From contig CBDCCI010000002.1 of assembly GCA_965214705.1 (NCBI GenBank), forward strand, positions 2,592,001 through 2,656,000: DNA of 64,000 nucleotides, given 5' to 3'. The notes under the pieces were generated by a model that did no database searches, had not been told where the DNA came from, and saw nothing but the letters and a program-made list of their open reading frames with translations. Every line of letters starts with the position of its first letter. Position 1 is the first letter of the stretch. The translations under genes were made by a program, and so were the position numbers. Positions 1-64,000 of this stretch are shown here, piece by piece. Origin of the DNA: Alphaproteobacteria bacterium (GTDB taxonomy: Bacteria; Pseudomonadota; Alphaproteobacteria; UBA828).

Positions 1-496
1 GCTCCGCCTGTTCCCGCCCATCGCCGTCGTGATCCCGGTGATGGTCATGTGGACGTTCCTCGGCATGGTCGATACCTGGTGGGGACTGGCGCTGATCTAC
101 GGCATCGTCACCCTGCCCTTCGCCTTCTGGCTGATGATGACGTTCTTCGACGAAGTGCCGCTTGAAATCGAGGAGGCCGCGCTGGTCGAAGGCTGCAGCC
201 ACTGGCGCGTGTTCTACAGGGTGACTTTGCCCATGGTGAAGGCGCCGCTGGCGACGACGTGCCTGTTCGTCTTCATCCTGAACTGGAGCGACTACCTCAT
301 CGCCCTGCTGCTGACCCGGAAGGATTGGGTGACCATCCCCGTCTACATGAGCGAGCTCAGCGTCGCAATGACCGGTCCGATGTACGGTGCCAAGGCGGCG
401 TTAGGCTTGGTGGCTGCGATCCCGCCGGTCGTTCTCGGCATCATCATCCAGAAGCACCTGGTTCGCGGGCTCACCTTCGGGGCGCTGAAGCAATGA
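1..496 (+). CDS. Carbohydrate ABC transporter permease (MalG-like), 5' truncated by window edge
   Basis: EAA loop 'EIEEAALVEGCS', 'FILNWSDYL', C-terminal 'QKHLVRGLTFGALK'. Confidence 0.9.
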   Translation, partial: LRLFPPIAVVIPVMVMWTFLGMVDTWWGLALIYGIVTLPFAFWLMMTFFDEVPLEIEEAALVEGCSHWRVFYRVTLPMVKAPLATTCLFVFILNWSDYLIALLLTRKDWVTIPVYMSELSVAMTGPMYGAKAALGLVAAIPPVVLGIIIQKHLVRGLTFGALKQ

Positions 497-1458
497 CGGA
501 AGCAACGGCAGACTCCGGCCCACCGGTGCGGCGCGCCGGTTCGCTCTCGATCGAGCGACTGGGCAGGAGGCTCGGAATCAGGATGACGATTCCGGCGCAG
601 CTTCTGCTGGTTTTCATCGTTACCTTCCCCGCGCTCATGCTGATTTATTTGAGCCTGACCTGGTGGGGTCCGCTCGACGGAACCACCTGGATTTACGCCT
701 TCGAATCGCTCAACTGGTTCGACAATTACGTTGAGATTTTCCAGGATGGCCGCCTCTGGGGATCGGTCGGGCGAACCTTCCTGATCATGGCCGTCGTGGT
801 CCCGATCGAGTTCCTTCTCGGCCTCGGTCTCGCAACTCTGTTCGTCGATCGGTTCCACGGCAAACGCATTTTCTACGTCATCCTGTTGATGCCGATGATG
901 ATCGTGCCTTCCGTGGCCGGTTACATGTTCTTCATGCTTTTCCAGAGCAACGGCCCGATCAACCAGATCATCAGCGGCATCAGCGGCCTCGATTTCGATG
1001 TCGTCTGGCTGGGACACCCGATCCGATCGATGATCGCGATCATGGTTGCTGATATCTGGCAATGGACGCCGCTCATGTTCCTGATCCTGCTCGCCGGCAT
1101 CATCTCGGTGCCGGAGGATCAGTTGAAGGCGGCAACCCTGCTGGGCGCAAACTGGTTCCACAAGTTCTGGCGCATCGTCCTGCCCAGAATGAAGATTGTC
1201 ATGGTCATTGCCTTGGTTATCCGCTCGGTCGAGGCGTTCAAGCTGTTCGACATCATGTGGATCATGACCAAGGGTGGACCCGGATTCTCGACCGAGACCA
1301 TATCGGTCTACATATACAAGTTAACGTTTTTCGATCTCGAATGGGCCTATGTGTCGACGGCCGGCCTGGTCATCATGATCTTCCTCAGCCTGTTCGCGGT
1401 CGTCGGCTTGATCGCCATGGGTAGAGCCAAGCGCAAACGCTTGGCCAACCCGGGCTGA
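493..1458 (+). CDS. Carbohydrate ABC transporter permease (MalF-like)
   Basis: ATGA overlap with upstream stop; 'DIWQWTPLMFLILLAG', 'AATLLGA', 'FKLFD..TKGGPG..TETIS'. Confidence 0.9.
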   Translation: MTEATADSGPPVRRAGSLSIERLGRRLGIRMTIPAQLLLVFIVTFPALMLIYLSLTWWGPLDGTTWIYAFESLNWFDNYVEIFQDGRLWGSVGRTFLIMAVVVPIEFLLGLGLATLFVDRFHGKRIFYVILLMPMMIVPSVAGYMFFMLFQSNGPINQIISGISGLDFDVVWLGHPIRSMIAIMVADIWQWTPLMFLILLAGIISVPEDQLKAATLLGANWFHKFWRIVLPRMKIVMVIALVIRSVEAFKLFDIMWIMTKGGPGFSTETISVYIYKLTFFDLEWAYVSTAGLVIMIFLSLFAVVGLIAMGRAKRKRLANPG

Positions 1459-1508
1459 GCGTTGGCACGAGAGTATGCCCGCGTAAGCGGGCCTGACCCC
1501 CAACCTCC

Positions 1509-2279
1509 GTGAGACTCGCCGGAAAGAACGCCGTCGTCACCGGCGCCGCGTCGGGCATCGGCCGCGAGACGGCGCTCCGCTTCGCCGAGGAGGGCGCGGC
1601 GGTCGTCTGCGCCGACCTGGACGCTGAGGGCGCCGCCGCCCTCGCTGCGTCGATCGTCGCGAACGGGGGCGCTGCGCATTCCGTCCGCGCCGACATCACC
1701 AGCGAGGCCGACGCGGCGCGGCTCGCCGAGGAGGCGCTGGCGGCGCTGGGCCGAATCGACGTGCTGGTGAACAACGCCGGAGTCACCATCCTGGGCGGCG
1801 TCGCAGAGCTCACGGAAGCTGACTGGCAGCGCGAGATCGACATCAACCTGAGCGGCGCCTACCGGGTCTCGAAGGCGTTCTGGCCGCACTTCGCCGAGGC
1901 CGGCGGCGGCGCGATCCTGAGCACCGCCTCGATCGCCGGCGTCGTCGCGGCGCGCCAGGATGCCGCTTACGTCGCCTCCAAGGCTGGGCTCATCATGCTC
2001 ACGCGCTGCATGGCACTGGACGGAGCGCCACACGGCATCCGCGCCAATTGCATCTGCCCCGGCTTCGTGGACACGCCGATGTTCGAGGGCTTCATCGCGG
2101 AGCAGCCGGATCCGGACGCCTCCCTCGCCCGCGCGGCGGGCCGCACGCCCTTGGGCCGCATCGGCACGCCGCGCGACATCGCCGACGGCTTTGTTTACCT
2201 CGCTTCCGACGACGCCCGCTGGATTACCGGGACATCGCTCGTCATCGACGGCGGCCTCACCATCGGCCTCCCGGAGTGA
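1509..2279 (+). CDS. Short-chain dehydrogenase/reductase
   Basis: TGAASGIG, NNAG, YVASK, 'NCICPG', 'IDGG'. Confidence 0.95.
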   Translation: MRLAGKNAVVTGAASGIGRETALRFAEEGAAVVCADLDAEGAAALAASIVANGGAAHSVRADITSEADAARLAEEALAALGRIDVLVNNAGVTILGGVAELTEADWQREIDINLSGAYRVSKAFWPHFAEAGGGAILSTASIAGVVAARQDAAYVASKAGLIMLTRCMALDGAPHGIRANCICPGFVDTPMFEGFIAEQPDPDASLARAAGRTPLGRIGTPRDIADGFVYLASDDARWITGTSLVIDGGLTIGLPE

Positions 2280-2291
2280 CGGGCGGCCTTC

Positions 2292-3218
2292 GTGAGCCGC
2301 ACCGTACAGAGCAGCGGGCACCTGGTGCCCCTCGCCATGCTGCTCTTCGGCGCCTCCAGCTACGCCATGACCTTCTCGCTCAACCGGATCGCCATTACCG
2401 AAGGCGTTCCGACCTTTCCCTTCGTCTTCTGGCAGGGCGTGACGGCAGGGGCGATCGCCCTGATCGCGGGCCTCGCGGTGGGTCAGCGTCCGAAGTTCAG
2501 CGGCGTCTACCTTCGCTTCTACTTCATCTTCGGCTTCATCGGCATCGCGCTCCCCTACACCCTGCTTGCGTTGGCCGCGCCCAGAGTGCCCGCCGGCGCG
2601 GTGGCGTTGACGCTGACGCTCTCGCCGATCCTGACCTACGCCTTCTCGATCCTGTTCAAGATCGACACCGTGCGGCTGCTGCGGGTCGTGGGCATCATGC
2701 TCGGCCTCGCGGGAATCCTGGTGGTGCTGGCGCCGGGAGCCAGCCTGCCGGAGCCCGGCATGGCGCCATGGCTGCTGTTGGCCTTCGGCTCGCCGGTTTG
2801 CTACGCCTTCGGCAGCGTCACGGTGGTGTTCCTTCGCCCGGCTGGCAGCCAGCCGATCCCTCTCACCTGCGGTATCGCCTTCGCGAGCGCGATCCTGATG
2901 CTGCCGGTGATGGCTGCCGCCGACAGCTGGTGGCTGTTCGACGGCACCATGACCGACGGCGACTGGTCGCTGATCGGCGGTGGCGCGCTCACCGCGTGCT
3001 TCTTCGTGCTCGGGCTGGAAATCATTCGTATGGTGGGGCCGGTCTTCTTCTCGACCAACGGCTACATCGGCCCGCTGTGCGGGATGGGCTGGGCCGCGCT
3101 TTATTTCGGCGAGGTGCCGAGCCCCTGGATCGGCCTCGCGGTCGCGCTGCTCTTCGCCGGCCTCTTCCTGGTGAACCGCAGCTCCCGGCCCATGATCCGG
3201 GCAGGGCCAGGGCCGTAG
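2292..3218 (+). CDS. DMT/EamA family transporter
   Basis: About 10 hydrophobic helices in two EamA-like repeats. Confidence 0.85.
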   Translation: MSRTVQSSGHLVPLAMLLFGASSYAMTFSLNRIAITEGVPTFPFVFWQGVTAGAIALIAGLAVGQRPKFSGVYLRFYFIFGFIGIALPYTLLALAAPRVPAGAVALTLTLSPILTYAFSILFKIDTVRLLRVVGIMLGLAGILVVLAPGASLPEPGMAPWLLLAFGSPVCYAFGSVTVVFLRPAGSQPIPLTCGIAFASAILMLPVMAAADSWWLFDGTMTDGDWSLIGGGALTACFFVLGLEIIRMVGPVFFSTNGYIGPLCGMGWAALYFGEVPSPWIGLAVALLFAGLFLVNRSSRPMIRAGPGP

Positions 3219-3225
3219 CGCACCG

Positions 3226-4080
3226 ATGCTGCGCATCCTGACCTTCAATACCGGCCTCACCGAAATTCGCCTGTTCGTCGCCCCGCTCTACGAGGACGTG
3301 CCCTACGTGGTGGCCCGTGCCGCGCATCTCGCGCCCGCGTTGCGCGGCGTGGACGCCGATATCGTGCTGCTGCAGGAGCTGGTACCGCAACGCGTCAAGG
3401 TGAGGCTGGCGGCGGAGCTTCGCGATCTCTACCCGCACAGCGCCGGCGTCGCCGAGGACAGCCGCTTCTACGGCACCGGGCTGCTTACCCTCTCCCGCGA
3501 CGTAATGACGGACGCTTCGTGCACGTCCTTCGCGCAGCAGACGCTGGAGGAGGGTCTCTTCGGCCCGCGCGGGATGCTCGCCTGCACGGTACGGACGCCC
3601 GGCCTCGGCCCCATCCGCGTCATCAACCTCCATGCCACCGCCGGCGGCGCCTATCGGCGGAAGCGACGCCTGGGCGCGGCCGACCGGCGGAGCGCGCAGG
3701 TCGCCGAGGCGATCGAGGCCGCCGCTGCAGCGTTCGACGGCACGGTCGTGCTCGCCGGCGACTTCAACTGCGACCCGGCCGCAGACCCGACTGCCAGCGG
3801 GCTTCTGCAGGACGCGGGCTTCGAGGACGTGGCCGCCGATCTGCCGGACGAGGCGCAGCCCCAAGGCACGTGGGATCCGGCCAATCCACTCAACCGAGGC
3901 CGGGCCGCCGGTCCCGCCCGCCGGGTGGATCACATCTTCGTGCGGCCGGGCGGCGGCTACGGGGTCGCCGTGTCCGCCGTGCGCACCGTGCTTGACGAGC
4001 CGGTGGTGCCGCTCCCCGACGGAAAGCCGTTACCGGTTTCGGATCACTACGGTCTACTCGCCGAACTCGCGACGTCCTGA
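3226..4080 (+). CDS. Endonuclease/exonuclease/phosphatase (EEP) family phosphodiesterase, sphingomyelinase-like
   Basis: ILTFN, DIVLLQE, NLH, LAGDFN, RVDHIF, SDHYG motifs. Confidence 0.9.
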   Translation: MLRILTFNTGLTEIRLFVAPLYEDVPYVVARAAHLAPALRGVDADIVLLQELVPQRVKVRLAAELRDLYPHSAGVAEDSRFYGTGLLTLSRDVMTDASCTSFAQQTLEEGLFGPRGMLACTVRTPGLGPIRVINLHATAGGAYRRKRRLGAADRRSAQVAEAIEAAAAAFDGTVVLAGDFNCDPAADPTASGLLQDAGFEDVAADLPDEAQPQGTWDPANPLNRGRAAGPARRVDHIFVRPGGGYGVAVSAVRTVLDEPVVPLPDGKPLPVSDHYGLLAELATS

Positions 4081-4185
4081 CGGCTGCTCGACGCTCTTTC
4101 CGCCTTCTCTGAAACCCGATGCCGCGCTACGTTCGTACGCACGGAAAGGTGGCGCGTGGCTGCGCATACCCAAGGAGGTGATGCT

Positions 4186-4539
4186 GTGTGTGCGTTCTGT
4201 ACGATGATGGCCGGCGGCACGCACTGGACCGAGGCCGGCACGGACGCGGGCCGCGCGGCCGAGCCTGAGACCGGGCGCGCCCGCTATCTCGGTCGCCTGA
4301 ATCGCGTCGCCCTGATCAATCGAATCCTGAACCACTACGGCTGCGCCGCGTCCGACTGGGCCTGCAACCAGTATGTCGTCAAGAGCCACGCGGGCCGCTC
4401 GGCCATGGTGGCGCACCTGCCCCAGATTTGGGTCGCGGCCGAGGAGATCGCTGGGCGGCCCCTCGACCCCCTGGACCCTGCCCTGCTCGACACGCTGCGC
4501 AGCACAGCGCCGAAAGAGACGGCGCCGGCGACGCACTAG
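4186..4539 (+). CDS. Small hypothetical protein with N-terminal CxxC
   Basis: AGGAGG RBS before GTG 4186; 'MCAFCTMMAGGTHWTE...RPLDPLDP'. Confidence 0.65.
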   Translation: MCAFCTMMAGGTHWTEAGTDAGRAAEPETGRARYLGRLNRVALINRILNHYGCAASDWACNQYVVKSHAGRSAMVAHLPQIWVAAEEIAGRPLDPLDPALLDTLRSTAPKETAPATH

Positions 4540-4684
4540 CCCATCCAAATTGAGAGCCGCGAGCCGTGATCGAGACGCATGATCGGGTCCAATGGCTACG
4601 TGACGAGCCGATGAGTTTAATTGTCAAGCCTTGACGGGCCCCCTACTCTGGTCGGCGGTCAAATCCAACAGGGAGGATAAGACC

Positions 4685-5185
4685 ATGATGAAGAAGCTCG
4701 TCTTGACAATGGCGGTACTTGTCGCGTCGGCCAGTGTGGCCAATGCCACCCAGTATCTTCAGGCATCGTCATCGGTGACCCAGTGCCCGGGCACGGCACC
4801 AACGCTGGTCGAAATGGATATCATCGACGCAGCGGAGGGCGTAATGCTCGCCAACAACCAGATCACCGTCGGCGAAGCCGGGCCTTATCTGATCGTCGCC
4901 GCTCCCCAGGTCGGCCGCGAAGGCGGCGGGCCCTACGGGTGCTTCGACCTGTGGCTGCGCATCAACGGTGCAGACGTCGCCAACTCCAACGTCCAGCTCT
5001 GCCAGGACGAAGGGAGCATGGCCAAGGACGTCATCATCTCCCAGGGAATCGTTCCCATGGAGGCGGGCGACATGCTGGAAGTGATGATGTCGGCCAGCAA
5101 TCCCGAGGCGAACATCTGCATCGAGGCGATTCAGCCGGCCGGCGAGCCGCTGGTGCCGGCGATCATCTTTTCCATGATCAAGTAA
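4685..5185 (+). CDS. Secreted protein, probable C1q/TNF-like (BclA C-terminal) jelly-roll fold
   Basis: GGAGG RBS; Sec signal 'MMKKLVLTMAVLVASASVANA'; 'ITVGEAGPYLI', 'LWLRING', 'EAGDMLEV'. Confidence 0.7.
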   Translation: MMKKLVLTMAVLVASASVANATQYLQASSSVTQCPGTAPTLVEMDIIDAAEGVMLANNQITVGEAGPYLIVAAPQVGREGGGPYGCFDLWLRINGADVANSNVQLCQDEGSMAKDVIISQGIVPMEAGDMLEVMMSASNPEANICIEAIQPAGEPLVPAIIFSMIK

Positions 5186-5405
5186 GCAGCCGAGGGGCGT
5201 GCTGAGCGCCTTCGGGCGGCGGCGCACCCCTCCCCTCGTCGTCTCGCGGCGGTGCCGCGAGACGGACGTGCGATGGACGGACGGGACCAGCCCTTCCGGT
5301 GTCTATGCGCGCGCAATCAAGACCGGGGCAGGCTTGCAAGGCCCGGTGCAAGCTGCCATGTAGCTCTTGCCCAACCGAATCCTCTCCAGCCGGGAGCATG
5401 CGGGT

Positions 5406-6311
5406 ATGGATACCCTCATTGGCCAGTCGGCCGGCGGCGCCGCGCAGCCGAAGGACGCGACGACCCAGAGCTTTGCCGCCGACGTGATCGAAGCGTCGCA
5501 ACAGACGCCGGTGATCGTCGATTTCTGGGCGCCCTGGTGCGGTCCGTGCAAGCAGCTCGCGCCGATTCTGGAGAAGACGGTCAGGGACGCCGGCGGCAAG
5601 GTGGCGCTGGTCAAGATCAACATCGACGAGAACCCGGAGATCGCGCAGCAGCTCCGCATCCAGTCGATTCCGGCCGTGTTCGCCTTCGACAAGGGGCAGC
5701 CGGTCGACGGCTTCATGGGCGCTCAGCCGGAAAGCCAGATCAAGCGCTTCGTGGAGCGGCTGGTGGGACCGATGGGCCCCTCGCCCCTGGAGCAGGCCCT
5801 GGAGCAGGCCAAGGACGCGCTGGACGGCGGGGACTTCGCCAGCGCGTCCAACATCTACGGCCAGATCCTGCGCCAGGTGCCGGGCGAGGCGGCAGCGATC
5901 GCAGGGCTGGTGCGCTGCCTCGTCGGTGCCGGCGACCTGCAGGAGGCCCGCGAGCTGGTGGACGGGCTCGACGACGATGCGCTGAAGAACGCCGACGTGG
6001 AGAGCGCGGTATCGGCCCTCGCGCTTGCGGAGCAGGCCGGCGAGGCCGATGGCGACACCGCCGAACTGCAGGCGCGGCTCGCCCAGGACCCCGGCGACCA
6101 CCAGGCCCGCTTCGACCTCGCCATGGCCCATCACGGCGCGGGGCGCAACGAGCAGGCCATCGATGAGCTGATCGAGATCATCCGGCGGGATCGGGAGTGG
6201 AACGAGGAGGCCGCGCGGCAGCAGCTGCTCAAGCTGTTCGAGGCCTTGGGCCATACCGACCCGCTCACGGTCGCGGGCCGGCGCAAGCTCTCTTCGATCC
6301 TGTTCTCCTGA
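5406..6311 (+). CDS. cnoX: Chaperedoxin CnoX/YbbN (thioredoxin + TPR)
   Basis: WAPWCGPCK thioredoxin motif; C-terminal 'GRRKLSSILFS'. Confidence 0.93.
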   Translation: MDTLIGQSAGGAAQPKDATTQSFAADVIEASQQTPVIVDFWAPWCGPCKQLAPILEKTVRDAGGKVALVKINIDENPEIAQQLRIQSIPAVFAFDKGQPVDGFMGAQPESQIKRFVERLVGPMGPSPLEQALEQAKDALDGGDFASASNIYGQILRQVPGEAAAIAGLVRCLVGAGDLQEARELVDGLDDDALKNADVESAVSALALAEQAGEADGDTAELQARLAQDPGDHQARFDLAMAHHGAGRNEQAIDELIEIIRRDREWNEEAARQQLLKLFEALGHTDPLTVAGRRKLSSILFS

Positions 6312-6319
6312 GGCATGCC

Positions 6320-6985
6320 GTGACCGCCGGCCCCGAACCGGGCGGCCTCGACGAGCTGCCGCGCGTCATCCCGATCTTCCCGTTGCCGGGGGTCCTGCTG
6401 CTGCCGCGCGGGCGGCTGCCGCTCAACATCTTCGAGCCTCGCTACCTGGAGATGACGCAGGACGCGATGGCCTCGCACAAGATGATCGGCATGATCCAGC
6501 CGGCCGACCCGCAGGCGAAGCTGGATGCGCCGGAGGTCTATCCGGTGGGCTGCGTGGGCCGCATCACGTCCTTCTCCGAGACGCCGGACAACCGCTTCCT
6601 GATCACGCTCACCGGCGTCTGCCGCTTCGCCATCGCGCGCGAGCTGGAGCAGGACGGCCTGATGTATCGGCGAGTCCGTGCCGACTACGGCCGCTTCGCC
6701 AGCGACCTGCCGGAACCGGCACCGCTCGCCGTCGACCGCGGCAGCCTGCTCCCGGCGCTCAGGGCCTACTTCGATCACCACGGGCTCACTGCCGACTGGG
6801 ACGCGATCGAGCGGGCCAGCGATGAGGCGCTGGTCACATGCCTCGCGATGGCCTGCCCCTTCGAGCCGAGCGAGAAGCAGGCGCTGCTCGAATGCTCGAG
6901 CGAGAGCCAGCGGGTGGCCATGATGCAGGCGCTGTTCGAGATGGCGGCCCACGGCGCAGCCGGGCCAAAGTCGCGGGTGCAGTGA
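6320..6985 (+). CDS. LON peptidase substrate-binding domain protein
   Basis: '[26 protein letters not shown]', 'VGCVGRI', 'EKQALLE'. Confidence 0.93.
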
Positions 6986-6999
6986 AGGAGGCCGCGCGG

Positions 7000-7200
7000 A
7001 TGGGAGAGGAACGGGCCACGGTCGACCCCAAGCTTCTGGAGATCCTAGTCTGCCCGCTGACCAAGGAGCCGCTGCGCTACGACGCCGAGCGGCAGGAGCT
7101 GATCAGCGACAAGGCGAAGCTGGCGTTCCCGATCCGGGACGGCATTCCGATTATGCTGCCGGACGAGGCTCGACCATTGGAGGAAGGCGAGGCCCGGTGA
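7000..7200 (+). CDS. Trm112/YcaR family protein
   Basis: '[11 protein letters not shown]', '[12 protein letters not shown]'. Confidence 0.93.
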
Positions 7201-7568
7201 GCACGCCCTTCGAGGACCAGCCCTGGCCGGTCGAGCTTCGCTACAAGAGCGCCGAGAAGACGCTCGAAGTCGATTTCGACGACGACCTGCGGTGCAGCCT
7301 GCCGGCCGAGCTGCTGCGGGTGGAGAGCCCGTCCGCCGAGGTCAGGGGGCACGGCGAGGGCAAGACCATCGTGCCCGGCCGCCGCCATGTCGGCATCACT
7401 CTGATCGAGCCGGTCGGCAACTACGCCGTGCGCCTCCATTTCGACGACCTGCACACCACCGGCATCTATACGTGGTCCTACCTGCGCCACCTCGCGGAAC
7501 ACCGCGATGCGATCTGGCTTACCTACCTCGATGCACTGGAGGAACGGGGCCTCAGCCGGGATCCGTAG
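7197..7568 (+). CDS. DUF971 / GBBH-like N-terminal domain protein
   Basis: '[13 protein letters not shown]', '[22 protein letters not shown]'. Confidence 0.92.
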
Positions 7569-7617
7569 AGCGGCTCCGTTCGAGACGTTTCTATTCGAGT
7601 GCCCAGCGCCCCAAACT

Positions 7618-7692
7618 CGTCATGGCCGGGCTTGTCCCGGCCATCCACGTGTCCGGCGTGACTGGATGCCCGGATCAAGTCCGGGCATGACG
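7618..7692. repeat. Alphaproteobacterial REP-like palindromic element between convergent genes
   Basis: CGTCATGGCCGGGCTTGTCCCGGCCATCC ... GGATGCCCGGATCAAGTCCGGGCATGACG inverted pair, each arm itself a hairpin. Confidence 0.85.
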
Positions 7693-7746
7693 ACAAGTGA
7701 GAAAGGCTCGGTTAGCGAAGCCGGACGCCGGCCCAACCTGGGCCGG

Positions 7747-8613
7747 TCAGGCGGCCTTGCGGGCGCCGGTTCGCCGGTAGATGACGTCTTCCTGGTCCTC
7801 GGGGACATAGAAGTAGTCGCCCAGCCTCGGGTCGTGTCCGAGATCGCCCAGGAGCCTACGCTGACGCGGCGTGCATTCGTCCATGGCGCCGGCGATGGTG
7901 GGGAAGTCGTAGGGCTTCAGGAACATCTGCGCGTAGTTGTAGAGCAGTGTCTTGCGGCCCTTCCCGGAATGGTTCGGTGCCGGCCCGTGCCACAGCGCGT
8001 GGCTGAACAGATAGCAATCGCCCGCCTTGCCGCCCAGCTGGACGGCGCCCGGCGTGTGGGGAGTGGGGGCCGCGTCACTGTCGAACGGAATCTGCCGAAG
8101 ATGGCTGCCGGGAAAGACCGTGAAATTGCCGCTGTCCGTTCCTTCGACATCGGTAAGGAGGTAGAGCGCCTTCACCGCCAGCGGCCTGCTGGTCTCGGTC
8201 ACGCGAATCTGCCGGAGCGCTTGGCCGCCGTCGGTGTGGATGAAGCCGGGAAACTCGGTCGTGGATGCGCGGACGATGGCCTGCGACATGCTGAGCACGA
8301 TGTAGGGGCCCATGAGCTCGAGGATCGGATCGAAGACGTTGGGCCGGTCGATGAGATCCCGGAACGGCTCGGCGTAGCCCAGGATGTCCCGGCGGTCCAT
8401 GAAGGAGTCGAGGTCGTCCGCCGTCGCGTTGCGTTCCACCCAGGCGTAATGGCCGAAGGGCAGGCCCGGTTGCGGCTCCCATCCCGCCTGCGGACGCAGG
8501 GAGTCGATCAGCCCGCAGTAGAGCGAGACTTCCTGCGGCTCCAACGCGCCTTCCAGATGGATGTAGCCATCGACCGCCCATTGGCGGTGCTGCTCATCGG
8601 TCAAGGTCGGCAT
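7747..8613 (-). CDS. Phytanoyl-CoA dioxygenase (PhyH) family Fe(II)/2OG oxygenase
   Basis: 'DGYIHLEGAL', HxD 'IHTDG', 'GNFTVFPGSH', 'KAGD..LWHG'. Confidence 0.9.
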   Translation of the reverse strand: MPTLTDEQHRQWAVDGYIHLEGALEPQEVSLYCGLIDSLRPQAGWEPQPGLPFGHYAWVERNATADDLDSFMDRRDILGYAEPFRDLIDRPNVFDPILELMGPYIVLSMSQAIVRASTTEFPGFIHTDGGQALRQIRVTETSRPLAVKALYLLTDVEGTDSGNFTVFPGSHLRQIPFDSDAAPTPHTPGAVQLGGKAGDCYLFSHALWHGPAPNHSGKGRKTLLYNYAQMFLKPYDFPTIAGAMDECTPRQRRLLGDLGHDPRLGDYFYVPEDQEDVIYRRTGARKAA

Positions 8614-8689
8614 GGCGGGGTCCTCGTCCGGTCCGGCGCGCGGGATGGGGGGATGATGCCATTCCTGACTCGGGCGGTATAGATCGACG

Positions 8690-9889
8690 TCAGGCGCGGG
8701 CAGACGGCCCGTAGGCGAGGTACATGGGATCGCCCTCGGCAAAGCGCGTGGGCCGGAGCGGGCGGATGTCGAACGGCGAGTCCGCGCCGAGTACGGCGGC
8801 GGCCACGCACTCGCCCACCGCAGGCGAGAGCTTGAGCCCGTGGCCCGAGAAGCCGGCGGCGAGATAGAGCCCGTCCAGCCCCGGCGCCCAGCCGAGGATC
8901 GGATGAAAGTCCGGCGTGATGTCGTAGGCGCCGGAGACCGTGCGCACGACCTGGGCATCGACGAAGTCCGGCAGCCGCTCGGCCAGCGCCTTGTCGAGCC
9001 GCGTGCGGTGGCCGGCTTCGTCTTCCACCGGCGCCGGCGCGGTGGGATCGGCGACCTCGGGCATCTCGTCGGGATAGGCGACCGCCAGCAGGTAGGGCCC
9101 CATGTCGGGGCGCATGACGACGTTGGAGTTGCCGTCAGTGATGCAGGTGCGGATCGTGGGCCGACCCGGCGGCTGTTCCAGATAGGCCATGTCGAGCCGG
9201 CGGCGCTCGATGGGCACGTCGACGCCGAAGGGCGTCAGCAGGTCGGTGATCCACGCACCGGTCGCGGCGATCACGGTGGGCGCCTCGATCTGACCCTGGG
9301 GCGTGTCCACGCCCACGACGCGGCCTTCTGCCGTGGCGATCCCCTCCACCCGGAGCCCGGAATGGAGCGTCGCGCCCGCCGCTTGCGCCGCGCCGAGCCA
9401 GCTCAGCACCATGCGGGTCACGTCGATGTAGCCGCCGTTGGGCTCCCAGGCGCCGCCGGCAAGATCGTCGGTGACGAGTGCGGGCTCCAGGGCCTTGATC
9501 TCGTCGGGGCTCGCGAAGCGGGTGTCGACGCCGAGCTGGCGGCCGAGCTCAACGTTGCGCCGGCAGGCCTCGACCTGCGCTTCGACGACCAGCAGCATGT
9601 AGCCGAGCTTGACGTAGCCGGGATCGCCGACGCCGACCTCCGTCTGCCAGTTGTTCAGCACCTCGAAGCCCCGGATCGCCATCTCGACCATGAGCGCGTT
9701 GGAGTAGTGCTGGCGAATCTGTCCGAAGGTGCGACCCGACATGCCGCCCACCGGAGGCCGCTCGTCGACCACCACGACCTTGCGGCCGGACCGCCGCGTG
9801 AGCTGAAAGGCGATGCTCGCCCCCATGATGCCGGCGCCGACCACCACGATGTCGGCGGCGCCCAGCCGCTCCCTGCCCTGCCCCGTCAT
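8690..9889 (-). CDS. FAD-dependent oxidoreductase (DAO/sarcosine oxidase beta-like)
   Basis: GAGIMG, 'YDITPDFHPILG', 'GFSGHGLKLSPAVG'. Confidence 0.92.
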   Translation of the reverse strand: MTGQGRERLGAADIVVVGAGIMGASIAFQLTRRSGRKVVVVDERPPVGGMSGRTFGQIRQHYSNALMVEMAIRGFEVLNNWQTEVGVGDPGYVKLGYMLLVVEAQVEACRRNVELGRQLGVDTRFASPDEIKALEPALVTDDLAGGAWEPNGGYIDVTRMVLSWLGAAQAAGATLHSGLRVEGIATAEGRVVGVDTPQGQIEAPTVIAATGAWITDLLTPFGVDVPIERRRLDMAYLEQPPGRPTIRTCITDGNSNVVMRPDMGPYLLAVAYPDEMPEVADPTAPAPVEDEAGHRTRLDKALAERLPDFVDAQVVRTVSGAYDITPDFHPILGWAPGLDGLYLAAGFSGHGLKLSPAVGECVAAAVLGADSPFDIRPLRPTRFAEGDPMYLAYGPSARA

Positions 9890-9969
9890 CTCCGCCCCGC
9901 CGTCATTTTCGTCCTATGCTATCGACTGGGTGACGCTCAAATTGGACCGAAATCTCAACCGTCTACCAT

Positions 9970-10572
9970 TCACCCAATATGATTGAGAATAAGCTTGTAT
10001 CCGATATTGAAATCCGGCACGAGCACGCATCCGTAACTGCGAAGCTCCTCCGCTACATCCTCATCGTCGAAATCTTTGTCTCTATTGAGGAAGTAACCTA
10101 CTGACACTTGTTCTGCTCGGAGATGTGAGAGAACTGATGCATAAACTATTGCATCTTGAGGAGAAAAGCCGTGACGGCGCCGATACTCTGCGGCTTCTGT
10201 CAAGATGGAAGCATCTAGTGAAATTACCTCAGCAGACTGCAAGAATCGCGAGAACGCCACGCTCAAACGGCCGTCTTCGTCTTCCGTACTTCTGATTAGA
10301 AAACTCGTAAGTTCACGAAATTCCTTGACCTGATCTCCATAAAATTCAGTTCTGGCAATTTGCTTGAGCTCAGTTTCGACATCCTCCTGTACTTTCGTGC
10401 GCCGCTTTCGTTGACGTACGAGGGCTTCGTACGGTTCAGCCAGACAATAGCCAGGCAAAACTAGATGGACGCGATTTGCCTCGCAAAGCTTCACAATGTT
10501 ATCGCAACTCCTCCATTGCTCTTGGAGCAGTGCGAGCTCAAGGACAAAGTTGGACTCAACGTAGACTTGCAC
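9970..10572 (-). CDS. PIN-domain protein (low GC)
   Basis: 'VYVESNFVLEL', 'SPQDAIVYAS', 'FLNRDKDF' fit PIN acidic motifs; AT-richer than flanks. Confidence 0.75.
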   Translation of the reverse strand: MQVYVESNFVLELALLQEQWRSCDNIVKLCEANRVHLVLPGYCLAEPYEALVRQRKRRTKVQEDVETELKQIARTEFYGDQVKEFRELTSFLIRSTEDEDGRLSVAFSRFLQSAEVISLDASILTEAAEYRRRHGFSPQDAIVYASVLSHLRAEQVSVGYFLNRDKDFDDEDVAEELRSYGCVLVPDFNIGYKLILNHIG

Positions 10573-10581
10573 AAGGAGAAG

Positions 10582-11040
10582 TTATGCCACTTCTTTGAAT
10601 TTGATGCGGCTGTTCTTGATTGCAGTGCGAAACCCCAAGGTCGTCAGCCAGCTCTCGTTGTTGGAATTTTCTTCCGCTATCCCGGACGACCTAATAATAT
10701 CGCCAAGCCAAGTAGATACAAGAAGCTCGAACGCATGGCTGCTTACCAGGTGAGGTCCTACTCTCGCCCTCCTGAGATACGGCGCAAATATCGGTTCTGC
10801 ATCGGCTTCGTAAGTAGGTGGGGTTTCAACGGGATCAGCGCCGGGATCCTTCCATACGTACAGGCGGTCGGGCGTGACAAGAAGAAAGAAGTCGGCGCTG
10901 GAGAAGCCGCTATGAGCAAGAAGGTTTCGTCGGGTCTTGGCGGCCCATTCGCTTGACGTACCCAGCTTATTCTTGATCTCGACGATGGCAGTAGGCCGGC
11001 CGCCGGGATCGTAGAGGGTGAGGTCTGCGCTAGAGTGCAT
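10582..11040 (-). CDS. Small PD-(D/E)XK-like protein (low GC)
   Basis: 'ADLTLYDPGGRPTAIVEIKNK' D...ExK; 9 bp upstream of the PIN gene. Confidence 0.65.
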   Translation of the reverse strand: MHSSADLTLYDPGGRPTAIVEIKNKLGTSSEWAAKTRRNLLAHSGFSSADFFLLVTPDRLYVWKDPGADPVETPPTYEADAEPIFAPYLRRARVGPHLVSSHAFELLVSTWLGDIIRSSGIAEENSNNESWLTTLGFRTAIKNSRIKFKEVA

Positions 11041-11320
11041 CGGTGGTTCGGCGGCTCAAGTGACCCTGATGGGAACTATGGGTGCTGTCCACGGAAAGGT
11101 CAACGAAGACTGATACGCCGCCGATCAACAATGCGGTTGTGTGACCAACTCGGAATACCACAAGGAGCCCAATAAGGCGAGATTTCCGGGCTGGCCCACA
11201 CGGCGAAGCGGCGGTTAGGATCGCGGGGCATCGGGACAGGGCAGGTTCGAGGGCCGCAACGGTTGACTGATAACCGATCACCGACGAGCGGCGCCCCGGA
11301 CGCAGCATAGGGGCTGACCG

Positions 11321-12325
11321 GTGTCTCGTGCCTCTGGCCGCCGTCCCGTGCTCTCAGTCAGGGAGCTGCACACGCGGTTCCGCACCCAAGGCGGCGGGCT
11401 GGTGCACGCGGTCAACGGCATCAGCTTCGACCTGCACGAGGGCGTGGTGGGGGAGAGCGGCTCAGGCAAGAGCGTGACCATGCTCGCGCTGCTCAAGCTG
11501 CTGCCCATGCCGCCGGCGGAGATCGCCTCGGGCCAGGCGCTGCTCGACGGCGAGGACCTGCTCGCGCTCGACCCTGCGCGGCTGCGTCACGTGCGCGGCG
11601 CCAAGGTCGGGTTCATCTTCCAGGACCCGATGGCCTCGCTGAACCCGGTGCTGAGCGTCGGCTACCAGCTCACGGAGCCGCTGCGGCTTCATCTGGGCCT
11701 CGGCCGGCGCGCGGCGCGGCACCGGGCGGCGGCGCTGCTGGAAGGCGTCGGCATTCCCGCGGCGGAAAGCCGGCTCGGCGACTTTCCTCACCAGTTCTCG
11801 GGCGGGATGCGCCAGCGCGTAATGATCGCCATGGCGCTCGCCTGCGATCCCAAGGTGCTGATCGCCGACGAGCCGACCACCGCACTCGACGCCACCATCC
11901 AGGCGCAAATCCTGGACCTGCTGCAGCGGCTCAGGCAGGAGCGAGGCATGGCGATCGTCTGGATCACCCACGATCTCGGCGTGGTTGCGGGCCTCGCGGA
12001 CCGGGTGATGGTGATGTACGGCGGCCAGGTGGTGGAGCGGGCGGACGTGCGCTCGCTCTACGCCAGGCCGCAGCACCCCTACACGCGGAGCCTGCTGCGC
12101 GCATTGCCGAAGCTGGAGGGCGGCAGCAGCGGCGAGCGGCTCGCCAGCATTCCGGGTCAGCCGCCGACCCTGGTGCAGACGCCCGATGCCTGCTCCTTCG
12201 CGCCGCGCTGCGCCCACGCCTTCACCCGTTGCCGGGCGGAGAATCCGGCACTCGCCCCGGTGACGGAGGGCCACGAGGTCGCCTGCTGGTACGACGCCGA
12301 CGCCGGAGTGCCCCGTGCCGCCTAG
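11321..12325 (+). CDS. Oligopeptide/dipeptide ABC ATPase (OppD/DppD-like)
   Basis: [24 protein letters not shown]-terminal Cys cluster. Confidence 0.92.
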
Positions 12326-12590
12326 CCCGCATATTTCACCAGGGTCACGGCCTGCGTCGCGCCCAGGCGTTCGAGCCGCCAGGAGCGGGCCGAAAAGCGT
12401 ATCGGGGACTACGGTTGAGGCCCGCGACGCCGCGGGCGGGCGCCTGGGCGCGACCCGAAGGGCGGCGCTATCCGGCCGACAGCGAGCGTCACGTCGCTTG
12501 CCCGATGTCCCCGCATCGCGCTGCGCGCCGTTCCTACTCTGTCGGCCGGACAGCACCGCGCAGACCATGACCGTGGTGAGATATGCGGGC
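12325..12590. mobile_element. 266-bp MITE with TA target duplication
   Basis: 32-bp TIRs 12325-12356 and 12559-12590 (28/32 match, outer GCCCGCATAT perfect); TA at 12323-24 and 12591-92; two internal perfect stems; no transposase. Confidence 0.85.
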
Positions 12591-13566
12591 TAAACCGGAG
12601 CCCCTCGTCGCGGTCGAGAACCTGACCAAGCACTTCCCGATCCTGCGCGGGGTCCTCCGCCGCCAGGTGGGCAGCGTGCGCGCGGTGGACGGTCTCGACT
12701 TCGCGATCCATCCGCGCGAGACGCTGGGTCTCGTGGGCGAGAGCGGCTGCGGCAAGTCGACCGTCGGCCGCGTGATCCTGCGCCTCTACACGCCGACGGC
12801 GGGGCGGGTGAGGTTTCGCGGCGACGACATCACAGCGCTCCAGGGCGAGGCGCTGCGCCGGCTGCGCCCGCACATGCAGATGATCTTCCAGGACCCGCAG
12901 GACAGCCTGAACCCGCGCATGACCGTGGGCAGCATCGTGGGCGAGCCGCTGCGCGAGCACGGGGTGGCGGCGGGGGCGGCGCTGAGGGAGCGCGTGGAGG
13001 CGTTGCTGGATGCCGTGGGCCTCGACCCCGCCTTCGCCAACCGCTACCCGCACGAGTTCTCCGGCGGGCAGCGCCAGCGCATCGGCGTCGCCCGGGCGCT
13101 CGCGCTCAACCCCGAGTTCGTCGTCTGCGACGAGCCCATTGCGGCGCTCGACGTCTCGATCCAGGCGCAGGTGGTGAACCTGCTGAAGGAGCTTCAGGAG
13201 CGCCTCGGCCTCACCTATCTCTTCATCTCCCACGACCTGCGCATGGTGCGCCACGTCGCCGATCGTGTGGCGGTGATGTATCTCGGCAAGATCGTCGAGC
13301 TGGCTGCGAGCGATGCGCTCTACGAGGAGCCGCTGCACCCCTACACGCGCGCGCTGCTCTCGGCGGTGCCGACGCACGATCCCGAGCGCGAGGCCCGGCG
13401 GAAGCGCATCATCCTGGAGGGCGACGTGCCGAGCCCTGCCGCACCGCCGCCGGGCTGCCGCTTCAGCACCCGCTGCCCGGTGGCGGTGGCGGAATGCTCG
13501 GAGAGAGCGCCGGAGTGGCGGACGCTCCGCCCCGGCCACCAGGTTGCTTGTCACCTGGCGGAATGA
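12583..13566 (+). CDS. Oligopeptide/dipeptide ABC ATPase (OppF/DppF-like); current ATG lies in the MITE TIR
   Basis: [20 protein letters not shown], 'VACH'. Confidence 0.92.
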
Positions 13567-13631
13567 TGACAGATGATGCGGGGTGTGCCGACAGGCGCGC
13601 GCCCCTTCCCTCCCAACTGGAGGTCCGCGGC

Positions 13632-15344
13632 ATGATCGGAAGAAGCTTGTTCACACTGGCTATCGCGGCGCTCGCGGTAGCTACGCTCTCGACCTCGGCA
13701 TTGGCCGAGCGCGGCCGCGACGGCCAACTGAAAATCCTCTATTGGCAGGCGGTCTCGACCGTCAATCCTTACCTCTCCGGCGGCACCAAGGACATCGAGG
13801 CGGCATCGCTAGTGCTGGAGCCACTGGCCCGCTACGACGAGACGGGGACCATGACGCCTGCGCTCGCCGCCGACATTCCTACCGTGGAGAACGGCGGCGT
13901 GGCGGCCGACCTGATGTCCATCACCTGGCCGCTCAGGCAGGATATCGTGTGGTCCGACGGCACGCCGTTCACCGCCGCCGACGTGGTGTTCTCCGCCGCG
14001 TACTGTCTGAACGAGGAGATGGGCTGCAATCCCCTCTCCAGCTTCACCGATGTCACCAAGGTGGAGGCGTTGGACGACCACACCGTGCGCATCAACTTCG
14101 GCGTGGCCAAGCCCTTCCCCTATGGGCCGTTCGTGGGCTCCACCTCGCCCATTCTGCAGAAGGCGCAGTTCGAGAACTGCACCGGCGCCAAGGCGCAGAC
14201 CTGCACGGAGCAGAATTTCGGACCCATCGGCACCGGCCCCTTCAAGGTGGACGAGTTCCGCGCCAACGACGTCATTATCTTCTCGGCCAACGAGAACTAT
14301 CGCGAGCCCGACAAGCCCGCCTTCGCCACCGTCACCTTCAAGGGCGGCGGGGATGCCACCTCGGCCGCGCGCGCCGTGCTCTCCACCGGCGAGTTCGATT
14401 ACGCCTGGAACCTGCAGATCGAGCCCGAAGTGCTGGAGCAGATGGTGGCGAACGGCAAGGGCCAGGTGGTCGCCGGCTTCGGCACGATGGTGGAGCGTCT
14501 GGTGGTCAATCAGACCAACAACTCCCCCGACCTCGGCAAGGACAAGCGCTCACTCCACCTCGACGGCACCAACCCGCACCCCTTCCTCTCCGACCCGGCG
14601 GTAAGCCGCGCTTTGTCACTGGCCATCGACCGCCAGATCCTGGTCGACTTCGGCTACGGCGCGGCCGGTCAAGCCACCTGCAACGTCCTGCCCGCGCCGC
14701 CGGTCTACGCGTCGGACGCCAACGATGCCTGCACGACCCAGGATATCGAGGAGGCCAACCGCATCCTCGACGAGGCCGGCTGGCTGCCGGGCGATGACGG
14801 CGTGAGGGAGAGAGACGGCGTGCGCCTTTCAATCCTCTACCAGACCTCCACCAACTCGGTACGCCAGGGGACCCAGGCGCTGATCAAGCAGATGTGGGGG
14901 CAGATCGGGGTCGAGACGGAGCTGCGCAATATCGATGCGGCGGTGTTCTTCGGCGGCGACCCGGCGAGTCCCGATACCTACATGAAGTTCTACGCCGACA
15001 TCCAGATGTACACGAACAACTTCGACGGCGTGGATCCCGAGGCCTACATGGCCAACTGGCGGTGCTCGGAAATCCCCGGGCCCGAGAACCAGTGGCTCGG
15101 CGGCAACATCGCACGCGCCTGCAATGCGGAGTACGACGCCCTCGCTGCGGAGATGGCCGTGACGGCATCGCTGGACGAACGTGCCGACATCGGCAAGCGG
15201 ATGAACGACATCATCGTGCAGAACCAGTATGTGATCCCGCTGATCTGGCGGGCGAGGGTCTCGGCGCATGCGAACACGCTGAAGGGCGTACGCGTGAACC
15301 CCTGGGATTCGGAGCTGTGGAACATCGCGGACTGGCATCGCTGA
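13632..15344 (+). CDS. Peptide ABC transporter substrate-binding protein (family 5)
   Basis: GGAGG RBS, signal peptide, 'WSDGTPFTAADV', 'PIGTGPF'. Confidence 0.93.
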   Translation: MIGRSLFTLAIAALAVATLSTSALAERGRDGQLKILYWQAVSTVNPYLSGGTKDIEAASLVLEPLARYDETGTMTPALAADIPTVENGGVAADLMSITWPLRQDIVWSDGTPFTAADVVFSAAYCLNEEMGCNPLSSFTDVTKVEALDDHTVRINFGVAKPFPYGPFVGSTSPILQKAQFENCTGAKAQTCTEQNFGPIGTGPFKVDEFRANDVIIFSANENYREPDKPAFATVTFKGGGDATSAARAVLSTGEFDYAWNLQIEPEVLEQMVANGKGQVVAGFGTMVERLVVNQTNNSPDLGKDKRSLHLDGTNPHPFLSDPAVSRALSLAIDRQILVDFGYGAAGQATCNVLPAPPVYASDANDACTTQDIEEANRILDEAGWLPGDDGVRERDGVRLSILYQTSTNSVRQGTQALIKQMWGQIGVETELRNIDAAVFFGGDPASPDTYMKFYADIQMYTNNFDGVDPEAYMANWRCSEIPGPENQWLGGNIARACNAEYDALAAEMAVTASLDERADIGKRMNDIIVQNQYVIPLIWRARVSAHANTLKGVRVNPWDSELWNIADWHR

Positions 15345-15450
15345 CGCGGTCAGCCGGCCGATCCAACGGCCCAAGGCCGTCGAGTTGGTAGGCGGTGCGC
15401 GGCAATCGACCGCGCGCCGCCTCGATGAATCAGGGTAACCGGCGCGGACG

Positions 15451-16464
15451 ATGAGCCACTACATCATTCGCCGCCTGCTCTTCGCAGTGCCGACGCTGAT
15501 CGCAATCAGCTTCATCCTCTTCGCCCTCCTCGACCTCGCGCCCAACGACCCCACCGGCCAGCTCCCGCTCACCATCCCGGCGGAAGCGCGCGAGCAGATT
15601 CGCGAATCGCTCGGGCTCGGGGAGGCCTTCCACATCCGCTACGCCAAGTGGATGGAGCAGTTCTTCGTCAACGAGCCGCTCAACCTCATCGAGCGGGCGT
15701 TTGGCGTGGAGATCGGCGCTTCCGAGGAGCGCTTGCGGGTGCGCTCCTGGGCGACGCGCAGCCCGGTCGTGGACCTCATCATCGAGCGGCTGCCGCAGAC
15801 GCTCTGGGTGGTCGGGCTCTCCTATCTGATCGGAATCCTCATCGCGATCCCGATCGGCATCATCTCGGCCTACCGGCAGTATTCGTGGTTCGACCAGCTC
15901 GGCACCTTCATCTCCATGATCGGCTTCTCGGTGCCGACCTTCTTTACTGGGCTGCTCGCGATCATCGTCTTCAGTGTCACCCTGCAATGGCTGCCATCGA
16001 TCTACGACACGACGCACCGGGTGACCGATCTCTCGAGCTTCTGGGTGCAGATCAAGCAGATGGCGATGCCGGTGATGGTGCTCGCGCTCTTCAACGCGGC
16101 CCAGATCAGCCGCTTCATACGCGCCGCCGTGCTGGACAACCTGACGCAGGACTACGTGCGCACCGCGCGCGCCAAGGGCCTGCGCGAGCGGGTCGTGCTG
16201 TTCATCCACGTGCTGCGCAACAGCCTGATCCCGGTGGTGACGCTGATCGCGCTTGGCATCCCCACCGTCTTCGGCGGCGCCATCATCACGGAGAAGATCT
16301 TTCGGGTGAACGGCATCGGCGAGCTCCTGATCACCGCGATCCAGGGCGCTGACATTCCCCTGGTGCAGACGCTCTCCTTTCTATTCGCGGTGCTGATCGT
16401 GATCTTCAACCTGATCGCGGATGTGCTGTACGGCATCCTCGATCCGCGCATCCGCTACGGCTGA
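15451..16464 (+). CDS. Peptide ABC permease (OppB-like)
   Basis: 'YVRTARAKGL', 'HVLRNSLIP', 'LDPRIRY'. Confidence 0.93.
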   Translation: MSHYIIRRLLFAVPTLIAISFILFALLDLAPNDPTGQLPLTIPAEAREQIRESLGLGEAFHIRYAKWMEQFFVNEPLNLIERAFGVEIGASEERLRVRSWATRSPVVDLIIERLPQTLWVVGLSYLIGILIAIPIGIISAYRQYSWFDQLGTFISMIGFSVPTFFTGLLAIIVFSVTLQWLPSIYDTTHRVTDLSSFWVQIKQMAMPVMVLALFNAAQISRFIRAAVLDNLTQDYVRTARAKGLRERVVLFIHVLRNSLIPVVTLIALGIPTVFGGAIITEKIFRVNGIGELLITAIQGADIPLVQTLSFLFAVLIVIFNLIADVLYGILDPRIRYG

Positions 16465-16467
16465 ACG

Positions 16468-17397
16468 ATGCCGGCCGCGCAATCTTCCGACCTCACCGCC
16501 CCCTCGCGCGGGTTGCAGCGACACCGCTCGCTCTGGATGGACGTGTGGCTCGCCTTCCGCAACCACACGGGCGCGCTGGTGGGCGCAGGCGTATTCATCG
16601 CGATCTCGCTTGCGGTCGCCCTCGGCCCGCTGATCCACACCGTGGACCCGCACTATCTCGACATCCTGGCGAAGAACGAGGGACCCTCGCTCAAGCATCC
16701 GATGGGGACCGACAACCTCGGCCGCGACACGCTGGCCCAAGTGCTGGCGGGCGGGCGCATCTCGCTCGCCGTCGGCTTCACCGCGATGATGATCGCGCTG
16801 GTGCTCGGCACCCTGGTGGGCGTGCTCGCGGGCTACTTCAGGCAGATCGACGGCCTCCTGATGCGGCTCACCGACATGTTCCTGGCGCTGCCGCTGCTGC
16901 CGCTGCTGCTGGTGGTCATCATGCTGTTCCGCGACAGCCTGCGCGCCGCCTTCGGCCCGGAGACCGGGATCTTCCTGCTGGTGGTGTTCATCATCGGCAT
17001 CACCAGCTGGATGCAGACCGCGCGCATCGTCCGGGGCGACGTGCTGGCGCTCCGGGAGCGCGAGTTCGTGACCGCGGCGCGGAGCATCGGCACGCGCAGG
17101 CGGCGCATCATCACCCGCCACATCCTGCCCAACGTGCTGAGCCCGATCATGGTCTCGGCGACGCTCGGCATCGCCAACGCGATCATCACGGAATCGGCGC
17201 TCTCGTTCTTAGGCCTGGGTTTCCCGCCCGACTTCCCGACGTGGGGGCGGCTGCTCTTCGACGGCGCCAACTTCATCTCGGTCACGCCGGAGCGCGTGCT
17301 CTGGCCCGGACTGGCGATCTCGCTCACGGTGCTGAGCGTCAACTACATCGGCGACGGCCTGCGTGACGCGCTCGATCCGCGGCTCAGGGGTGCGTAG
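16468..17397 (+). CDS. Peptide ABC permease (OppC-like)
   Basis: 'HPMGTDNLGRD', 'RHILPN', 'GDGLRDALDPR'. Confidence 0.93.
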   Translation: MPAAQSSDLTAPSRGLQRHRSLWMDVWLAFRNHTGALVGAGVFIAISLAVALGPLIHTVDPHYLDILAKNEGPSLKHPMGTDNLGRDTLAQVLAGGRISLAVGFTAMMIALVLGTLVGVLAGYFRQIDGLLMRLTDMFLALPLLPLLLVVIMLFRDSLRAAFGPETGIFLLVVFIIGITSWMQTARIVRGDVLALREREFVTAARSIGTRRRRIITRHILPNVLSPIMVSATLGIANAIITESALSFLGLGFPPDFPTWGRLLFDGANFISVTPERVLWPGLAISLTVLSVNYIGDGLRDALDPRLRGA

Positions 17398-17412
17398 TGC
17401 GCACACACCCGA

Positions 17413-17652
17413 TTGTCAGGTCGTAACGACTACCACGTCAGGCTAATTCGCCCCGGCCTAACCGAGACGTTCGAGACACCGGACTATCTCGCCGAGGCGG
17501 GCGTCGAATATGCCGCCGACTACTTGATGGACGACCAGCCTTTCGGCATCCAGACCAAACACGGTACGCTCGCATCCATCCCCTATATGGTGGAGCCGAA
17601 CGACATCCCGATGACGCTCATCCGGCGCAATGGCGGGGAAACGCGCTCATGA
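17413..17652 (+). pseudogene. Internal fragment of a polysaccharide deacetylase/PuuE-like gene
   Basis: 'PGLTETFETPDYLAEAGVEY..D..MDDQPF...IPY.VE.NDIP' matches the mid-region of this family; both termini missing. Confidence 0.7.
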
Positions 17653-18509
17653 AACCTGCTCCATTCGCCTACGTCAGGCCGGCAAGCCTCGAAGACGCCA
17701 TCGCCGTGCTGGACGAACACGGGGAAGACGCGAGAGTCCTCGCCGGCGGCCAGAGCCTGATGGCCACCCTCAACATGCGGCTCTCCGCGCCTGAGGTGCT
17801 GGTCGATATCGGCCGCGTGCCGGGCCTTGCGGGCATCGAGGAAACCGACGATGGGCTTCGGATCGGCGCCATGACCCGCCATGCGGAGGTGGAGGCCTCG
17901 GACCTCGTCGCCTCCCGCGCGCCGCTCATCGCCAGCGCCATGCCGCATATCGCCCATCCGGCGGTGCGCAATTGCGGCACATTCGGCGGCTCCATTGCGT
18001 TGGCCGACCCGGCGGCCGAGCTCCCGGCCTGCGCGGTTGCCCTCGGCGCGCGCATGACGATTGCGGGCAAGGGCGGCACCCGAACCGTGGCTGCGGACGC
18101 GTTCTTCCGGGGCCTCTACGAGACCGCGCTCGAGCCGGGCGAGGTGCTGACCGCAGTCGAGGTGCCGGACATCGGCGCGGGCTGGAAGTCGGGCTTCATG
18201 GAGCTGGCGCGGCGGCACGGCGACTACGCGATCATCGGCCTCGCCGCCCATTTCGAGATGAAGAACGGCAGGTTCGGCCAAGGCCGCCTCGTCTTCTTCG
18301 GGGTGGGCGAGCGGCCGGTCTCCGCCGTGCGGAGCGCGGCGCTGCTCGAAGGCGAGAGCTGGTCGGACGCCCTCGGCGACCGGCTCGCCGATGCGCTCAA
18401 GCAGGAGCTCGACCCGTTCGAGGACCTGAATGCGGATGCGGCGATGCGCCGCCATCTCGCCGGGGTGCTCGTCCAGCGGACCCTCGGTCCGCTTGCGGCG
18501 GCGGCCTGA
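17649..18509 (+). CDS. Molybdenum hydroxylase FAD subunit (CoxM/CutM-like)
   Basis: 'MKPAPFAY', 'LAGGQSL', 'RNCGTFGGS..ADPAAE'. Confidence 0.92.
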   Translation: MKPAPFAYVRPASLEDAIAVLDEHGEDARVLAGGQSLMATLNMRLSAPEVLVDIGRVPGLAGIEETDDGLRIGAMTRHAEVEASDLVASRAPLIASAMPHIAHPAVRNCGTFGGSIALADPAAELPACAVALGARMTIAGKGGTRTVAADAFFRGLYETALEPGEVLTAVEVPDIGAGWKSGFMELARRHGDYAIIGLAAHFEMKNGRFGQGRLVFFGVGERPVSAVRSAALLEGESWSDALGDRLADALKQELDPFEDLNADAAMRRHLAGVLVQRTLGPLAAAA

Positions 18510-18520
18510 GGGAGGGAGCG

Positions 18521-19003
18521 ATGGACCGGACTGTCGAAATCGGCCTGCGGGTCAACGGCGAACGGGCGAGCCGCCGCATCGAGGCGCGGATGAACCTGGT
18601 GGACTTCCTGCGCGAGGAGCTCGGCCTCACCGGCAGCCATGTCGGCTGCGAGCACGGCGTGTGCGGCGCCTGCACCGTGCGGGTGGACGGGCGCATCGTG
18701 CGCGGCTGCCTCATGCTGGCCGCGCAGGCGGACGGCGCCGATGTCTGGACCATCGAGGGGCTGAGCGATACCGGCGAGATCCGCGACCTCCAGGAGGCAT
18801 TCGTCGAGCGCAACGCGCTCCAGTGCGGCTACTGCACCCCCGGCATGCTGCTGACCTGCGCCGAGCTGAGGGAGCGCAATCCGGGCGCGAGTCGGCAGGA
18901 GATCCGCGAATTCATCTCCGGAAACTACTGCCGGTGTACGGGCTACGAGGCGATCGTGGATGCGTTCGAGATGGCCCGCGCGCGCCAAGGAGGCCCGTCA
19001 TGA
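18521..19003 (+). CDS. Molybdenum hydroxylase [2Fe-2S] subunit (CoxS-like)
   Basis: GCEHGVCGACT, QCGYCTPG, GNYCRCTGY. Confidence 0.95.
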   Translation: MDRTVEIGLRVNGERASRRIEARMNLVDFLREELGLTGSHVGCEHGVCGACTVRVDGRIVRGCLMLAAQADGADVWTIEGLSDTGEIRDLQEAFVERNALQCGYCTPGMLLTCAELRERNPGASRQEIREFISGNYCRCTGYEAIVDAFEMARARQGGPS

Positions 19004-21387
19004 CCGATCTCATCGCGGACCGCTGGCTGCTCGACCGCCCGAACTCCTATATCGGCCGGTCCGTTCCGCGCCCCAATGCGCCCCGCCTCGCGGAAGGGCG
19101 CGGCGCCTTCGTCGACGATATCGAGACCGGCGGGCGGACGGGGCACGCGGCCTTCGTGCGCTCGCCCCACGCCCATGCCCGCATCGGGTCCATCGACGCG
19201 GAGGCGGCCAGGGCGGCGCCGGGGGTGATCGCGGTCGTGAACGGACGGGAGCTCGCGGAGATCCACGACCCCTGGGTCGGCGTGCTGTCGCATCTCCAGG
19301 GCCTCAAGTCCGCGCCGCAATATGCGCTGCCGCTGGAGACGGCGACCTGGCAGGGCGAGGCGGTGGTCGCGGTGGTCGCCGAGAGCCGCGCCAAGGCCGA
19401 GGATGCGGCGGAGCTGGTGAAGATCGAGTGGGAGGTGCTGCCGGCCGTCACCGACGCCGAGACGGCGCTCGACCCCGCCACGACCGTCATCCACGAGAGC
19501 CTCGGCGACAATCTCGCCTGGCGGCGCAATGCGGACTTCGGCGATATCGAGGCCGCCTATGCGGAGGCCGACCACATCGTCGAGGAGACTTACGTCTTTG
19601 CCCGGCACACAGGGGTGTGCGTCGAGCCGCGCGCCATCCTCGCGGACTGGAACCCCGGAGAAGGACAGCTCACCGTGTGGCACAACAACCAGTGCCCGCA
19701 CATGGTGCAGAACATCCTCGCGACCCATTTCCGCCTGGACGAGCACCGGGTCCGCGTCATCGCGCGCGATGTCGGCGGCTCGTTCGGGATCAAGGTCCAC
19801 ACCTATGCGGACGAGCTCGCGACCGTCGGGCTCTCGATCCTGCTCAAGCGGCCGGTCAAGTTCGTGGCGGACAGGCTGGAGAGCTTCCTGTCCGACATCC
19901 ATGCGCGCGACCAGCGGGTCCTGGGCAAGGTCGCCGTCAAGGACGACGGTACCATTCTCGCGTTCGAGATCGACGCGCTCAGCGGCATCGGTCCCTATTC
20001 CATGTATCCGCGCACGAGCGGCATCGAGTCGAACCAGATCGTGAACCTGACGGGCGGCCCCTATGCCTTCGACCACTACCGGGCGCAGGCGACCGTTGTC
20101 TTCCAGAACAAGAACATGATGTGCCAGTACCGCGCGGTCGGACATCCGGTCAAATGCGCGGTAACCGAGGGGCTGGTGGATGCGGCGGCGCGTGCGACCG
20201 GGCTCGATCCGGCCGAGATTCGCCGGCGGAACCTGCGCGCGGACGACTCCTATCCTTGCAAGTCGGCGCAGGGGCTCCCGTTCGAGAACCTCTCGCACCA
20301 GGAGAGCCTCGCGAAGCTCCTGGACGCGATGGACTACGACGCCCTGAAGGCGGAGCGCGACGCGCTGCGCGCCGAGGGGGTCTATCGCGGCATCGGCCTG
20401 GCGAGCTTCATCGAGGTCACCAACCCGTCGGCGATGTTCTACGGCGTGGGCGGTGCGCGCATATCCGCCCAGGACGGGGCGACGATGCGCCTCGATGCCA
20501 AGGGGAACGTGTTCGTCGCGACGGGCGCGACCGAGCAGGGCCAGGGCATGGAAGCGGTGATCTCGCAGGTCGCCGCGACGGCCGTCGGCGTTCCTCCGGA
20601 ACGGCTCAAGATCGTCACCGGCGACACAGACCACACGCCCTATGGCGGCGGCACATGGGCCTCGCGCGCGGCCGGCATCGGCGGAGAGGCGGTGGCCCAG
20701 GCGGGCCGCGCGCTCAGGCAGCAGATCCTGCGCGCGGCGGCGGTCATGCTTCAGGAGGAGGCGGAGAACCTGGACATCCAGGGCGGGGTCGTGGTGGACA
20801 GGGCGAGCGGTGCGGAGCGTATCGGCCTCGATGAGGTCGGGCGCGTCTGCTACTACCGGCCCGACACCCTGCCGGACGGCTTCCAGTCGGAGCTGGTCGC
20901 GACCCGTCACTACGTCCCGCGCCAGTACCCCTTCGCCTTCACCAACGGCGCGCAGGCTTCTTATCTGGAGGTGGATGTCGAGACCGGCTTCATCTCCCTC
21001 CTGGATCACTGGTGTATCGAGGACTGCGGCACCGTCATCAACCCGCAGCTCGTGGACGAGCAGATCCGGGGCGGTATCGTACAGGGGCTGGGCGGCGCGC
21101 TCTGGGAGCAGTGCGTGTACGACAGCGACGGGCAGTTGCTGAACGCCACCATGGCGGACTATCTCGTGCCCATGGCGGCGGAGCTGCCCGACATGCGTTG
21201 CGGCCATGTGGTCTCGCCCACGTTCGAATCCGATCTCGGCGCCAAGGGGGTGGGTGAGGCCGGCACCTGCGGCGCGCCGGCCGCGGTGATGAACGCGCTC
21301 AACGACGCGCTCGCGCCCTTCGCCGCGCGGCTCACCGACATGCCCTTCACGCCCCAGAAGGTACTGCGCGCGCTCGGCAAGATTTGA
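19000..21387 (+). CDS. Xanthine dehydrogenase-family molybdopterin subunit (CoxL-like, not form I CODH)
   Basis: 'RSPHAHA', 'GGSFGIK', active-site loop 'QYRAVG', 'AKGVGE'. Confidence 0.92.
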   Translation: MTDLIADRWLLDRPNSYIGRSVPRPNAPRLAEGRGAFVDDIETGGRTGHAAFVRSPHAHARIGSIDAEAARAAPGVIAVVNGRELAEIHDPWVGVLSHLQGLKSAPQYALPLETATWQGEAVVAVVAESRAKAEDAAELVKIEWEVLPAVTDAETALDPATTVIHESLGDNLAWRRNADFGDIEAAYAEADHIVEETYVFARHTGVCVEPRAILADWNPGEGQLTVWHNNQCPHMVQNILATHFRLDEHRVRVIARDVGGSFGIKVHTYADELATVGLSILLKRPVKFVADRLESFLSDIHARDQRVLGKVAVKDDGTILAFEIDALSGIGPYSMYPRTSGIESNQIVNLTGGPYAFDHYRAQATVVFQNKNMMCQYRAVGHPVKCAVTEGLVDAAARATGLDPAEIRRRNLRADDSYPCKSAQGLPFENLSHQESLAKLLDAMDYDALKAERDALRAEGVYRGIGLASFIEVTNPSAMFYGVGGARISAQDGATMRLDAKGNVFVATGATEQGQGMEAVISQVAATAVGVPPERLKIVTGDTDHTPYGGGTWASRAAGIGGEAVAQAGRALRQQILRAAAVMLQEEAENLDIQGGVVVDRASGAERIGLDEVGRVCYYRPDTLPDGFQSELVATRHYVPRQYPFAFTNGAQASYLEVDVETGFISLLDHWCIEDCGTVINPQLVDEQIRGGIVQGLGGALWEQCVYDSDGQLLNATMADYLVPMAAELPDMRCGHVVSPTFESDLGAKGVGEAGTCGAPAAVMNALNDALAPFAARLTDMPFTPQKVLRALGKI

Positions 21388-21572
21388 GTGTTTGTTCGGC
21401 GTTCGTTTTTGACCCCGCCGTATCACGCCGCTTCAACAGCTTATCGCGCCGGTGGACGCGCAACCCATGCGCCGAATAACAATCGAGAAAACGTGGTCTG
21501 GAGGTGACCGTGAGGCGAAGACCGTTTCTGCGTGGCTGATCTTCTTGCAACACGTCGGTAAAGGGGGCGGCT

Positions 21573-22706
21573 GTGGATAACCTGGAAAGACTCGATTCTC
21601 TTCTTCGAGAATTCGATGAGTTGAGTCAGCATTCTGTTGGCTATCCCTGCAATTTGGATTTCGACTACACGGCGCTGCTGCCCTTTATGCAGTACGCTCT
21701 CAACAACGTGGGCGATCCCTTCCACGACAGCAACTTCCAGAGCAACACCCACGAGATCGAGCGCGAGGTCATCGGCATCTTCGCTGATTTGATGCACATT
21801 TCGCGCGAAGACGTGTGGGGCTACGTCACGTCGGGCGGCACCGAGGGCAACATGTACGGCCTCTACCTGGGGCGGGAACTTTTTCCGAACGGGGTGGTCT
21901 ATTTCTCCCAGGACACCCACTACAGCGTGGTCAAGATCATGAGCGTGCTGAAGGTGCGCAACATCATGATAAGGAGCCAGGACAACGGAGAGATCGATTA
22001 CGACGACCTCCGCGAGACGATTCGCATCAACCGGGACGTGCCCGCAATCGTGATGGCGAACATCGGCACGACGATGAAGGGCGCGGTAGACGACGTGAGC
22101 AAGATCCGCGGCATCCTGAGCGACCTCGCGGTGACCAAGTCGTACATACACGCGGACGCAGCGCTCAGCGGCATGATCTTGCCGTTCGTGGAGGACCCGC
22201 AGCTCTACGGGTTCGACGCCGGGTTCGACAGCGTCTCCATCAGCGGACACAAGATGGTGGGCTCGCCACTGCCCTGCGGCGTCGCGCTGACCCGGCGCGA
22301 ATACGTCTCACGCATCGCCCGCGCTGTCGAATACGTGGGCGTGTTGGACACCACGCTGACGGGCTCACGCAACGCGCTGACACCGCTGATGATGTGGCAC
22401 GCGTTCGAGCAGAAAGGATTGGACGGCTTCAGGTGCATCGTGAATGGATGCCTCGAGACGGCGGAATATGCGGTCACGCGCTTCAACGACGGCGGCATCC
22501 CCGCGTGGCGCAACAGGAACTCGGTCACAGTCGTGTTTCCCAGGCCGCCAGCGGATGTCGTGCGCAAGTGGCAGCTCGCGCCCTACGAGGACATCGCGCA
22601 CCTCATCACGATGCCGCACGTAACGCGTGAGACCATCGACGCCGTGGTGGACGACTGCATGCGTGGAGCAACGGCACCAGGAGACGAAACGGGGACAACC
22701 GCATGA
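21573..22706 (+). CDS. hdc: PLP-dependent histidine decarboxylase-like (group II; His/Ser decarboxylase clade)
   Basis: 'GYPCNLDFDY', 'NNVGDPF', 'GYVTSGGTEGN', 'HADAA', PLP-Lys 'SISGHK', 'GSRN'. Confidence 0.85.
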   Translation: MDNLERLDSLLREFDELSQHSVGYPCNLDFDYTALLPFMQYALNNVGDPFHDSNFQSNTHEIEREVIGIFADLMHISREDVWGYVTSGGTEGNMYGLYLGRELFPNGVVYFSQDTHYSVVKIMSVLKVRNIMIRSQDNGEIDYDDLRETIRINRDVPAIVMANIGTTMKGAVDDVSKIRGILSDLAVTKSYIHADAALSGMILPFVEDPQLYGFDAGFDSVSISGHKMVGSPLPCGVALTRREYVSRIARAVEYVGVLDTTLTGSRNALTPLMMWHAFEQKGLDGFRCIVNGCLETAEYAVTRFNDGGIPAWRNRNSVTVVFPRPPADVVRKWQLAPYEDIAHLITMPHVTRETIDAVVDDCMRGATAPGDETGTTA

Positions 22707-23095
22707 CCAGGATCGTCGTCATTGCCAACAACGAGGCGGGCGTCATCGCCGACATCGCCGGAGCCTTGACCGAGCGCAACATCAATATCGAAACCATCAG
22801 CGCAGAGGCGCTGGGGGAGAAGGGTGCGATAACGCTCACCGCGGACGACCACGACGGCGCTCTGCGCGCGCTGACGGACGCGGGCTTCAAGACGGTATCC
22901 GACGAATCGCTGGTCCTGAGACTGCGCGACGAACCGGGCGCGCTGGCCAGACTGGCGGAGAGGTTCAAGCAGGCCGGCGTGAATATCCGGAGCCTGCACT
23001 TTCTGGACCGCCGAAACGGCTACGCCACGGTCGCGATATCCGCCGATGACCGCGCCAAGGCGGAGTCGCTGGTAGAGCCGGAGACGGCGGTGTAG
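22703..23095 (+). CDS. Tandem ACT-domain protein
   Basis: 'NEAGVIADIAGAL..RNINI' and 'DEPGALARLAE..AGVNI'; ATGA overlap with hdc. Confidence 0.88.
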   Translation: MTRIVVIANNEAGVIADIAGALTERNINIETISAEALGEKGAITLTADDHDGALRALTDAGFKTVSDESLVLRLRDEPGALARLAERFKQAGVNIRSLHFLDRRNGYATVAISADDRAKAESLVEPETAV

Positions 23096-24468
23096 GAGGG
23101 AAGAGACGAGGCGTGTCTCGTATTACGGTGAAGCCGCCCGGATCGGCTCCCCCTACTCCCGGCTCTCCCTTATCCATCCGTTCTCGAACACCGGGCCGTC
23201 GCAGCCGCAGAAGCGGGCGATGCGGTCGAGTTCGCGCCCGATTCGCTCCAGCCGCCCCTTGCCGAGGCGCACGCCGTGCTCGGGCCAGAGCGCCCGCACG
23301 CTGAGGCGGCCCTCCCGGCGGCGCATGTCGATCCGCCCGACAAGCCGGTCGCCTTCCAGCAGCGGGAAGACGTAGTAGCCGTATTCGCGCTTCTTTTCCG
23401 GCACGTAGATCTCGATGCGGTAACGGAAGCCGAACAGCCATTCGGCGCGCTTGCGGTCGCGCAGCAGCGGGTCGAAGGGGCTGAGCACACGCACGCCGCC
23501 GGGCGGCTCCGGCGTCCGCTCGGTCCACTCGCATACGTCGGGACGCGCGAACAGGCGGCGGGCCTCGCCAGGCCGCGCGCCTTCCACCGCCACCTCGACC
23601 AGTTCGCCGGCGTCGCGGGCGGCACACCAGGACCGCGCCTCGTCGAGAGAGGCCGTGTCCCAGAAGGCCGCGATCTCTCGGGCGGATGCGAAGCCGAGCC
23701 GGTCGAGCGCGCTCGCGCATGCCCAAGCCAGCGTTTCCCGATCGTCCGGCACGGCAGCGCGGACGGGGGCCGGGATCACGCGGTCGGCCCACTGCTGTCC
23801 GGTTTAGCTTGGGTAGACAAGGTGCATGGCTTGGATTCAACTTGGTTTTTGCAAGACCTGTTGAATCGAAGCTCGCAATGGAGCCCAAGCCATGCCCTAC
23901 CAGGATACGGTTTTCGGCGAACTGATGAAGGCGTTTCCGCGCTGGCGCTTCGACAAGCTGGCAGAGCGCCACGGAGCGGACTACCGGGTCCGGCGCCTTT
24001 CGTCGTGGAGCCAGTTCCAGGCGATGGTGTTCGCCCAGCTGTCGGGCTCGCGCTCCTTGCGCGAGGCGGTCGGTGCGCTGGAACGCTTTCCGGGCGTCCA
24101 CGCCCATCTGGGTCTGGCGCCGGTGCGGCGGTCTACGCTCGCGGATGCCAACCGGGTACGTCCGGCGGCCCTGTTCGAGGACGTGCTGGAAGCCCTGGTC
24201 GCCCGGCTGGGCGCATCTGCGGGCCAGCGCGGGCGGGAGATGCTGCGCCTCGTCGATGCGACCCGGGTCCTGGTTGGCAAGCGGATCGAGAGCTGGGAGG
24301 CCGACGGTGCCGTCAAGCTGCACGTGGTCTACGACCCGGACGCAGATGCGCCTGTCTGCTTTGCCGTGACCTCGGCCAGGGTCAACGACATCACGCCGGC
24401 CAAGCGCCTCCCCATCGAGCCCGGCGCGACTTACGTCTTCGACAGAGGCTATTACGACTTCACCTTCT

Positions 24469-25637
24469 GGATTCCTCTGCGAAAGTGGGTTTGCGGATTG
24501 GTTGGCATGTGATTCGTTGCTGCAGCGATGGGGAGGTCGAGTCGATGAGCGGCACGGGTCAGCTGGGATTTGCAGAAGCATTCATGTCTCCGGGGCTGGG
24601 GTCGAACCGGAAGCTGGAGCGTCTGGACGCCTTGATCGACTGGGCTCCTCTCGAGCGTCTGGCCGCGCGCGTGCGCGAGGGGCGGCGGGGTCGTCCGCCG
24701 TATGCGCCTTTGGCGATGCTGAAGGCGCTCTATCTTCAGGCGCTTTACGACCTTTCGGACCCCGGCCTGGAGGAGACGCTGCTGGATCGTCTGTCGTTCC
24801 GGCGTTTCTGCGGCTTTGCGCTGGATGGGGGCACGCCGGACGAGACCACGATCTGCCGCTTTCGCGCGGACGCGGGCGCGGTTCTGGAGGCGGCGTTCGA
24901 GGAGATCAACCGCCAGCTGGACGCCGCCGGCCTGATCCTGCGTAAGGGCACGCTGATGGACGCGACGCTGGTGGCCTCGGCCTCGCGGCCTCCGCCCTAC
25001 AAGGCGGGCGCAGGTGCTGGGCACCCACGGGAGCCGGGCGCGGGCTGGACGCGGAAGAAGGGCCGCGGCTTCTTCGGCTACAAGGCGCATCTGGGGGTCG
25101 ACCAAGGCTCCGGGCTGATCCGGCGCGTGGCGCTGAGCTCGGCCAAGACTTACGAGAGCGAGGTGGCCGATCGGCTGATCTGCGGCGACGAGGGGGCGGT
25201 CTATGGCGATCGCGCCTACGAAAGCAAGCCGAGACGGGCGAGGCTCAGGGCTGCCGGCATCAAGGACCGCATCATGCACCGGCGCAACAAACACATGGCC
25301 TCGCTGCCGCCCTGGCAGCAGCGCCGCAACGATCTCATTGCGAGGCGCCGGGCGCCGGTGGAAGCGGTCTTTTCGGCGCTGAAGCGCCTCTACGGGCTGA
25401 GGCGAGCCAGGAGTTGCGTGTTCGAGAGGAACACCGCCCGCCTCTACGCCGCTGCCACCGCCTACAACCTGCGCCGCGCCAGCCTGATTGCGGGCTGCTG
25501 ACCGACCAGTGCGCCCGCAAACCGCCGTTTCAGACACAAGATCGTCCAACGACGGCGGCACACGCGCCTCCATCAACACCGCCCAATGCCAAAACCTTCC
25601 CAAAACATCCCGCTGAGCCGATTTCGCAGAGGAATCC
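24469..25637 (+). mobile_element. IS5-family element
   Basis: Perfect 16-bp TIR GGATTCCTCTGCGAAA; TSD TTCT; removal restores IS4 frame F-T-F-W-A-D-I-D-A-K. Confidence 0.93.
24545..25501 (+). CDS. IS5-family transposase
   Basis: 'GRPPY', 'LSDP..E', 'PDETTICRFR', 'DAT', 'GYKAH', 'GDRAY', 'RAPVE'. Confidence 0.93.
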   Translation: MSGTGQLGFAEAFMSPGLGSNRKLERLDALIDWAPLERLAARVREGRRGRPPYAPLAMLKALYLQALYDLSDPGLEETLLDRLSFRRFCGFALDGGTPDETTICRFRADAGAVLEAAFEEINRQLDAAGLILRKGTLMDATLVASASRPPPYKAGAGAGHPREPGAGWTRKKGRGFFGYKAHLGVDQGSGLIRRVALSSAKTYESEVADRLICGDEGAVYGDRAYESKPRRARLRAAGIKDRIMHRRNKHMASLPPWQQRRNDLIARRRAPVEAVFSALKRLYGLRRARSCVFERNTARLYAAATAYNLRRASLIAGC

Positions 25638-26669
25638 TTCTGGGCAGACATCGACGCCAAGGGGAGCCGCTTCGTCACCCGCCTGAAGAAGAACTCGCCC
25701 ACAAGCCTGATCGAGACCCGCCCGGTCAAGCCGGACGGCCCGGTCGTGGCCGACCGCGTCGCCTTGCTGTCGAAGCGCCTGGCGGCGAGCCGCAAGAACC
25801 CCTTCGACAAGCCGGTGCGTCTGGTCGACGTGCGCATCGACAGCGGCAGGGAGATCACGCTGGTCAGCAACGACCTCAATGCCCCGGCCGAAGAGATCGC
25901 GGCGCTCTACAAGCAGCGCTGGCAGGTCGAGCTGTTCTTCAAGTGGATCAAGCAGAACCTCAAGATCAGACACTTCCTCGGCACCAGCGAAAATGCCGTG
26001 CGCATCCAGATCGTCACCGCGCTGATCGCCTACCTGCTGCTGCGGCTGGCGCAGATCGGAACCGGAACCGGGCTCGGCCTCCAGGCCATCGCCCGCCTCG
26101 TCGCCAAGACGACCTTCCAACGCCGGGCCCTCACCGACCTCTTCGAACCACCGCCTGACACACCGCAAGCCCATGACCAGCTCCAAATCCCCTTCGCCAA
26201 AATCTAAACCGGACAGCAATGCGGTCGGCCAGGTCGAAGACCTTCTGGAAGCCCTCGCGCCGGTCGATGGCGAGCGCGCCGGTACGCCAGAGGAATTCGA
26301 GCGCCGTCTTCGACGGATGCCAGTCCCACCAGGCGGACGCGTCACGCCGTCGGCTGCTGCCGAGCTCACGCGCCAATCCTCGACGATCCCGGGACCTACG
26401 GCGTCCACCTCAAACGCGGGGAAGACGGCGTGGAACCCCTGGCCGACGCGGTGTCGCGAATGGACCGCCTCTCGCCGCAGCACCAGGCCCAGTCGCAAAG
26501 CCGCGACAGGGCGCTCGTGGAGCACGTCAGCGCTGTGGAGGAGAAGCTGCTGATCGGCGCGTAGATTGGGTGCCGATTGGCGCCGTAACCTACTAATTTT
26601 GCTGCACAGTGGAGTGAGCCCCACAGGACTGTTGTTCGGCGTCTTTGGTTGGCGACTTATGATCTTTAC

Positions 26670-26698
26670 TTGACATTTTCGGCGGGAGCCCCTATATT
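26670..26698 (+). promoter_or_regulatory. Sigma70-like promoter upstream of IS1595 transposase
   Basis: TTGACA-17 bp-TATATT followed by GGAGG RBS. Confidence 0.65.
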
Positions 26699-26724
26699 CC
26701 AGTCATCAGCAACGGAGGCTGGTT

Positions 26725-27702
26725 ATGGCGAAGAAGGCACCTGGGAAGAGCTACCGCGAGGGGATGATGCTGGTCGAGTTGATGGACATGTTCCCGACCG
26801 AGGAAGCCGCCACCGAGTGGTTTGACTCGGTCGTCTGGGAAGATGGTCGCCACTGCCCGAAGTGCGGTTCGACCGAGACCAAGGAAGTCCCGAACGCGAA
26901 GCCGATGCCCTACTGGTGCAGGGGTTGTCGGTCCTACTTCTCCGTCCGCACCGGAACGCCGATGGCGCGCTCGAATATCCCGCTCCGCAAGTGGGCCATC
27001 GCGATCTACCTGTGCCTGACCAGTTTGAAGTCGGTCTCCAGCATGAAACTGCATCGAGACATCGGCGTTTCGCAGCGCGCGGCGTGGTTCATGCTGCATC
27101 GTATCCGCGAAGCATGGGGCGAAGAAGATAGCGAAGACCCGTTTGACGGCCCGGTCGAAGTGGACGAGACCTACATTGGCGGCAAGCGCAAGAACATGTC
27201 GAACAAGAAGCGGAAGAAACTGGCCGGAACTGGCCGGGGCGCGGTTGGAAAGATGGCTGTGGTAGGCATGAAAGACCGGGACACGAATCAGGTTCGCGCA
27301 GAAGTTGTGATCGAGACAGACGGCGAGACGTTGCAGGATTTTGTGGAGGAGAACACCGAAGAAGACGCGACGGTCTATACTGACGAGGCAGCGGCCTACA
27401 ACGGCATCGAGCGGGAGCACGAGGCGGTCAAGCACTCCGTCTCCGAATACGTCCGCGGGCAGGCGCATACCAACGGGATCGAGTCCTTCTGGTCCATGTT
27501 GAAGCGGGCGCACGCTGGCACCTTCCACAAGATTTCCCCGAAGCATCTACAACGCTACGTCTCCGAGTTCGCCGGCAAGCACAACGTCCGGGAATCAGAT
27601 ACTATCGTCCAAATGCGTGACACCGTCGCCCGGCTCGTCGGTCGCAACCTCTTCTACCGCGACCTCATCGCCAGCAACGGGCTGTCGAACGCGGAGCGCT
27701 AG
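26725..27702 (+). CDS. IS1595-family transposase
   Basis: Zn ribbon CPKCG...YWCRGC, 'EVDETY', 'YTDE', 'HTNGIESFWSMLKR'. Confidence 0.93.
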   Translation: MAKKAPGKSYREGMMLVELMDMFPTEEAATEWFDSVVWEDGRHCPKCGSTETKEVPNAKPMPYWCRGCRSYFSVRTGTPMARSNIPLRKWAIAIYLCLTSLKSVSSMKLHRDIGVSQRAAWFMLHRIREAWGEEDSEDPFDGPVEVDETYIGGKRKNMSNKKRKKLAGTGRGAVGKMAVVGMKDRDTNQVRAEVVIETDGETLQDFVEENTEEDATVYTDEAAAYNGIEREHEAVKHSVSEYVRGQAHTNGIESFWSMLKRAHAGTFHKISPKHLQRYVSEFAGKHNVRESDTIVQMRDTVARLVGRNLFYRDLIASNGLSNAER

Positions 27703-27760
27703 AGGCTCCGTCCGACGGAACAGGGCGCGGGCCAGCTTCTCAGGCGTCGCGCCCTTTAAG

Positions 27761-29852
27761 CCGAACTTCCGTTAGCATCTGATTGCCGATCTGGCCGGAT
27801 TTTGCCTGTTTCCGCCCTTTCTGCGCAGTTTAGCGCCCGGTTTGGCGCGAAATTCCCGAAATGATCGCCGAAACCGCCGCGATTCGGCGCTCCAGCGCTG
27901 GATCACGCCGTCCCGGCGCATCCACCAAAACCTGAATACTAGTCAGTAGATAGTTTTCTCGTTACGATAATTGCTCCGCATTCCCAAGCCTTTCCGATAT
28001 GATTGCCGCGATTCGCTAGGCAGATCGATATGCACATCGAAACCACCCGGTCCGGAAACTCCCGCTGCCACCTCCTCAGACAGTCCTACTGGCAGGACGG
28101 AAAACCCAAGAAGCGCACCCTGTGCAACCTCTCCGCCCTCCCGGAACACGCCATCGAAGCCCTCAAACGCGCCCTCAAGCGCGGACCCGCCCTCAATCCC
28201 GACAGCGCCGACGTCGAACTGCGCGCCAGCCGGGCGCACGGCGCCGTCAGCGCCGTTCTCGGCACCCTTCGCGACATCGGCCTCGACCGCGTCATCTTCC
28301 ACCGGCCCGATCGCCGCAGGGCCCTCGTCATCGCCATGATCGTCGCCCGCCTGATCCGGCCCGGCGCCAAGCTGCGCGTCGAGCGCGAACTGGGAGCGGC
28401 CGGCACAACCACCCTCGCCGCCCTGCTCGGCGTCGAAGGCGTCAGCGTCGACGAACTCTACGCCGCCATGGACTGGCTGGGCGCGCGACAGGGCGCGATC
28501 GAGCGCAAGCTCGCCCGGCGCCATCTCGGAGAGGACGATCTCGTCCTCTACGACGTGTCCTCGAGCTACATGGAGGGCAACGCCTGCCCCATGGCGAAGC
28601 GCGGCTATTCGAGGGATCGCCGGGGCGACCGCCCGCAGATCGTCTACGGCCTCCTCTGCACCCGCGATGGCTGTCCGGTCTCGATCGAGGCCTTCGCCGG
28701 CAACACCGGCGACCCGATGACTCTGGCCAGCCAGGTGCGCAAGGTCCGCGACAGCTTCGGCATCCGGCGGGTGGTGTTGGTGGGGGACCGCGGCATGATC
28801 GCGCAGACCCGCATCGACCGCGACCTCGCGCCCAACGGCATCGACTGGATCACGGCGCTGCGCGCATCCTCGATCCGCAAGCTCGTCGACCGGGGGCATG
28901 TCACGCCCGGCCTGTTCGACACCTGGGGCCTCGCGCGGGTGACCACGCCGGACTATCCCGGCGAGAGGCTGATCGTCTGCTACAACCCGGTTCTGGCGGC
29001 CGAGCGCAAGCGCAACCGCGACGGGCTGCTCAATGCGACCGAGACGGACGCGCGCGATTTCGCCGCGCGCCACGCCGCCGGCGACATCGACCGCGACGAG
29101 TTGAACCGTCGGCTGGGAACCTTGCGCCGCCGCAAGATGGCCAAGCACTTCCGCTTCGAATTCGACGAGGGCAGCGGCACCTTCAGTTGCGAACGCGACC
29201 GGGCGTCGATCGACGCCGAGGCCGCCCTCGACGGTCTCTACGTCATACGCACCAACGTGGACGAGGACGAGATCGAGGACGTCGAGGCGGTCCGCGTCTA
29301 CAAGAGCCTGTCACGCGTCGAGCGCGCCTTCCGCTCGCTCAAGACGGTGTCGTTGCGGATCCGCCCGATCTTCCACTGGCGCGACGACCGAGTACGGGCG
29401 CATCTTCTGATCTGCATGCTGGCTTGGTATGTCGAGTGGCACATGCGCCGCAGGCTGGCGCCGCTGCTGTTCGCCGAGGAGGACGGAGCGCCGCTGTCCG
29501 CGAACCCGGTGGCGCCGCCGGAACGCTCGGAAAAGGCCCGGCGCAAGGACAAGCGCCGAAAGACGGATGATGGACTTGCGGTGTGCGACTTCCGCGATCT
29601 CCTCGGCCATCTCGGCACGCTTGCTGCCACTGAGATCGCCACCGGAACCGACTTCGCCGTGCCCGCCCTGACCAAGCCGACCGAACTGCAGGAAAGGGCG
29701 TTCGCATTGCTCGGGCTGCGGCCCCATCCTGCGCCCGCGCTCACCGAAAAGGGGATGACCACCGCCAAACCTGTCCAGTAATCGTCGCTTCGAAACTCGC
29801 CGAAACCCCTGCCGCACAACGGTTCTTTGACTATCCCACACTGGAAGTTCGG
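27761..29852 (+). mobile_element. IS1634-family element
   Basis: TIR CCGAACTTCC; 6-bp TSD TTTAAG 27755-60/29853-58. Confidence 0.9.
28030..29781 (+). CDS. IS1634-family transposase
   Basis: 'LYDVSSSY', 'GYSRD', 'VGDRGM', 'YKSLSRVERAFRSLK', 'RPIFH'. Confidence 0.92.
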   Translation: MHIETTRSGNSRCHLLRQSYWQDGKPKKRTLCNLSALPEHAIEALKRALKRGPALNPDSADVELRASRAHGAVSAVLGTLRDIGLDRVIFHRPDRRRALVIAMIVARLIRPGAKLRVERELGAAGTTTLAALLGVEGVSVDELYAAMDWLGARQGAIERKLARRHLGEDDLVLYDVSSSYMEGNACPMAKRGYSRDRRGDRPQIVYGLLCTRDGCPVSIEAFAGNTGDPMTLASQVRKVRDSFGIRRVVLVGDRGMIAQTRIDRDLAPNGIDWITALRASSIRKLVDRGHVTPGLFDTWGLARVTTPDYPGERLIVCYNPVLAAERKRNRDGLLNATETDARDFAARHAAGDIDRDELNRRLGTLRRRKMAKHFRFEFDEGSGTFSCERDRASIDAEAALDGLYVIRTNVDEDEIEDVEAVRVYKSLSRVERAFRSLKTVSLRIRPIFHWRDDRVRAHLLICMLAWYVEWHMRRRLAPLLFAEEDGAPLSANPVAPPERSEKARRKDKRRKTDDGLAVCDFRDLLGHLGTLAATEIATGTDFAVPALTKPTELQERAFALLGLRPHPAPALTEKGMTTAKPVQ

Positions 29853-29892
29853 TTTAAGTGAACCTTCGGGTCGAGAACGGGAACGCCTCGGG

Positions 29893-30015
29893 TCATTGCG
29901 CAGCCCTCCATTCGGCCATCGTCTTGTTGCCCTTGCTCTGGTTGAAGCCCGAGCACAGCAGTTGAAAGTTGTCGCCCGTCCAAACCGTGCAGCTGTCGAA
30001 GTGGGCCGCGCTCAT
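29893..30015 (-). pseudogene. Collapsed remnant of a DNA methyltransferase-HNH passenger gene
   Basis: 40-aa ORF MSAAHFDSCTVWTGDN|FQLLCSGFNQSKGNKTMAEWRAAQ: MTase-like N-terminus joined to an HNH-like C-terminus. Confidence 0.55.
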
Positions 30016-30147
30016 GTCTGCGCATCATCCATTAATTCTTGCGCTATTGTCGGGATGTGGTTTTCACGCAGACAACGTTCCTAAAATAGGGAGTCCTCTG
30101 TTTTTTTGTTCATGACGAACCGCCTGCACCGACAATCATTGATAGAG

Positions 30148-31649
30148 GAGCCACTTGCAAAACTCCCAGGCGCGGTCTGCTTTTCCCGAGAGCCCGGCGT
30201 GAGGACATTGACGGTCGGAACGTAACATGAACTTCGGGACGAGCGGACGTCGCTGGCTGCCGCCGGGGCGCCGATTCGCCGCAAACCGATGCCCATGCGG
30301 GCGCATTTTGGACCCGCCGTCGCGATGCGGACATGGCTTTTTGCGCCTCCGCGGAGGGAGGCGTGCCGGCGTGACAGCGACGGAGGCGCCGCTCAGGCCA
30401 GGAGGCGCATCAGCTGGTCGACCGTCAGCACCAGGATGCCGAACATCAGGTGGCAATGAACCTTGGCATGGCCGCGCACGCGGACATGGCGGCCCCCGCA
30501 GTTGTCCTTCAGCCCACCGTTGATGCGCTCGATGTTCGAGCGCTCGTTGTAGCGCTCGTCCGCCGGGTGGCGGTGACCGACGCCTCTCTGCGCCCTGGCC
30601 TCGCGCGCCAGCTCCTCCTTGTACTCCTTGTCGCGAGGGTTGACGTCGATGATCGGGACGTGGCCCAGCAGGTAGCTGTGCCAGCCGATCTCGGGCGCGT
30701 CATAGGCTGAGTCCATGAGGTCGTACAGATTGGTGACGCGGTCGGCGGTCATACTCGCCAGCGGGATCGCGGCCTGGCTGTCGTGCAGCGAGGCGGACGT
30801 CAGGATGCAACTGATCGGAATGCCGCCATCGGCGGCGTCGATGTGCAGCTTGTAACCGATCCACGATGTGGTATGGCCCCTGGCGTTGCGCTTGGTGCCG
30901 ACGTCGCAGGCTTTCGGCAGGTCGTCGAGCATCTGGGGCAAGCTCATCGTGAGCTGGCGTTTCACGCGGCGCTCCTCCTTGGGCCGCTCCTCGCCCTTGC
31001 GCGGGCGGCCGCGCTTGCGCTTCGGCTTCTCCGCCTTGGGCTTGGGCTGAGGCTTCTCGCGCGCCTCGATCGCCGTCGAGTCGCGCGAGACGTGCCCGAC
31101 CAGATGGTCTCCGAGGGTCTGCTTGATCAGCGCCTCATGCACGCGAGCGGGCAACGCACTCTCGGAGAACTCCGCAAACGCCCGCGAAAACGTCGCCTCG
31201 CTCGGGATCTCTGCGGCATAGGTCCAGCCGCAGAGACGGCGTAGCGTCTTGTCGTTCTCAAGGCGCTCGATCAGGGCGCGCGTCGTGGGTACGTCGAACA
31301 CCGCCTTGGCGATGAAGGCGCGGGCCAAGGCCGCCCGATCCTCGACCGGCCGACCGGGCAGGCCATGGAAATGGGGAAGGAAGCTCTCGACCCGCGCAAG
31401 CTCAAGCACGGTGACGAAGCGCCGGTACCTCTCGCCGAGCGGCCCGAGCTCCTCCTCAAGCCACGGGAAAAGATCCGCTTGAATGTGATGCCAGAATCCG
31501 GATAGTGTCTGTCCCAGCGACATGGGGCCGCCCTCTCCGTCGACGTTGTCCGAAACCCGACAGGAACAGAGAGCGGTCCCGATTTCCAGGACAATCTGAC
31601 CGCCACGGCGGCAAAATCCCGCTCAAATGCGGAATTTTGCAAGTGGCTC
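30148..31649 (-). mobile_element. IS1182/IS5-like element
   Basis: 19-bp TIR GAGCCACTTGCAAAA(C/T)TCC (18/19); 4-bp TSD AGAG. Confidence 0.9.
30393..31523 (-). CDS. DDE transposase (IS1182/IS5-like)
   Basis: 'PSEATFSRAF', 'RDSTAI', 'GYKLH', 'HDSQ', 'MDSAYD', 'YNERSNIER'. Confidence 0.9.
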   Translation of the reverse strand: MSLGQTLSGFWHHIQADLFPWLEEELGPLGERYRRFVTVLELARVESFLPHFHGLPGRPVEDRAALARAFIAKAVFDVPTTRALIERLENDKTLRRLCGWTYAAEIPSEATFSRAFAEFSESALPARVHEALIKQTLGDHLVGHVSRDSTAIEAREKPQPKPKAEKPKRKRGRPRKGEERPKEERRVKRQLTMSLPQMLDDLPKACDVGTKRNARGHTTSWIGYKLHIDAADGGIPISCILTSASLHDSQAAIPLASMTADRVTNLYDLMDSAYDAPEIGWHSYLLGHVPIIDVNPRDKEYKEELAREARAQRGVGHRHPADERYNERSNIERINGGLKDNCGGRHVRVRGHAKVHCHLMFGILVLTVDQLMRLLA

Positions 31650-32441
31650 AGAGTTCACCTGTTGTTTCTATGCCTTCTAGCTTGCACCGTTTCATCCAAT
31701 AGGCCACAAACACTCGTTCTTCCATGTAGCGATGCGGCTGCGCCATGAACGAATGATAGAGGTGATCTATCTTTCTCCTGCCCAGTGTCGGGGGCGCTCG
31801 CACAATAAGCCGCGAAACGGCATCCCCTTGCCCAGGGTTCTTCTCTACCGCTCGAAAATCGTCTCGCGGAGTGCGGTAGCTTTCCCCAGGAACACGCCTA
31901 GCACCGGACGGCTCCATCGCTCGACAGCGCGGCCAACGATTCGTTCCAGGAACCACCATCCCACGACTTCCATCCGCCCATCATGTGGATTTCCGGCGCG
32001 ACGTCAAGTAAGGCTCATAAGCCCCTTGGCAATGCCTGTGCGAACGACCATGAGCGCCGTCAATGTGCAGACCGGGTGCGAGAGCGCCGGCTCAAGCAAC
32101 GGTCCGGGGGCGTGGCGCGTGTTGTTTCCCGGATTGATTGACGACGGATTTCCCGGGTTATTTCGGGTGACGGGCGCGCGTATTTCCCGGACTGATCGGT
32201 CATTGCCGGAAGGGGGACAGGGTGCCGGGGTGTCGGACGGCCGTCGGCGCGTCAAGCCGCTGCGCGGCTCCTCCGCTTCGCTACGGCCCTTCGGGTGACC
32301 CGCCGCCGTCCATCCGACGAAGTGCATCCATGGCCGTAAGCGGAGCTTTCGGCCACGGGCCGATCGCTCGACGCATTGTCGTTTTTTGAGCCCGAGAGGC
32401 GCCTGGGGGGCGGTTCCGGCGGGCGGTTCCCGCTCGAACTC

Positions 32442-33509
32442 CTAGGGATGGGCGGAACCGGGAGGCGGGAACCGCGAGGCGTCCGGATGGCGGCTGCCAT
32501 TGGCGGCGTCGTCCGGCGCGGCGTTCTCGGTTTCGCCTGTGACGAGGCTGTAATGTCCCTCGGCGTCGTGCCGGATGCGTCCCTCACGGACGAGCTTTCG
32601 CAGGATGGCGCCCACGGTCTTGTGCCGGGTTGCGGCGCGCTCCCGGATCTGGCGCTGGGAGAGCGGCGCGTCGGCTTCGGCGAGGGCCTGGAGGATGCGC
32701 CGTTCAGGGGTTTCGGGCCGCGGCGCGGCATCGCCGGTCTCGACCTGGCGGAGGCGCAGCGCGGGCCCCTTGCCGTCGTCGGCGAGCTCGATTTCGATGT
32801 CGTTGAGGCCGGGGGCGGCGCGATGCTCGACGGTCATGAGGATCTGCCTGTCTCGCCGGCGCAGGTACAGATTGGAGTCGCCCCAGGCGTGCAGCTCGCT
32901 GCTTCCGCGCAGGGCCTGGCCCGGCCTGGCGGCGCCGCTCTTTCGTGCGTGGTGGACCAGCAGCACGGCGGTCTCGAAGCGGCGCTGGACGTCGCGCAGG
33001 AAGCCGAGGATGGGGGCGACCTCGGCGACGGTGTTCTCGTCGATGCCGTGCAGGCGGACCAGGGGGTCGAGGACCACGAGGCGGGGCCGGACGCGTTCCA
33101 CCGTTTGCACCAGGCGCTGACGGTCCGCGCGATGATCGAGGCGCAGCGCGGGCACGTCGATGACCGCGATGTCGAGGGCGTCGAAGCGGGCGCCGGCGGC
33201 GCTCGCGATACCCTGGAGGCGGGCACGCACGATGTGCCCGGCGTCCTCGGCGGCGAACAGCAGGACCGGGCCCGGCCGGTCGGCGGCGAAGCGGCGCAGG
33301 CATGGGACGCCGGCGGCGACCGCGACGGCGATGTCGAGCGCGAGGAAGGACTTGCCGCACTTCGGCTCGCCGCCGACGATGCCGACGGCCTGGCGCCCCC
33401 AGAGCCCGTCGATGAGCCACTGCTGCTGGCGCGGCCGGTCCTCCAGCTCGATCGGCGCCCGCGTCGGGAAGCCGGTCATCGCCATGCCCTCGGTGGCGAC
33501 GCTGTTCAT
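32442..33509 (-). CDS. AAA_25/RepA-like (RecA-fold) helicase-ATPase with C-terminal winged helix
   Basis: 'WLIDGLW', Walker A GEPKCGKS, 'AAED', 'VVLDPL', 'VHHARK', 'LRGSS'; C-terminal HTH 'LSQRQIRE..VGAILRKLVREGRI'; ATGA overlap with upstream ATPase. Confidence 0.85.
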   Translation of the reverse strand: MNSVATEGMAMTGFPTRAPIELEDRPRQQQWLIDGLWGRQAVGIVGGEPKCGKSFLALDIAVAVAAGVPCLRRFAADRPGPVLLFAAEDAGHIVRARLQGIASAAGARFDALDIAVIDVPALRLDHRADRQRLVQTVERVRPRLVVLDPLVRLHGIDENTVAEVAPILGFLRDVQRRFETAVLLVHHARKSGAARPGQALRGSSELHAWGDSNLYLRRRDRQILMTVEHRAAPGLNDIEIELADDGKGPALRLRQVETGDAAPRPETPERRILQALAEADAPLSQRQIRERAATRHKTVGAILRKLVREGRIRHDAEGHYSLVTGETENAAPDDAANGSRHPDASRFPPPGSAHP

Positions 33510-34306
33510 GGCTGAAGCTCGTCGAGGGCGGTCTGGATGTGGTTGGCGTTGACGGTCTTTGCCTTGTCGAGGGCGGCGGCCGACAGCGCGTAATGGGCGA
33601 TGCGGTTGATCTGGCGCGGCAGGCCGCGGGTGCCCTGGAACAGGGCCTCGACGGCGGCCTCCTCGAACAGCGGCAGCTCGCATCCGGCGAGCCGGAGGCG
33701 GTGGGTCAGATAGGCGTCGACCTCGTCGCGTTCGAGGCCGGTGAGGTGGTGCCGCACGACGAGGCGCTGGCTGAGGGACTCATGCACCGCCATGGACAGC
33801 CGCCGCCTGAGCTCAGTGAGGCCGACCAGGATGAGGCACATGCGGTTCTCGGAGTCCATGGCGAAGTTGGTCAGCAGGCGGAGATCCTCCAACACGTCGT
33901 TGCGCAGATGGTGGGCCTCGTCGACGACGAGGACGGGGAGCTGCCTGGCTTCCTTGGCGAGGCGGGAGATCTCGGTCCTGATCGCGTGATGGGCCGAGGA
34001 GCGGGATCGCTCGACGGTCAGCCCGAGCTCCCATCCGATGGCCTTGTAGGTGTCGAGCACGTTGCCGGTGGTGAGCGAGACGTAATGGACGCGATACAGC
34101 CCCGGGTGGAGCTGGTCGGTGAGGTGGCGGCAGACGGTGGTCTTGCCGGCGCCGACCTCGCCGGTGAGCAGGCCGATGCCCTTGAGCTCGATGAGGTGGC
34201 CGAGCCTGGCCTCGGCCTCGCGCCGGGCCGAGGATTCGAACAGCTCGTCGGTCTGTGCCGGGGTCTCGAAGGGCATGCCGGTCAGGGCGAAGTGGCGCTG
34301 GTACAT
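33506..34306 (-). CDS. ExeA/TnsC/MuB-like AAA+ ATPase
   Basis: 'MYQRHFAL..MPF', GEVGAGKT, 'VVDEAH', 'LSQR', 'GLPRQIN'; TGATG overlap with transposase. Confidence 0.9.
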   Translation of the reverse strand: MYQRHFALTGMPFETPAQTDELFESSARREAEARLGHLIELKGIGLLTGEVGAGKTTVCRHLTDQLHPGLYRVHYVSLTTGNVLDTYKAIGWELGLTVERSRSSAHHAIRTEISRLAKEARQLPVLVVDEAHHLRNDVLEDLRLLTNFAMDSENRMCLILVGLTELRRRLSMAVHESLSQRLVVRHHLTGLERDEVDAYLTHRLRLAGCELPLFEEAAVEALFQGTRGLPRQINRIAHYALSAAALDKAKTVNANHIQTALDELQP

Positions 34307-35625
34307 CAGTCGTCCTCCTTGAACTTGCGCATCTTGAGCGGCGAGGGCGGCGGCTCGGGCGCCGGGTCGTCGGGTTCGATCTTCTTGGAGTAGTGGCCGC
34401 GCTTCACCGCGGTGTTGGCATAGGCGTCGAGGCGGGTTGCCTGGCCGGCGGGCTTTCCGTCGCAGACCACGTCGAGCGGCCGGCCGGGCGGTGCCTCCGG
34501 GTCGTAGCGCAGCACGACCCTTTCCCCGACCAGGATGGCGTCGACCTCGTAGACGCGACCGTTGAGGCTGACGGTGCGGTCCTTGTGGACCAGCCGCCTG
34601 GCCTCGAAGAGGAAGATGTCGTCGAGGTCGAGCGTGGCGTCGGGGTAGCGGACCGCGACCGAGGCCAACGCCCACTGCTCCAGCGGCGTGCGTCCCTCGA
34701 GGCCGCGATGCGGGGTGTCGTGATACTCGCCCTCGATCCACGCCCAGAGGCTGCGGTTGAGCGTCTGGAGGCTGTCCAGGACCGGCGCATCGAGATGGGC
34801 GAGCCAGCCGGCGCGAAGCGTTCTGAACCAGCGTTCGATCTTGCCCTTTCCGGCTGGCTGATACGGCCTCGCATGCACCAGCACGACGCCCAGTCTTGCG
34901 CAGATCAGGGCGAGATGGCGGGAGCGGTAGGCGGCGCCGTTGTCGACATAAAGGCGCTGCGGCAGCCCGCGGCGGATCAGCGCATTCTTGAACACGGGCA
35001 GGAAGGCCTGGACGTTCTCGGCCGTGGCGAAGGCGGCGAAGGGCACGACCCGGGTGGCGTCGTCGATGAATGCGATGAGGTAGGTCTTGCGCCGGCTCCG
35101 GCCGAAGCGGACCTTGGGCCCGTGCATGACGTCGCTCATCCACAGCTCGCCGGCCTCGCGGAAGGCGAAGCGGCGGCGGTCGGCGCCGTCCGGCGGCTTC
35201 CTGTCGAACAGCCCCTCGCGGCTCAGCAGCCGGTGCACGGTCGAGGGCGCGAGCGGGTGATCGATGCCCTCCTCGGCGGCCGCGCGGATGATCGCGCGCA
35301 CCGGCCAGGCCGGGTTGTCGGCCTTCAGCGCGACCAGGCGCTCGGCGACCTCGGGCGGCAGCCGCCGGGGCTTGCCCCGGTCGGTGCGCGGCTTGGGGTA
35401 GAGCGCCTCGAAGCCGCCATCGCGGTAGTGCCTGATCCACTCCCGCATGGTGTCGGCGGCAACCCGGGTCCGGTCGGTTCCGGGGATGGCATAGGGCTGG
35501 CTGGCCTTCTCGCGAAGCCTGTCGCCGACGCCCTTCGTGCCCAGCGGCAGATGCACCAGATCGGCGATCACGCCGTATCGGAAGAGCGCGATCGCCTGGC
35601 GGAGGTCGTCATCCGATTCCTTCAT
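34306..35625 (-). CDS. Mu/TnsB-like DDE transposase (rve + Mu-transposase C-terminal)
   Basis: 'LWMSD', 'FIDDATR', 'YVDNG', 'GKGKIERWF', 'YHDTPHRGL', 'RLVHKDRTVSLNG'. Confidence 0.92.
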   Translation of the reverse strand: MKESDDDLRQAIALFRYGVIADLVHLPLGTKGVGDRLREKASQPYAIPGTDRTRVAADTMREWIRHYRDGGFEALYPKPRTDRGKPRRLPPEVAERLVALKADNPAWPVRAIIRAAAEEGIDHPLAPSTVHRLLSREGLFDRKPPDGADRRRFAFREAGELWMSDVMHGPKVRFGRSRRKTYLIAFIDDATRVVPFAAFATAENVQAFLPVFKNALIRRGLPQRLYVDNGAAYRSRHLALICARLGVVLVHARPYQPAGKGKIERWFRTLRAGWLAHLDAPVLDSLQTLNRSLWAWIEGEYHDTPHRGLEGRTPLEQWALASVAVRYPDATLDLDDIFLFEARRLVHKDRTVSLNGRVYEVDAILVGERVVLRYDPEAPPGRPLDVVCDGKPAGQATRLDAYANTAVKRGHYSKKIEPDDPAPEPPPSPLKMRKFKEDD

Positions 35626-35669
35626 GTCACGGTCCTCGTTCGCGGCCCCTCGGGCCCGGGACCATGACG

Positions 35670-36305
35670 CTAGGCGCCTGGCGGGGGCGGATCAGGCCCC
35701 ATCGAGTGTTGGAGGCCCGGCTTGCGACTCCTCGCGCCGGTTCCGTGGGGTTGGAAGCCCAACGGCGCGGGCAGCGCCTGCAGCTGCCCGGCGACCAGGC
35801 CGCGCAGCGCCATCAATGCGCGGTTGCTTTTGAGCTTGTCGCGCACCGCGCTCATGGTGGCGGCGCAGCCCGCGAGCTTGTCGGGGATCAGGCCGATAAC
35901 GCGGGAAAGGACATCGTGGACGAGATCCACCCGCCGGCGCAGCCAGCGCAGCGCGCCGGGAAGCTCGATGGCGTCATCGTCCTCGGGGCGGCGCACCTCG
36001 TTCGCCGCCTCCTCCTGGCTCTTCGCGCCCTCGGCCGCGACGACAACCGCTTCCAGATCGTCGAGCGTGCCCGGCAGCCGCGCCGCCAGGCAGTCGGCCA
36101 GAAGGCTGATCGTCGTATGGCTCTCGCGGCAATACCAGCGAGGAACCCTCGCGCCGGGCGGGGTCTTCCGCCCGTAGGTGCCGTGGCTTCCCACGGAACA
36201 TCCGCCGTGCGGGTGATTCGGGCAGCGCTCAAGCCTTGCGTCGCGCCACGCCTCGGCCCTAACGTATTCCTCGCCGGTAAGCCCCGTTTCGTAGCGAAGC
36301 TGCAC
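35670..36305 (-). CDS. Zn-ribbon/HTH transposon protein (DUF6431-like)
   Basis: 'CPNH...C..HGTYGRK....RWYCRESHTTISLL'; first gene of the element. Confidence 0.7.
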   Translation of the reverse strand: MQLRYETGLTGEEYVRAEAWRDARLERCPNHPHGGCSVGSHGTYGRKTPPGARVPRWYCRESHTTISLLADCLAARLPGTLDDLEAVVVAAEGAKSQEEAANEVRRPEDDDAIELPGALRWLRRRVDLVHDVLSRVIGLIPDKLAGCAATMSAVRDKLKSNRALMALRGLVAGQLQALPAPLGFQPHGTGARSRKPGLQHSMGPDPPPPGA

Positions 36306-36953
36306 CGGCCATGGCCCGGCGGGAGTCAGCCCGCGCGGGCCTCTTTCTTGTTCCTCGTCAGCCCGAGACTACGGTCCCGCCCCGGCACCGCCAACCGCCG
36401 AAGCCGCGATGCTCGCCGATCTCCCGCTTTCCCCCACCATCCGGGGAAATCCCTGAACCGATCAATGTGAGAAAAATCGCCGACCCGCTATCCGGCTAAA
36501 GCGGGAAACAACAGCGCGGACAATGGGCGTCTGTCGACGCAGTGGCGAGACGCATGGAAGGGCGTTGGCCAAGAGGGGAGAGTGGAGCGCGGGCGATGCC
36601 GGAGCGGAGCGACGCATCGCCCGGCGCGACACGATGCAGGAGGGGCCGATGCAGGAACAGAGCGCGATGGCGCGGAGCGCCGAGCGCGGGATGGCGAGCC
36701 GTGGCCGGCGCAACGCACTTTTAACTATAGGGGGAGGCGGCAGGGCATTCGGTGACGGTGCGCAGACCCGGGCCGAAGCGTCTAGCGTCACGACACTCGG
36801 GACTGGCGCGAACGACGAAGGCGCGCATGCGCCGAGTTGGGCGCGAGACCGGAGTGGATCGCGGCTCATCACAGGCTGAGGATTGGAGCGTGAGCAGCGG
36901 GGACGCGCAAGCGCCAAGCCGGAGGGCTTAGCGTCGATGCGCGACGTTGGGTA

Positions 36954-37778
36954 CCCTTGTCGTTGCCCCTGCCGGGCCGGCCGAAGCAGATGCGGAACAT
37001 GTGGTGCGACTGAAGGTGCGTGAACGCCCGGGTGCGCTGACGGGTGCCGTCGCCCAGGATCCGCGCCACCGCCAGTGTCGTGTTGTCATAGAGGATCGAG
37101 CGCGGGATCCCGCCGAGGAAGGCGAAGGCGCTGACGTGTCCGTCGAGGAAGGCCTCCGTCGTCTCCCGCGGATAGGCCTTCACGAACCACACGTCGGAGT
37201 GCGGCAGGATCAGGCAGAAGATAGCGACCTTCTCGCGAATGCCCCGACCTCGACTGTCGCCTCGCCGAAGTCGACCTGGGCATGGCCGGGCGGGTGATGC
37301 AGCGGAACGAAGGCCTCGCACGTCGTCTGGCGGCGGGCCCGGACATAGTCCTTCACGATCGTGTAGCCGCCGCTGAACCCGTGCTCGTCCCGAAGCCGCT
37401 CGAAGATCCGATGCACCGTGTGCCGCGTTTGCGCGGAACCTCCGGATCGGCGTCCGCCTCCAGGATCGCATCGATGATCCCGGTGAACCCGTCCAGCTTC
37501 GGACGCCGCACAGGCTTCGTCCGCCGGTAGCCCGGCGGCGCCGAATAGCTCAGCATCTTCTTCACCGTCCGGCGGTCGATCCCGAACCGCCGACCGGCCT
37601 CATGATGGCTCAGCCCCTCCTCGGCAACCGCTAGCCGAACCGCCGCATAAAGCTCCACGCCGCACATCTCCCGCCCCGTGCCCGAACAGACAAGGCACCA
37701 TGAATGGCGCATTTTTGCGCCGCCGCGACCGGACCGACCGGCCGCTCCGCGTGGAGCATTATTCCGCCGCTGTTAACA
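36954..37778 (-). pseudogene. Truncated, frameshifted IS21-family istA with its left end
   Basis: TGTTAACAGCGGCGGAATAAT end at 37778; 'VELYAAVRLAV..PPGYRR', 'GGYTIVKDY', 'QVDFGE', 'YDN', 'GNDKG' spread over three frames. Confidence 0.88.
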
Positions 37779-37811
37779 CCGTCTGCACCACAGTCTGGTG
37801 CGGATTGTGGA

Positions 37812-38076
37812 GCGCACGGCGGAAAAGGAATCGGAGGAAGCGGTGCTGACGCGCATTCGCAATGCGCTCGCCTTCCTGGTCGAACTGAGGATGCGGGAGA
37901 TGGTGCGTGACGCCCGCGAGTACGAGCTCAAAGCGTTGCTGACAGATTTGTTCGGGGAGTGGCGGCGGCGACAGTGGAGCGACCCAACGCACGCATGGGC
38001 ACTGAGGGCCTGGACCAGCCATGATCTGAGGGCGCCCCGACGGCGGGTCACATGGAAAGACCGCCGCGGTCGCGCG
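37812..38076 (+). repeat. Copy 1 of a ~265-bp diverged direct repeat (gene fragment)
   Basis: Encodes 'EAVLTRIRNALAFLVELRMREMVRDAREYELKALLTD'; matches 42468-42735. Confidence 0.8.
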
Positions 38077-38310
38077 TCTTCGCCTTGCGGCGCTCCCGCT
38101 TCTGCTGGTCCTGCTGCTTTTGATCGCGGTCGATCTCGGCCTGGTCCCCCTTGAGGTCGGTCTCGATCTGCGCCGACAGCCGTTTCCTCTCGACCGCCGC
38201 GCCGGCGCGGCGGTCGAGGTGCTTCCTGAAGGTCTCGGGTTCAAGCCCGAAACAAGATGCCTCCCGCTCTCACGCCGCTCTTCGAAGAATCCCCGTCGTA
38301 GTTAATCCTA

Positions 38311-39529
38311 GTGTCATGTCACATACGATATGTCGCCCATTTCATGATAGCTTTCTCGTCGTCGCACGACGGCGAGGAGGCTGGCATGAAGCGTTACGTG
38401 GTGACTTTGGAGAAGGAGGAGCGGGACGAGCTCGCAGAGATCACGCGCAAGGGCTCTCATCAGTCACAGAAGGTGATCAACGCGCTGATCCTGCTCAACT
38501 GCGACGAAGGCGAGTTCAACGAGCACCGGGCGCACGGGGAGGCCATTGCGGAGATCCTGCGCATCAGTGCGCGCAAGGTGGAGCGGGTCAAGAAGCGTTT
38601 CGTCGAGGCGGGCATGGCGGCGGCGCTCGGTGGCCGGCAGGGTCGCCGTCCCAGCTACGTGCGCAAGGCCGACGGCGAGTTCGAGGCGCACTTGGTGGCG
38701 CTGAGCTGCGCCGAGCCGCCGGAGGGCCACTCGCAGTGGTCGCTGCGGTTGCTGGCGGACCGCATCGTGGAACTCGGCCACATCGACAGCGTGTCGCACG
38801 AGACGGTGCGCCGGGTGCTAAAAAAAACGCAATCAAGCCGTGGCGGCGCGTCGGCTGGGTGATTCCCCCACAGGGCAACGCGGACTTCGCCGCGGCGATG
38901 GAGAAGGTTCTCGACGTCTACCGGCGTCCCTACGATGCAGCCTTTCCGGTGGTGTGCATGGACGAGACGCCCCGGCAACTGATCGGCGAGACACGCGAAC
39001 CGGTTCCGGCAGCGCCGGGTCGGCCGGCGCGCGAAGACTACGAGTACCGACGTTGCGGAAGCTGCAACGTGTTCATGGCGACCGAACCCCTGGCCGGGCG
39101 GCGTATGACCAAGGTGACGGCGCGCAGAACCAAAACCGACTGGGCGCACTTCCTCAACGACATCGCCGAGCGCCACCCCCGCGCCAAGAGGATCACGCTT
39201 GTGATGGACAACCTGAACACCCACCGCCCCGGCGCCCTCTACGAGGCATTTCCGCCGGACCAGGCCAAGGCGCTGTGGGACCGCTTCGAGTTCGTCTACA
39301 CGCCCAAGCACGGCAGTTGGCTCAACGTCGCCGAGGTCGAGCTCAACGTCATGATCCGTCAGTGTCTCAACCGCCGCATCGCCTCCCTCGAAGTCCTGCG
39401 CGACGAGGTCGCGGCTTGGCAGGCGTCCCGAGACCGCATCCGGGGCAACGTCAACTGGCAGTTCACCACGGACGACGCACGGGTGAAGCTGAAACGCCTC
39501 TATCCGACAGTTGATGAATGACAGGACAC
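38311..39529 (+). mobile_element. IS630-family element
   Basis: TIR GTGTC(A/C)TGTCA, TA duplication at 38309-10 and 39530-31. Confidence 0.92.
38386..39521 (+). CDS. IS630 transposase, two ORFs joined by a -1 frameshift at the A-run ~38820-38828
   Basis: ORF A 'WSLRLL..SHETVRRVLKK'; ORF B 'CMDE', 'MDNLNTH', 'TPKHGSWLNVAE'. Confidence 0.9.
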
Positions 39530-39629
39530 TAGACCGGTATGGGGTCTCCATACCGCTCACGGCGAAGCCGCAAGAGCCGCTCGGGTACATCGGCTCATCC
39601 TGTTGTTGCAGGTGTATGGGCAGCGCGCC

Positions 39630-40487
39630 TCAGAGCTCCGGGCCAAGATACTTGTTGAAGAAGGCGATCATGCGACGCTGCGAATCGTGGCGTGCCCCAG
39701 CGTCGCCCATCACCGTGTGCATTTTTCCGCCGTCGCCCTCCACGTAGTACGGTCCTTTCATCGGCAGGTCGAAGGAATGGTGTGCGCGCGGATACACCTT
39801 CAACCTGAGGACGGGTTTGTGGCTGACCTGTTGAGCGATCTCGTGGAGATCCTTGCATCGGTCCGCCGGTGTCCAGTCATCCTTGCCGCCGACCAGAATC
39901 AGGACAGGACGTGCCAGGGAATGAGCCCAGCTCGACTCGCACCAGGGATAGTAGGCGACCAGCGCGGCAAACGTGCCCTGGCCCTTACGCGTGCGGGCAT
40001 TGATGTAACCTCCCTGTGCGAGTCGCGAGGCGGTTCCGCCGCCGAGCGACTGACCGACGTAACCGATGCGGTCTTCATCCACGAACGGCATCGCTGCCAA
40101 ACGGTCGAATGCGGCGTACGCGTCTCGGACCTGCACGGGATAGTAGGACAACGGATGCTGACATCCATCGGTGATGCGGCGCCGGTGGAAGCTGTCGATG
40201 ATCAGCGTGACGTATCCCTTCTTTTTCAACAGCTTGGCGTGTTGAAGCAGTCCGTGCCACACCGTCTGATGTTGCGTATCCCTCTCGGTACCGCCGCAGC
40301 CGTGCGTCAGTACGACGGCAGGAAAGGGACCCTCGCCGTCCGGTTTCGAGAGCAGGAATTGCGGTCCCGTGCTCTCCTCTGCGGTGGCGATCGAGATTGC
40401 CGTTCCCTGCAGCAGACACGCCGCGATGGCAAGCGTGACAACCGCGATCAAGGCGCCTGTGGCGCCATACCTGTTGGCAATTCTCAT
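39630..40487 (-). CDS. Secreted dienelactone hydrolase-family alpha/beta hydrolase
   Basis: Signal peptide; 'PAVVLTHGCGG', GQSLGG nucleophile elbow, 'GKDDWTP', 'YPRAHHSFD'. Confidence 0.9.
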   Translation of the reverse strand: MRIANRYGATGALIAVVTLAIAACLLQGTAISIATAEESTGPQFLLSKPDGEGPFPAVVLTHGCGGTERDTQHQTVWHGLLQHAKLLKKKGYVTLIIDSFHRRRITDGCQHPLSYYPVQVRDAYAAFDRLAAMPFVDEDRIGYVGQSLGGGTASRLAQGGYINARTRKGQGTFAALVAYYPWCESSWAHSLARPVLILVGGKDDWTPADRCKDLHEIAQQVSHKPVLRLKVYPRAHHSFDLPMKGPYYVEGDGGKMHTVMGDAGARHDSQRRMIAFFNKYLGPEL

Positions 40488-40549
40488 CCTTGTCCCTCCG
40501 CGCCCGGCGCCGATGAGAGCAATGCCCCCGGCGAGCGGACGTCGCCGCG

Positions 40550-40780
40550 TCGGGCCGGGATGCTTGTTGAAGAAAGCGATCATGCGCCGCTGCGAAATCG
40601 TTGCGCGCTCCAGCGCTCCCACTTCGCCGTATGAAACACGCGAGGGTAGCCTCGGCATGGTACGGCCCTTGCATGGACTTATCAAAGGACCGGTGGGCGC
40701 CCGGATACACCATCAACTCGACGACGGGTTTGTTGCTGGCCCGTTTGGCAATGTCGAGGAGCTTCTCGCATCGGTCCGTA
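40550..40780 (-). pseudogene. Frameshifted C-terminal remnant of a tandem dienelactone hydrolase paralog
   Basis: 'DRCEKL..KPVVELMVYPGAHRSFD..QGPY' and 'SQRRMIAFFNKH' parallel the end of 39630-40487. Confidence 0.8.
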
Positions 40781-41339
40781 CCCCGCATCCGCGTTCCCGC
40801 GCCGTGATCGCCTCACGACAAATGCCCATTGTTCGTGCTTTGTGCAGAAATGGACATCGGCGCCGACAGGCCGAATGACGAGACTGGACGATGATTCCAC
40901 CCGGAAGCGCTCGACACGGGCGGGTGTCGAAGTGAAGCCTGGACGCGTGGTCCGAAAGCGAATGCGCCGAACTGCATTTCTGACGAACCCGATGCTTCAC
41001 CGCGACGCCCCGCATTCAAGTGAAAGCCGGAATGAAGCGTAGTCGTCCGGCGAAGGCCGCAGGTCATGCGGCCAGAACCTGTTGCCAGTGCTTTGCCACA
41101 GTGGGCTCGCGGAGCGGAGCGTCCGCCCCTTTAGACGAATACCCCGCAGATGGTCGAGCCGGAACTGTTCGCGCCGCCGGGAACGAGATGATCAGGATAT
41201 CCGCCTGCGCCCTCGCCCGCGCCCTCTCCGTAAGGCTCGCTGGGTCACTGCGGCACGGCGGATGACTCAACGGAGTGACGTACTTCACAAGGCGCTCGCC
41301 TCGTTGCTATCGTTCCCCTAGGCCTCGCTCCGAAAGGGA

Positions 41340-42206
41340 ATGCCCATGTCTATCAGGCCGTTTCTGCTCATCGTGGCGCTATTCGCGTTGTCGGGCTTCG
41401 CTCAGCCTGGCTTGCACAACAGCACCAAGGTGTTCACCGATCCCTCGGACATGCGCTCATCCGATTGGTCGGACCCCGCAGAGATGGAACGGACGTGGCA
41501 AGCCGCCTTGGTCCGCATCCCGAAATCGCGTGGAAGCTTCGACAGCACGACTATGGCCGAGCTGGAGGAGGGCGCCCTCTCTCCTGTGGGTGTTTGGCCT
41601 ACGGTGATCTACATGCACGGCTGCACAGGGTTCTGGTCCGGCACAAAGACCCGGATCGATTTCCTGGCTCGCAACGGATACGCCGTCATTGCGCCGGCGA
41701 GCCTTGCCCGACTCAAGTACCCGCTGTCCTGTCGCCCGGCTACCCATCAAGGCGGCCTTTACCGCCCGACGCTCAAGATGCGCCAGAATGACGCTGGCTA
41801 TGCCATTGCGAAGGCCAAGACCCTTCCATGGGTCGACAGCTCGAACGTCTTCCTCATGGGGCTCAGCCAAGGGGGAATTACGACGGCAACGTTCTCATCT
41901 TCGCGCCGTGAGCATTCCCTTCGAGCGCGGATTGTTGAGGGCTGGACCTGCCACGCGGGCTGGACCGAATACGCTGGAGTAAACGCACCGGAATCCGAGC
42001 CTGTGCTGACCCTGGTGGGGGCCAAAGATCCGTGGTTCCAGAGTCACTGGAACCGGGGTTCGTGCGATCGTTTTCTCAGCAAGTCGAATGGAAGTCGCTC
42101 CGTGGTTTATTCGAAGGGACGCTTGAGCACTCGCCACGAACTCCTGGAGTCACGCACGGTTAAGAAAACAGTCTTCGATTTCTTGAAGAGACACCGGTCG
42201 CGCTAA
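41340..42206 (+). CDS. Secreted dienelactone hydrolase-family protein
   Basis: Signal peptide; 'PTVIYMHGCTG', GLSQGG, 'GAKDPW'. Confidence 0.85.
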   Translation: MPMSIRPFLLIVALFALSGFAQPGLHNSTKVFTDPSDMRSSDWSDPAEMERTWQAALVRIPKSRGSFDSTTMAELEEGALSPVGVWPTVIYMHGCTGFWSGTKTRIDFLARNGYAVIAPASLARLKYPLSCRPATHQGGLYRPTLKMRQNDAGYAIAKAKTLPWVDSSNVFLMGLSQGGITTATFSSSRREHSLRARIVEGWTCHAGWTEYAGVNAPESEPVLTLVGAKDPWFQSHWNRGSCDRFLSKSNGSRSVVYSKGRLSTRHELLESRTVKKTVFDFLKRHRSR

Positions 42207-42467
42207 ATTTGCGGCGGCCTTGCCAAGCCGTCTGTTCGAGTTCGCGGCTTCCGAGTCTGACCTAATCCGCATTTCTCACCACTGTTGTTAAACGCTCAGA
42301 TTGGACGTTGATTAGCGCGGTAATTCATTGATTTTGTTGGAGTATTTCTTAGCTGAGTGGGTTTTGCCATGTCAAGCCTTAGCACACATCACAACAGCTT
42401 CAGCTAGGCAAGACCTTTTTGTTATATTTCCGGGGGCAACAAAGCGCGCTTATCAACACATTGCCGG

Positions 42468-42735
42468 GCGCACGGCGGCGGGGGAATAGCAGGAAGCGGC
42501 GCTGACGCGCATCCGCAACGCGCTCGCCTTCCTGGTCGCGCTGAGGATGCGGGAGATGGTGCGCGGCGCCCGCGAGTACGAGCTGAAGGCGCTGCTGACG
42601 GACTCGTTCGGCGGGCGGGCTGCGGCGGCAACCGTGGAGCGTCTCAACGCGCATGGGTACGGAGGGCCTGGATCAGCCATGATCGAAGACTGCCCCGCGG
42701 GGGACGTCACATCGAGAGACCGCCGCGGTCGCGCG
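42468..42735 (+). repeat. Copy 2 of the ~265-bp diverged direct repeat
   Basis: Encodes 'EAALTRIRNALAFLVALRMREMVRGAREYELKALLTD'. Confidence 0.8.
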
Positions 42736-44286
42736 GCTGGCCTTGTCGGCGACCACCGGCAACTGCGCGCGGTCGAAGCCGACCGGCCCTTCGGCCTGCT
42801 GCAGGACGCCGGAATGCCCACAGCGACGCGGACCTGCGGGCTGCAGTCCTGCACGTGGTGACGGACGAGCCGCGTATGGCGGTGGAGGGGCTCGGCAACG
42901 GCGTTCTGGAGACGGAGAGCGACGATCTCAGCGGGAAGGCGTCACACCTCCAAGTCGGGTCGTAGGGACCACTATATCGGGATAATTCCGGCATATAGCG
43001 GGATATTGGTTGACCATACATGGGCTTAGCGGTCACCGGAGGCGTCTGGTGGTTCGCTCCGGCGAGGTGACCGCACCAATAGGTAAAGTCGAATCCGGCT
43101 TCGCATCGGGCCTGGGTGGCTCCTGCAAAGACCCGAGGCCTCGTCGTGCTGTGCGGCTTGAGCAGAGTCGGCCAATCGCCCTGCGGATCCGCCCCGGGGC
43201 TCACACCGGTCCACAGTTGACTCAATGAGCGGCCCAGCATACATATCGGGCCATGCAAGTTGGCCTTCACCAGTTTCACGCCGACACGATCGAGTGGTTG
43301 AGCAAGGCGGTCCTGGAGGAGGGCCGCACTCGCAGTTCTCTTGCCCGCGATCTCTGCGCGCTGGAGGACTGGACCGGCGATCGGGGCGAGCACTGCCTTG
43401 CGTCGGCGCGCAAGGCTCTGCCGGTTCTGGCGGACAAGCTGGGGCTCGCGCTGCCGGCGGCGCGGGCGGCGTTCGGCCGGGGGCGTCGCGAGGGTGCGGC
43501 CATCGAAGCCTTCCCCGATCTCTCGCTTCGCTGTCGGCTCACGGATTTGGGCTCGGTGACGCTGGAGTTGGTCGACGGCGATGCCGAGCGGCGCCTGTGG
43601 CAAGCGATGATTGCAACGCACCACCCGCAGGGCTGGGCGCGGGCTCCGGGCGGGCAGCTGCGCTACTGGGTGCGTTCCTCGCTTCATGGCCGCCTCGGCG
43701 GCATCGGGTTTTGCGCCGCGAGCTGGCACCAGAAGGCGCGCGACGACTTTATCGGCTGGTCGGCGGACGCGCGGGCTTTGAACCTGCCGCTGGCGATCAA
43801 CAACCATCGCTTCCTGCTTCTGCCCGGCGTGCGCGTCCACGGTCTGGCCTCGCGGGTGCTGGAGCTGGCGGCCGGCCGCGTGGCGGGAGACTGGGAGGCG
43901 GCGTACACCGCGCGCCCGGTCCTGGCCTACAGCTATGTCGGCCCCGAGCATGCCGGCACCTGCTACCGGGCGGCGGGCTGGCGGTGCTGTCCCCAGCACA
44001 CCTCGGGCCAGCCGCCGGGGTCCGCCGCCGGGGCGGCGCGGACGGTGTGGATGAAGCCGCTGGCGGCGGATTGGCAGGCCATCTTGTGCGCCGAGCCGGC
44101 GCGGGATATCCGTGCGGCGCCGGCGTTGCACATGGACGAGGACACGGACTGGGCGGGGCGGGAATATGCGCGCAGCACGCATCCTGACGGCCGGGTCCGC
44201 GATCGGATCGAGCGCATGGGACGGGCGTGGCTGGAGCGCCCGGGGGCCGCGATCCCGGCGATCTTTCCGGCCAAGCCGGATCGCAA

Positions 44287-46382
44287 CCCATCTTTGCCAT
44301 TTTGGCGCGCGCCTGCGACCTAAGTAGTTGCGATGATGGGCTGATTTTCTGGCCCATCTGGGATTATGGCACTACGTTTGTGCGCTCATCGCGACACTCC
44401 CGGGAGCACCGCCCGGCGCCTGTGGGGATCCACCGTGAGGCCCGCCGCCTGCGCGATGACGCGCGCCTCGGCGTCGGGTTGAGCATCCTGGCGGATGACG
44501 ATGCGGTTTCCGTCCACCTCCCGGATGGTGGAGGTGAGACGCACCCAGCCCGCGAGCTTGTCGCGGATCGTACTCCAGCGGTCATGCAAGCCGTGCGCCG
44601 CCAGACGGGTTCGCAGCAGATGAACCGCGTGGTAGGCGAGGACGGCGATGAACAGGTGGGCGGCGATGCGCGAGGTCTTGGAGTGCCAGACCGGGCGCAG
44701 GCCGATTTCGGATTTCAGGCTGCGGAAGGTGGCCTCGAGCTCTGTGAGCTTCCAGTAGGTTCGGACCACGGTTTCAAGATCCCACTCGACGTGGCTGGTG
44801 CGCAGCACATAGATGCCCGCTTGGCGGTCGCGCTCGGCATGGAGAGCGTTGCGCCTCCAGCGGACCGCACTGGCCCGCCCCTTCTCTCCGGGCTCGACCT
44901 CGATGTCGTACTGACGGTGGACGCGCCTGTACCTTTCCTTCAGCCGGCCCAGCTTCTCCATCACCTTGGTGAACTGCTTGATGTGGTTCTTCTTCGACAG
45001 CCCGCCATGCAGGGCGCGCAGGGCGTCCTCGAAGTTGTGACGCTGACGGGCGAGCACGGCCTCGTCCTTCTGCTGGCGCTCATGGCTCCAGACGCACAGG
45101 TGCGCTTCGTCGTCCCCTGCCGCGAGACGCCAGGCGCGGGCATCGTGGCCGGCCCGGGTTTCGAAGGCGGCATCGGCTTCGCGCCCGGGCGGCGCCGAGA
45201 CGCCGCGGCGAACGGTGATCCAGTGATAGCCGCCCGCCCGCAGCCAGGCGAGGTTGGCCTCGGTGGAGATGCCGGCGTCCATGATGACCGTGGGCCTGGG
45301 GGCGTTGCTGCCGCGCGCTTGGCATTCCAGCCGCCCGATGGCGTCGGCGAGAGTGGCCGGCTCGGAGATGTTGCCGGGCAGGATCTCGCTGTGCTGCGGA
45401 AAGCCGGCCTGGTTCAGCGACAGGGCCAGGGTCACGATCGGACAATCGTCACGCCTCTGCTTCGAGCGCCCGAAGCGGGCCAGCGCGGAGCTGGGCCGTC
45501 CGGTCATATGGGTGTTGGTCAGGTCGAAGAAGACGATGGTGTCGGGGATGCCGAAGAGATCGCGCTCCCGGGCGCACAGCGCCTCTTCAAGCGCCGCGCG
45601 GTGACGCCACAAGAGGTCGCCGATGCGGTAGAGCTTGCTGAGCGTGAGCGACTTGCCGCTGTCGACATCGAGCAACTCCAGGGTCGCGCTGTTCGCGCTC
45701 AGCCAGCGGAAGGCCTCGCGCTCGCTGGAGGGATGGATCATGCGCGCGACCACCAGTGCCGCCGCGATGCGTGCGTCGCGCTCACTTGCGCCCAGCCTCT
45801 CCAGCGTCTCGATGAAGCGAAGGTCGTCAAGCGCGGCGAGAGCCAGGCGCTCGCAGCCCACCGAGCGGACCTGTTCGTGGGAGAGGCTATCGAGACGGAC
45901 CGTGGCCAGGTCGCTCTCGTCCCCGGGCCGCGACGCGCCGAGATCGCGGGCGTGAAGCCGCCGTACGACGTCCTCGGCGACGGGGCGCAAGGCGGCATCC
46001 GGCTCCAGCAGCGGCTCGCTGCCGGCGAGAAGGGTTTCGATCAGAAGCGCCAATTCGCGCCATTGCTCCTCGGGCACACCGAAGTCGGCGCCGAGATTGA
46101 GGAGCGTGACCTGGCGCACCCTTCCGCCGATGCGTTCGCTGCGCACGAGGCGGTAGGTGGCATAGCGCTCGCCACCGTCTCCGCGACCGGTGAGGGTTTT
46201 GCGAATGAACATGGCGGCAGGGTCACGGACAGTTTGCGGACTGTCAAGGAGCGCCGGCCCACAGACCAAAGATTATGGCACTACAATGGACTTCCCAAAA
46301 CACAATCCAACAAAATCAGTGCCTTAGATCCCAAAGGCTACCCAAAATCAGGCCTTCGGGACCGAAAAGTGGCAAAGATGGG
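44287..46382 (-). mobile_element. IS1634-family element
   Basis: Perfect 13-bp TIR CCCATCTTTGCCA; TSD GCAA; sub-terminal repeat GATTATGGCACTAC near both ends. Confidence 0.9.
44386..46212 (-). CDS. IS1634-family transposase
   Basis: 'MFIRKT..YRLVRSER', 'FFDLTNT', 'GRSKQ', 'MDAGI', 'YWKLTELEATFRSLK', 'RPVWH'. Confidence 0.92.
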   Translation of the reverse strand: MFIRKTLTGRGDGGERYATYRLVRSERIGGRVRQVTLLNLGADFGVPEEQWRELALLIETLLAGSEPLLEPDAALRPVAEDVVRRLHARDLGASRPGDESDLATVRLDSLSHEQVRSVGCERLALAALDDLRFIETLERLGASERDARIAAALVVARMIHPSSEREAFRWLSANSATLELLDVDSGKSLTLSKLYRIGDLLWRHRAALEEALCARERDLFGIPDTIVFFDLTNTHMTGRPSSALARFGRSKQRRDDCPIVTLALSLNQAGFPQHSEILPGNISEPATLADAIGRLECQARGSNAPRPTVIMDAGISTEANLAWLRAGGYHWITVRRGVSAPPGREADAAFETRAGHDARAWRLAAGDDEAHLCVWSHERQQKDEAVLARQRHNFEDALRALHGGLSKKNHIKQFTKVMEKLGRLKERYRRVHRQYDIEVEPGEKGRASAVRWRRNALHAERDRQAGIYVLRTSHVEWDLETVVRTYWKLTELEATFRSLKSEIGLRPVWHSKTSRIAAHLFIAVLAYHAVHLLRTRLAAHGLHDRWSTIRDKLAGWVRLTSTIREVDGNRIVIRQDAQPDAEARVIAQAAGLTVDPHRRRAVLPGVSR

Positions 46383-47908
46383 GCAAGGCGGCCTACCGAC
46401 TGCTGTCGAGCGGGAAGGTGAGCATGGAGCACATCCTGGAGCCGCACCAGGCAACGATGGTGGAGCGCTGCCAGCTTGAGGACATCGTTCTCGCGATCCA
46501 GGACACCACCACGCTGAACTACGACGGGCTCGCGGCGACCGAAGGCCTCGTCGGGGTGGGCGGCGGCGGCAAGGGCGCCTGCGGGTTGGTGGCGCATGTC
46601 GGCTTGGCGGTCAACGTGGCCGGGCGGCCGCTCGGCGTGTTCGCGCTCGATGCGACCTTCCGCGACGGCAATGACGAGGACAGGGAGAGCGTGCGCTGGG
46701 AGCACGGGCACGACCGCGCGCAGGAGTTGGCCCGCGCCTGTCCCGCGACACAGGTGGTCACGGTCTGCGACCGGGAAGCCGACATCTGGGCGTTGCTCGA
46801 AACTGCGGTGTCCCAAGGCGCCGGGCTCCTCGTGCGCGCGAACCGTTCGCGGCGACGAAAGGTCATCCTGGAGACCGGCGAGAAGGAGGACCTGTGGAAG
46901 CATGTCGCCGCTCTCCCGCGCCTTGCCGGCAAGACCGTGGAGATCGGCGCCTGCGGCGGCAAGCGGGCGCGGTCCAGGCGTACGGCAACGCTCGAGCTGC
47001 GCGCCGCCAGGGTCAGCCTGGCGCCACCGCGCGACGCCGAGAGCCCGGAGCCGGTCGACGTGCTCGCCGTGTCCGCGACCGAACCCAACCCGCCCGCCGG
47101 CAAGGACCCGCTCAACTGGCTGCTGTTCAGCACCGAGGGCAGCGCCGACGCCGAGACCGCCCAGACCGTCGTCACCTGGTACGAGCGCCGATGGACCATC
47201 GAGGAGTACTTCAAGGTCCTGAAGACCGGCACCCGCGTCGAGGACCGAAAGCTCGACCACGCCGATGACCTGCGAAAGTGCGTCGCCTTCGATGCCATCA
47301 CCGCCTGCCACGTCTTCGATCTCGAACGGATCGCGCGCGACACGCCGGACATTCCGGCCAACCACATCGTCTCCGACGACGAAATCGCCATCCTCTACAT
47401 CAGGCTGATGGCCTACGGCATGGTTCGAGCCCGCCCGCCGCCAGACAAGCCCCCGGATATCCGCACCTTCGTCATCGACGTCGCAAGGTTCGCTGGCTTC
47501 GATCCACGAAAACACCAGCCTCTGCCGGGAACCCAACTGCTCTGGAAAGGCTATGTCTACCTGCGACACGCCACCATCACCTACCGTGCCTTGAAGGACT
47601 TGGACATGATCAAGAATGGGACTGACTCAACAGTGGGTAGTTGAGAGGCCCCGGGGGCAGTCGGACTTCCCAGGGCAGTGTTGGGTAAAGGCTCTCGGCT
47701 CCAATCGACCGTCTCCAGCCAGTCGAGCGCCAGGGCTCGTCGCAAATGGTGCCGATCGGCGTGCGGGACGTCTGCGTTCCCCGGCGCGGCAATCGACTGG
47801 TTCTTCGCGCTCAACGCCTACCCTAGCGTACGGAACCGAGGCTATCCTGCTGCTCGGAGCGCCGGGGCCACAACCGCATCTAGTCTTGGACACTCTGGAA
47901 GTCATGAC

Positions 47909-48565
47909 ATGACGACGCAAAATCTCGTCCTCTGGGGCGCCTGCACGATGCGGACCCACCGCACCCTGTGGCTCGCAGAAGAATTGGGCCTCGACTACGA
48001 GCACCGCCCCATCGGCCCGCGCACCGGCGAGACCAGGACCGCCGAGTTCCTGGCCATCAACCCGCGGCACAAGATTCCGGCGATGGTCCACGGCGACGTC
48101 TGCCTGACCGAGAGCGCAGCGATCATGACCTACATGACCGAGACCTTTCCGGTACCGGATCACGTCTATGTGCCCGACGACGCGCTCGGGCGGGCGCGGC
48201 TGCTCGAATGGTGCTTCTTCACCATGAGCGAGCTCGACGCCAACGCGATCTACAGCATCCGGCGTCACGGCGACCTGGTCGAGATATACGGCGCCTCGCC
48301 GATCGCCGTCCGCGCGGCAATCGAGTACTTCGACCACCAGCTGGAATGCATGGAGGAACGGATCACCGGCGCAGGCCAGTTCCTGATGGGGGAGAAGATC
48401 AGCGTCGCCGACATTCTCTTCATGTCCTGCCTGGATGCCGCCGAGCACTACGAGCTCGCCTTGCCGGGCTGGCTGCGCGACTACCGCATCCGCATGCGGG
48501 CGCGCCCGGCCTATGCGGAGACCTATCCGCGCAACTATGGCGGGCGCAGCGCGCCGGAGATCTGA
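47909..48565 (+). CDS. Glutathione S-transferase family protein
   Basis: 'INPRHKIPAM', 'ESAAI', 'ISVADI', 'RPAY'. Confidence 0.92.
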   Translation: MTTQNLVLWGACTMRTHRTLWLAEELGLDYEHRPIGPRTGETRTAEFLAINPRHKIPAMVHGDVCLTESAAIMTYMTETFPVPDHVYVPDDALGRARLLEWCFFTMSELDANAIYSIRRHGDLVEIYGASPIAVRAAIEYFDHQLECMEERITGAGQFLMGEKISVADILFMSCLDAAEHYELALPGWLRDYRIRMRARPAYAETYPRNYGGRSAPEI

Positions 48566-48568
48566 GCC

Positions 48569-49762
48569 ATGCCTGGCCCGCTCGACGGCATCCGCGTGCT
48601 CGACCTGACGACCATGGTCTCGGGCCCGGTGGCGACCATGATGCTGGCCGACCAGGGCGCGGACGTGATCAAGATCGAAGCGCCGGCCGGCGACATCATG
48701 CGCCAGTACGGTGTCGTCCACCGCGGCATGTCCGCCACCTTCCTGTCCTGCAACCGCTCGAAACGCTCGCTCTGCGTCGACCTCAAGACCGCCGAAGGAC
48801 TCGCCATCGTGCGCAAGCTCGTGGAGACCGCCGACGTGCTGGTGCAGAACTTCCGCCCCGGCGCGATCGAGCGTATGGGCCTCGGCGAAGATATCGTTCG
48901 GGATCTCAAGCCCGACATCGTCTACGTCTCGATCAGCGGCTTCGGCGAGTTGGGGCCCTATGCGCACCAGCGGGTCTACGATTCGGTCATCCAGGCGCTT
49001 TGCGGGCTCTGCGACATCCAGACCGATAACGAGACGGGCCGCCCGCACATGGTGCGCACCATCGTTCCCGACAAGACGACATCTTTGACAGCGGCGCAGG
49101 CGATCACGGCGGCGCTGTTCGCGCGCGAACGCACCGGCAAGGGCCAGCACGTCCGCCTCGCCATGCTCGACACCATGGTCGCCTATCTGTGGCCGGAGGC
49201 GAGCGCGCCGCTCACCTTTCTCGAGAACGAGCAGGATCCGGCGCAGGAACAGGCGGGTCCCGATCTGATCTTCCAGACCGCCGACGGCTATATCACCGCA
49301 GCGGCCGTCACGGACGCGGAATGGGCGGGGATGTGCCGCGCCTTCGGCCGCGAGGAGTTGATCGAGGACCCGCGCTTCGAGACCGCCGCCGCGCGCGGCC
49401 ACAATCGGACCGAGCGCCGGACCATCATGAACCAGGAGATCGCCAGGTGGCCGACGGCGGAGATCCTTGCCAGGTTCGACCGAGAGACCGTCCCCGCCGC
49501 GCCGGTGCTCAGCCGCGCCGAGGTGATCGCGGACGCCCAGGTGGTCGAGAACGGGATCATCGAGGTGCGCGAGGCCCCCGGTCTCGGCCGGGTGCGCCAG
49601 CCCAGGCCGGCGGCCCGTTTCGCCGAGACCCCGGCGGAGATCCGGTCCATCGCGCCCTGGCTCGGCGCCGACAACGCGGCGATCCTGGCAGAGCTCGGCT
49701 ACGACGAAGCCGACATCGCGCGGCTCGCCGAAGACCGGGTGGTGCATCGACGGGGGCCGTGA
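48569..49762 (+). CDS. Family III CoA-transferase (CaiB/BaiF)
   Basis: 'PLDGIRVLDL', 'GADVIKIE', 'NRSKRS', 'NFRPG', 'YD'. Confidence 0.93.
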   Translation: MPGPLDGIRVLDLTTMVSGPVATMMLADQGADVIKIEAPAGDIMRQYGVVHRGMSATFLSCNRSKRSLCVDLKTAEGLAIVRKLVETADVLVQNFRPGAIERMGLGEDIVRDLKPDIVYVSISGFGELGPYAHQRVYDSVIQALCGLCDIQTDNETGRPHMVRTIVPDKTTSLTAAQAITAALFARERTGKGQHVRLAMLDTMVAYLWPEASAPLTFLENEQDPAQEQAGPDLIFQTADGYITAAAVTDAEWAGMCRAFGREELIEDPRFETAAARGHNRTERRTIMNQEIARWPTAEILARFDRETVPAAPVLSRAEVIADAQVVENGIIEVREAPGLGRVRQPRPAARFAETPAEIRSIAPWLGADNAAILAELGYDEADIARLAEDRVVHRRGP

Positions 49763-50258
49763 TTGTGGTGAGAAATGCGGGGGAGCGGCGCACCACCGGC
49801 TCGACGGTGCTTCTCCCGTTTGCGTGACGCACTTCCGGAGAAACTCCACTTCGGCATGTCGAAGAACGACCGCAGATAAAGCGCGTACGCCCACAGCACT
49901 GGCACCACGGATACCAACTGACGGCGAGTCTCGCCGACGATCGCAGTGGCCGGAGCGTTGCAAATTCGGCAACGAAGAGAACGGAAAACAGCAATTCCGC
50001 TGAACACCACCACGGGACTACGATCTCTCCAGCAGCGGGTGATCAGACACGATCCACGGGAAAATCCTGCGAAACGACGCCTGAATCGCTAGGCACGGTC
50101 ACCTGCATCGGAAAATCGAAAGGGGGACGGTGAGAACAGGACGCCGGTGCCTCGCACCCATAGGCGAGAACGAAGCGCGCGGGCGCTCCAAAGAAGGTTA
50201 GCGGGACGGAAGTCGCGTACTTCGCGTGAAACCACATTGCCAATCGGGAGGTCTAGTC

Positions 50259-51305
50259 ATGGCAGAGCACTCGCAATCACACCGATCGCTCAATCGGCGC
50301 CAGATCCTGAAAAGCGCAGCCGCTCTCGGCGGCGTCGCCGCCACCTCGTCCTTTATCAGCGTGGAGGCGCTTGGTGCCGACGCGGCGAAGGTCAACATGC
50401 AACTCGGCTGGCTCGCCAGCAACGGCATCATGGGCGAGGTCGTGGCCAAGCGAACGGGCATCTACAACGCGCTCGGCATCGAGCTCGAGGTCACGCCGGG
50501 CGGGCCTGGCGTGGACGGCGTCGCGTCGGTGGCGGCCGGGCGGGCGCAGGTCGGGCATCTCTCATCCAGCCCGTCGCTGATGTTGGCGCGCTCTGCCGGC
50601 ATCCCGGTCAAGGCCTTCGCCGCCGGCTACCAGAAGCATCCCTTCACCTACTTCTCGCTCGCGAGCAATCCCATCAACACGCCCCAGGACATGATCGGAA
50701 AGACGATCGCCACGCAGCCCACGGCGGTCATCCTGCTCCGGGCGTTGCTGGCCAAGAACGGCATCGCCGAGGACCAGGTTGAGATCGTCAAGATGGGGAG
50801 TGACATGAACCAGGTGATGACCGGCCAGGCTGCCGCCGTCACCGGCTGGATGACCAATACCAATGCGCTGAAGATCCTTGGCGACGACCGCGTCGACATG
50901 ATGCTGTGGGACGCGGGCATCCAGCTCTACGCCAATGTCTACTACGCCACCGACGAGATGCTGGCTGACCACGCGGACGTGCTGACCCGCTTCCTCACCG
51001 GGACTGCGCGCGGCTGGGGCGAGGTGCGCAAGAACCCGGAGGCCGGTGTCGACCATCTCGTCGCCGAGTACCAGAACCTCGATCGCGCGAGCGAGCTGGA
51101 TGCGGTGGGACCGGTGCTCGGATTCTCGTTCAACGACGTGACGGCAGCCGAGGGCTGGGCGGCCATGAACCCGGCGAACTGGCAGGCGCAGATCGACACC
51201 TACGCCCAACTGGAGCAGTTCCAAGGCGCGACGCCGACGCTGGACGACGTGATGACCCTGGATATCCTTGCTGCCACGGAGGCCGTGAGGAAAGAGGTCG
51301 GATGA
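50259..51305 (+). CDS. NMT1/THI5/SsuA-type ABC substrate-binding protein with Tat signal
   Basis: GGAGG RBS; 'LNRRQILK'; 'QLGWL', 'PGGP'. Confidence 0.85.
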   Translation: MAEHSQSHRSLNRRQILKSAAALGGVAATSSFISVEALGADAAKVNMQLGWLASNGIMGEVVAKRTGIYNALGIELEVTPGGPGVDGVASVAAGRAQVGHLSSSPSLMLARSAGIPVKAFAAGYQKHPFTYFSLASNPINTPQDMIGKTIATQPTAVILLRALLAKNGIAEDQVEIVKMGSDMNQVMTGQAAAVTGWMTNTNALKILGDDRVDMMLWDAGIQLYANVYYATDEMLADHADVLTRFLTGTARGWGEVRKNPEAGVDHLVAEYQNLDRASELDAVGPVLGFSFNDVTAAEGWAAMNPANWQAQIDTYAQLEQFQGATPTLDDVMTLDILAATEAVRKEVG

Positions 51306-52117
51306 CGCAAGCCGCCGCCGTGGCGTCGGGCTGCACTAAAGCCTCCCCCGCCACGGCGATTGCAGTCCGCGACCTGGCGGTCCGTTTCGACGGAGACGCC
51401 GGCAGCGTCACCGCGCTCGACGGGGTCGGCTTCGAGGTGCCCGAAGCCGGCTTCGTCACCATGCTGGGACCGTCAGGCTGCGGCAAGTCGACGCTGCTCA
51501 GGGCCGTCGCCGATCTAGTTCCCATCAGCGCAGGCTCGATCAACGTCTTCGGCCGCACGCCGGAGCAGGCCCGCCGGGCGCGGGATTTCGCCTTCGTCTT
51601 TCAGGACGCGACGCTGCTGCCCTGGCGCAGCGTCATCGACAACGTACGGCTACCGTTGGAGGTCGGCCGGCGCGGTGGTGCGGTCGAGCAGCACGCGAAA
51701 CCGGAGGAGCTGCTGGCGCTGGTGGGCCTGGAGGGGCGCGCCGACGCGCTCCCCCACGAGCTCTCAGGCGGCATGCGCCAGCGCGTCTCTATCGCGCGGG
51801 CGCTCGTCTGCCGCCCCCGCGTGCTGCTGATGGACGAGCCCTTCGGCGCCCTTGACGAGATCAACCGGGACAAGCTGAACGAGGAGCTGCTGCGAATCTG
51901 GAAGGAAACCGGCACCACGATCATGTTCGTCACCCATTCGGTGCCGGAAGCCGCGTTCCTTGGCCAGAAATGCCTGGTGCTCTCGGCCCAGCCAGGCCGC
52001 GTTCGCGAGTATGTTGACATCTCCTTCGCTTCACCACGTGCCCTCGGCATGCGCGACACGCTCGATTTCGTGCAGGTCACGGCGCACCTTCGCTCCCTCC
52101 TGGAGCTGCCGCGATGA
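51302..52117 (+). CDS. ABC ATPase (SsuB/TauB-like)
   Basis: GPSGCGKS, LSGGMRQR, MDEPFGALD. Confidence 0.93.
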   Translation: MTQAAAVASGCTKASPATAIAVRDLAVRFDGDAGSVTALDGVGFEVPEAGFVTMLGPSGCGKSTLLRAVADLVPISAGSINVFGRTPEQARRARDFAFVFQDATLLPWRSVIDNVRLPLEVGRRGGAVEQHAKPEELLALVGLEGRADALPHELSGGMRQRVSIARALVCRPRVLLMDEPFGALDEINRDKLNEELLRIWKETGTTIMFVTHSVPEAAFLGQKCLVLSAQPGRVREYVDISFASPRALGMRDTLDFVQVTAHLRSLLELPR

Positions 52118-52953
52118 CCACGACAGAAGTCGGCGCCAAGGCCGTCAGGCCGCAGGCCGCGGCAGGCGGAACCGCCCGCGCCGGGCGAGCGAGAGCGAGG
52201 CGGCGTTTCCGCTATGCGCCGGCCATCGGGGCTGGGGTCGGCATGGTGGTTGTCTGGCACCTCATCGTCACCGGGTTCGAGATACCGACCTACATCGCGC
52301 CGAGCCCGTGGCAGGTGCTGGTGGTGTTCGCCAACCAAGGCGACATACTCTGGATCAATTTCCTGCCAACCCTGTTGGAGGCGGTGTGCGGCTTCGCGCT
52401 GGGCAACACCATCGCGGTGCTGCTCGCGGTCTGGTTCGTTCACAGCGGGGTGGCGGAGCGCGCGTTCTATCCCATCGCGGTCTTCATCAACACGATCCCC
52501 ATCATCGCGATCGCGCCGATTCTGGTGTTGATGCTGGGCAACGGCTACGAGCCGAAGATCGTCATCGCGGCGCTGATCTGCTTCTTCCCGACCCTGGTCA
52601 ACATGGTACGCGGTCTCAAGGCGGTGAGCCCGCAGATGCTGGAGCTGATGCGCGTACTCTCTGCCAACGACCGGGAGGTCCTGTTCAAGATCCGGCTGCA
52701 GAGCTCGCTGCCCTTCCTCTTCGCGGCATTGAAGATCGCGTCGACGACCTGCGTCATCGGCGCCATCGTCGGGGAGTGGATCGGCTCCAACTACGGCCTG
52801 GGCTCCCTCATCATCGAGGCCACCTACAACTTCCGCGCCCCCCTGCTCTACGCCACGGTGATCCTGGGCGCGGGGCTCGCGGTGGCCTTCTTCGTGATTA
52901 CGTCACTCGTCGAGCGCCAGGTGCTCAAGTGGAAGCCCGGTGAGGTCTTCTGA
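52114..52953 (+). CDS. ABC permease (SsuC/TauC-like)
   Basis: 'IPIIAIAP', 'FFP', 'GAIVGEW..GLG'. Confidence 0.92.
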   Translation: MTTTEVGAKAVRPQAAAGGTARAGRARARRRFRYAPAIGAGVGMVVVWHLIVTGFEIPTYIAPSPWQVLVVFANQGDILWINFLPTLLEAVCGFALGNTIAVLLAVWFVHSGVAERAFYPIAVFINTIPIIAIAPILVLMLGNGYEPKIVIAALICFFPTLVNMVRGLKAVSPQMLELMRVLSANDREVLFKIRLQSSLPFLFAALKIASTTCVIGAIVGEWIGSNYGLGSLIIEATYNFRAPLLYATVILGAGLAVAFFVITSLVERQVLKWKPGEVF

Positions 52954-52984
52954 GCCGACTGCGGCGACAGCTGGAGACAAGCGC

Positions 52985-54346
52985 ATGCCATCGTCCGAAA
53001 TCCTGACCCGGCCGGAAACCCGCGTGCCGGTCGTCGCCACCGCCGACGTGGTGGTGGTGGGCGGGGGACCCGCCGGCATCTCGGCGGCTGTCTCCGCCGC
53101 ACGCAACGGCGCGCAGGTGACCCTGGTCGAGCGCTATCCCTACCTCGGCGGCCTCGCCTCCGGCGGCATGGTCCTGGTGCTGGACGACATGCACAACGAT
53201 ACGGAGATCTCCGTGCGCGGCCTCGCCATGGAGATCATCGAGCGCATGCACGCGAAGGGGCTCTGTGTCTACCCGCCGGAGGCTGACCGCGACCCCGCCG
53301 TGCGCATGACCGACGCGATGTGGCGCAAGTGGTCCCGGTGGGGCCTGTTCGACTTCTATGCCAACACCAAGCCCTATCCCATCATCTTCTCCGCCTCCTT
53401 CGACCCCGACGGCTTCAAGCAGGCTTCCCTCGACATGGTGCGGGAAGCTGGCGTCGAACTCAGGCTGCACAGCTGGTTCCAGTCCACGATCGTCGAGGAC
53501 GGCCGCGCGGCCGGCGTCATCGTCGAGACCAAGGAGGGTGCACAGGCCATTCGCGGAAGCATCCTCGTCGATGCCACCGGCGACCTCGACGTGGCCGCCA
53601 GCGCCGGCGCGCCCTTCGCCGATGGCGCCTACATCGTCACCACGGTCTCGCGCATGGGCGGCGTGGACACGGACGAGGCGGAGCGTTTCCAGTTCGAGGA
53701 GCCCGAGCGCTTCGCCGAGATCGATCGGCAGGCTCGGCGCCTGATCGGTGGCTGCTGGCAGCACTGGTGGCTGAAGACCCCGCTCCCCGGTATCGTCTGG
53801 TGCAACTGCCCGCACATGTCGGGCTTTGACGGCCTCAAGGTGGCGGACCTCACGGCGGCCGAGTTCGAAGGCCGGCGCCGCATGCAGGCAGTGCTGGAGT
53901 TCGCCAGGGCGCGTGTGCCGGGCTTCGAGCGCGCCTACTTCGTGGACTTCGCTCCCCAGACCGGGGTGCGCCAGACCCGCCTGCTGGAAGGCGAATACGT
54001 GGTCACCAAGCAGGACGTGAAGGAGCGCGTGCACTTCCACGACAGCGTCTGCCGGGGCCGCGACTACTACACACCCTACCGCGCGCTGCTGCCCCAGGGT
54101 GTGGACCAGCTTCTGGTGGCGGGCCGGCACTATTCGGCGACGTCGCAGGCCCAGAAGATCAGCCGCGAGATCCCGCCCTGCATGGCCATGGGCGAGGCCG
54201 CTGGTATTGCCGCGGCCCAGGCCCTCAATGCCGGTATCCTGGTGCGCGATGTCGATGCGCGCGGCATCCAAAAGCAGATGCGGGCGCAAGGGGCGGACCC
54301 CGGCGACCGGCCGGCCGCGAACGCACTCGTGACGGCGGCCGCCTGA
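52985..54346 (+). CDS. FAD-dependent oxidoreductase (FAD_oxidored family)
   Basis: GGGPAG, 'DATGDLD', 'GVRQTR', 'PYRALLP', 'CMAMGEAAG'. Confidence 0.9.
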   Translation: MPSSEILTRPETRVPVVATADVVVVGGGPAGISAAVSAARNGAQVTLVERYPYLGGLASGGMVLVLDDMHNDTEISVRGLAMEIIERMHAKGLCVYPPEADRDPAVRMTDAMWRKWSRWGLFDFYANTKPYPIIFSASFDPDGFKQASLDMVREAGVELRLHSWFQSTIVEDGRAAGVIVETKEGAQAIRGSILVDATGDLDVAASAGAPFADGAYIVTTVSRMGGVDTDEAERFQFEEPERFAEIDRQARRLIGGCWQHWWLKTPLPGIVWCNCPHMSGFDGLKVADLTAAEFEGRRRMQAVLEFARARVPGFERAYFVDFAPQTGVRQTRLLEGEYVVTKQDVKERVHFHDSVCRGRDYYTPYRALLPQGVDQLLVAGRHYSATSQAQKISREIPPCMAMGEAAGIAAAQALNAGILVRDVDARGIQKQMRAQGADPGDRPAANALVTAAA

Positions 54347-55527
54347 TGACCCTCGATACAGGCAAGTCCGGCGACCATCCGCTTCCCCTCGACGGCGTGC
54401 GGGTGCTCGACTTCACCCAGGTGATGATGGGGCCGTGCTGCACCCAGATGCTCGGCGACTACGGCGCCGACGTGATCAAGATCGAGCGAGTCGGCGCCGG
54501 CGATCTCTCGCGCTGGAGCGTGGGCGAGGACCCGGACGGCGGCAACAACCCGGTCTTCGCCAGCCTGAACCGCAACAAGCGCAGCGTCGCGCTCGACCTG
54601 AAGTCGGAAACGGACCGGCAGGCAGCGTTGCAACTGGTGGAGAGCGCGGACGTGGTCGTCAGCAACTTCCGCCCCGGCGTTATGGAGCGCATGGGCTTCG
54701 GCTACGACGAACTGCGCCGCCTCAATCCGCGCATCATCTACGCGGTCGGCACCGGCTTTGGTCCGGAAGGACCCTACGTGCACAAGGGCGGCCAGGATGT
54801 GCTTGCCCAGGCCATGAGCGGCGCGATGCATCGCCGTGCCGACCCGACCTTGCCGCTTTCGATCTATCCCACCGCGCTCGCGGATTACAGCGCCGGCATG
54901 CACCTGGTGCAGGGGATCCTGCTCGCGCTGCTGCAGCGCGAGAGGACCGGGGAGGGCCAGCAAGTCTCGGTCTCGCTCTACAACTCCATGCTGGCGATGC
55001 AGATGCAGGAAGCGGCGATGTGGATGATGCGGGGGCGCGAGCTGAATTGGGCCGCCATGCCGCTCTCCGGCGTGTTCGAGACCACCGACGGCGCCGTCGT
55101 CATGGTGGGTGCGTTCAAGCAGAACCCGCTACGCGACATCTGCCAGGCGCTCGGCATCGACGATCTTTCCGCCGATCCCAAATACGCCACGTTGGAGCAG
55201 CAGACGGTTCACAGGGCGGAACTGCAGGCGGTTTTTCGGTTGGGCTTCGCGGGCAACACCACCGCACACTGGCTGGCGCGGCTCGATGAGGTCGATATCC
55301 TTTGCGCCCCGGTGGTGACTCTGGAAGACGCGTTGGACGCCCCCCAGACCGCCTGCAACCGAATGGTCGTGGAACTCGAACCGACCGCCGGCGGGCCCGT
55401 TCGCCTCGTGGCCTCCCCCATCGAGATGTCGGCGGCGCCGTTCGCGGTGCGGCGCGCGCCGCCCACGCTCGGCGAGCACACCGACGAGGTGCTGGCGCCG
55501 GCACATGCCAGCGAGCACGCGGCGTGA
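54346..55527 (+). CDS. Family III CoA-transferase
   Basis: 'PLDGVRVLDF', 'NRNKRS', 'NFRPG', 'GQD', 'PTLGEHT'. Confidence 0.93.
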   Translation: MTLDTGKSGDHPLPLDGVRVLDFTQVMMGPCCTQMLGDYGADVIKIERVGAGDLSRWSVGEDPDGGNNPVFASLNRNKRSVALDLKSETDRQAALQLVESADVVVSNFRPGVMERMGFGYDELRRLNPRIIYAVGTGFGPEGPYVHKGGQDVLAQAMSGAMHRRADPTLPLSIYPTALADYSAGMHLVQGILLALLQRERTGEGQQVSVSLYNSMLAMQMQEAAMWMMRGRELNWAAMPLSGVFETTDGAVVMVGAFKQNPLRDICQALGIDDLSADPKYATLEQQTVHRAELQAVFRLGFAGNTTAHWLARLDEVDILCAPVVTLEDALDAPQTACNRMVVELEPTAGGPVRLVASPIEMSAAPFAVRRAPPTLGEHTDEVLAPAHASEHAA

Positions 55528-56291
55528 GCGTCGATTTCAATGTCGCCGACGGCATCGCCCGGGTCACGCTGAACCGCCCGGAGCGCCTGAACGCCATCGA
55601 CTCCGCATCTGCGGCGGCTCTTGACGACATCTGGACCGCGATCGACGCGGACCCGGCGATCCGCTGCGTCGTGCTGACCGGTGCGGGCCGCGCCTTCTGC
55701 GCCGGCGCCGACATGAAGGAAGATGGTCCCGAGGGCTTGGCCTACTGGGCCGGCACCGGCGACCACGGCTTCGGTGGCATCGCGCTCGGCGGCCGCCTGT
55801 CCGTCCCCCTGATCGCCAGGGTTAACGGCCTCGCCCTTGGCGGCGGCTTCGAGATGGTGCTCGGCTGCGACCTCGTCGTCGCCGCCGAGACCGCCTCCTT
55901 CGGCCTGCCCGAGCCGCGGGTTGGCCGCTTGCCGCTCGACGGCATGATCCTCCTGCCCCGCCTGATCCCGCGCGCGCAGGCCTTGGGATTGCTGCTCACC
56001 GGCCGGCGCATGAGCGCGGCAGACGCGCTCGCCTGCGGCCTCATCAATCAGGTCGTGCCGGAAGACGCGCTCGACGGCGCCGTCCAGTCGTGGATCGACG
56101 ACATCGTCGCCTGCGCGCCGCTCAGCCTGAAGGCGATCAAGCGGTCCGTCCACGACACCGGACACCTGACAGTCGCGGAGGCCCGCAACGCCCGCCTGCC
56201 GAGCCTCATCGCAGCGCTGCAGAGCCGGGATGCTCGGGAAGGGGTGCAAGCGTTCAGGGAGAAGCGAGAGCCTGTGTGGAGAGGCGACTGA
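55524..56291 (+). CDS. Enoyl-CoA hydratase/isomerase
   Basis: 'LNRPERLNA', 'AFCAGAD', 'GGGFE', 'FGLPE'. Confidence 0.93.
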   Translation: MSVDFNVADGIARVTLNRPERLNAIDSASAAALDDIWTAIDADPAIRCVVLTGAGRAFCAGADMKEDGPEGLAYWAGTGDHGFGGIALGGRLSVPLIARVNGLALGGGFEMVLGCDLVVAAETASFGLPEPRVGRLPLDGMILLPRLIPRAQALGLLLTGRRMSAADALACGLINQVVPEDALDGAVQSWIDDIVACAPLSLKAIKRSVHDTGHLTVAEARNARLPSLIAALQSRDAREGVQAFREKREPVWRGD

Positions 56292-56401
56292 CGCGCTCCG
56301 CAAGACGGCCGCTTCTACACGGCCAGCAGTCCGCATTGCCGTCACCTCCGATTTCTTCGATGATTCGCCGTGGAGACGTGGCGAGCGGAACCTGAGAATC
56401 A

Positions 56402-57313
56402 ATGCACGCGGCGGTGTTGCGGTACTTCGAGGCAGTCGCCGAGGACGGCTCGATTCGCCGCGCCTCGGAACGTCTCCATATCTCGCCCTCTGCCGTCAAT
56501 CGGCAGATTCTCAAGCTTGAGGACTACCTCGGCACCCCGCTGTTCGAGCGGCGACCCGATGGGATGCGGCTAACCGATGCCGGGCAGCTGGTGCTATGCC
56601 ATGCACGAGCCACTCTGCACGATTTCGCCCGGCTGCGCGGCGACATCGACAAGCTGCGCGGCGTCGTCAGCGGTGACGTCACCATCACCACCCTGGACAG
56701 TCTGAATGTGCAATTCCTGCCGGAAGCGCTGGCCGAGTTCATTGCCGTCCATCCGGCGGTACAAATCCGGGTGACGGCCTGCGATCCGGTCGAGACCATG
56801 CACGCGGTTACCCAGGGCAACGCGGATCTCGGCCTGACCTTCTCACCGGCCTTGCGTCGTGGAATTGCCGTTCTCAAGGACGTTCCGTGCCCCATGTGCG
56901 CCATCATGGCCCCGGATCACGCGCTGGCGGCGCGCAAGACCGTTTCCTTAGACGAGTGCGGCGCCCACCCGCTGATGTACCAGGATAATTTGGGTTCGAT
57001 GCAACTCTTCTTGGGTGAGGAGATGGAGGCCTTCAAGAACGCGCACAAGCCGGTGGCGATCTCCAACACTCTGGCCGTCCTGAAGCGCCTGCTGCTGCGC
57101 GGTGTCGGCATCGCCTTCTACACGCGCCTGGGCTTCGCCGAGGAGCTGGCCAACGGGCGCCTGGTCGCAGTGCCGCTCGAGGAAGAGCCCCTATCGACCC
57201 TGCGCCTGTGCCTGATTGCACCCTCCGAGCGCAAACCGACTGTCGCAGCTCATGCGATGGCCGAGCACCTGCAGCAGGCCCTGGCCCAATTCGCCGTCGG
57301 CATCGATCCCTGA
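56402..57313 (+). CDS. LysR-family transcriptional regulator
   Basis: 'GSIRRASERLHISPSAVNRQI..LE..LG..LFER'. Confidence 0.93.
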   Translation: MHAAVLRYFEAVAEDGSIRRASERLHISPSAVNRQILKLEDYLGTPLFERRPDGMRLTDAGQLVLCHARATLHDFARLRGDIDKLRGVVSGDVTITTLDSLNVQFLPEALAEFIAVHPAVQIRVTACDPVETMHAVTQGNADLGLTFSPALRRGIAVLKDVPCPMCAIMAPDHALAARKTVSLDECGAHPLMYQDNLGSMQLFLGEEMEAFKNAHKPVAISNTLAVLKRLLLRGVGIAFYTRLGFAEELANGRLVAVPLEEEPLSTLRLCLIAPSERKPTVAAHAMAEHLQQALAQFAVGIDP

Positions 57314-57334
57314 ATCGAGGCGTGACTGTTGTTA

Positions 57335-57595
57335 GAGCATATCCGTGGTTGAGAGAATCAGTTGGAATTCCCATTAGTTAGGGAATGTGATTCAAGCTGG
57401 CTACTGGTGGAGGAGGCCAGCATGGATGACACAGCCCTATTCCAGTGATCTTCGAGAGCGCGTGGTGCAGGCCCATTTGGCGGGCGAGCCGATTCGCCAG
57501 GTGGCTGCGCGCTTCGGTGTCAGCGTCTCATCGGTGCCGAAGTGGGTTGCGCGCTACCGGGCGACGGGGAGTGTGGCGCCGGGCAGGATCAGCGG
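57335..57595 (+). pseudogene. IS630-family left end plus truncated HTH ORF
   Basis: TA|GAGCATATCCG end; 'MTQPYSSDLRERVV..AARFGVSVSSV.KW'. Confidence 0.75.
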
Positions 57596-57616
57596 ACGCA
57601 ACATGGTGGGAGACGA

Positions 57617-57806
57617 TTTCGCAGTCGTCGCCGGCCGGGACCACCACGACCAAGGCGACGCCGTGATGCCTGGCCAGGGCCGCACCGTCGAGCGCCCGTT
57701 CACGTCCGAAGAACACGCGGCGATGGGCGACACGCCGCTTCTCCCCGGCAACACGACCTTCGGCGTCTGCCTCAATGCCGACGCCTTCTGGCGCAACGTC
57801 CCGGCC
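57617..57806 (+). pseudogene. Fragment resembling a Type ISP restriction-modification C-terminal domain
   Basis: 'DAVMPGQGRTVER...TTFGVCLNADAFWRNVP' resembles the region preceding the conserved 'W.Y.IGGYQV' of Type ISP enzymes (recalled, not searched). Confidence 0.55.
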
Positions 57807-58002
57807 CGTCGGAGACAAGGCTCGTGTCTTTGTTGGGCACGACCACCTATCCGAACGAGATGCGGACCTATCCATTTGGTCGACTGACACGCGAGCAGCA
57901 TGCTCCATAGACTCGAGCATCGGGTTGCTACCCGACGGGTTGGCGCGGGCAGGGCGTTGGGGCAACATCGGTGTCCTGAACGCTTGGAGAGCAGACAGAT
58001 AG

Positions 58003-58917
58003 ATGGCGCTTGCTGCCGCCGAGGCGGGGCCGAAGCTCCCGCTGCCGGACCTTCGGCGCTTTTTCGCCGATGCCAAGTTCTACTGGCTGGTGCTGCCGGC
58101 CTTCACCTTCTTCCTGATCTTCTTTGTCATCCCGACCGTCTCGCTGTTCCTGATCTCCTTCGACAAGTCGATCGCGGGCGTGGTCGACATCCAGTGGGAC
58201 TTCACGCTCAAGAACTACATCCGCTTCTTCAACCGCTCGCTCTACTACGAGGCGGCGATACGCTCGATCGGGCTCGCGGCGATCGTCTCGGTGTGCACGC
58301 TGGCGCTGGGCTACCCGCTCGCCTACTTCGTCGCCAAGACCAAGCATCCGGGGCGCAACACCTTCTACATGATCCTCGTGCTGAGCGCGATGCAGCTCGA
58401 CATGGTGATCCGCCTCTTCGGCCTGATGGTGCTGATGGGCGACAACGGGATCATCAACGGCGTCCTGCGCGATATCGGCGCCATCCGCGAGCCGCTGCCG
58501 CTGATGTACAACTTCTTCGGCGCGGTGGTGGGGCTCGTGCAGTTCACCCTGCCCTTCATGGTGCTCTCGCTGATCGGCATCATCCGAAGCATCCACCCGT
58601 CGCTGGAGGAGGCGGCGCGAAGCCTCGGCGCCAACCGCTGGACCACCTTCTGGCGCATCACCTTCCCGCTTAGCATGCCTGGCATCCTCGCCGGCACGCT
58701 GCTGGTCTTCGCGATCTCCATCTCGTCCTACGTGGTGCCGGCGCTGATGGGCGGCTGGAAGGTGATCGTGATGCCGCTTCACATCTATCAGCAGATCGCC
58801 GAGATGGGTAAGTGGCAGTTCGGCGCGACCATCGCGGTGGTGCTCTTTGTCACCAGCATGATCGCGGTCTACGTCTATCAGCGCTTCGCGGCGCGCACCG
58901 CAGGCGGGCGGGCCTGA
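58003..58917 (+). CDS. Polyamine/opine-type ABC permease (PotB-like)
   Basis: 'LGYPLAY', 'LPFMVL', 'LEEAARSLGA'. Confidence 0.92.
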   Translation: MALAAAEAGPKLPLPDLRRFFADAKFYWLVLPAFTFFLIFFVIPTVSLFLISFDKSIAGVVDIQWDFTLKNYIRFFNRSLYYEAAIRSIGLAAIVSVCTLALGYPLAYFVAKTKHPGRNTFYMILVLSAMQLDMVIRLFGLMVLMGDNGIINGVLRDIGAIREPLPLMYNFFGAVVGLVQFTLPFMVLSLIGIIRSIHPSLEEAARSLGANRWTTFWRITFPLSMPGILAGTLLVFAISISSYVVPALMGGWKVIVMPLHIYQQIAEMGKWQFGATIAVVLFVTSMIAVYVYQRFAARTAGGRA

Positions 58918-58918
58918 G

Positions 58919-59806
58919 ATGGCAGAGATGGTGACGGATACGGGGCCCGCGCCGCGCGGCGGTGGCTGGAGGCCGTTCGGCCGGCGCAACGGGTCGCGCG
59001 AGGAGCCGGCGGTCGCGCTGCCGCTGCAGATCGGCGCGTGGATCGCCTTCGTCGTGCTCCTGCTTCCCGTCGTCATCGTGGTGCTGGCCGGGCTCAACTC
59101 CGGCGACCATCTGACCTGGCCGCCGGAAGGGCTCTCGCTCCGCTGGATCTTCGCTTTCTTCGAGGCGAGCGAGTTTCTCGACGCCTACGTGTTCAGCCTC
59201 TGGCTCGCCGTGGTGGTCATGGTGATCTCGACCACGCTCGGCACCATGGCGGCGATCTTCCTCACGCGCATGACCTTCCCCGGCCGCAACCTGCTCAGGG
59301 CCTACTTCCTCTCGCCGCTGATCCTGCCGGGGATCGTGCTGGGCCTCGCGCTCTACGTCTTCTACGTCTCCAGCGGCATCGGGCTCTCGCGCACCCTGCC
59401 GGGGCTCATCATCGGCCACGTGCTGGTGACGGCGCCTTACGTGATCGGCACGGTCTCGGCCGCGCTCTTCAACTTCGACATCGCATTGGAAGAGGCCGCC
59501 CGCAGCCTGGGCGCCGGTCCCTGGACGGCATTCCGCAAGGTGACGCTGCCGATCATCGGGCCGGGCGTTGCAGCCGGTGCGATCTTCGCCTTCATCGTGT
59601 CCTTCGGGCAGTTCGACGTGTCGCTCTTCCTGAGCACGCCGAACTATACGCCGCTGCCGATCGCCCTCTATATTTCGCTGCGATACACGTTCGAGCCGAC
59701 GGCGGCGGCGGCGGGCATCTTCGCGATTGCGCTGGTCGTGGTCTCGATGCTGCTCACTTCGCGACTCATCAACATCCGGCGTTTCGCCGGAATCAAGTTC
59801 TCGTAA
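58919..59806 (+). CDS. Polyamine/opine-type ABC permease (PotC-like)
   Basis: 'SLRW', 'SPLILP', 'LEEAARSLGA', 'SFGQF'. Confidence 0.92.
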   Translation: MAEMVTDTGPAPRGGGWRPFGRRNGSREEPAVALPLQIGAWIAFVVLLLPVVIVVLAGLNSGDHLTWPPEGLSLRWIFAFFEASEFLDAYVFSLWLAVVVMVISTTLGTMAAIFLTRMTFPGRNLLRAYFLSPLILPGIVLGLALYVFYVSSGIGLSRTLPGLIIGHVLVTAPYVIGTVSAALFNFDIALEEAARSLGAGPWTAFRKVTLPIIGPGVAAGAIFAFIVSFGQFDVSLFLSTPNYTPLPIALYISLRYTFEPTAAAAGIFAIALVVVSMLLTSRLINIRRFAGIKFS

Positions 59807-59839
59807 CCGACGATGCAATCGACCAAAGGAGAATGAACG

Positions 59840-60961
59840 ATGACCGCCAAGCGCACTTTCAAGCCGTCGCGCCGCAACGTCCTCAAGGGGCTCGCGGCAG
59901 GCGGCGCGGTAGCGGCCTCGACCAAGTTCGGGCTCTTCAACATCAACCATTCCTGGTCGCAAGACGTGCACTGGGACGGCGAGCCCTTCGATGCGGGCGG
60001 CGCCACCTTCACCCTCGGCGAGTGGGGCGGCTTCTGGGAGGAGTTCGTCCGCGACGCCCAGCTGAACGAGTTCGAGAAGACCTATAACTGCACCATCGCC
60101 TACGATTCCTCGTGGCCCTGGTTCCCGAAGTACGTGGCCGGCGGGCCGGAAGACCCGGCCTTCGACATGTGCAACTGGAACCTGCCCGAGATGATGAAGA
60201 CCGCACGGGCGGGCGACTATTTCCTGCCGATCGACGACATCAAGGCGAACGTACCCAATGCGAACGACTGCTGGGACTTCGCCTTCGGCAACGGCATCGG
60301 CGTGACCTGGGCCTTTGGCCAGTACGCCTACGTGTACAGGACCGACTTGGTGGATCCCGCGCCCGCCGACTTCAAGTCCTTCTGGGAGGACCGCTTCGCC
60401 GGCAATCGCGCCACCTACATCACGTCCAACACCCTGCAGATGGTCTTTTTCATCACCGCCAGCGCCGCCTGGGGCGAGGGGCCGGAAGACCTGGATGCCG
60501 GTTTCGACGCCATGGAGCGGGCCATGCCGATGAAGATCAGCGACTTCACCGGCAACATGCAGACCTTGGTGGAGCGCGGCGAGGTGCACCTCGGCGTTCA
60601 GTGGGAAGGCGAAGTCTACCTGCAGATGGATAAGGGCATCTCCGTCGCCCCCGTCATCTGGGACGCCAAGCCGATCCTGACCCAGACCAAGACCATCAGC
60701 CGCTACGCCGAGCCGATGCAGAAGAAGCTCGGCTATGCGCTGATGAACGAGGCGCTCGACCCCGGCTACCAGTCGAAGGCCGGCTCCATATTTTATCTGC
60801 GGCCGACCAACGGCAAGGCGGAGGTGTCGGAAAACCTCGCGAGCAAGGGCGTTGCCAATACCGCCGGCGCTATGGAGGGGCTCTGGATCCCGGATTGGAA
60901 CTGGTATCTCGACAACGAGGACGACATCGTCGAGACCACCAACGAGATCTTCGGCGGCTAA
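59840..60961 (+). CDS. PotD-like substrate-binding protein with Tat signal
   Basis: 'SRRNVLK'; 'WGGFW'; lies between permeases and ATPase. Confidence 0.85.
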   Translation: MTAKRTFKPSRRNVLKGLAAGGAVAASTKFGLFNINHSWSQDVHWDGEPFDAGGATFTLGEWGGFWEEFVRDAQLNEFEKTYNCTIAYDSSWPWFPKYVAGGPEDPAFDMCNWNLPEMMKTARAGDYFLPIDDIKANVPNANDCWDFAFGNGIGVTWAFGQYAYVYRTDLVDPAPADFKSFWEDRFAGNRATYITSNTLQMVFFITASAAWGEGPEDLDAGFDAMERAMPMKISDFTGNMQTLVERGEVHLGVQWEGEVYLQMDKGISVAPVIWDAKPILTQTKTISRYAEPMQKKLGYALMNEALDPGYQSKAGSIFYLRPTNGKAEVSENLASKGVANTAGAMEGLWIPDWNWYLDNEDDIVETTNEIFGG

Positions 60962-60995
60962 AGCCCTCTTGCCGGTCGGCTGAACGGAACGGCGC

Positions 60996-62066
60996 GTGTC
61001 GGACGTCGAGCTTACGGGCCTGACCAAGCGCTTCGGCGAGACCCTCGCGGTCGACGACGTCTCGCTCCGGGTCGAGGAGGGGGAGTTCTTCTCCCTCCTC
61101 GGGCCGTCCGGCTGTGGCAAGACCACGACGCTCCGCATGATCGCGGGCTTCGTTCGCCCGAACGAGGGGCAGGTCTTCATCGGCGGCGAGGACATGACCC
61201 TGCTCCCGCCGGAGAAGCGGGGGATCGGGATCGTCTTCCAGAACTACGCGATCTTTCCGCACATGACGGTGTTCGACAACATCGCCTTCGGCCTGAAGAT
61301 GCGGAAGGTGCCGAAGCGGGAGATTCGCGGCCGCGTCGGCAAGGCGCTCGAGCAGGTCAACCTCGACGGCTACGAGAGGCGCTACCAGCGCGAGCTTTCC
61401 GGCGGCGAGCAGCAGCGCGTGGCGCTCGCCCGGGTGCTCATCACCGAGCCCAAGATCCTCCTCCTCGATGAGCCGCTCAGCGCGCTCGACAAGAAGCTCC
61501 GGGAGGAAATGAAGTACTGGATCAAGGGGCTGCAGCAGTCGCTCGCCATCACCACCGTCTACGTCACCCACGATCAGGGCGAGGCGCTGACCATGTCCGA
61601 CCGGATCGCGGTGATGAACCGGGCCAAGGTGGTGCAGATCGGCGCACCCGATACGATTTACGAGCATCCGGCCGACCGCTTCGTCACCGACTTCATCGGC
61701 GAATCCAACATCCTCGAAGCACGCGTCGCGGCGGTGGACGGAAGCGAGTGCCGCATCGCCGTGGGCCGGGTCGAGTTCGCCGTGCCCCGCCGCGACGGGA
61801 TCGAGGCCGGCCAGTCGGTCGGCTTCGTGGTGCGGCCGGAGCGTGTGCTCATCGGCTCAGGTGCCGAGGCCATCGACGGTACCAGGCTCACCGCCACCGT
61901 GGTTGACCGTAGCTATCAGGGCGCGATCATCCGCTACCGCATGCAGGTCGAAGGCCAGGAGATCGTGGCGGAGGTGCCCAACCGGCCAGACCAGCCGGAG
62001 CTTGCCGACGGAGTCGAGACAGTGATCGGTTGGACCGTTGCAAGCGGCGAGCTACTGATCGACTGA
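60996..62066 (+). CDS. PotA-like ABC ATPase
   Basis: GPSGCGKT, LSGGEQQR, 'LLDEPLSALD', TOBE-like C-terminus. Confidence 0.93.
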   Translation: MSDVELTGLTKRFGETLAVDDVSLRVEEGEFFSLLGPSGCGKTTTLRMIAGFVRPNEGQVFIGGEDMTLLPPEKRGIGIVFQNYAIFPHMTVFDNIAFGLKMRKVPKREIRGRVGKALEQVNLDGYERRYQRELSGGEQQRVALARVLITEPKILLLDEPLSALDKKLREEMKYWIKGLQQSLAITTVYVTHDQGEALTMSDRIAVMNRAKVVQIGAPDTIYEHPADRFVTDFIGESNILEARVAAVDGSECRIAVGRVEFAVPRRDGIEAGQSVGFVVRPERVLIGSGAEAIDGTRLTATVVDRSYQGAIIRYRMQVEGQEIVAEVPNRPDQPELADGVETVIGWTVASGELLID

Positions 62067-62081
62067 TCCCCGCTTGGCCGC

Positions 62082-63185
62082 TCAGACTAGCTCTTCGATC
62101 GGCGTGTAGACGTCCGCGATCCCGAAGTACTTGGGGCCGAACACGTCGAGCGCCTCGGGCGTGCGCATCACCGGCGGCACGCTCACGCCCACCACGCGCA
62201 CCCGCTGGCCATACTTGAGCCCTTCGGTGGTGATCGGCTCGGCGTTTTCCTGATCGAGGATGCAGATCAGGTCTGGCACCATGCCGAGCATGCGCTCGCC
62301 CTGCTGAGCCACCAGAAACTCGTTCTGGAAGCGCACCTCCAATTGCTCACCCACGCTCTCGCCGATCCCCTCGAAGATCACCCGTCCGATGGCCCAGCCG
62401 CGCGTGGTCTCGCGCAGCAGGTCCACCACCTTGCCCTCGAACAGCACCGTGCAGAAGCGCTTGTCGCGGGAGGTCTGGAAGTACTGCTGGAGCCCGGCGA
62501 AGGGGTCGCTCTGGGTCTCGCGGGCCTCGCGGATCGAGCGGCCGATCTCCATGGCGAGCGTGGTGGTGTAGAGGACGCCGGTCTCCTTCGCCTCCTTGCC
62601 CGACATGGAATAGAGCGCGATCTCCGACTTGGTGCCCATGCGGGTGCACACCACCCGAGCGAACCACTCGGATTCGAGATTGCTGCGGGCGCGCACGATG
62701 ACCTCGTTGCCGTGCTCGTCGCGCAGCACGATGGGGGACGCAGGCACGCCGTAGACGCCGAAGGTGCACATCTGCAACTCGGGGAAGGCGCGCCCCATGC
62801 CGTCGCCGTCCACGACCGGCAGCCCGGTCATGGCTCCGATCACCATGGGCAGCGTGCCGTTGATACCGCCGGCCTCGGCGGAGATGAGCGCGGTGGCCGT
62901 GCGGCCCTTCTCGCGCTCGATCGAGCGCAGGCACTCCACCATGGCGTGCGCGCTCGGGATCTTCTCGACCATCACGGTGGGCGCGCCCATGTTGGCAACC
63001 GAGACGACGAAGTCGTCGTCATCGAGCTCCATCGGGTCCATGATGGTGATGTCGGCGCCTTCCTCCAGCTTCTGCCTGAGGATCAGCCCGCCGACATAGG
63101 GATCGCCGCCGCCGCCGGTGCCGAGAAAGGCCGTGCCGCGCAGGAAATCCGGCAGCAGGTCGAGGTGCATCTTCATCGTTGGCAT
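62082..63185 (-). CDS. DUF917 family protein
   Basis: 'LGTGGGGDP', 'MGAP', 'EAGGIN', 'DGDGMGRAFPELQM', 'FQNE', 'VPDLI'. Confidence 0.9.
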   Translation of the reverse strand: MPTMKMHLDLLPDFLRGTAFLGTGGGGDPYVGGLILRQKLEEGADITIMDPMELDDDDFVVSVANMGAPTVMVEKIPSAHAMVECLRSIEREKGRTATALISAEAGGINGTLPMVIGAMTGLPVVDGDGMGRAFPELQMCTFGVYGVPASPIVLRDEHGNEVIVRARSNLESEWFARVVCTRMGTKSEIALYSMSGKEAKETGVLYTTTLAMEIGRSIREARETQSDPFAGLQQYFQTSRDKRFCTVLFEGKVVDLLRETTRGWAIGRVIFEGIGESVGEQLEVRFQNEFLVAQQGERMLGMVPDLICILDQENAEPITTEGLKYGQRVRVVGVSVPPVMRTPEALDVFGPKYFGIADVYTPIEELV

Positions 63186-63216
63186 GTTTTCGCTATCGCT
63201 CCTGCTTGGCTGCCGC

Positions 63217-64000
63217 TCAGCCTTCCGCGAGATCGCCCACCGCCTTGACTCGGACCCGGCAGGCGGCGCCGGGCAGGTAGGCAAGAGGGATCTCCTCGAC
63301 CTCGATGATCTCGATGCTGGCGGGCTCCGCGCCGGCATCCACCGCCTTGGCCTGGGCCTCGTTCTTGGCCTGGGCGATGGCGTTCTCGCGGCCCTCCTGC
63401 TCGTAGGAGAAGACACGGTCCACCTCGCCGCCCACCTGGGCGATGGCGGCGCCGATGGCGTTCGCGACCGCCGAGTGCTCGGGCACGCTCAAGGTGGAGA
63501 CGCCGGCCAGATCGCGCTCGATCAGGATGCTGCCGCCGCCCACCAGAATCGCGGGCACAGGCTCCGCGCTCGTCTTCATGCGGTCGATCGCGTCCTCCAC
63601 CATGGTGTGGATGGCATCCAGTCCGCGCTTCACCGCGGCGCCGTTCAGTCCGGCGACGGCGTTACGGTCGCCGATGTCGGCGAGGCCGGAGGCGACGGCG
63701 ACATCGGTGGCGGTCGGCGTGTCGCCGCCGAAGACCAGCGCCTTCTCCGTCAGCTCGAAGCCTACCGAATCCGGGCCGACGGTCACCTTGTCGTCGCCCC
63801 GCACCAGACTGCCGCCGCCGAGCCCAATCGCCAGCACATCGGGCATGCGGAAGTTGGTCCGTACCCCACCGACATCGACCGCGACCGCCGACTCCCGCGG
63901 GAAGCCCCGGGCAAGCACGCCGACATCGGTGGTAGTGCCGCCGATATCGACCACGACGGCGTTCTCCTTGTCGGAGAGGAAGGCCGCGCCCCGCATGCTG
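63217..64000 (-). CDS. Hydantoinase/oxoprolinase A-like protein, 5' truncated by window edge
   Basis: 'DIGGTTTDVG', 'GLGGGS', 'GPDSVG', 'ANAIGAA'. Confidence 0.9.
   Translation of the reverse strand, partial: SMRGAAFLSDKENAVVVDIGGTTTDVGVLARGFPRESAVAVDVGGVRTNFRMPDVLAIGLGGGSLVRGDDKVTVGPDSVGFELTEKALVFGGDTPTATDVAVASGLADIGDRNAVAGLNGAAVKRGLDAIHTMVEDAIDRMKTSAEPVPAILVGGGSILIERDLAGVSTLSVPEHSAVANAIGAAIAQVGGEVDRVFSYEQEGRENAIAQAKNEAQAKAVDAGAEPASIEIIEVEEIPLAYLPGAACRVRVKAVGDLAEG

Follow-up and report, generated by a model that had tools for sequence, protein, structure and literature searches.

Tn6049 of Cupriavidus metallidurans CH34 (3.5 kb; copy on pMOL28, NC_007972.2, 22252-25768) is described with its first three genes in the order seen in the element reported here: one for a small Zn-ribbon/HTH protein, one for a DDE transposase of the IS481 family and, overlapping the latter, one for an AAA ATPase ('gspA'). 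It has 12-bp TG..CA inverted repeats, a 4-bp direct repeat and multiple copies (PMC2864759, PMC4739549). Its ATPase gene is followed by a hypothetical ORF of 71 aa, and it lacks an AAA_25 gene; the account in PMC2864759 gives 12 copies in CH34 for this RepA-less transposon, and one paper states of its transposition module that it 'could not be categorized' (PMC6210171). Unnamed plasmid elements, such as those of Cupriavidus necator N-1 (pBB2) and Streptomyces subrutilus, likewise have three genes, DUF6431, DDE transposase and AAA ATPase, in this order, none of them with a RepA-like gene, and their transposases are the closest annotated ones to ours among the matches listed (41-42% identity; C. 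necator, 41%). Mu, Tn7, Tn5053 (TniA-TniB) and Tn552 resemble our element in an rve-fold transposase with Mu-transpos_C, an AAA+ partner, TG..CA ends, several sub-terminal sites and ~5-bp duplications, whereas our transposase is, at 439 aa, much shorter than those of the Mu/Tn7 group. For the Tn7-like elements surveyed in PMC8649781, the core genes given there do not include a helicase-like gene.

In the window, the 64-kb stretch of DNA analysed here, positions 32120-36513 read as a complete DDE transposon of 4394 bp with the following ends and genes:

32115-32119, unstranded: left copy of the 5-bp target-site duplication GCGCG, from the sequence; other copies of the element have their own repeats
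32120-32131, plus strand: left terminal inverted repeat TGTTGTTTCCCG, the RepA-proximal end, from the sequence and copy comparison
32125-32196, plus strand: three sub-terminal direct repeats TTTCCCGG(A/G)nTGAT (repeat family D12), presumed to be transposase-binding sites
32442-33509, minus strand: RepA-like gene, 355 aa, an AAA_25 RecA-fold ATPase (residues ~21-230) with a C-terminal winged HTH (wHTH; ~265-325)
33506-34306, minus strand: AAA_22 ATPase (ExeA/GspA-, MuB/TnsC-like), 266 aa, Pfam AAA_22 at 7e-26
34306-35625, minus strand: DDE transposase, 439 aa, with HTH_32, rve and Mu-transpos_C (Pfam)
35670-36305, minus strand: Zn-ribbon protein, 211 aa, CPNHPHGGC...WYCRESH, a divergent DUF6431-like first gene
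36430-36513, minus strand: right end, with terminal inverted repeat CGGGAAACAACA (36502-36513) and imperfect sub-terminal repeats
36514-36518, unstranded: right copy of the GCGCG target-site duplication, from the sequence

The TG..CA ends with a 12-bp perfect inverted repeat and the 5-bp GCGCG duplication, both claimed in a preliminary description of this DNA, were confirmed, the repeat matching at 12/12 positions and GCGCG standing on both sides. Three full-length copies in the genome, which fix the exact boundary at the element ends, include two that are 100% identical and one with 2 SNPs, and have differing flanks and their own repeats GCGCG, CGGGG and CCGT (4 bp); with three near-identical copies at distinct sites, the Mu/Tn7-like unit proposed earlier is real. 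The element is intact and recently active, and its four-gene unit moves as a whole. In a sister variant, 4-6-bp repeats flank 19/21 copies. Among the transposons of this kind, copies per genome reach 47. Sub-terminal sites had been claimed at both ends, which proved accurate for the left: exact TTTCCCGGR occurs three times in the window, all within 32125-32191, whereas the right end holds imperfect copies only, TTTCCCGC inside the inverted repeat and TTTCCCCGG at 36441. With one mismatch allowed, the motif showed no window-wide enrichment (22 found, 27 expected).

The four genes are coupled and all lie on the minus strand. Their shared orientation and the chaining of the last three, as described earlier, can be read directly from the sequence: the transposase stop overlaps the ATPase start as TGATG, and the ATPase stop overlaps the start of the RepA-like gene as ATGA (4 nt). 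A Pfam search with the 211-aa Cys/His first protein gave no match; against DUF6431 proteins, however, hhalign returned 72% probability (E 3.4e-5), 28/30 of the nearest ESM Atlas clusters carry DUF6431, and the gene's position and Cys/His motif agree with a DUF6431-type first gene. The Zn-ribbon protein has 1332 homologues, and its gene is probably the DUF6431-like first gene conserved in the transposon family. The best-scoring model for the transposase is IS481 (NCBIfam NF033577, 214.8 bits, under the cut-off of 224) and its nearest solved structure TnsB (PDB 7svw, E 6e-8), while the ATPase scores 165 bits against TIGR03015, short of the model cut-off, and is nearest to MuB (PDB 8xvb, E 9e-4). 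Pfam and NCBIfam profiles detected no TnsA, TniQ/TnsD, TnsE or resolvase domain in the four element proteins. The claimed absence of target selectors and resolvases stands for the TnsD/TniQ, TnsE and resolvase domains, but with a conserved Zn-ribbon gene in first position, the element may well encode an accessory protein for DNA binding or target selection.

By homology and architecture, the element belongs to the Tn6049 superfamily, with a Zn-ribbon protein, an IS481/Mu/TnsB-like transposase, a MuB/TnsC-like ATPase and a fourth slot. It has the DDE homology, overlapping ATPase, TG..CA inverted repeats and 4-5-bp duplications of that superfamily; the small fourth ORF of 65-75 aa is missing, and the 355-aa AAA_25-wHTH gene stands there instead. 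Identity to the pMOL28 Tn6049 is 27% for the transposase (E 3e-27) and 28% for the ATPase. In RepA-bearing elements of a second lineage (lineage 2) the corresponding values are 51% and 50%, with 42.5% for the first protein, levels at which these elements are evidently true relatives of Tn6049. Assignment to the Tn7/Tn5053 family was rejected on the weak TnsB-like core match and the lack of a TniQ, TnsA or resolvase domain, to the IS481 family in the ISfinder sense on the sub-threshold score and on four genes rather than the single ORF of such an IS, and to the IS21 family on an NF033546 score of 40 bits against a cut-off of 160 and an ATPase of AAA_22 rather than IstB type.

The RepA-like protein matches Pfam AAA_25 at 5e-37 (127.9 bits, cut-off 27), and its nearest solved structure is RSF1010 RepA (PDB 1g8y, E 9.5e-9 over residues 42-206; Foldseek TM(target) 0.69, rmsd 3.5, with an AF2 model of moderate quality, pLDDT 64.8), although its RecA-fold structure matches also include non-helicases such as KaiC and Rad51. 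Across 25 RepA-like sequences, Walker A (GGEPKCGKS), Walker B (VLDP) and RGSSEL, which we take to be the RepA arginine-finger region, are invariant or nearly so, and the domain matches the helicase modules of PHROG phage primase-helicases. We infer a predicted hexameric helicase, with DNA binding through the wHTH likewise predicted.

Of the full-length close (lineage-1) transposase copies in the taxonomic family, 65/68 carry RepA. Among loci with RepA homologues, the ATPase lies directly upstream in 80/80 and the transposase is present in 79/80, the single exception sitting at a contig end; at ≥46% identity, the RepA clade was found only inside such transposons (80/80 loci), with no free-standing copy outside them. 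Three transposase lineages (lineages 1, 2 and G324) preserve the 4-nt overlap between the RepA-like gene and the ATPase gene. With dN/dS of 0.25-0.35, compared with 0.19-0.32 for the transposase, the RepA-like gene is under purifying selection, and it has been inherited together with its transposons. The preliminary description had called the helicase a core component rather than cargo: within the clade it is integrated and selected, but this does not extend to the whole Tn6049 superfamily, in which distant relatives have a small ORF and an intact RepA-less sibling occurs in the window genome itself (L009/L010; 84% DNA identity). The sibling has a 73-aa ORF in the fourth slot, which shares 35% identity (E 0.012) and an ELD-x-PF C-terminus with the 65-aa ORF after the C. 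necator ATPase, and is present in 2 copies, one with a 5-bp duplication. Because this sibling and Tn6049 are multi-copy, RepA is needed neither for the chemistry nor for proliferation, although the sibling may be helped in trans within the window genome.

Two further features lie at the 3' end of the operon:

32218-32377, minus strand: structured non-coding core of ~150 nt, conserved across 14 variants (alignment A1) and lying 3' of the RepA-like gene
32410-32475, unstranded: inverted repeat of tandem GGTTCC(C) units over the RepA stop codon (repeat I18)

Core, array and RepA-like gene together form the module that occupies the fourth slot here. In the 14-variant alignment the core forms 37 pairs, 97.7% paired, with compensatory changes at 7 of them; 0/500 shuffles scored as high, slid controls were 25-49% paired, the G-U pairs are compatible with the minus strand only, and an Rfam search gave no match. 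The core also occurs in another genome (G049) without RepA or transposase, flanked by a ~25-nt inverted repeat, and is therefore not necessarily a cis site for RepA. The GGTTCC(C) array, a candidate wHTH binding site or hairpin, is present in all RepA-bearing variants, and where its unit is altered (GTTACC in L035, L039 and L100) it is altered on both arms; the link between wHTH helix and repeat unit is based on three clades only. A 5.19-kb variant, of which at least 8 copies are full-length, carries just downstream of RepA a primase-like DUF3991+Toprim_2 gene, which in some variants replaces the structured element. This primase-like gene in sibling variants favours a replication role.

RepA and its downstream non-coding sequence (element positions 104-1364) share 81% DNA identity between two lineages whose ends differ and whose transposases and ATPases are only 26% and ~30% identical, indicating that the module moved between two anciently diverged transposon lineages. 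Lineage-1 RepA sequences form one clade (100/98 support), pointing to one transfer rather than repeated insertion. Plasmids yielded 3 weak RepA-like matches in 72,556 records, none of them among the 40 listed plasmid transposase matches.

Taking these observations together, we favour, at a little under an even chance, the view that the element encodes a helicase, and sometimes a primase as well, for use in its own replication step. The transposase, with no TnsA-like nuclease or resolvase encoded, would perform Mu-type 3'-end strand transfers; the RepA-like protein would be produced in step with the ATPase, use its wHTH to bind the repeat array, which lies ~300 bp in from the left end, and act as a hexameric helicase; and, aided by the element's primase or by host factors, it would initiate the DNA synthesis completing transposition, either as replication of the strand-transfer intermediate or as copy-out, leaving the element less reliant on host restart proteins. 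More tentatively, a DDE (Mu/Tn7-like) lineage may have acquired a replisome-starting kit that makes the replication step of transposition self-sufficient. Such a kit would consist of a RepA-type helicase, tethered by its wHTH to a repeat array near one end, and either a primase-like Toprim gene or a structured nucleic acid, a conjunction we hold possible but rather doubtful.

Cargo genes are as a rule located between the core and one end, have their own promoter and are frequently gained and lost. The RepA-like gene, with or without Toprim, could be such cargo, benefiting element or host apart from transposition, whether as an ATPase acting in defence or anti-defence, as an addiction module or by modulating the host's replication, and be kept by the fitness gain of its carriers. 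RepA-less relatives transpose, namely the sibling and Tn6049 as described in PMC2864759, the fourth slot varies (small ORF, RepA, RepA plus Toprim), and the Tn7-like elements covered in PMC8649781 hold numerous defence cargos, among them Toprim/OLD nucleases accompanied by helicases. By contrast, PADLOC 2.0 places the RepA-like protein of the window in no defence family, gives for the RepA of variant L036 a marginal AbiEi wHTH match only (0.005), and matches the Toprim protein solely to a DnaG-like domain model, again no defence family. The start/stop overlap in three lineages, the confinement of the RepA clade to these transposons and its retention in 65/68 copies, unlike the usual gain and loss, also make cargo an unlikely explanation.

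Somewhat less probable still is that the transposase generates a double-stranded circle by excision or copying-out, as in IS3/IS481-type copy-out-paste-in, and that RepA-wHTH and the array, with or without primase, replicate this circle as a transient mini-plasmid, multiplying donors for integration. A helicase, a site-specific DNA-binding domain and an iteron-like inverted array, with Toprim in some variants, have the make-up of a minimal replicon, and the highest transposase score on IS481 and up to 47 copies per genome agree with this. However, there is no separate initiator or polymerase-recruiting gene, the 4-5-bp duplications, Mu-transpos_C and MuB-like ATPase indicate Mu/Tn7-type strand transfer, and RepA homologues are nearly absent from plasmids. 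A circle junction was looked for and none was found, a weak test.

We consider it improbable that the RepA-like protein acts as a partner of the MuB/TnsC-like ATPase without a helicase role in replication, choosing or licensing targets such as forks or DNA structures, conferring target immunity or repressing the operon through the repeat array. Translational coupling to a target-activator-like ATPase would suit this role, the pairing of a wHTH with palindromic repeats at the 3' end of the operon is reminiscent of a regulator and its operator, and TnsE, mentioned in PMC8649781, is a precedent for fork-directed targeting. Yet the insertion sites of element copies gave no consensus and their orientation no replication bias (local GC skew 36 positive versus 35 negative, a noisy test), and the primase-like gene of sibling variants better suits replication. 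That RepA and the downstream non-coding sequence are a separate selfish unit inserting at Tn6049-type transposon ends is very improbable: one module does occur in two unrelated backbones and the structured core alone in G049 with its flanking inverted repeat, but the module encodes no recombinase, joins the ATPase stop by the exact 4-nt overlap in all three lineages, entered lineage 1 in what appears to be one transfer and has no free-standing RepA copies among those found.

To our knowledge, replisome recruitment by Mu-type strand-transfer intermediates is known only for phage Mu, where host restart proteins are needed. If the RepA-like protein does serve the element's own replication, no earlier 'self-priming', helicase(-primase)-assisted DDE transposon would be known from prokaryotes, and the element would offer a natural experiment on replisome recruitment by a transposon with its own helicase and, in some variants, a primase-like protein, and a new route to transposon autonomy; it could account for expansion to 12-47 copies per genome in alphaproteobacteria that live with sponges and corals, and the compact, highly proliferative 4.4-kb element is a potential tool or model. 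Even if RepA is cargo, the family represents a large class of repeats that lacks annotation, has thousands of metagenome homologues and breaks assemblies, a new structured element is defined that shows covariation and has no Rfam family, and the Tn6049 module, left uncategorised in the text of PMC6210171, is joined to a wider DUF6431-DDE-AAA_22 superfamily.

The window protein shares the AAA_25 family with RSF1010 RepA and with phage and plasmid primase-helicase modules; unlike RSF1010 RepA, it has a C-terminal winged HTH, lacks RepB/RepC partners and is found off plasmids and phages. Casposons, Polintons and Helitrons/IS91 are also mobile elements that bring their own replication enzyme, but their integrases or nucleases (Cas1, a retroviral-type integrase with pPolB, and HUH) and helicases are unrelated, and we claim no homology. 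The system is thus not undescribed as a whole, as had been suggested: its backbone is known from the Tn6049 architecture (PMC2864759, PMC4739549) and from the DUF6431+DDE+ATPase plasmid elements, and what is new is the AAA_25-wHTH gene in the fourth slot.

The boundaries proposed in the preliminary description for the 4,394-bp element (window positions 32120-36513), together with its perfect 12-bp inverted repeat and a GCGCG duplication directly outside both ends, matched the window sequence exactly, and the four co-oriented genes, the last three chained by overlaps, were read on the minus strand.

Features of the element (window coordinates)
32120-32131, left terminal inverted repeat, TGTTGTTTCCCG, from the sequence
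36502-36513, right terminal inverted repeat, perfect reverse complement of the left, from the sequence
35670-36305, minus strand, ORF of the 211-aa Cys/His (Zn-ribbon) protein
34306-35625, minus strand, ORF of the 439-aa transposase
33506-34306, minus strand, ORF of the 266-aa ATPase, its ATG sharing one base with the transposase TGA
32442-33509, minus strand, ORF of the 355-aa RepA-like protein (P0004), its ATG overlapping the ATPase TGA as ATGA
32218-32377, RepA strand, structured core of ~150 nt, conserved and covarying in both lineages of the element

Three full-length copies were present in the window's genome, two of them 100% identical and the third differing by 2 SNPs, in different flanks and each with its own direct repeats (GCGCG, CGGGG and CCGT), indicating that the mobile unit is the whole four-gene element and that it moved recently. 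Sub-terminal TTTCCCGG(A/G) sites had been described at both ends; the 64-kb window contained three exact sites, none more than 72 bp from the left end, and the right end carried degenerate copies only. Near-identical words of the element also occurred in metagenome runs of sponge, coral and marine origin (X7-X16) from several studies, one metatranscriptome library among them; for the near-identical contigs over the element in the RNA-library run X15, DNA carry-over is a possible source. Separately, a repeat family with at least three copies in the window's genome (L156, L157 and L158, at G000:C3:~519000, C3:~560500 and C1:~2513400; 96-98% identity over 400-900 bp) includes a ~100-127-bp fragment of the RepA gene, with left-end-like sequence after it in two of the three fetched copies, and may consist of decayed or non-autonomous derivatives.

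The assignment of the fourth product as a RepA-like ATPase with a winged HTH (wHTH) was borne out: P0004 combines an AAA_25 domain (5e-37) with a winged HTH at its C-terminus, and among solved structures it is closest in sequence to the RSF1010 RepA helicase (1g8y, E 9.5e-9). Its AlphaFold model (pLDDT 64.8) matches DnaB, RepA, RadA, KaiC and Rad51, with the highest target-normalised TM-score for RepA (0.69); similarity of the ATPase domain extends to the helicase portions of primase-helicases from phages. Walker A (GGEPKCGKS), Walker B (VLDP), DEN and RGSSEL were invariant or nearly so across 25 sequences. RepA matches with stops inside do not represent pseudogenes, the stops being the natural ends of shorter C-termini. 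Prediction of a complex between the ATPase and the RepA-like protein returned 'no answer' with a score of 0.00, which is neutral as to binding. A 597-aa AAA_22+AAA_25 fusion (P0053), a single ORF joining the two proteins where the 4-nt overlap sits, was set aside as evidence, being one sequence from one metagenome contig, and probably reflects a frameshift within the ATGA.

Across the 44 genomes of the taxonomic family, homologues were confined to the window's genus (9 of 21 genomes, including the window's own), often as many identical copies: 30 + 17 in one genome, 20, 12 + 1 and 9 + 12 + 4 in others, and about 19 full copies plus fragments in one further family genome. At the 80 RepA-homologue loci from species-representative genomes (at least 71% identity), the ATPase gene lay directly upstream in every case and the transposase was also present in 79, the sole miss falling at a contig end; the 4-nt overlap of the RepA start with the ATPase stop was found in every lineage. 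Conversely, with coordinates matched by eye, RepA lay ~0.8 kb downstream in 65 of the 68 full-length close (at least 79%) transposase copies of the family, the other three being the seemingly RepA-less copy in genome G043, which is a truncated element and not an intact three-gene form, and a three-gene sibling that is intact and present twice in the window's genome. The dN/dS of RepA, 0.25-0.35, resembled that of the transposase (0.19-0.32) and of the ATPase (0.12-0.37). In a class-level sample of 401 genomes, one other genome (G324) had a related transposase (36-37% identity), followed by an ATPase and then a RepA homologue (47% identity) in the order of the window, and all other AAA_25 matches were at most 35% identical, with ~1.5-kb flanks devoid of transposase or ATPase similarity. 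Only 3 weak RepA matches were obtained from 72,556 plasmids, and a large protein collection held more than 7,700 homologues, many of the closest on ~4-5-kb contigs.

The proposal that the helicase gene is a core component is supported for the clade of close transposases but not for the wider superfamily, where the intact three-gene sibling and the transposon Tn6049 lack it. These RepA-less elements are what a cargo gene unrelated to transposition would predict; beside the invariable ATPase neighbour at 80 loci, we consider cargo unlikely. The RepA-like gene is an integrated, selected and laterally exchanged module, sometimes accompanied by a primase-like gene.

The module occurs in two lineages: lineage 1, the window's type, with ends TGTTGTT..., and lineage 2, with ends TGAGCG... 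and a 5-bp duplication, with 12 identical copies in one genome. The lineage-2 transposase and ATPase are 51% and 50% identical to those of Tn6049, and judged by these sequences lineage 2 is true Tn6049 kin. Across the two lineages, identity is 26% for the transposases and ~30% for the ATPases, whereas the RepA proteins are 67-82% identical and the DNA is 81% identical over element positions 104-1364, which comprise RepA and ~330 bp downstream. Lineage-1 RepAs formed one clade in a maximum-likelihood tree (support 100/98); the topology is thus congruent, while the depth is grossly discordant. The pattern fits a single lateral transfer of the RepA module from one old backbone to the other, with co-inheritance thereafter. 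A complete lineage-1 element, its RepA 80% identical, was also seen on a 442-kb contig labelled as a Dehalococcoidia MAG (L065), representing either cross-phylum transfer or a mis-binned contig.

Two lineage-2 variants lack the structured core and carry, directly after RepA, a gene for a 289-aa DUF3991 + Toprim_2 (DnaG-like) protein (L036:8810-9679, plus strand, within the five-gene element L036:4590-9778, with a matching region in L037). One variant, of 5.19 kb, had at least 8 full and many partial copies in one genome, and the other had 12 copies in a second genome. A helicase-like and a primase-like gene side by side provide the strongest hint that the module may act in DNA replication.

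All variants bear an inverted array across or after the RepA stop codon, with 2-3 tandem GGTTCC(C) units per arm, the unit being GTTACC on both arms in one clade. The presumed recognition-helix region of the wHTH reads RHKTVG, RPATVAEA and RNATV in three clades that also differ in the array; a match between helix and array unit is no more than suggestive, being confounded with descent. In the structured core, 37 pairs were 97.7% paired with compensatory changes at 7 pairs, values reached by none of 500 shuffles, and slid controls were 25-49% paired; its G-U pairs are compatible with the RepA-sense strand only. No Rfam family matched window positions 31800-36800 at E up to 1. A covariance model found the core in the window's genome in these elements only, bar one weak partial match (G000:C1:375535-375610), and recovered one full-length core (78.6 bits) in an unrelated alphaproteobacterial genome (L167:1501-1655; G049:C1:1619156-1619310), between ORFs and flanked by a ~25-nt inverted repeat, in a 3-kb locus without RepA or transposase similarity. 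The transposon is thus not the only setting of the core, and the copy in G049 may represent an independent small element, of mobile or RNA type, without an Rfam family.

We tentatively favour a reading in which the RepA-like protein would load onto the repeat array close to the left end and would act as the helicase for the DNA synthesis needed to complete Mu-type strand transfer or copy-out. That the same module instead replicates an excised circle, which the primase-like neighbour would also suit, seems to us quite unlikely; Logan contigs over the element in four runs, short and fragmented, listed no right-end-to-left-end joint, a neutral outcome because such contigs are blind to rare forms. 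A part as regulator or target chooser appears improbable. In one variant, direct repeats flanked 19 of 21 copies, measuring 5 bp in 8 cases, 4 bp in 10 and 6 bp in one, and the insertion sites shared no consensus; the GC skew of the noisy ~8-kb flanks relative to element orientation was positive at 36 and negative at 35 of 71 loci. Together these argue against a site-specific selector and leave fork-directed targeting without support; an orientation bias with respect to replication, raised by copies sorted by chromosome half in one chromosome-level MAG, was dropped on the same count. That the laterally exchanged module is a nested hitchhiker is very improbable, its start lying on the ATPase stop throughout. 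In a chromosome-level MAG, seven lineage-2 copies, six of them co-oriented, lie in about 100 kb of extreme GC skew (L100-L116, ~1.99-2.10 Mb), which may reflect local hopping or a hotspot.

Beyond the favoured replication role of its fourth gene, the element has a familiar backbone. The transposase combines HTH_32, rve and Mu-transpos_C domains, scores 214.8 bits against the IS481 model, just below the cut-off of 224, and has TnsB as its closest solved structure; the ATPase is an ExeA/GspA-like AAA_22 protein, closest among solved structures to MuB. The first protein had no Pfam match; its CPxH..C...WYC motif resembled DUF6431 proteins in profile comparison (72% probability, E 3.4e-5), and DUF6431 appeared in 28 of its 30 nearest ESM Atlas clusters. 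Neither a TnsA-like nuclease nor a resolvase is encoded in the element. Plasmid relatives in Cupriavidus, Streptomyces and Geobacillus (transposase 36-42% identity) have a small protein gene upstream of the transposase, annotated as DUF6431 in the first two and as 'transposase' in Geobacillus, and an AAA ATPase gene after it wherever one is annotated. According to the published accounts, the 3.5-kb Tn6049 occurs in C. metallidurans CH34 in 12 copies, each with a 'gspA' ATPase (PMC2864759), and is bounded by inverted repeats of 12 bp with TG..CA ends and by a 4-bp repeat (PMC4739549). We located it, with the published inverted repeats, on pMOL28 at 22252-25768, encoding a 181-aa 'transposase', a 479-aa IS481-family transposase, a 277-aa AAA ATPase and a 71-aa hypothetical protein. 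The window transposase is 27% identical to that of Tn6049 and 41% to the C. necator type; Tn6049 itself is distinct from the pBB2 element of C. necator, whose 5 matches at E of at most 1e-80 include no CH34 plasmid. The element is an active member of the Tn6049 superfamily.

Whereas the fourth slot, after the ATPase gene, holds the 71-aa ORF in Tn6049, it holds the 355-aa AAA_25-wHTH gene in the window. The three-gene sibling (L009:5541-9396 and L010:7235-10914; 99.9% identical, inverted, about 17 kb apart, one copy with a CACGT duplication) shares 84% DNA identity over the other three genes and carries, where RepA would be, a 73-aa ORF that likewise overlaps the ATPase stop and resembles the 65-aa post-ATPase ORF of C. 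necator (35% identity, common ELD-x-PF end, E 0.012). The small ORF in the slot of the sibling, the C. necator element and Tn6049 indicates that the RepA module displaced an ancestral gene of small size. RepA-less elements are able to transpose, although in the window's genome help could come in trans. In the L009 copy, ~156 bp are inserted close to the 5' end of the Zn-ribbon gene, and a 1436-bp repeat, probably another IS, occurs as two 100%-identical copies (L009:1218-2653 and L010:10915-12350), directly abutting the right end of the L010 sibling. A full-text literature search, with ISfinder, TnCentral and supplements outside its scope, returned no report of Tn6049-like or Tn7-like transposons with a RepA/AAA_25 gene, and excerpts of PMC8649781 describe no such gene in Tn7-like transposons. 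The system had been put forward as undescribed; its backbone is of the known Tn6049 kind, and what is new is the RepA-type AAA_25 gene in the fourth slot.
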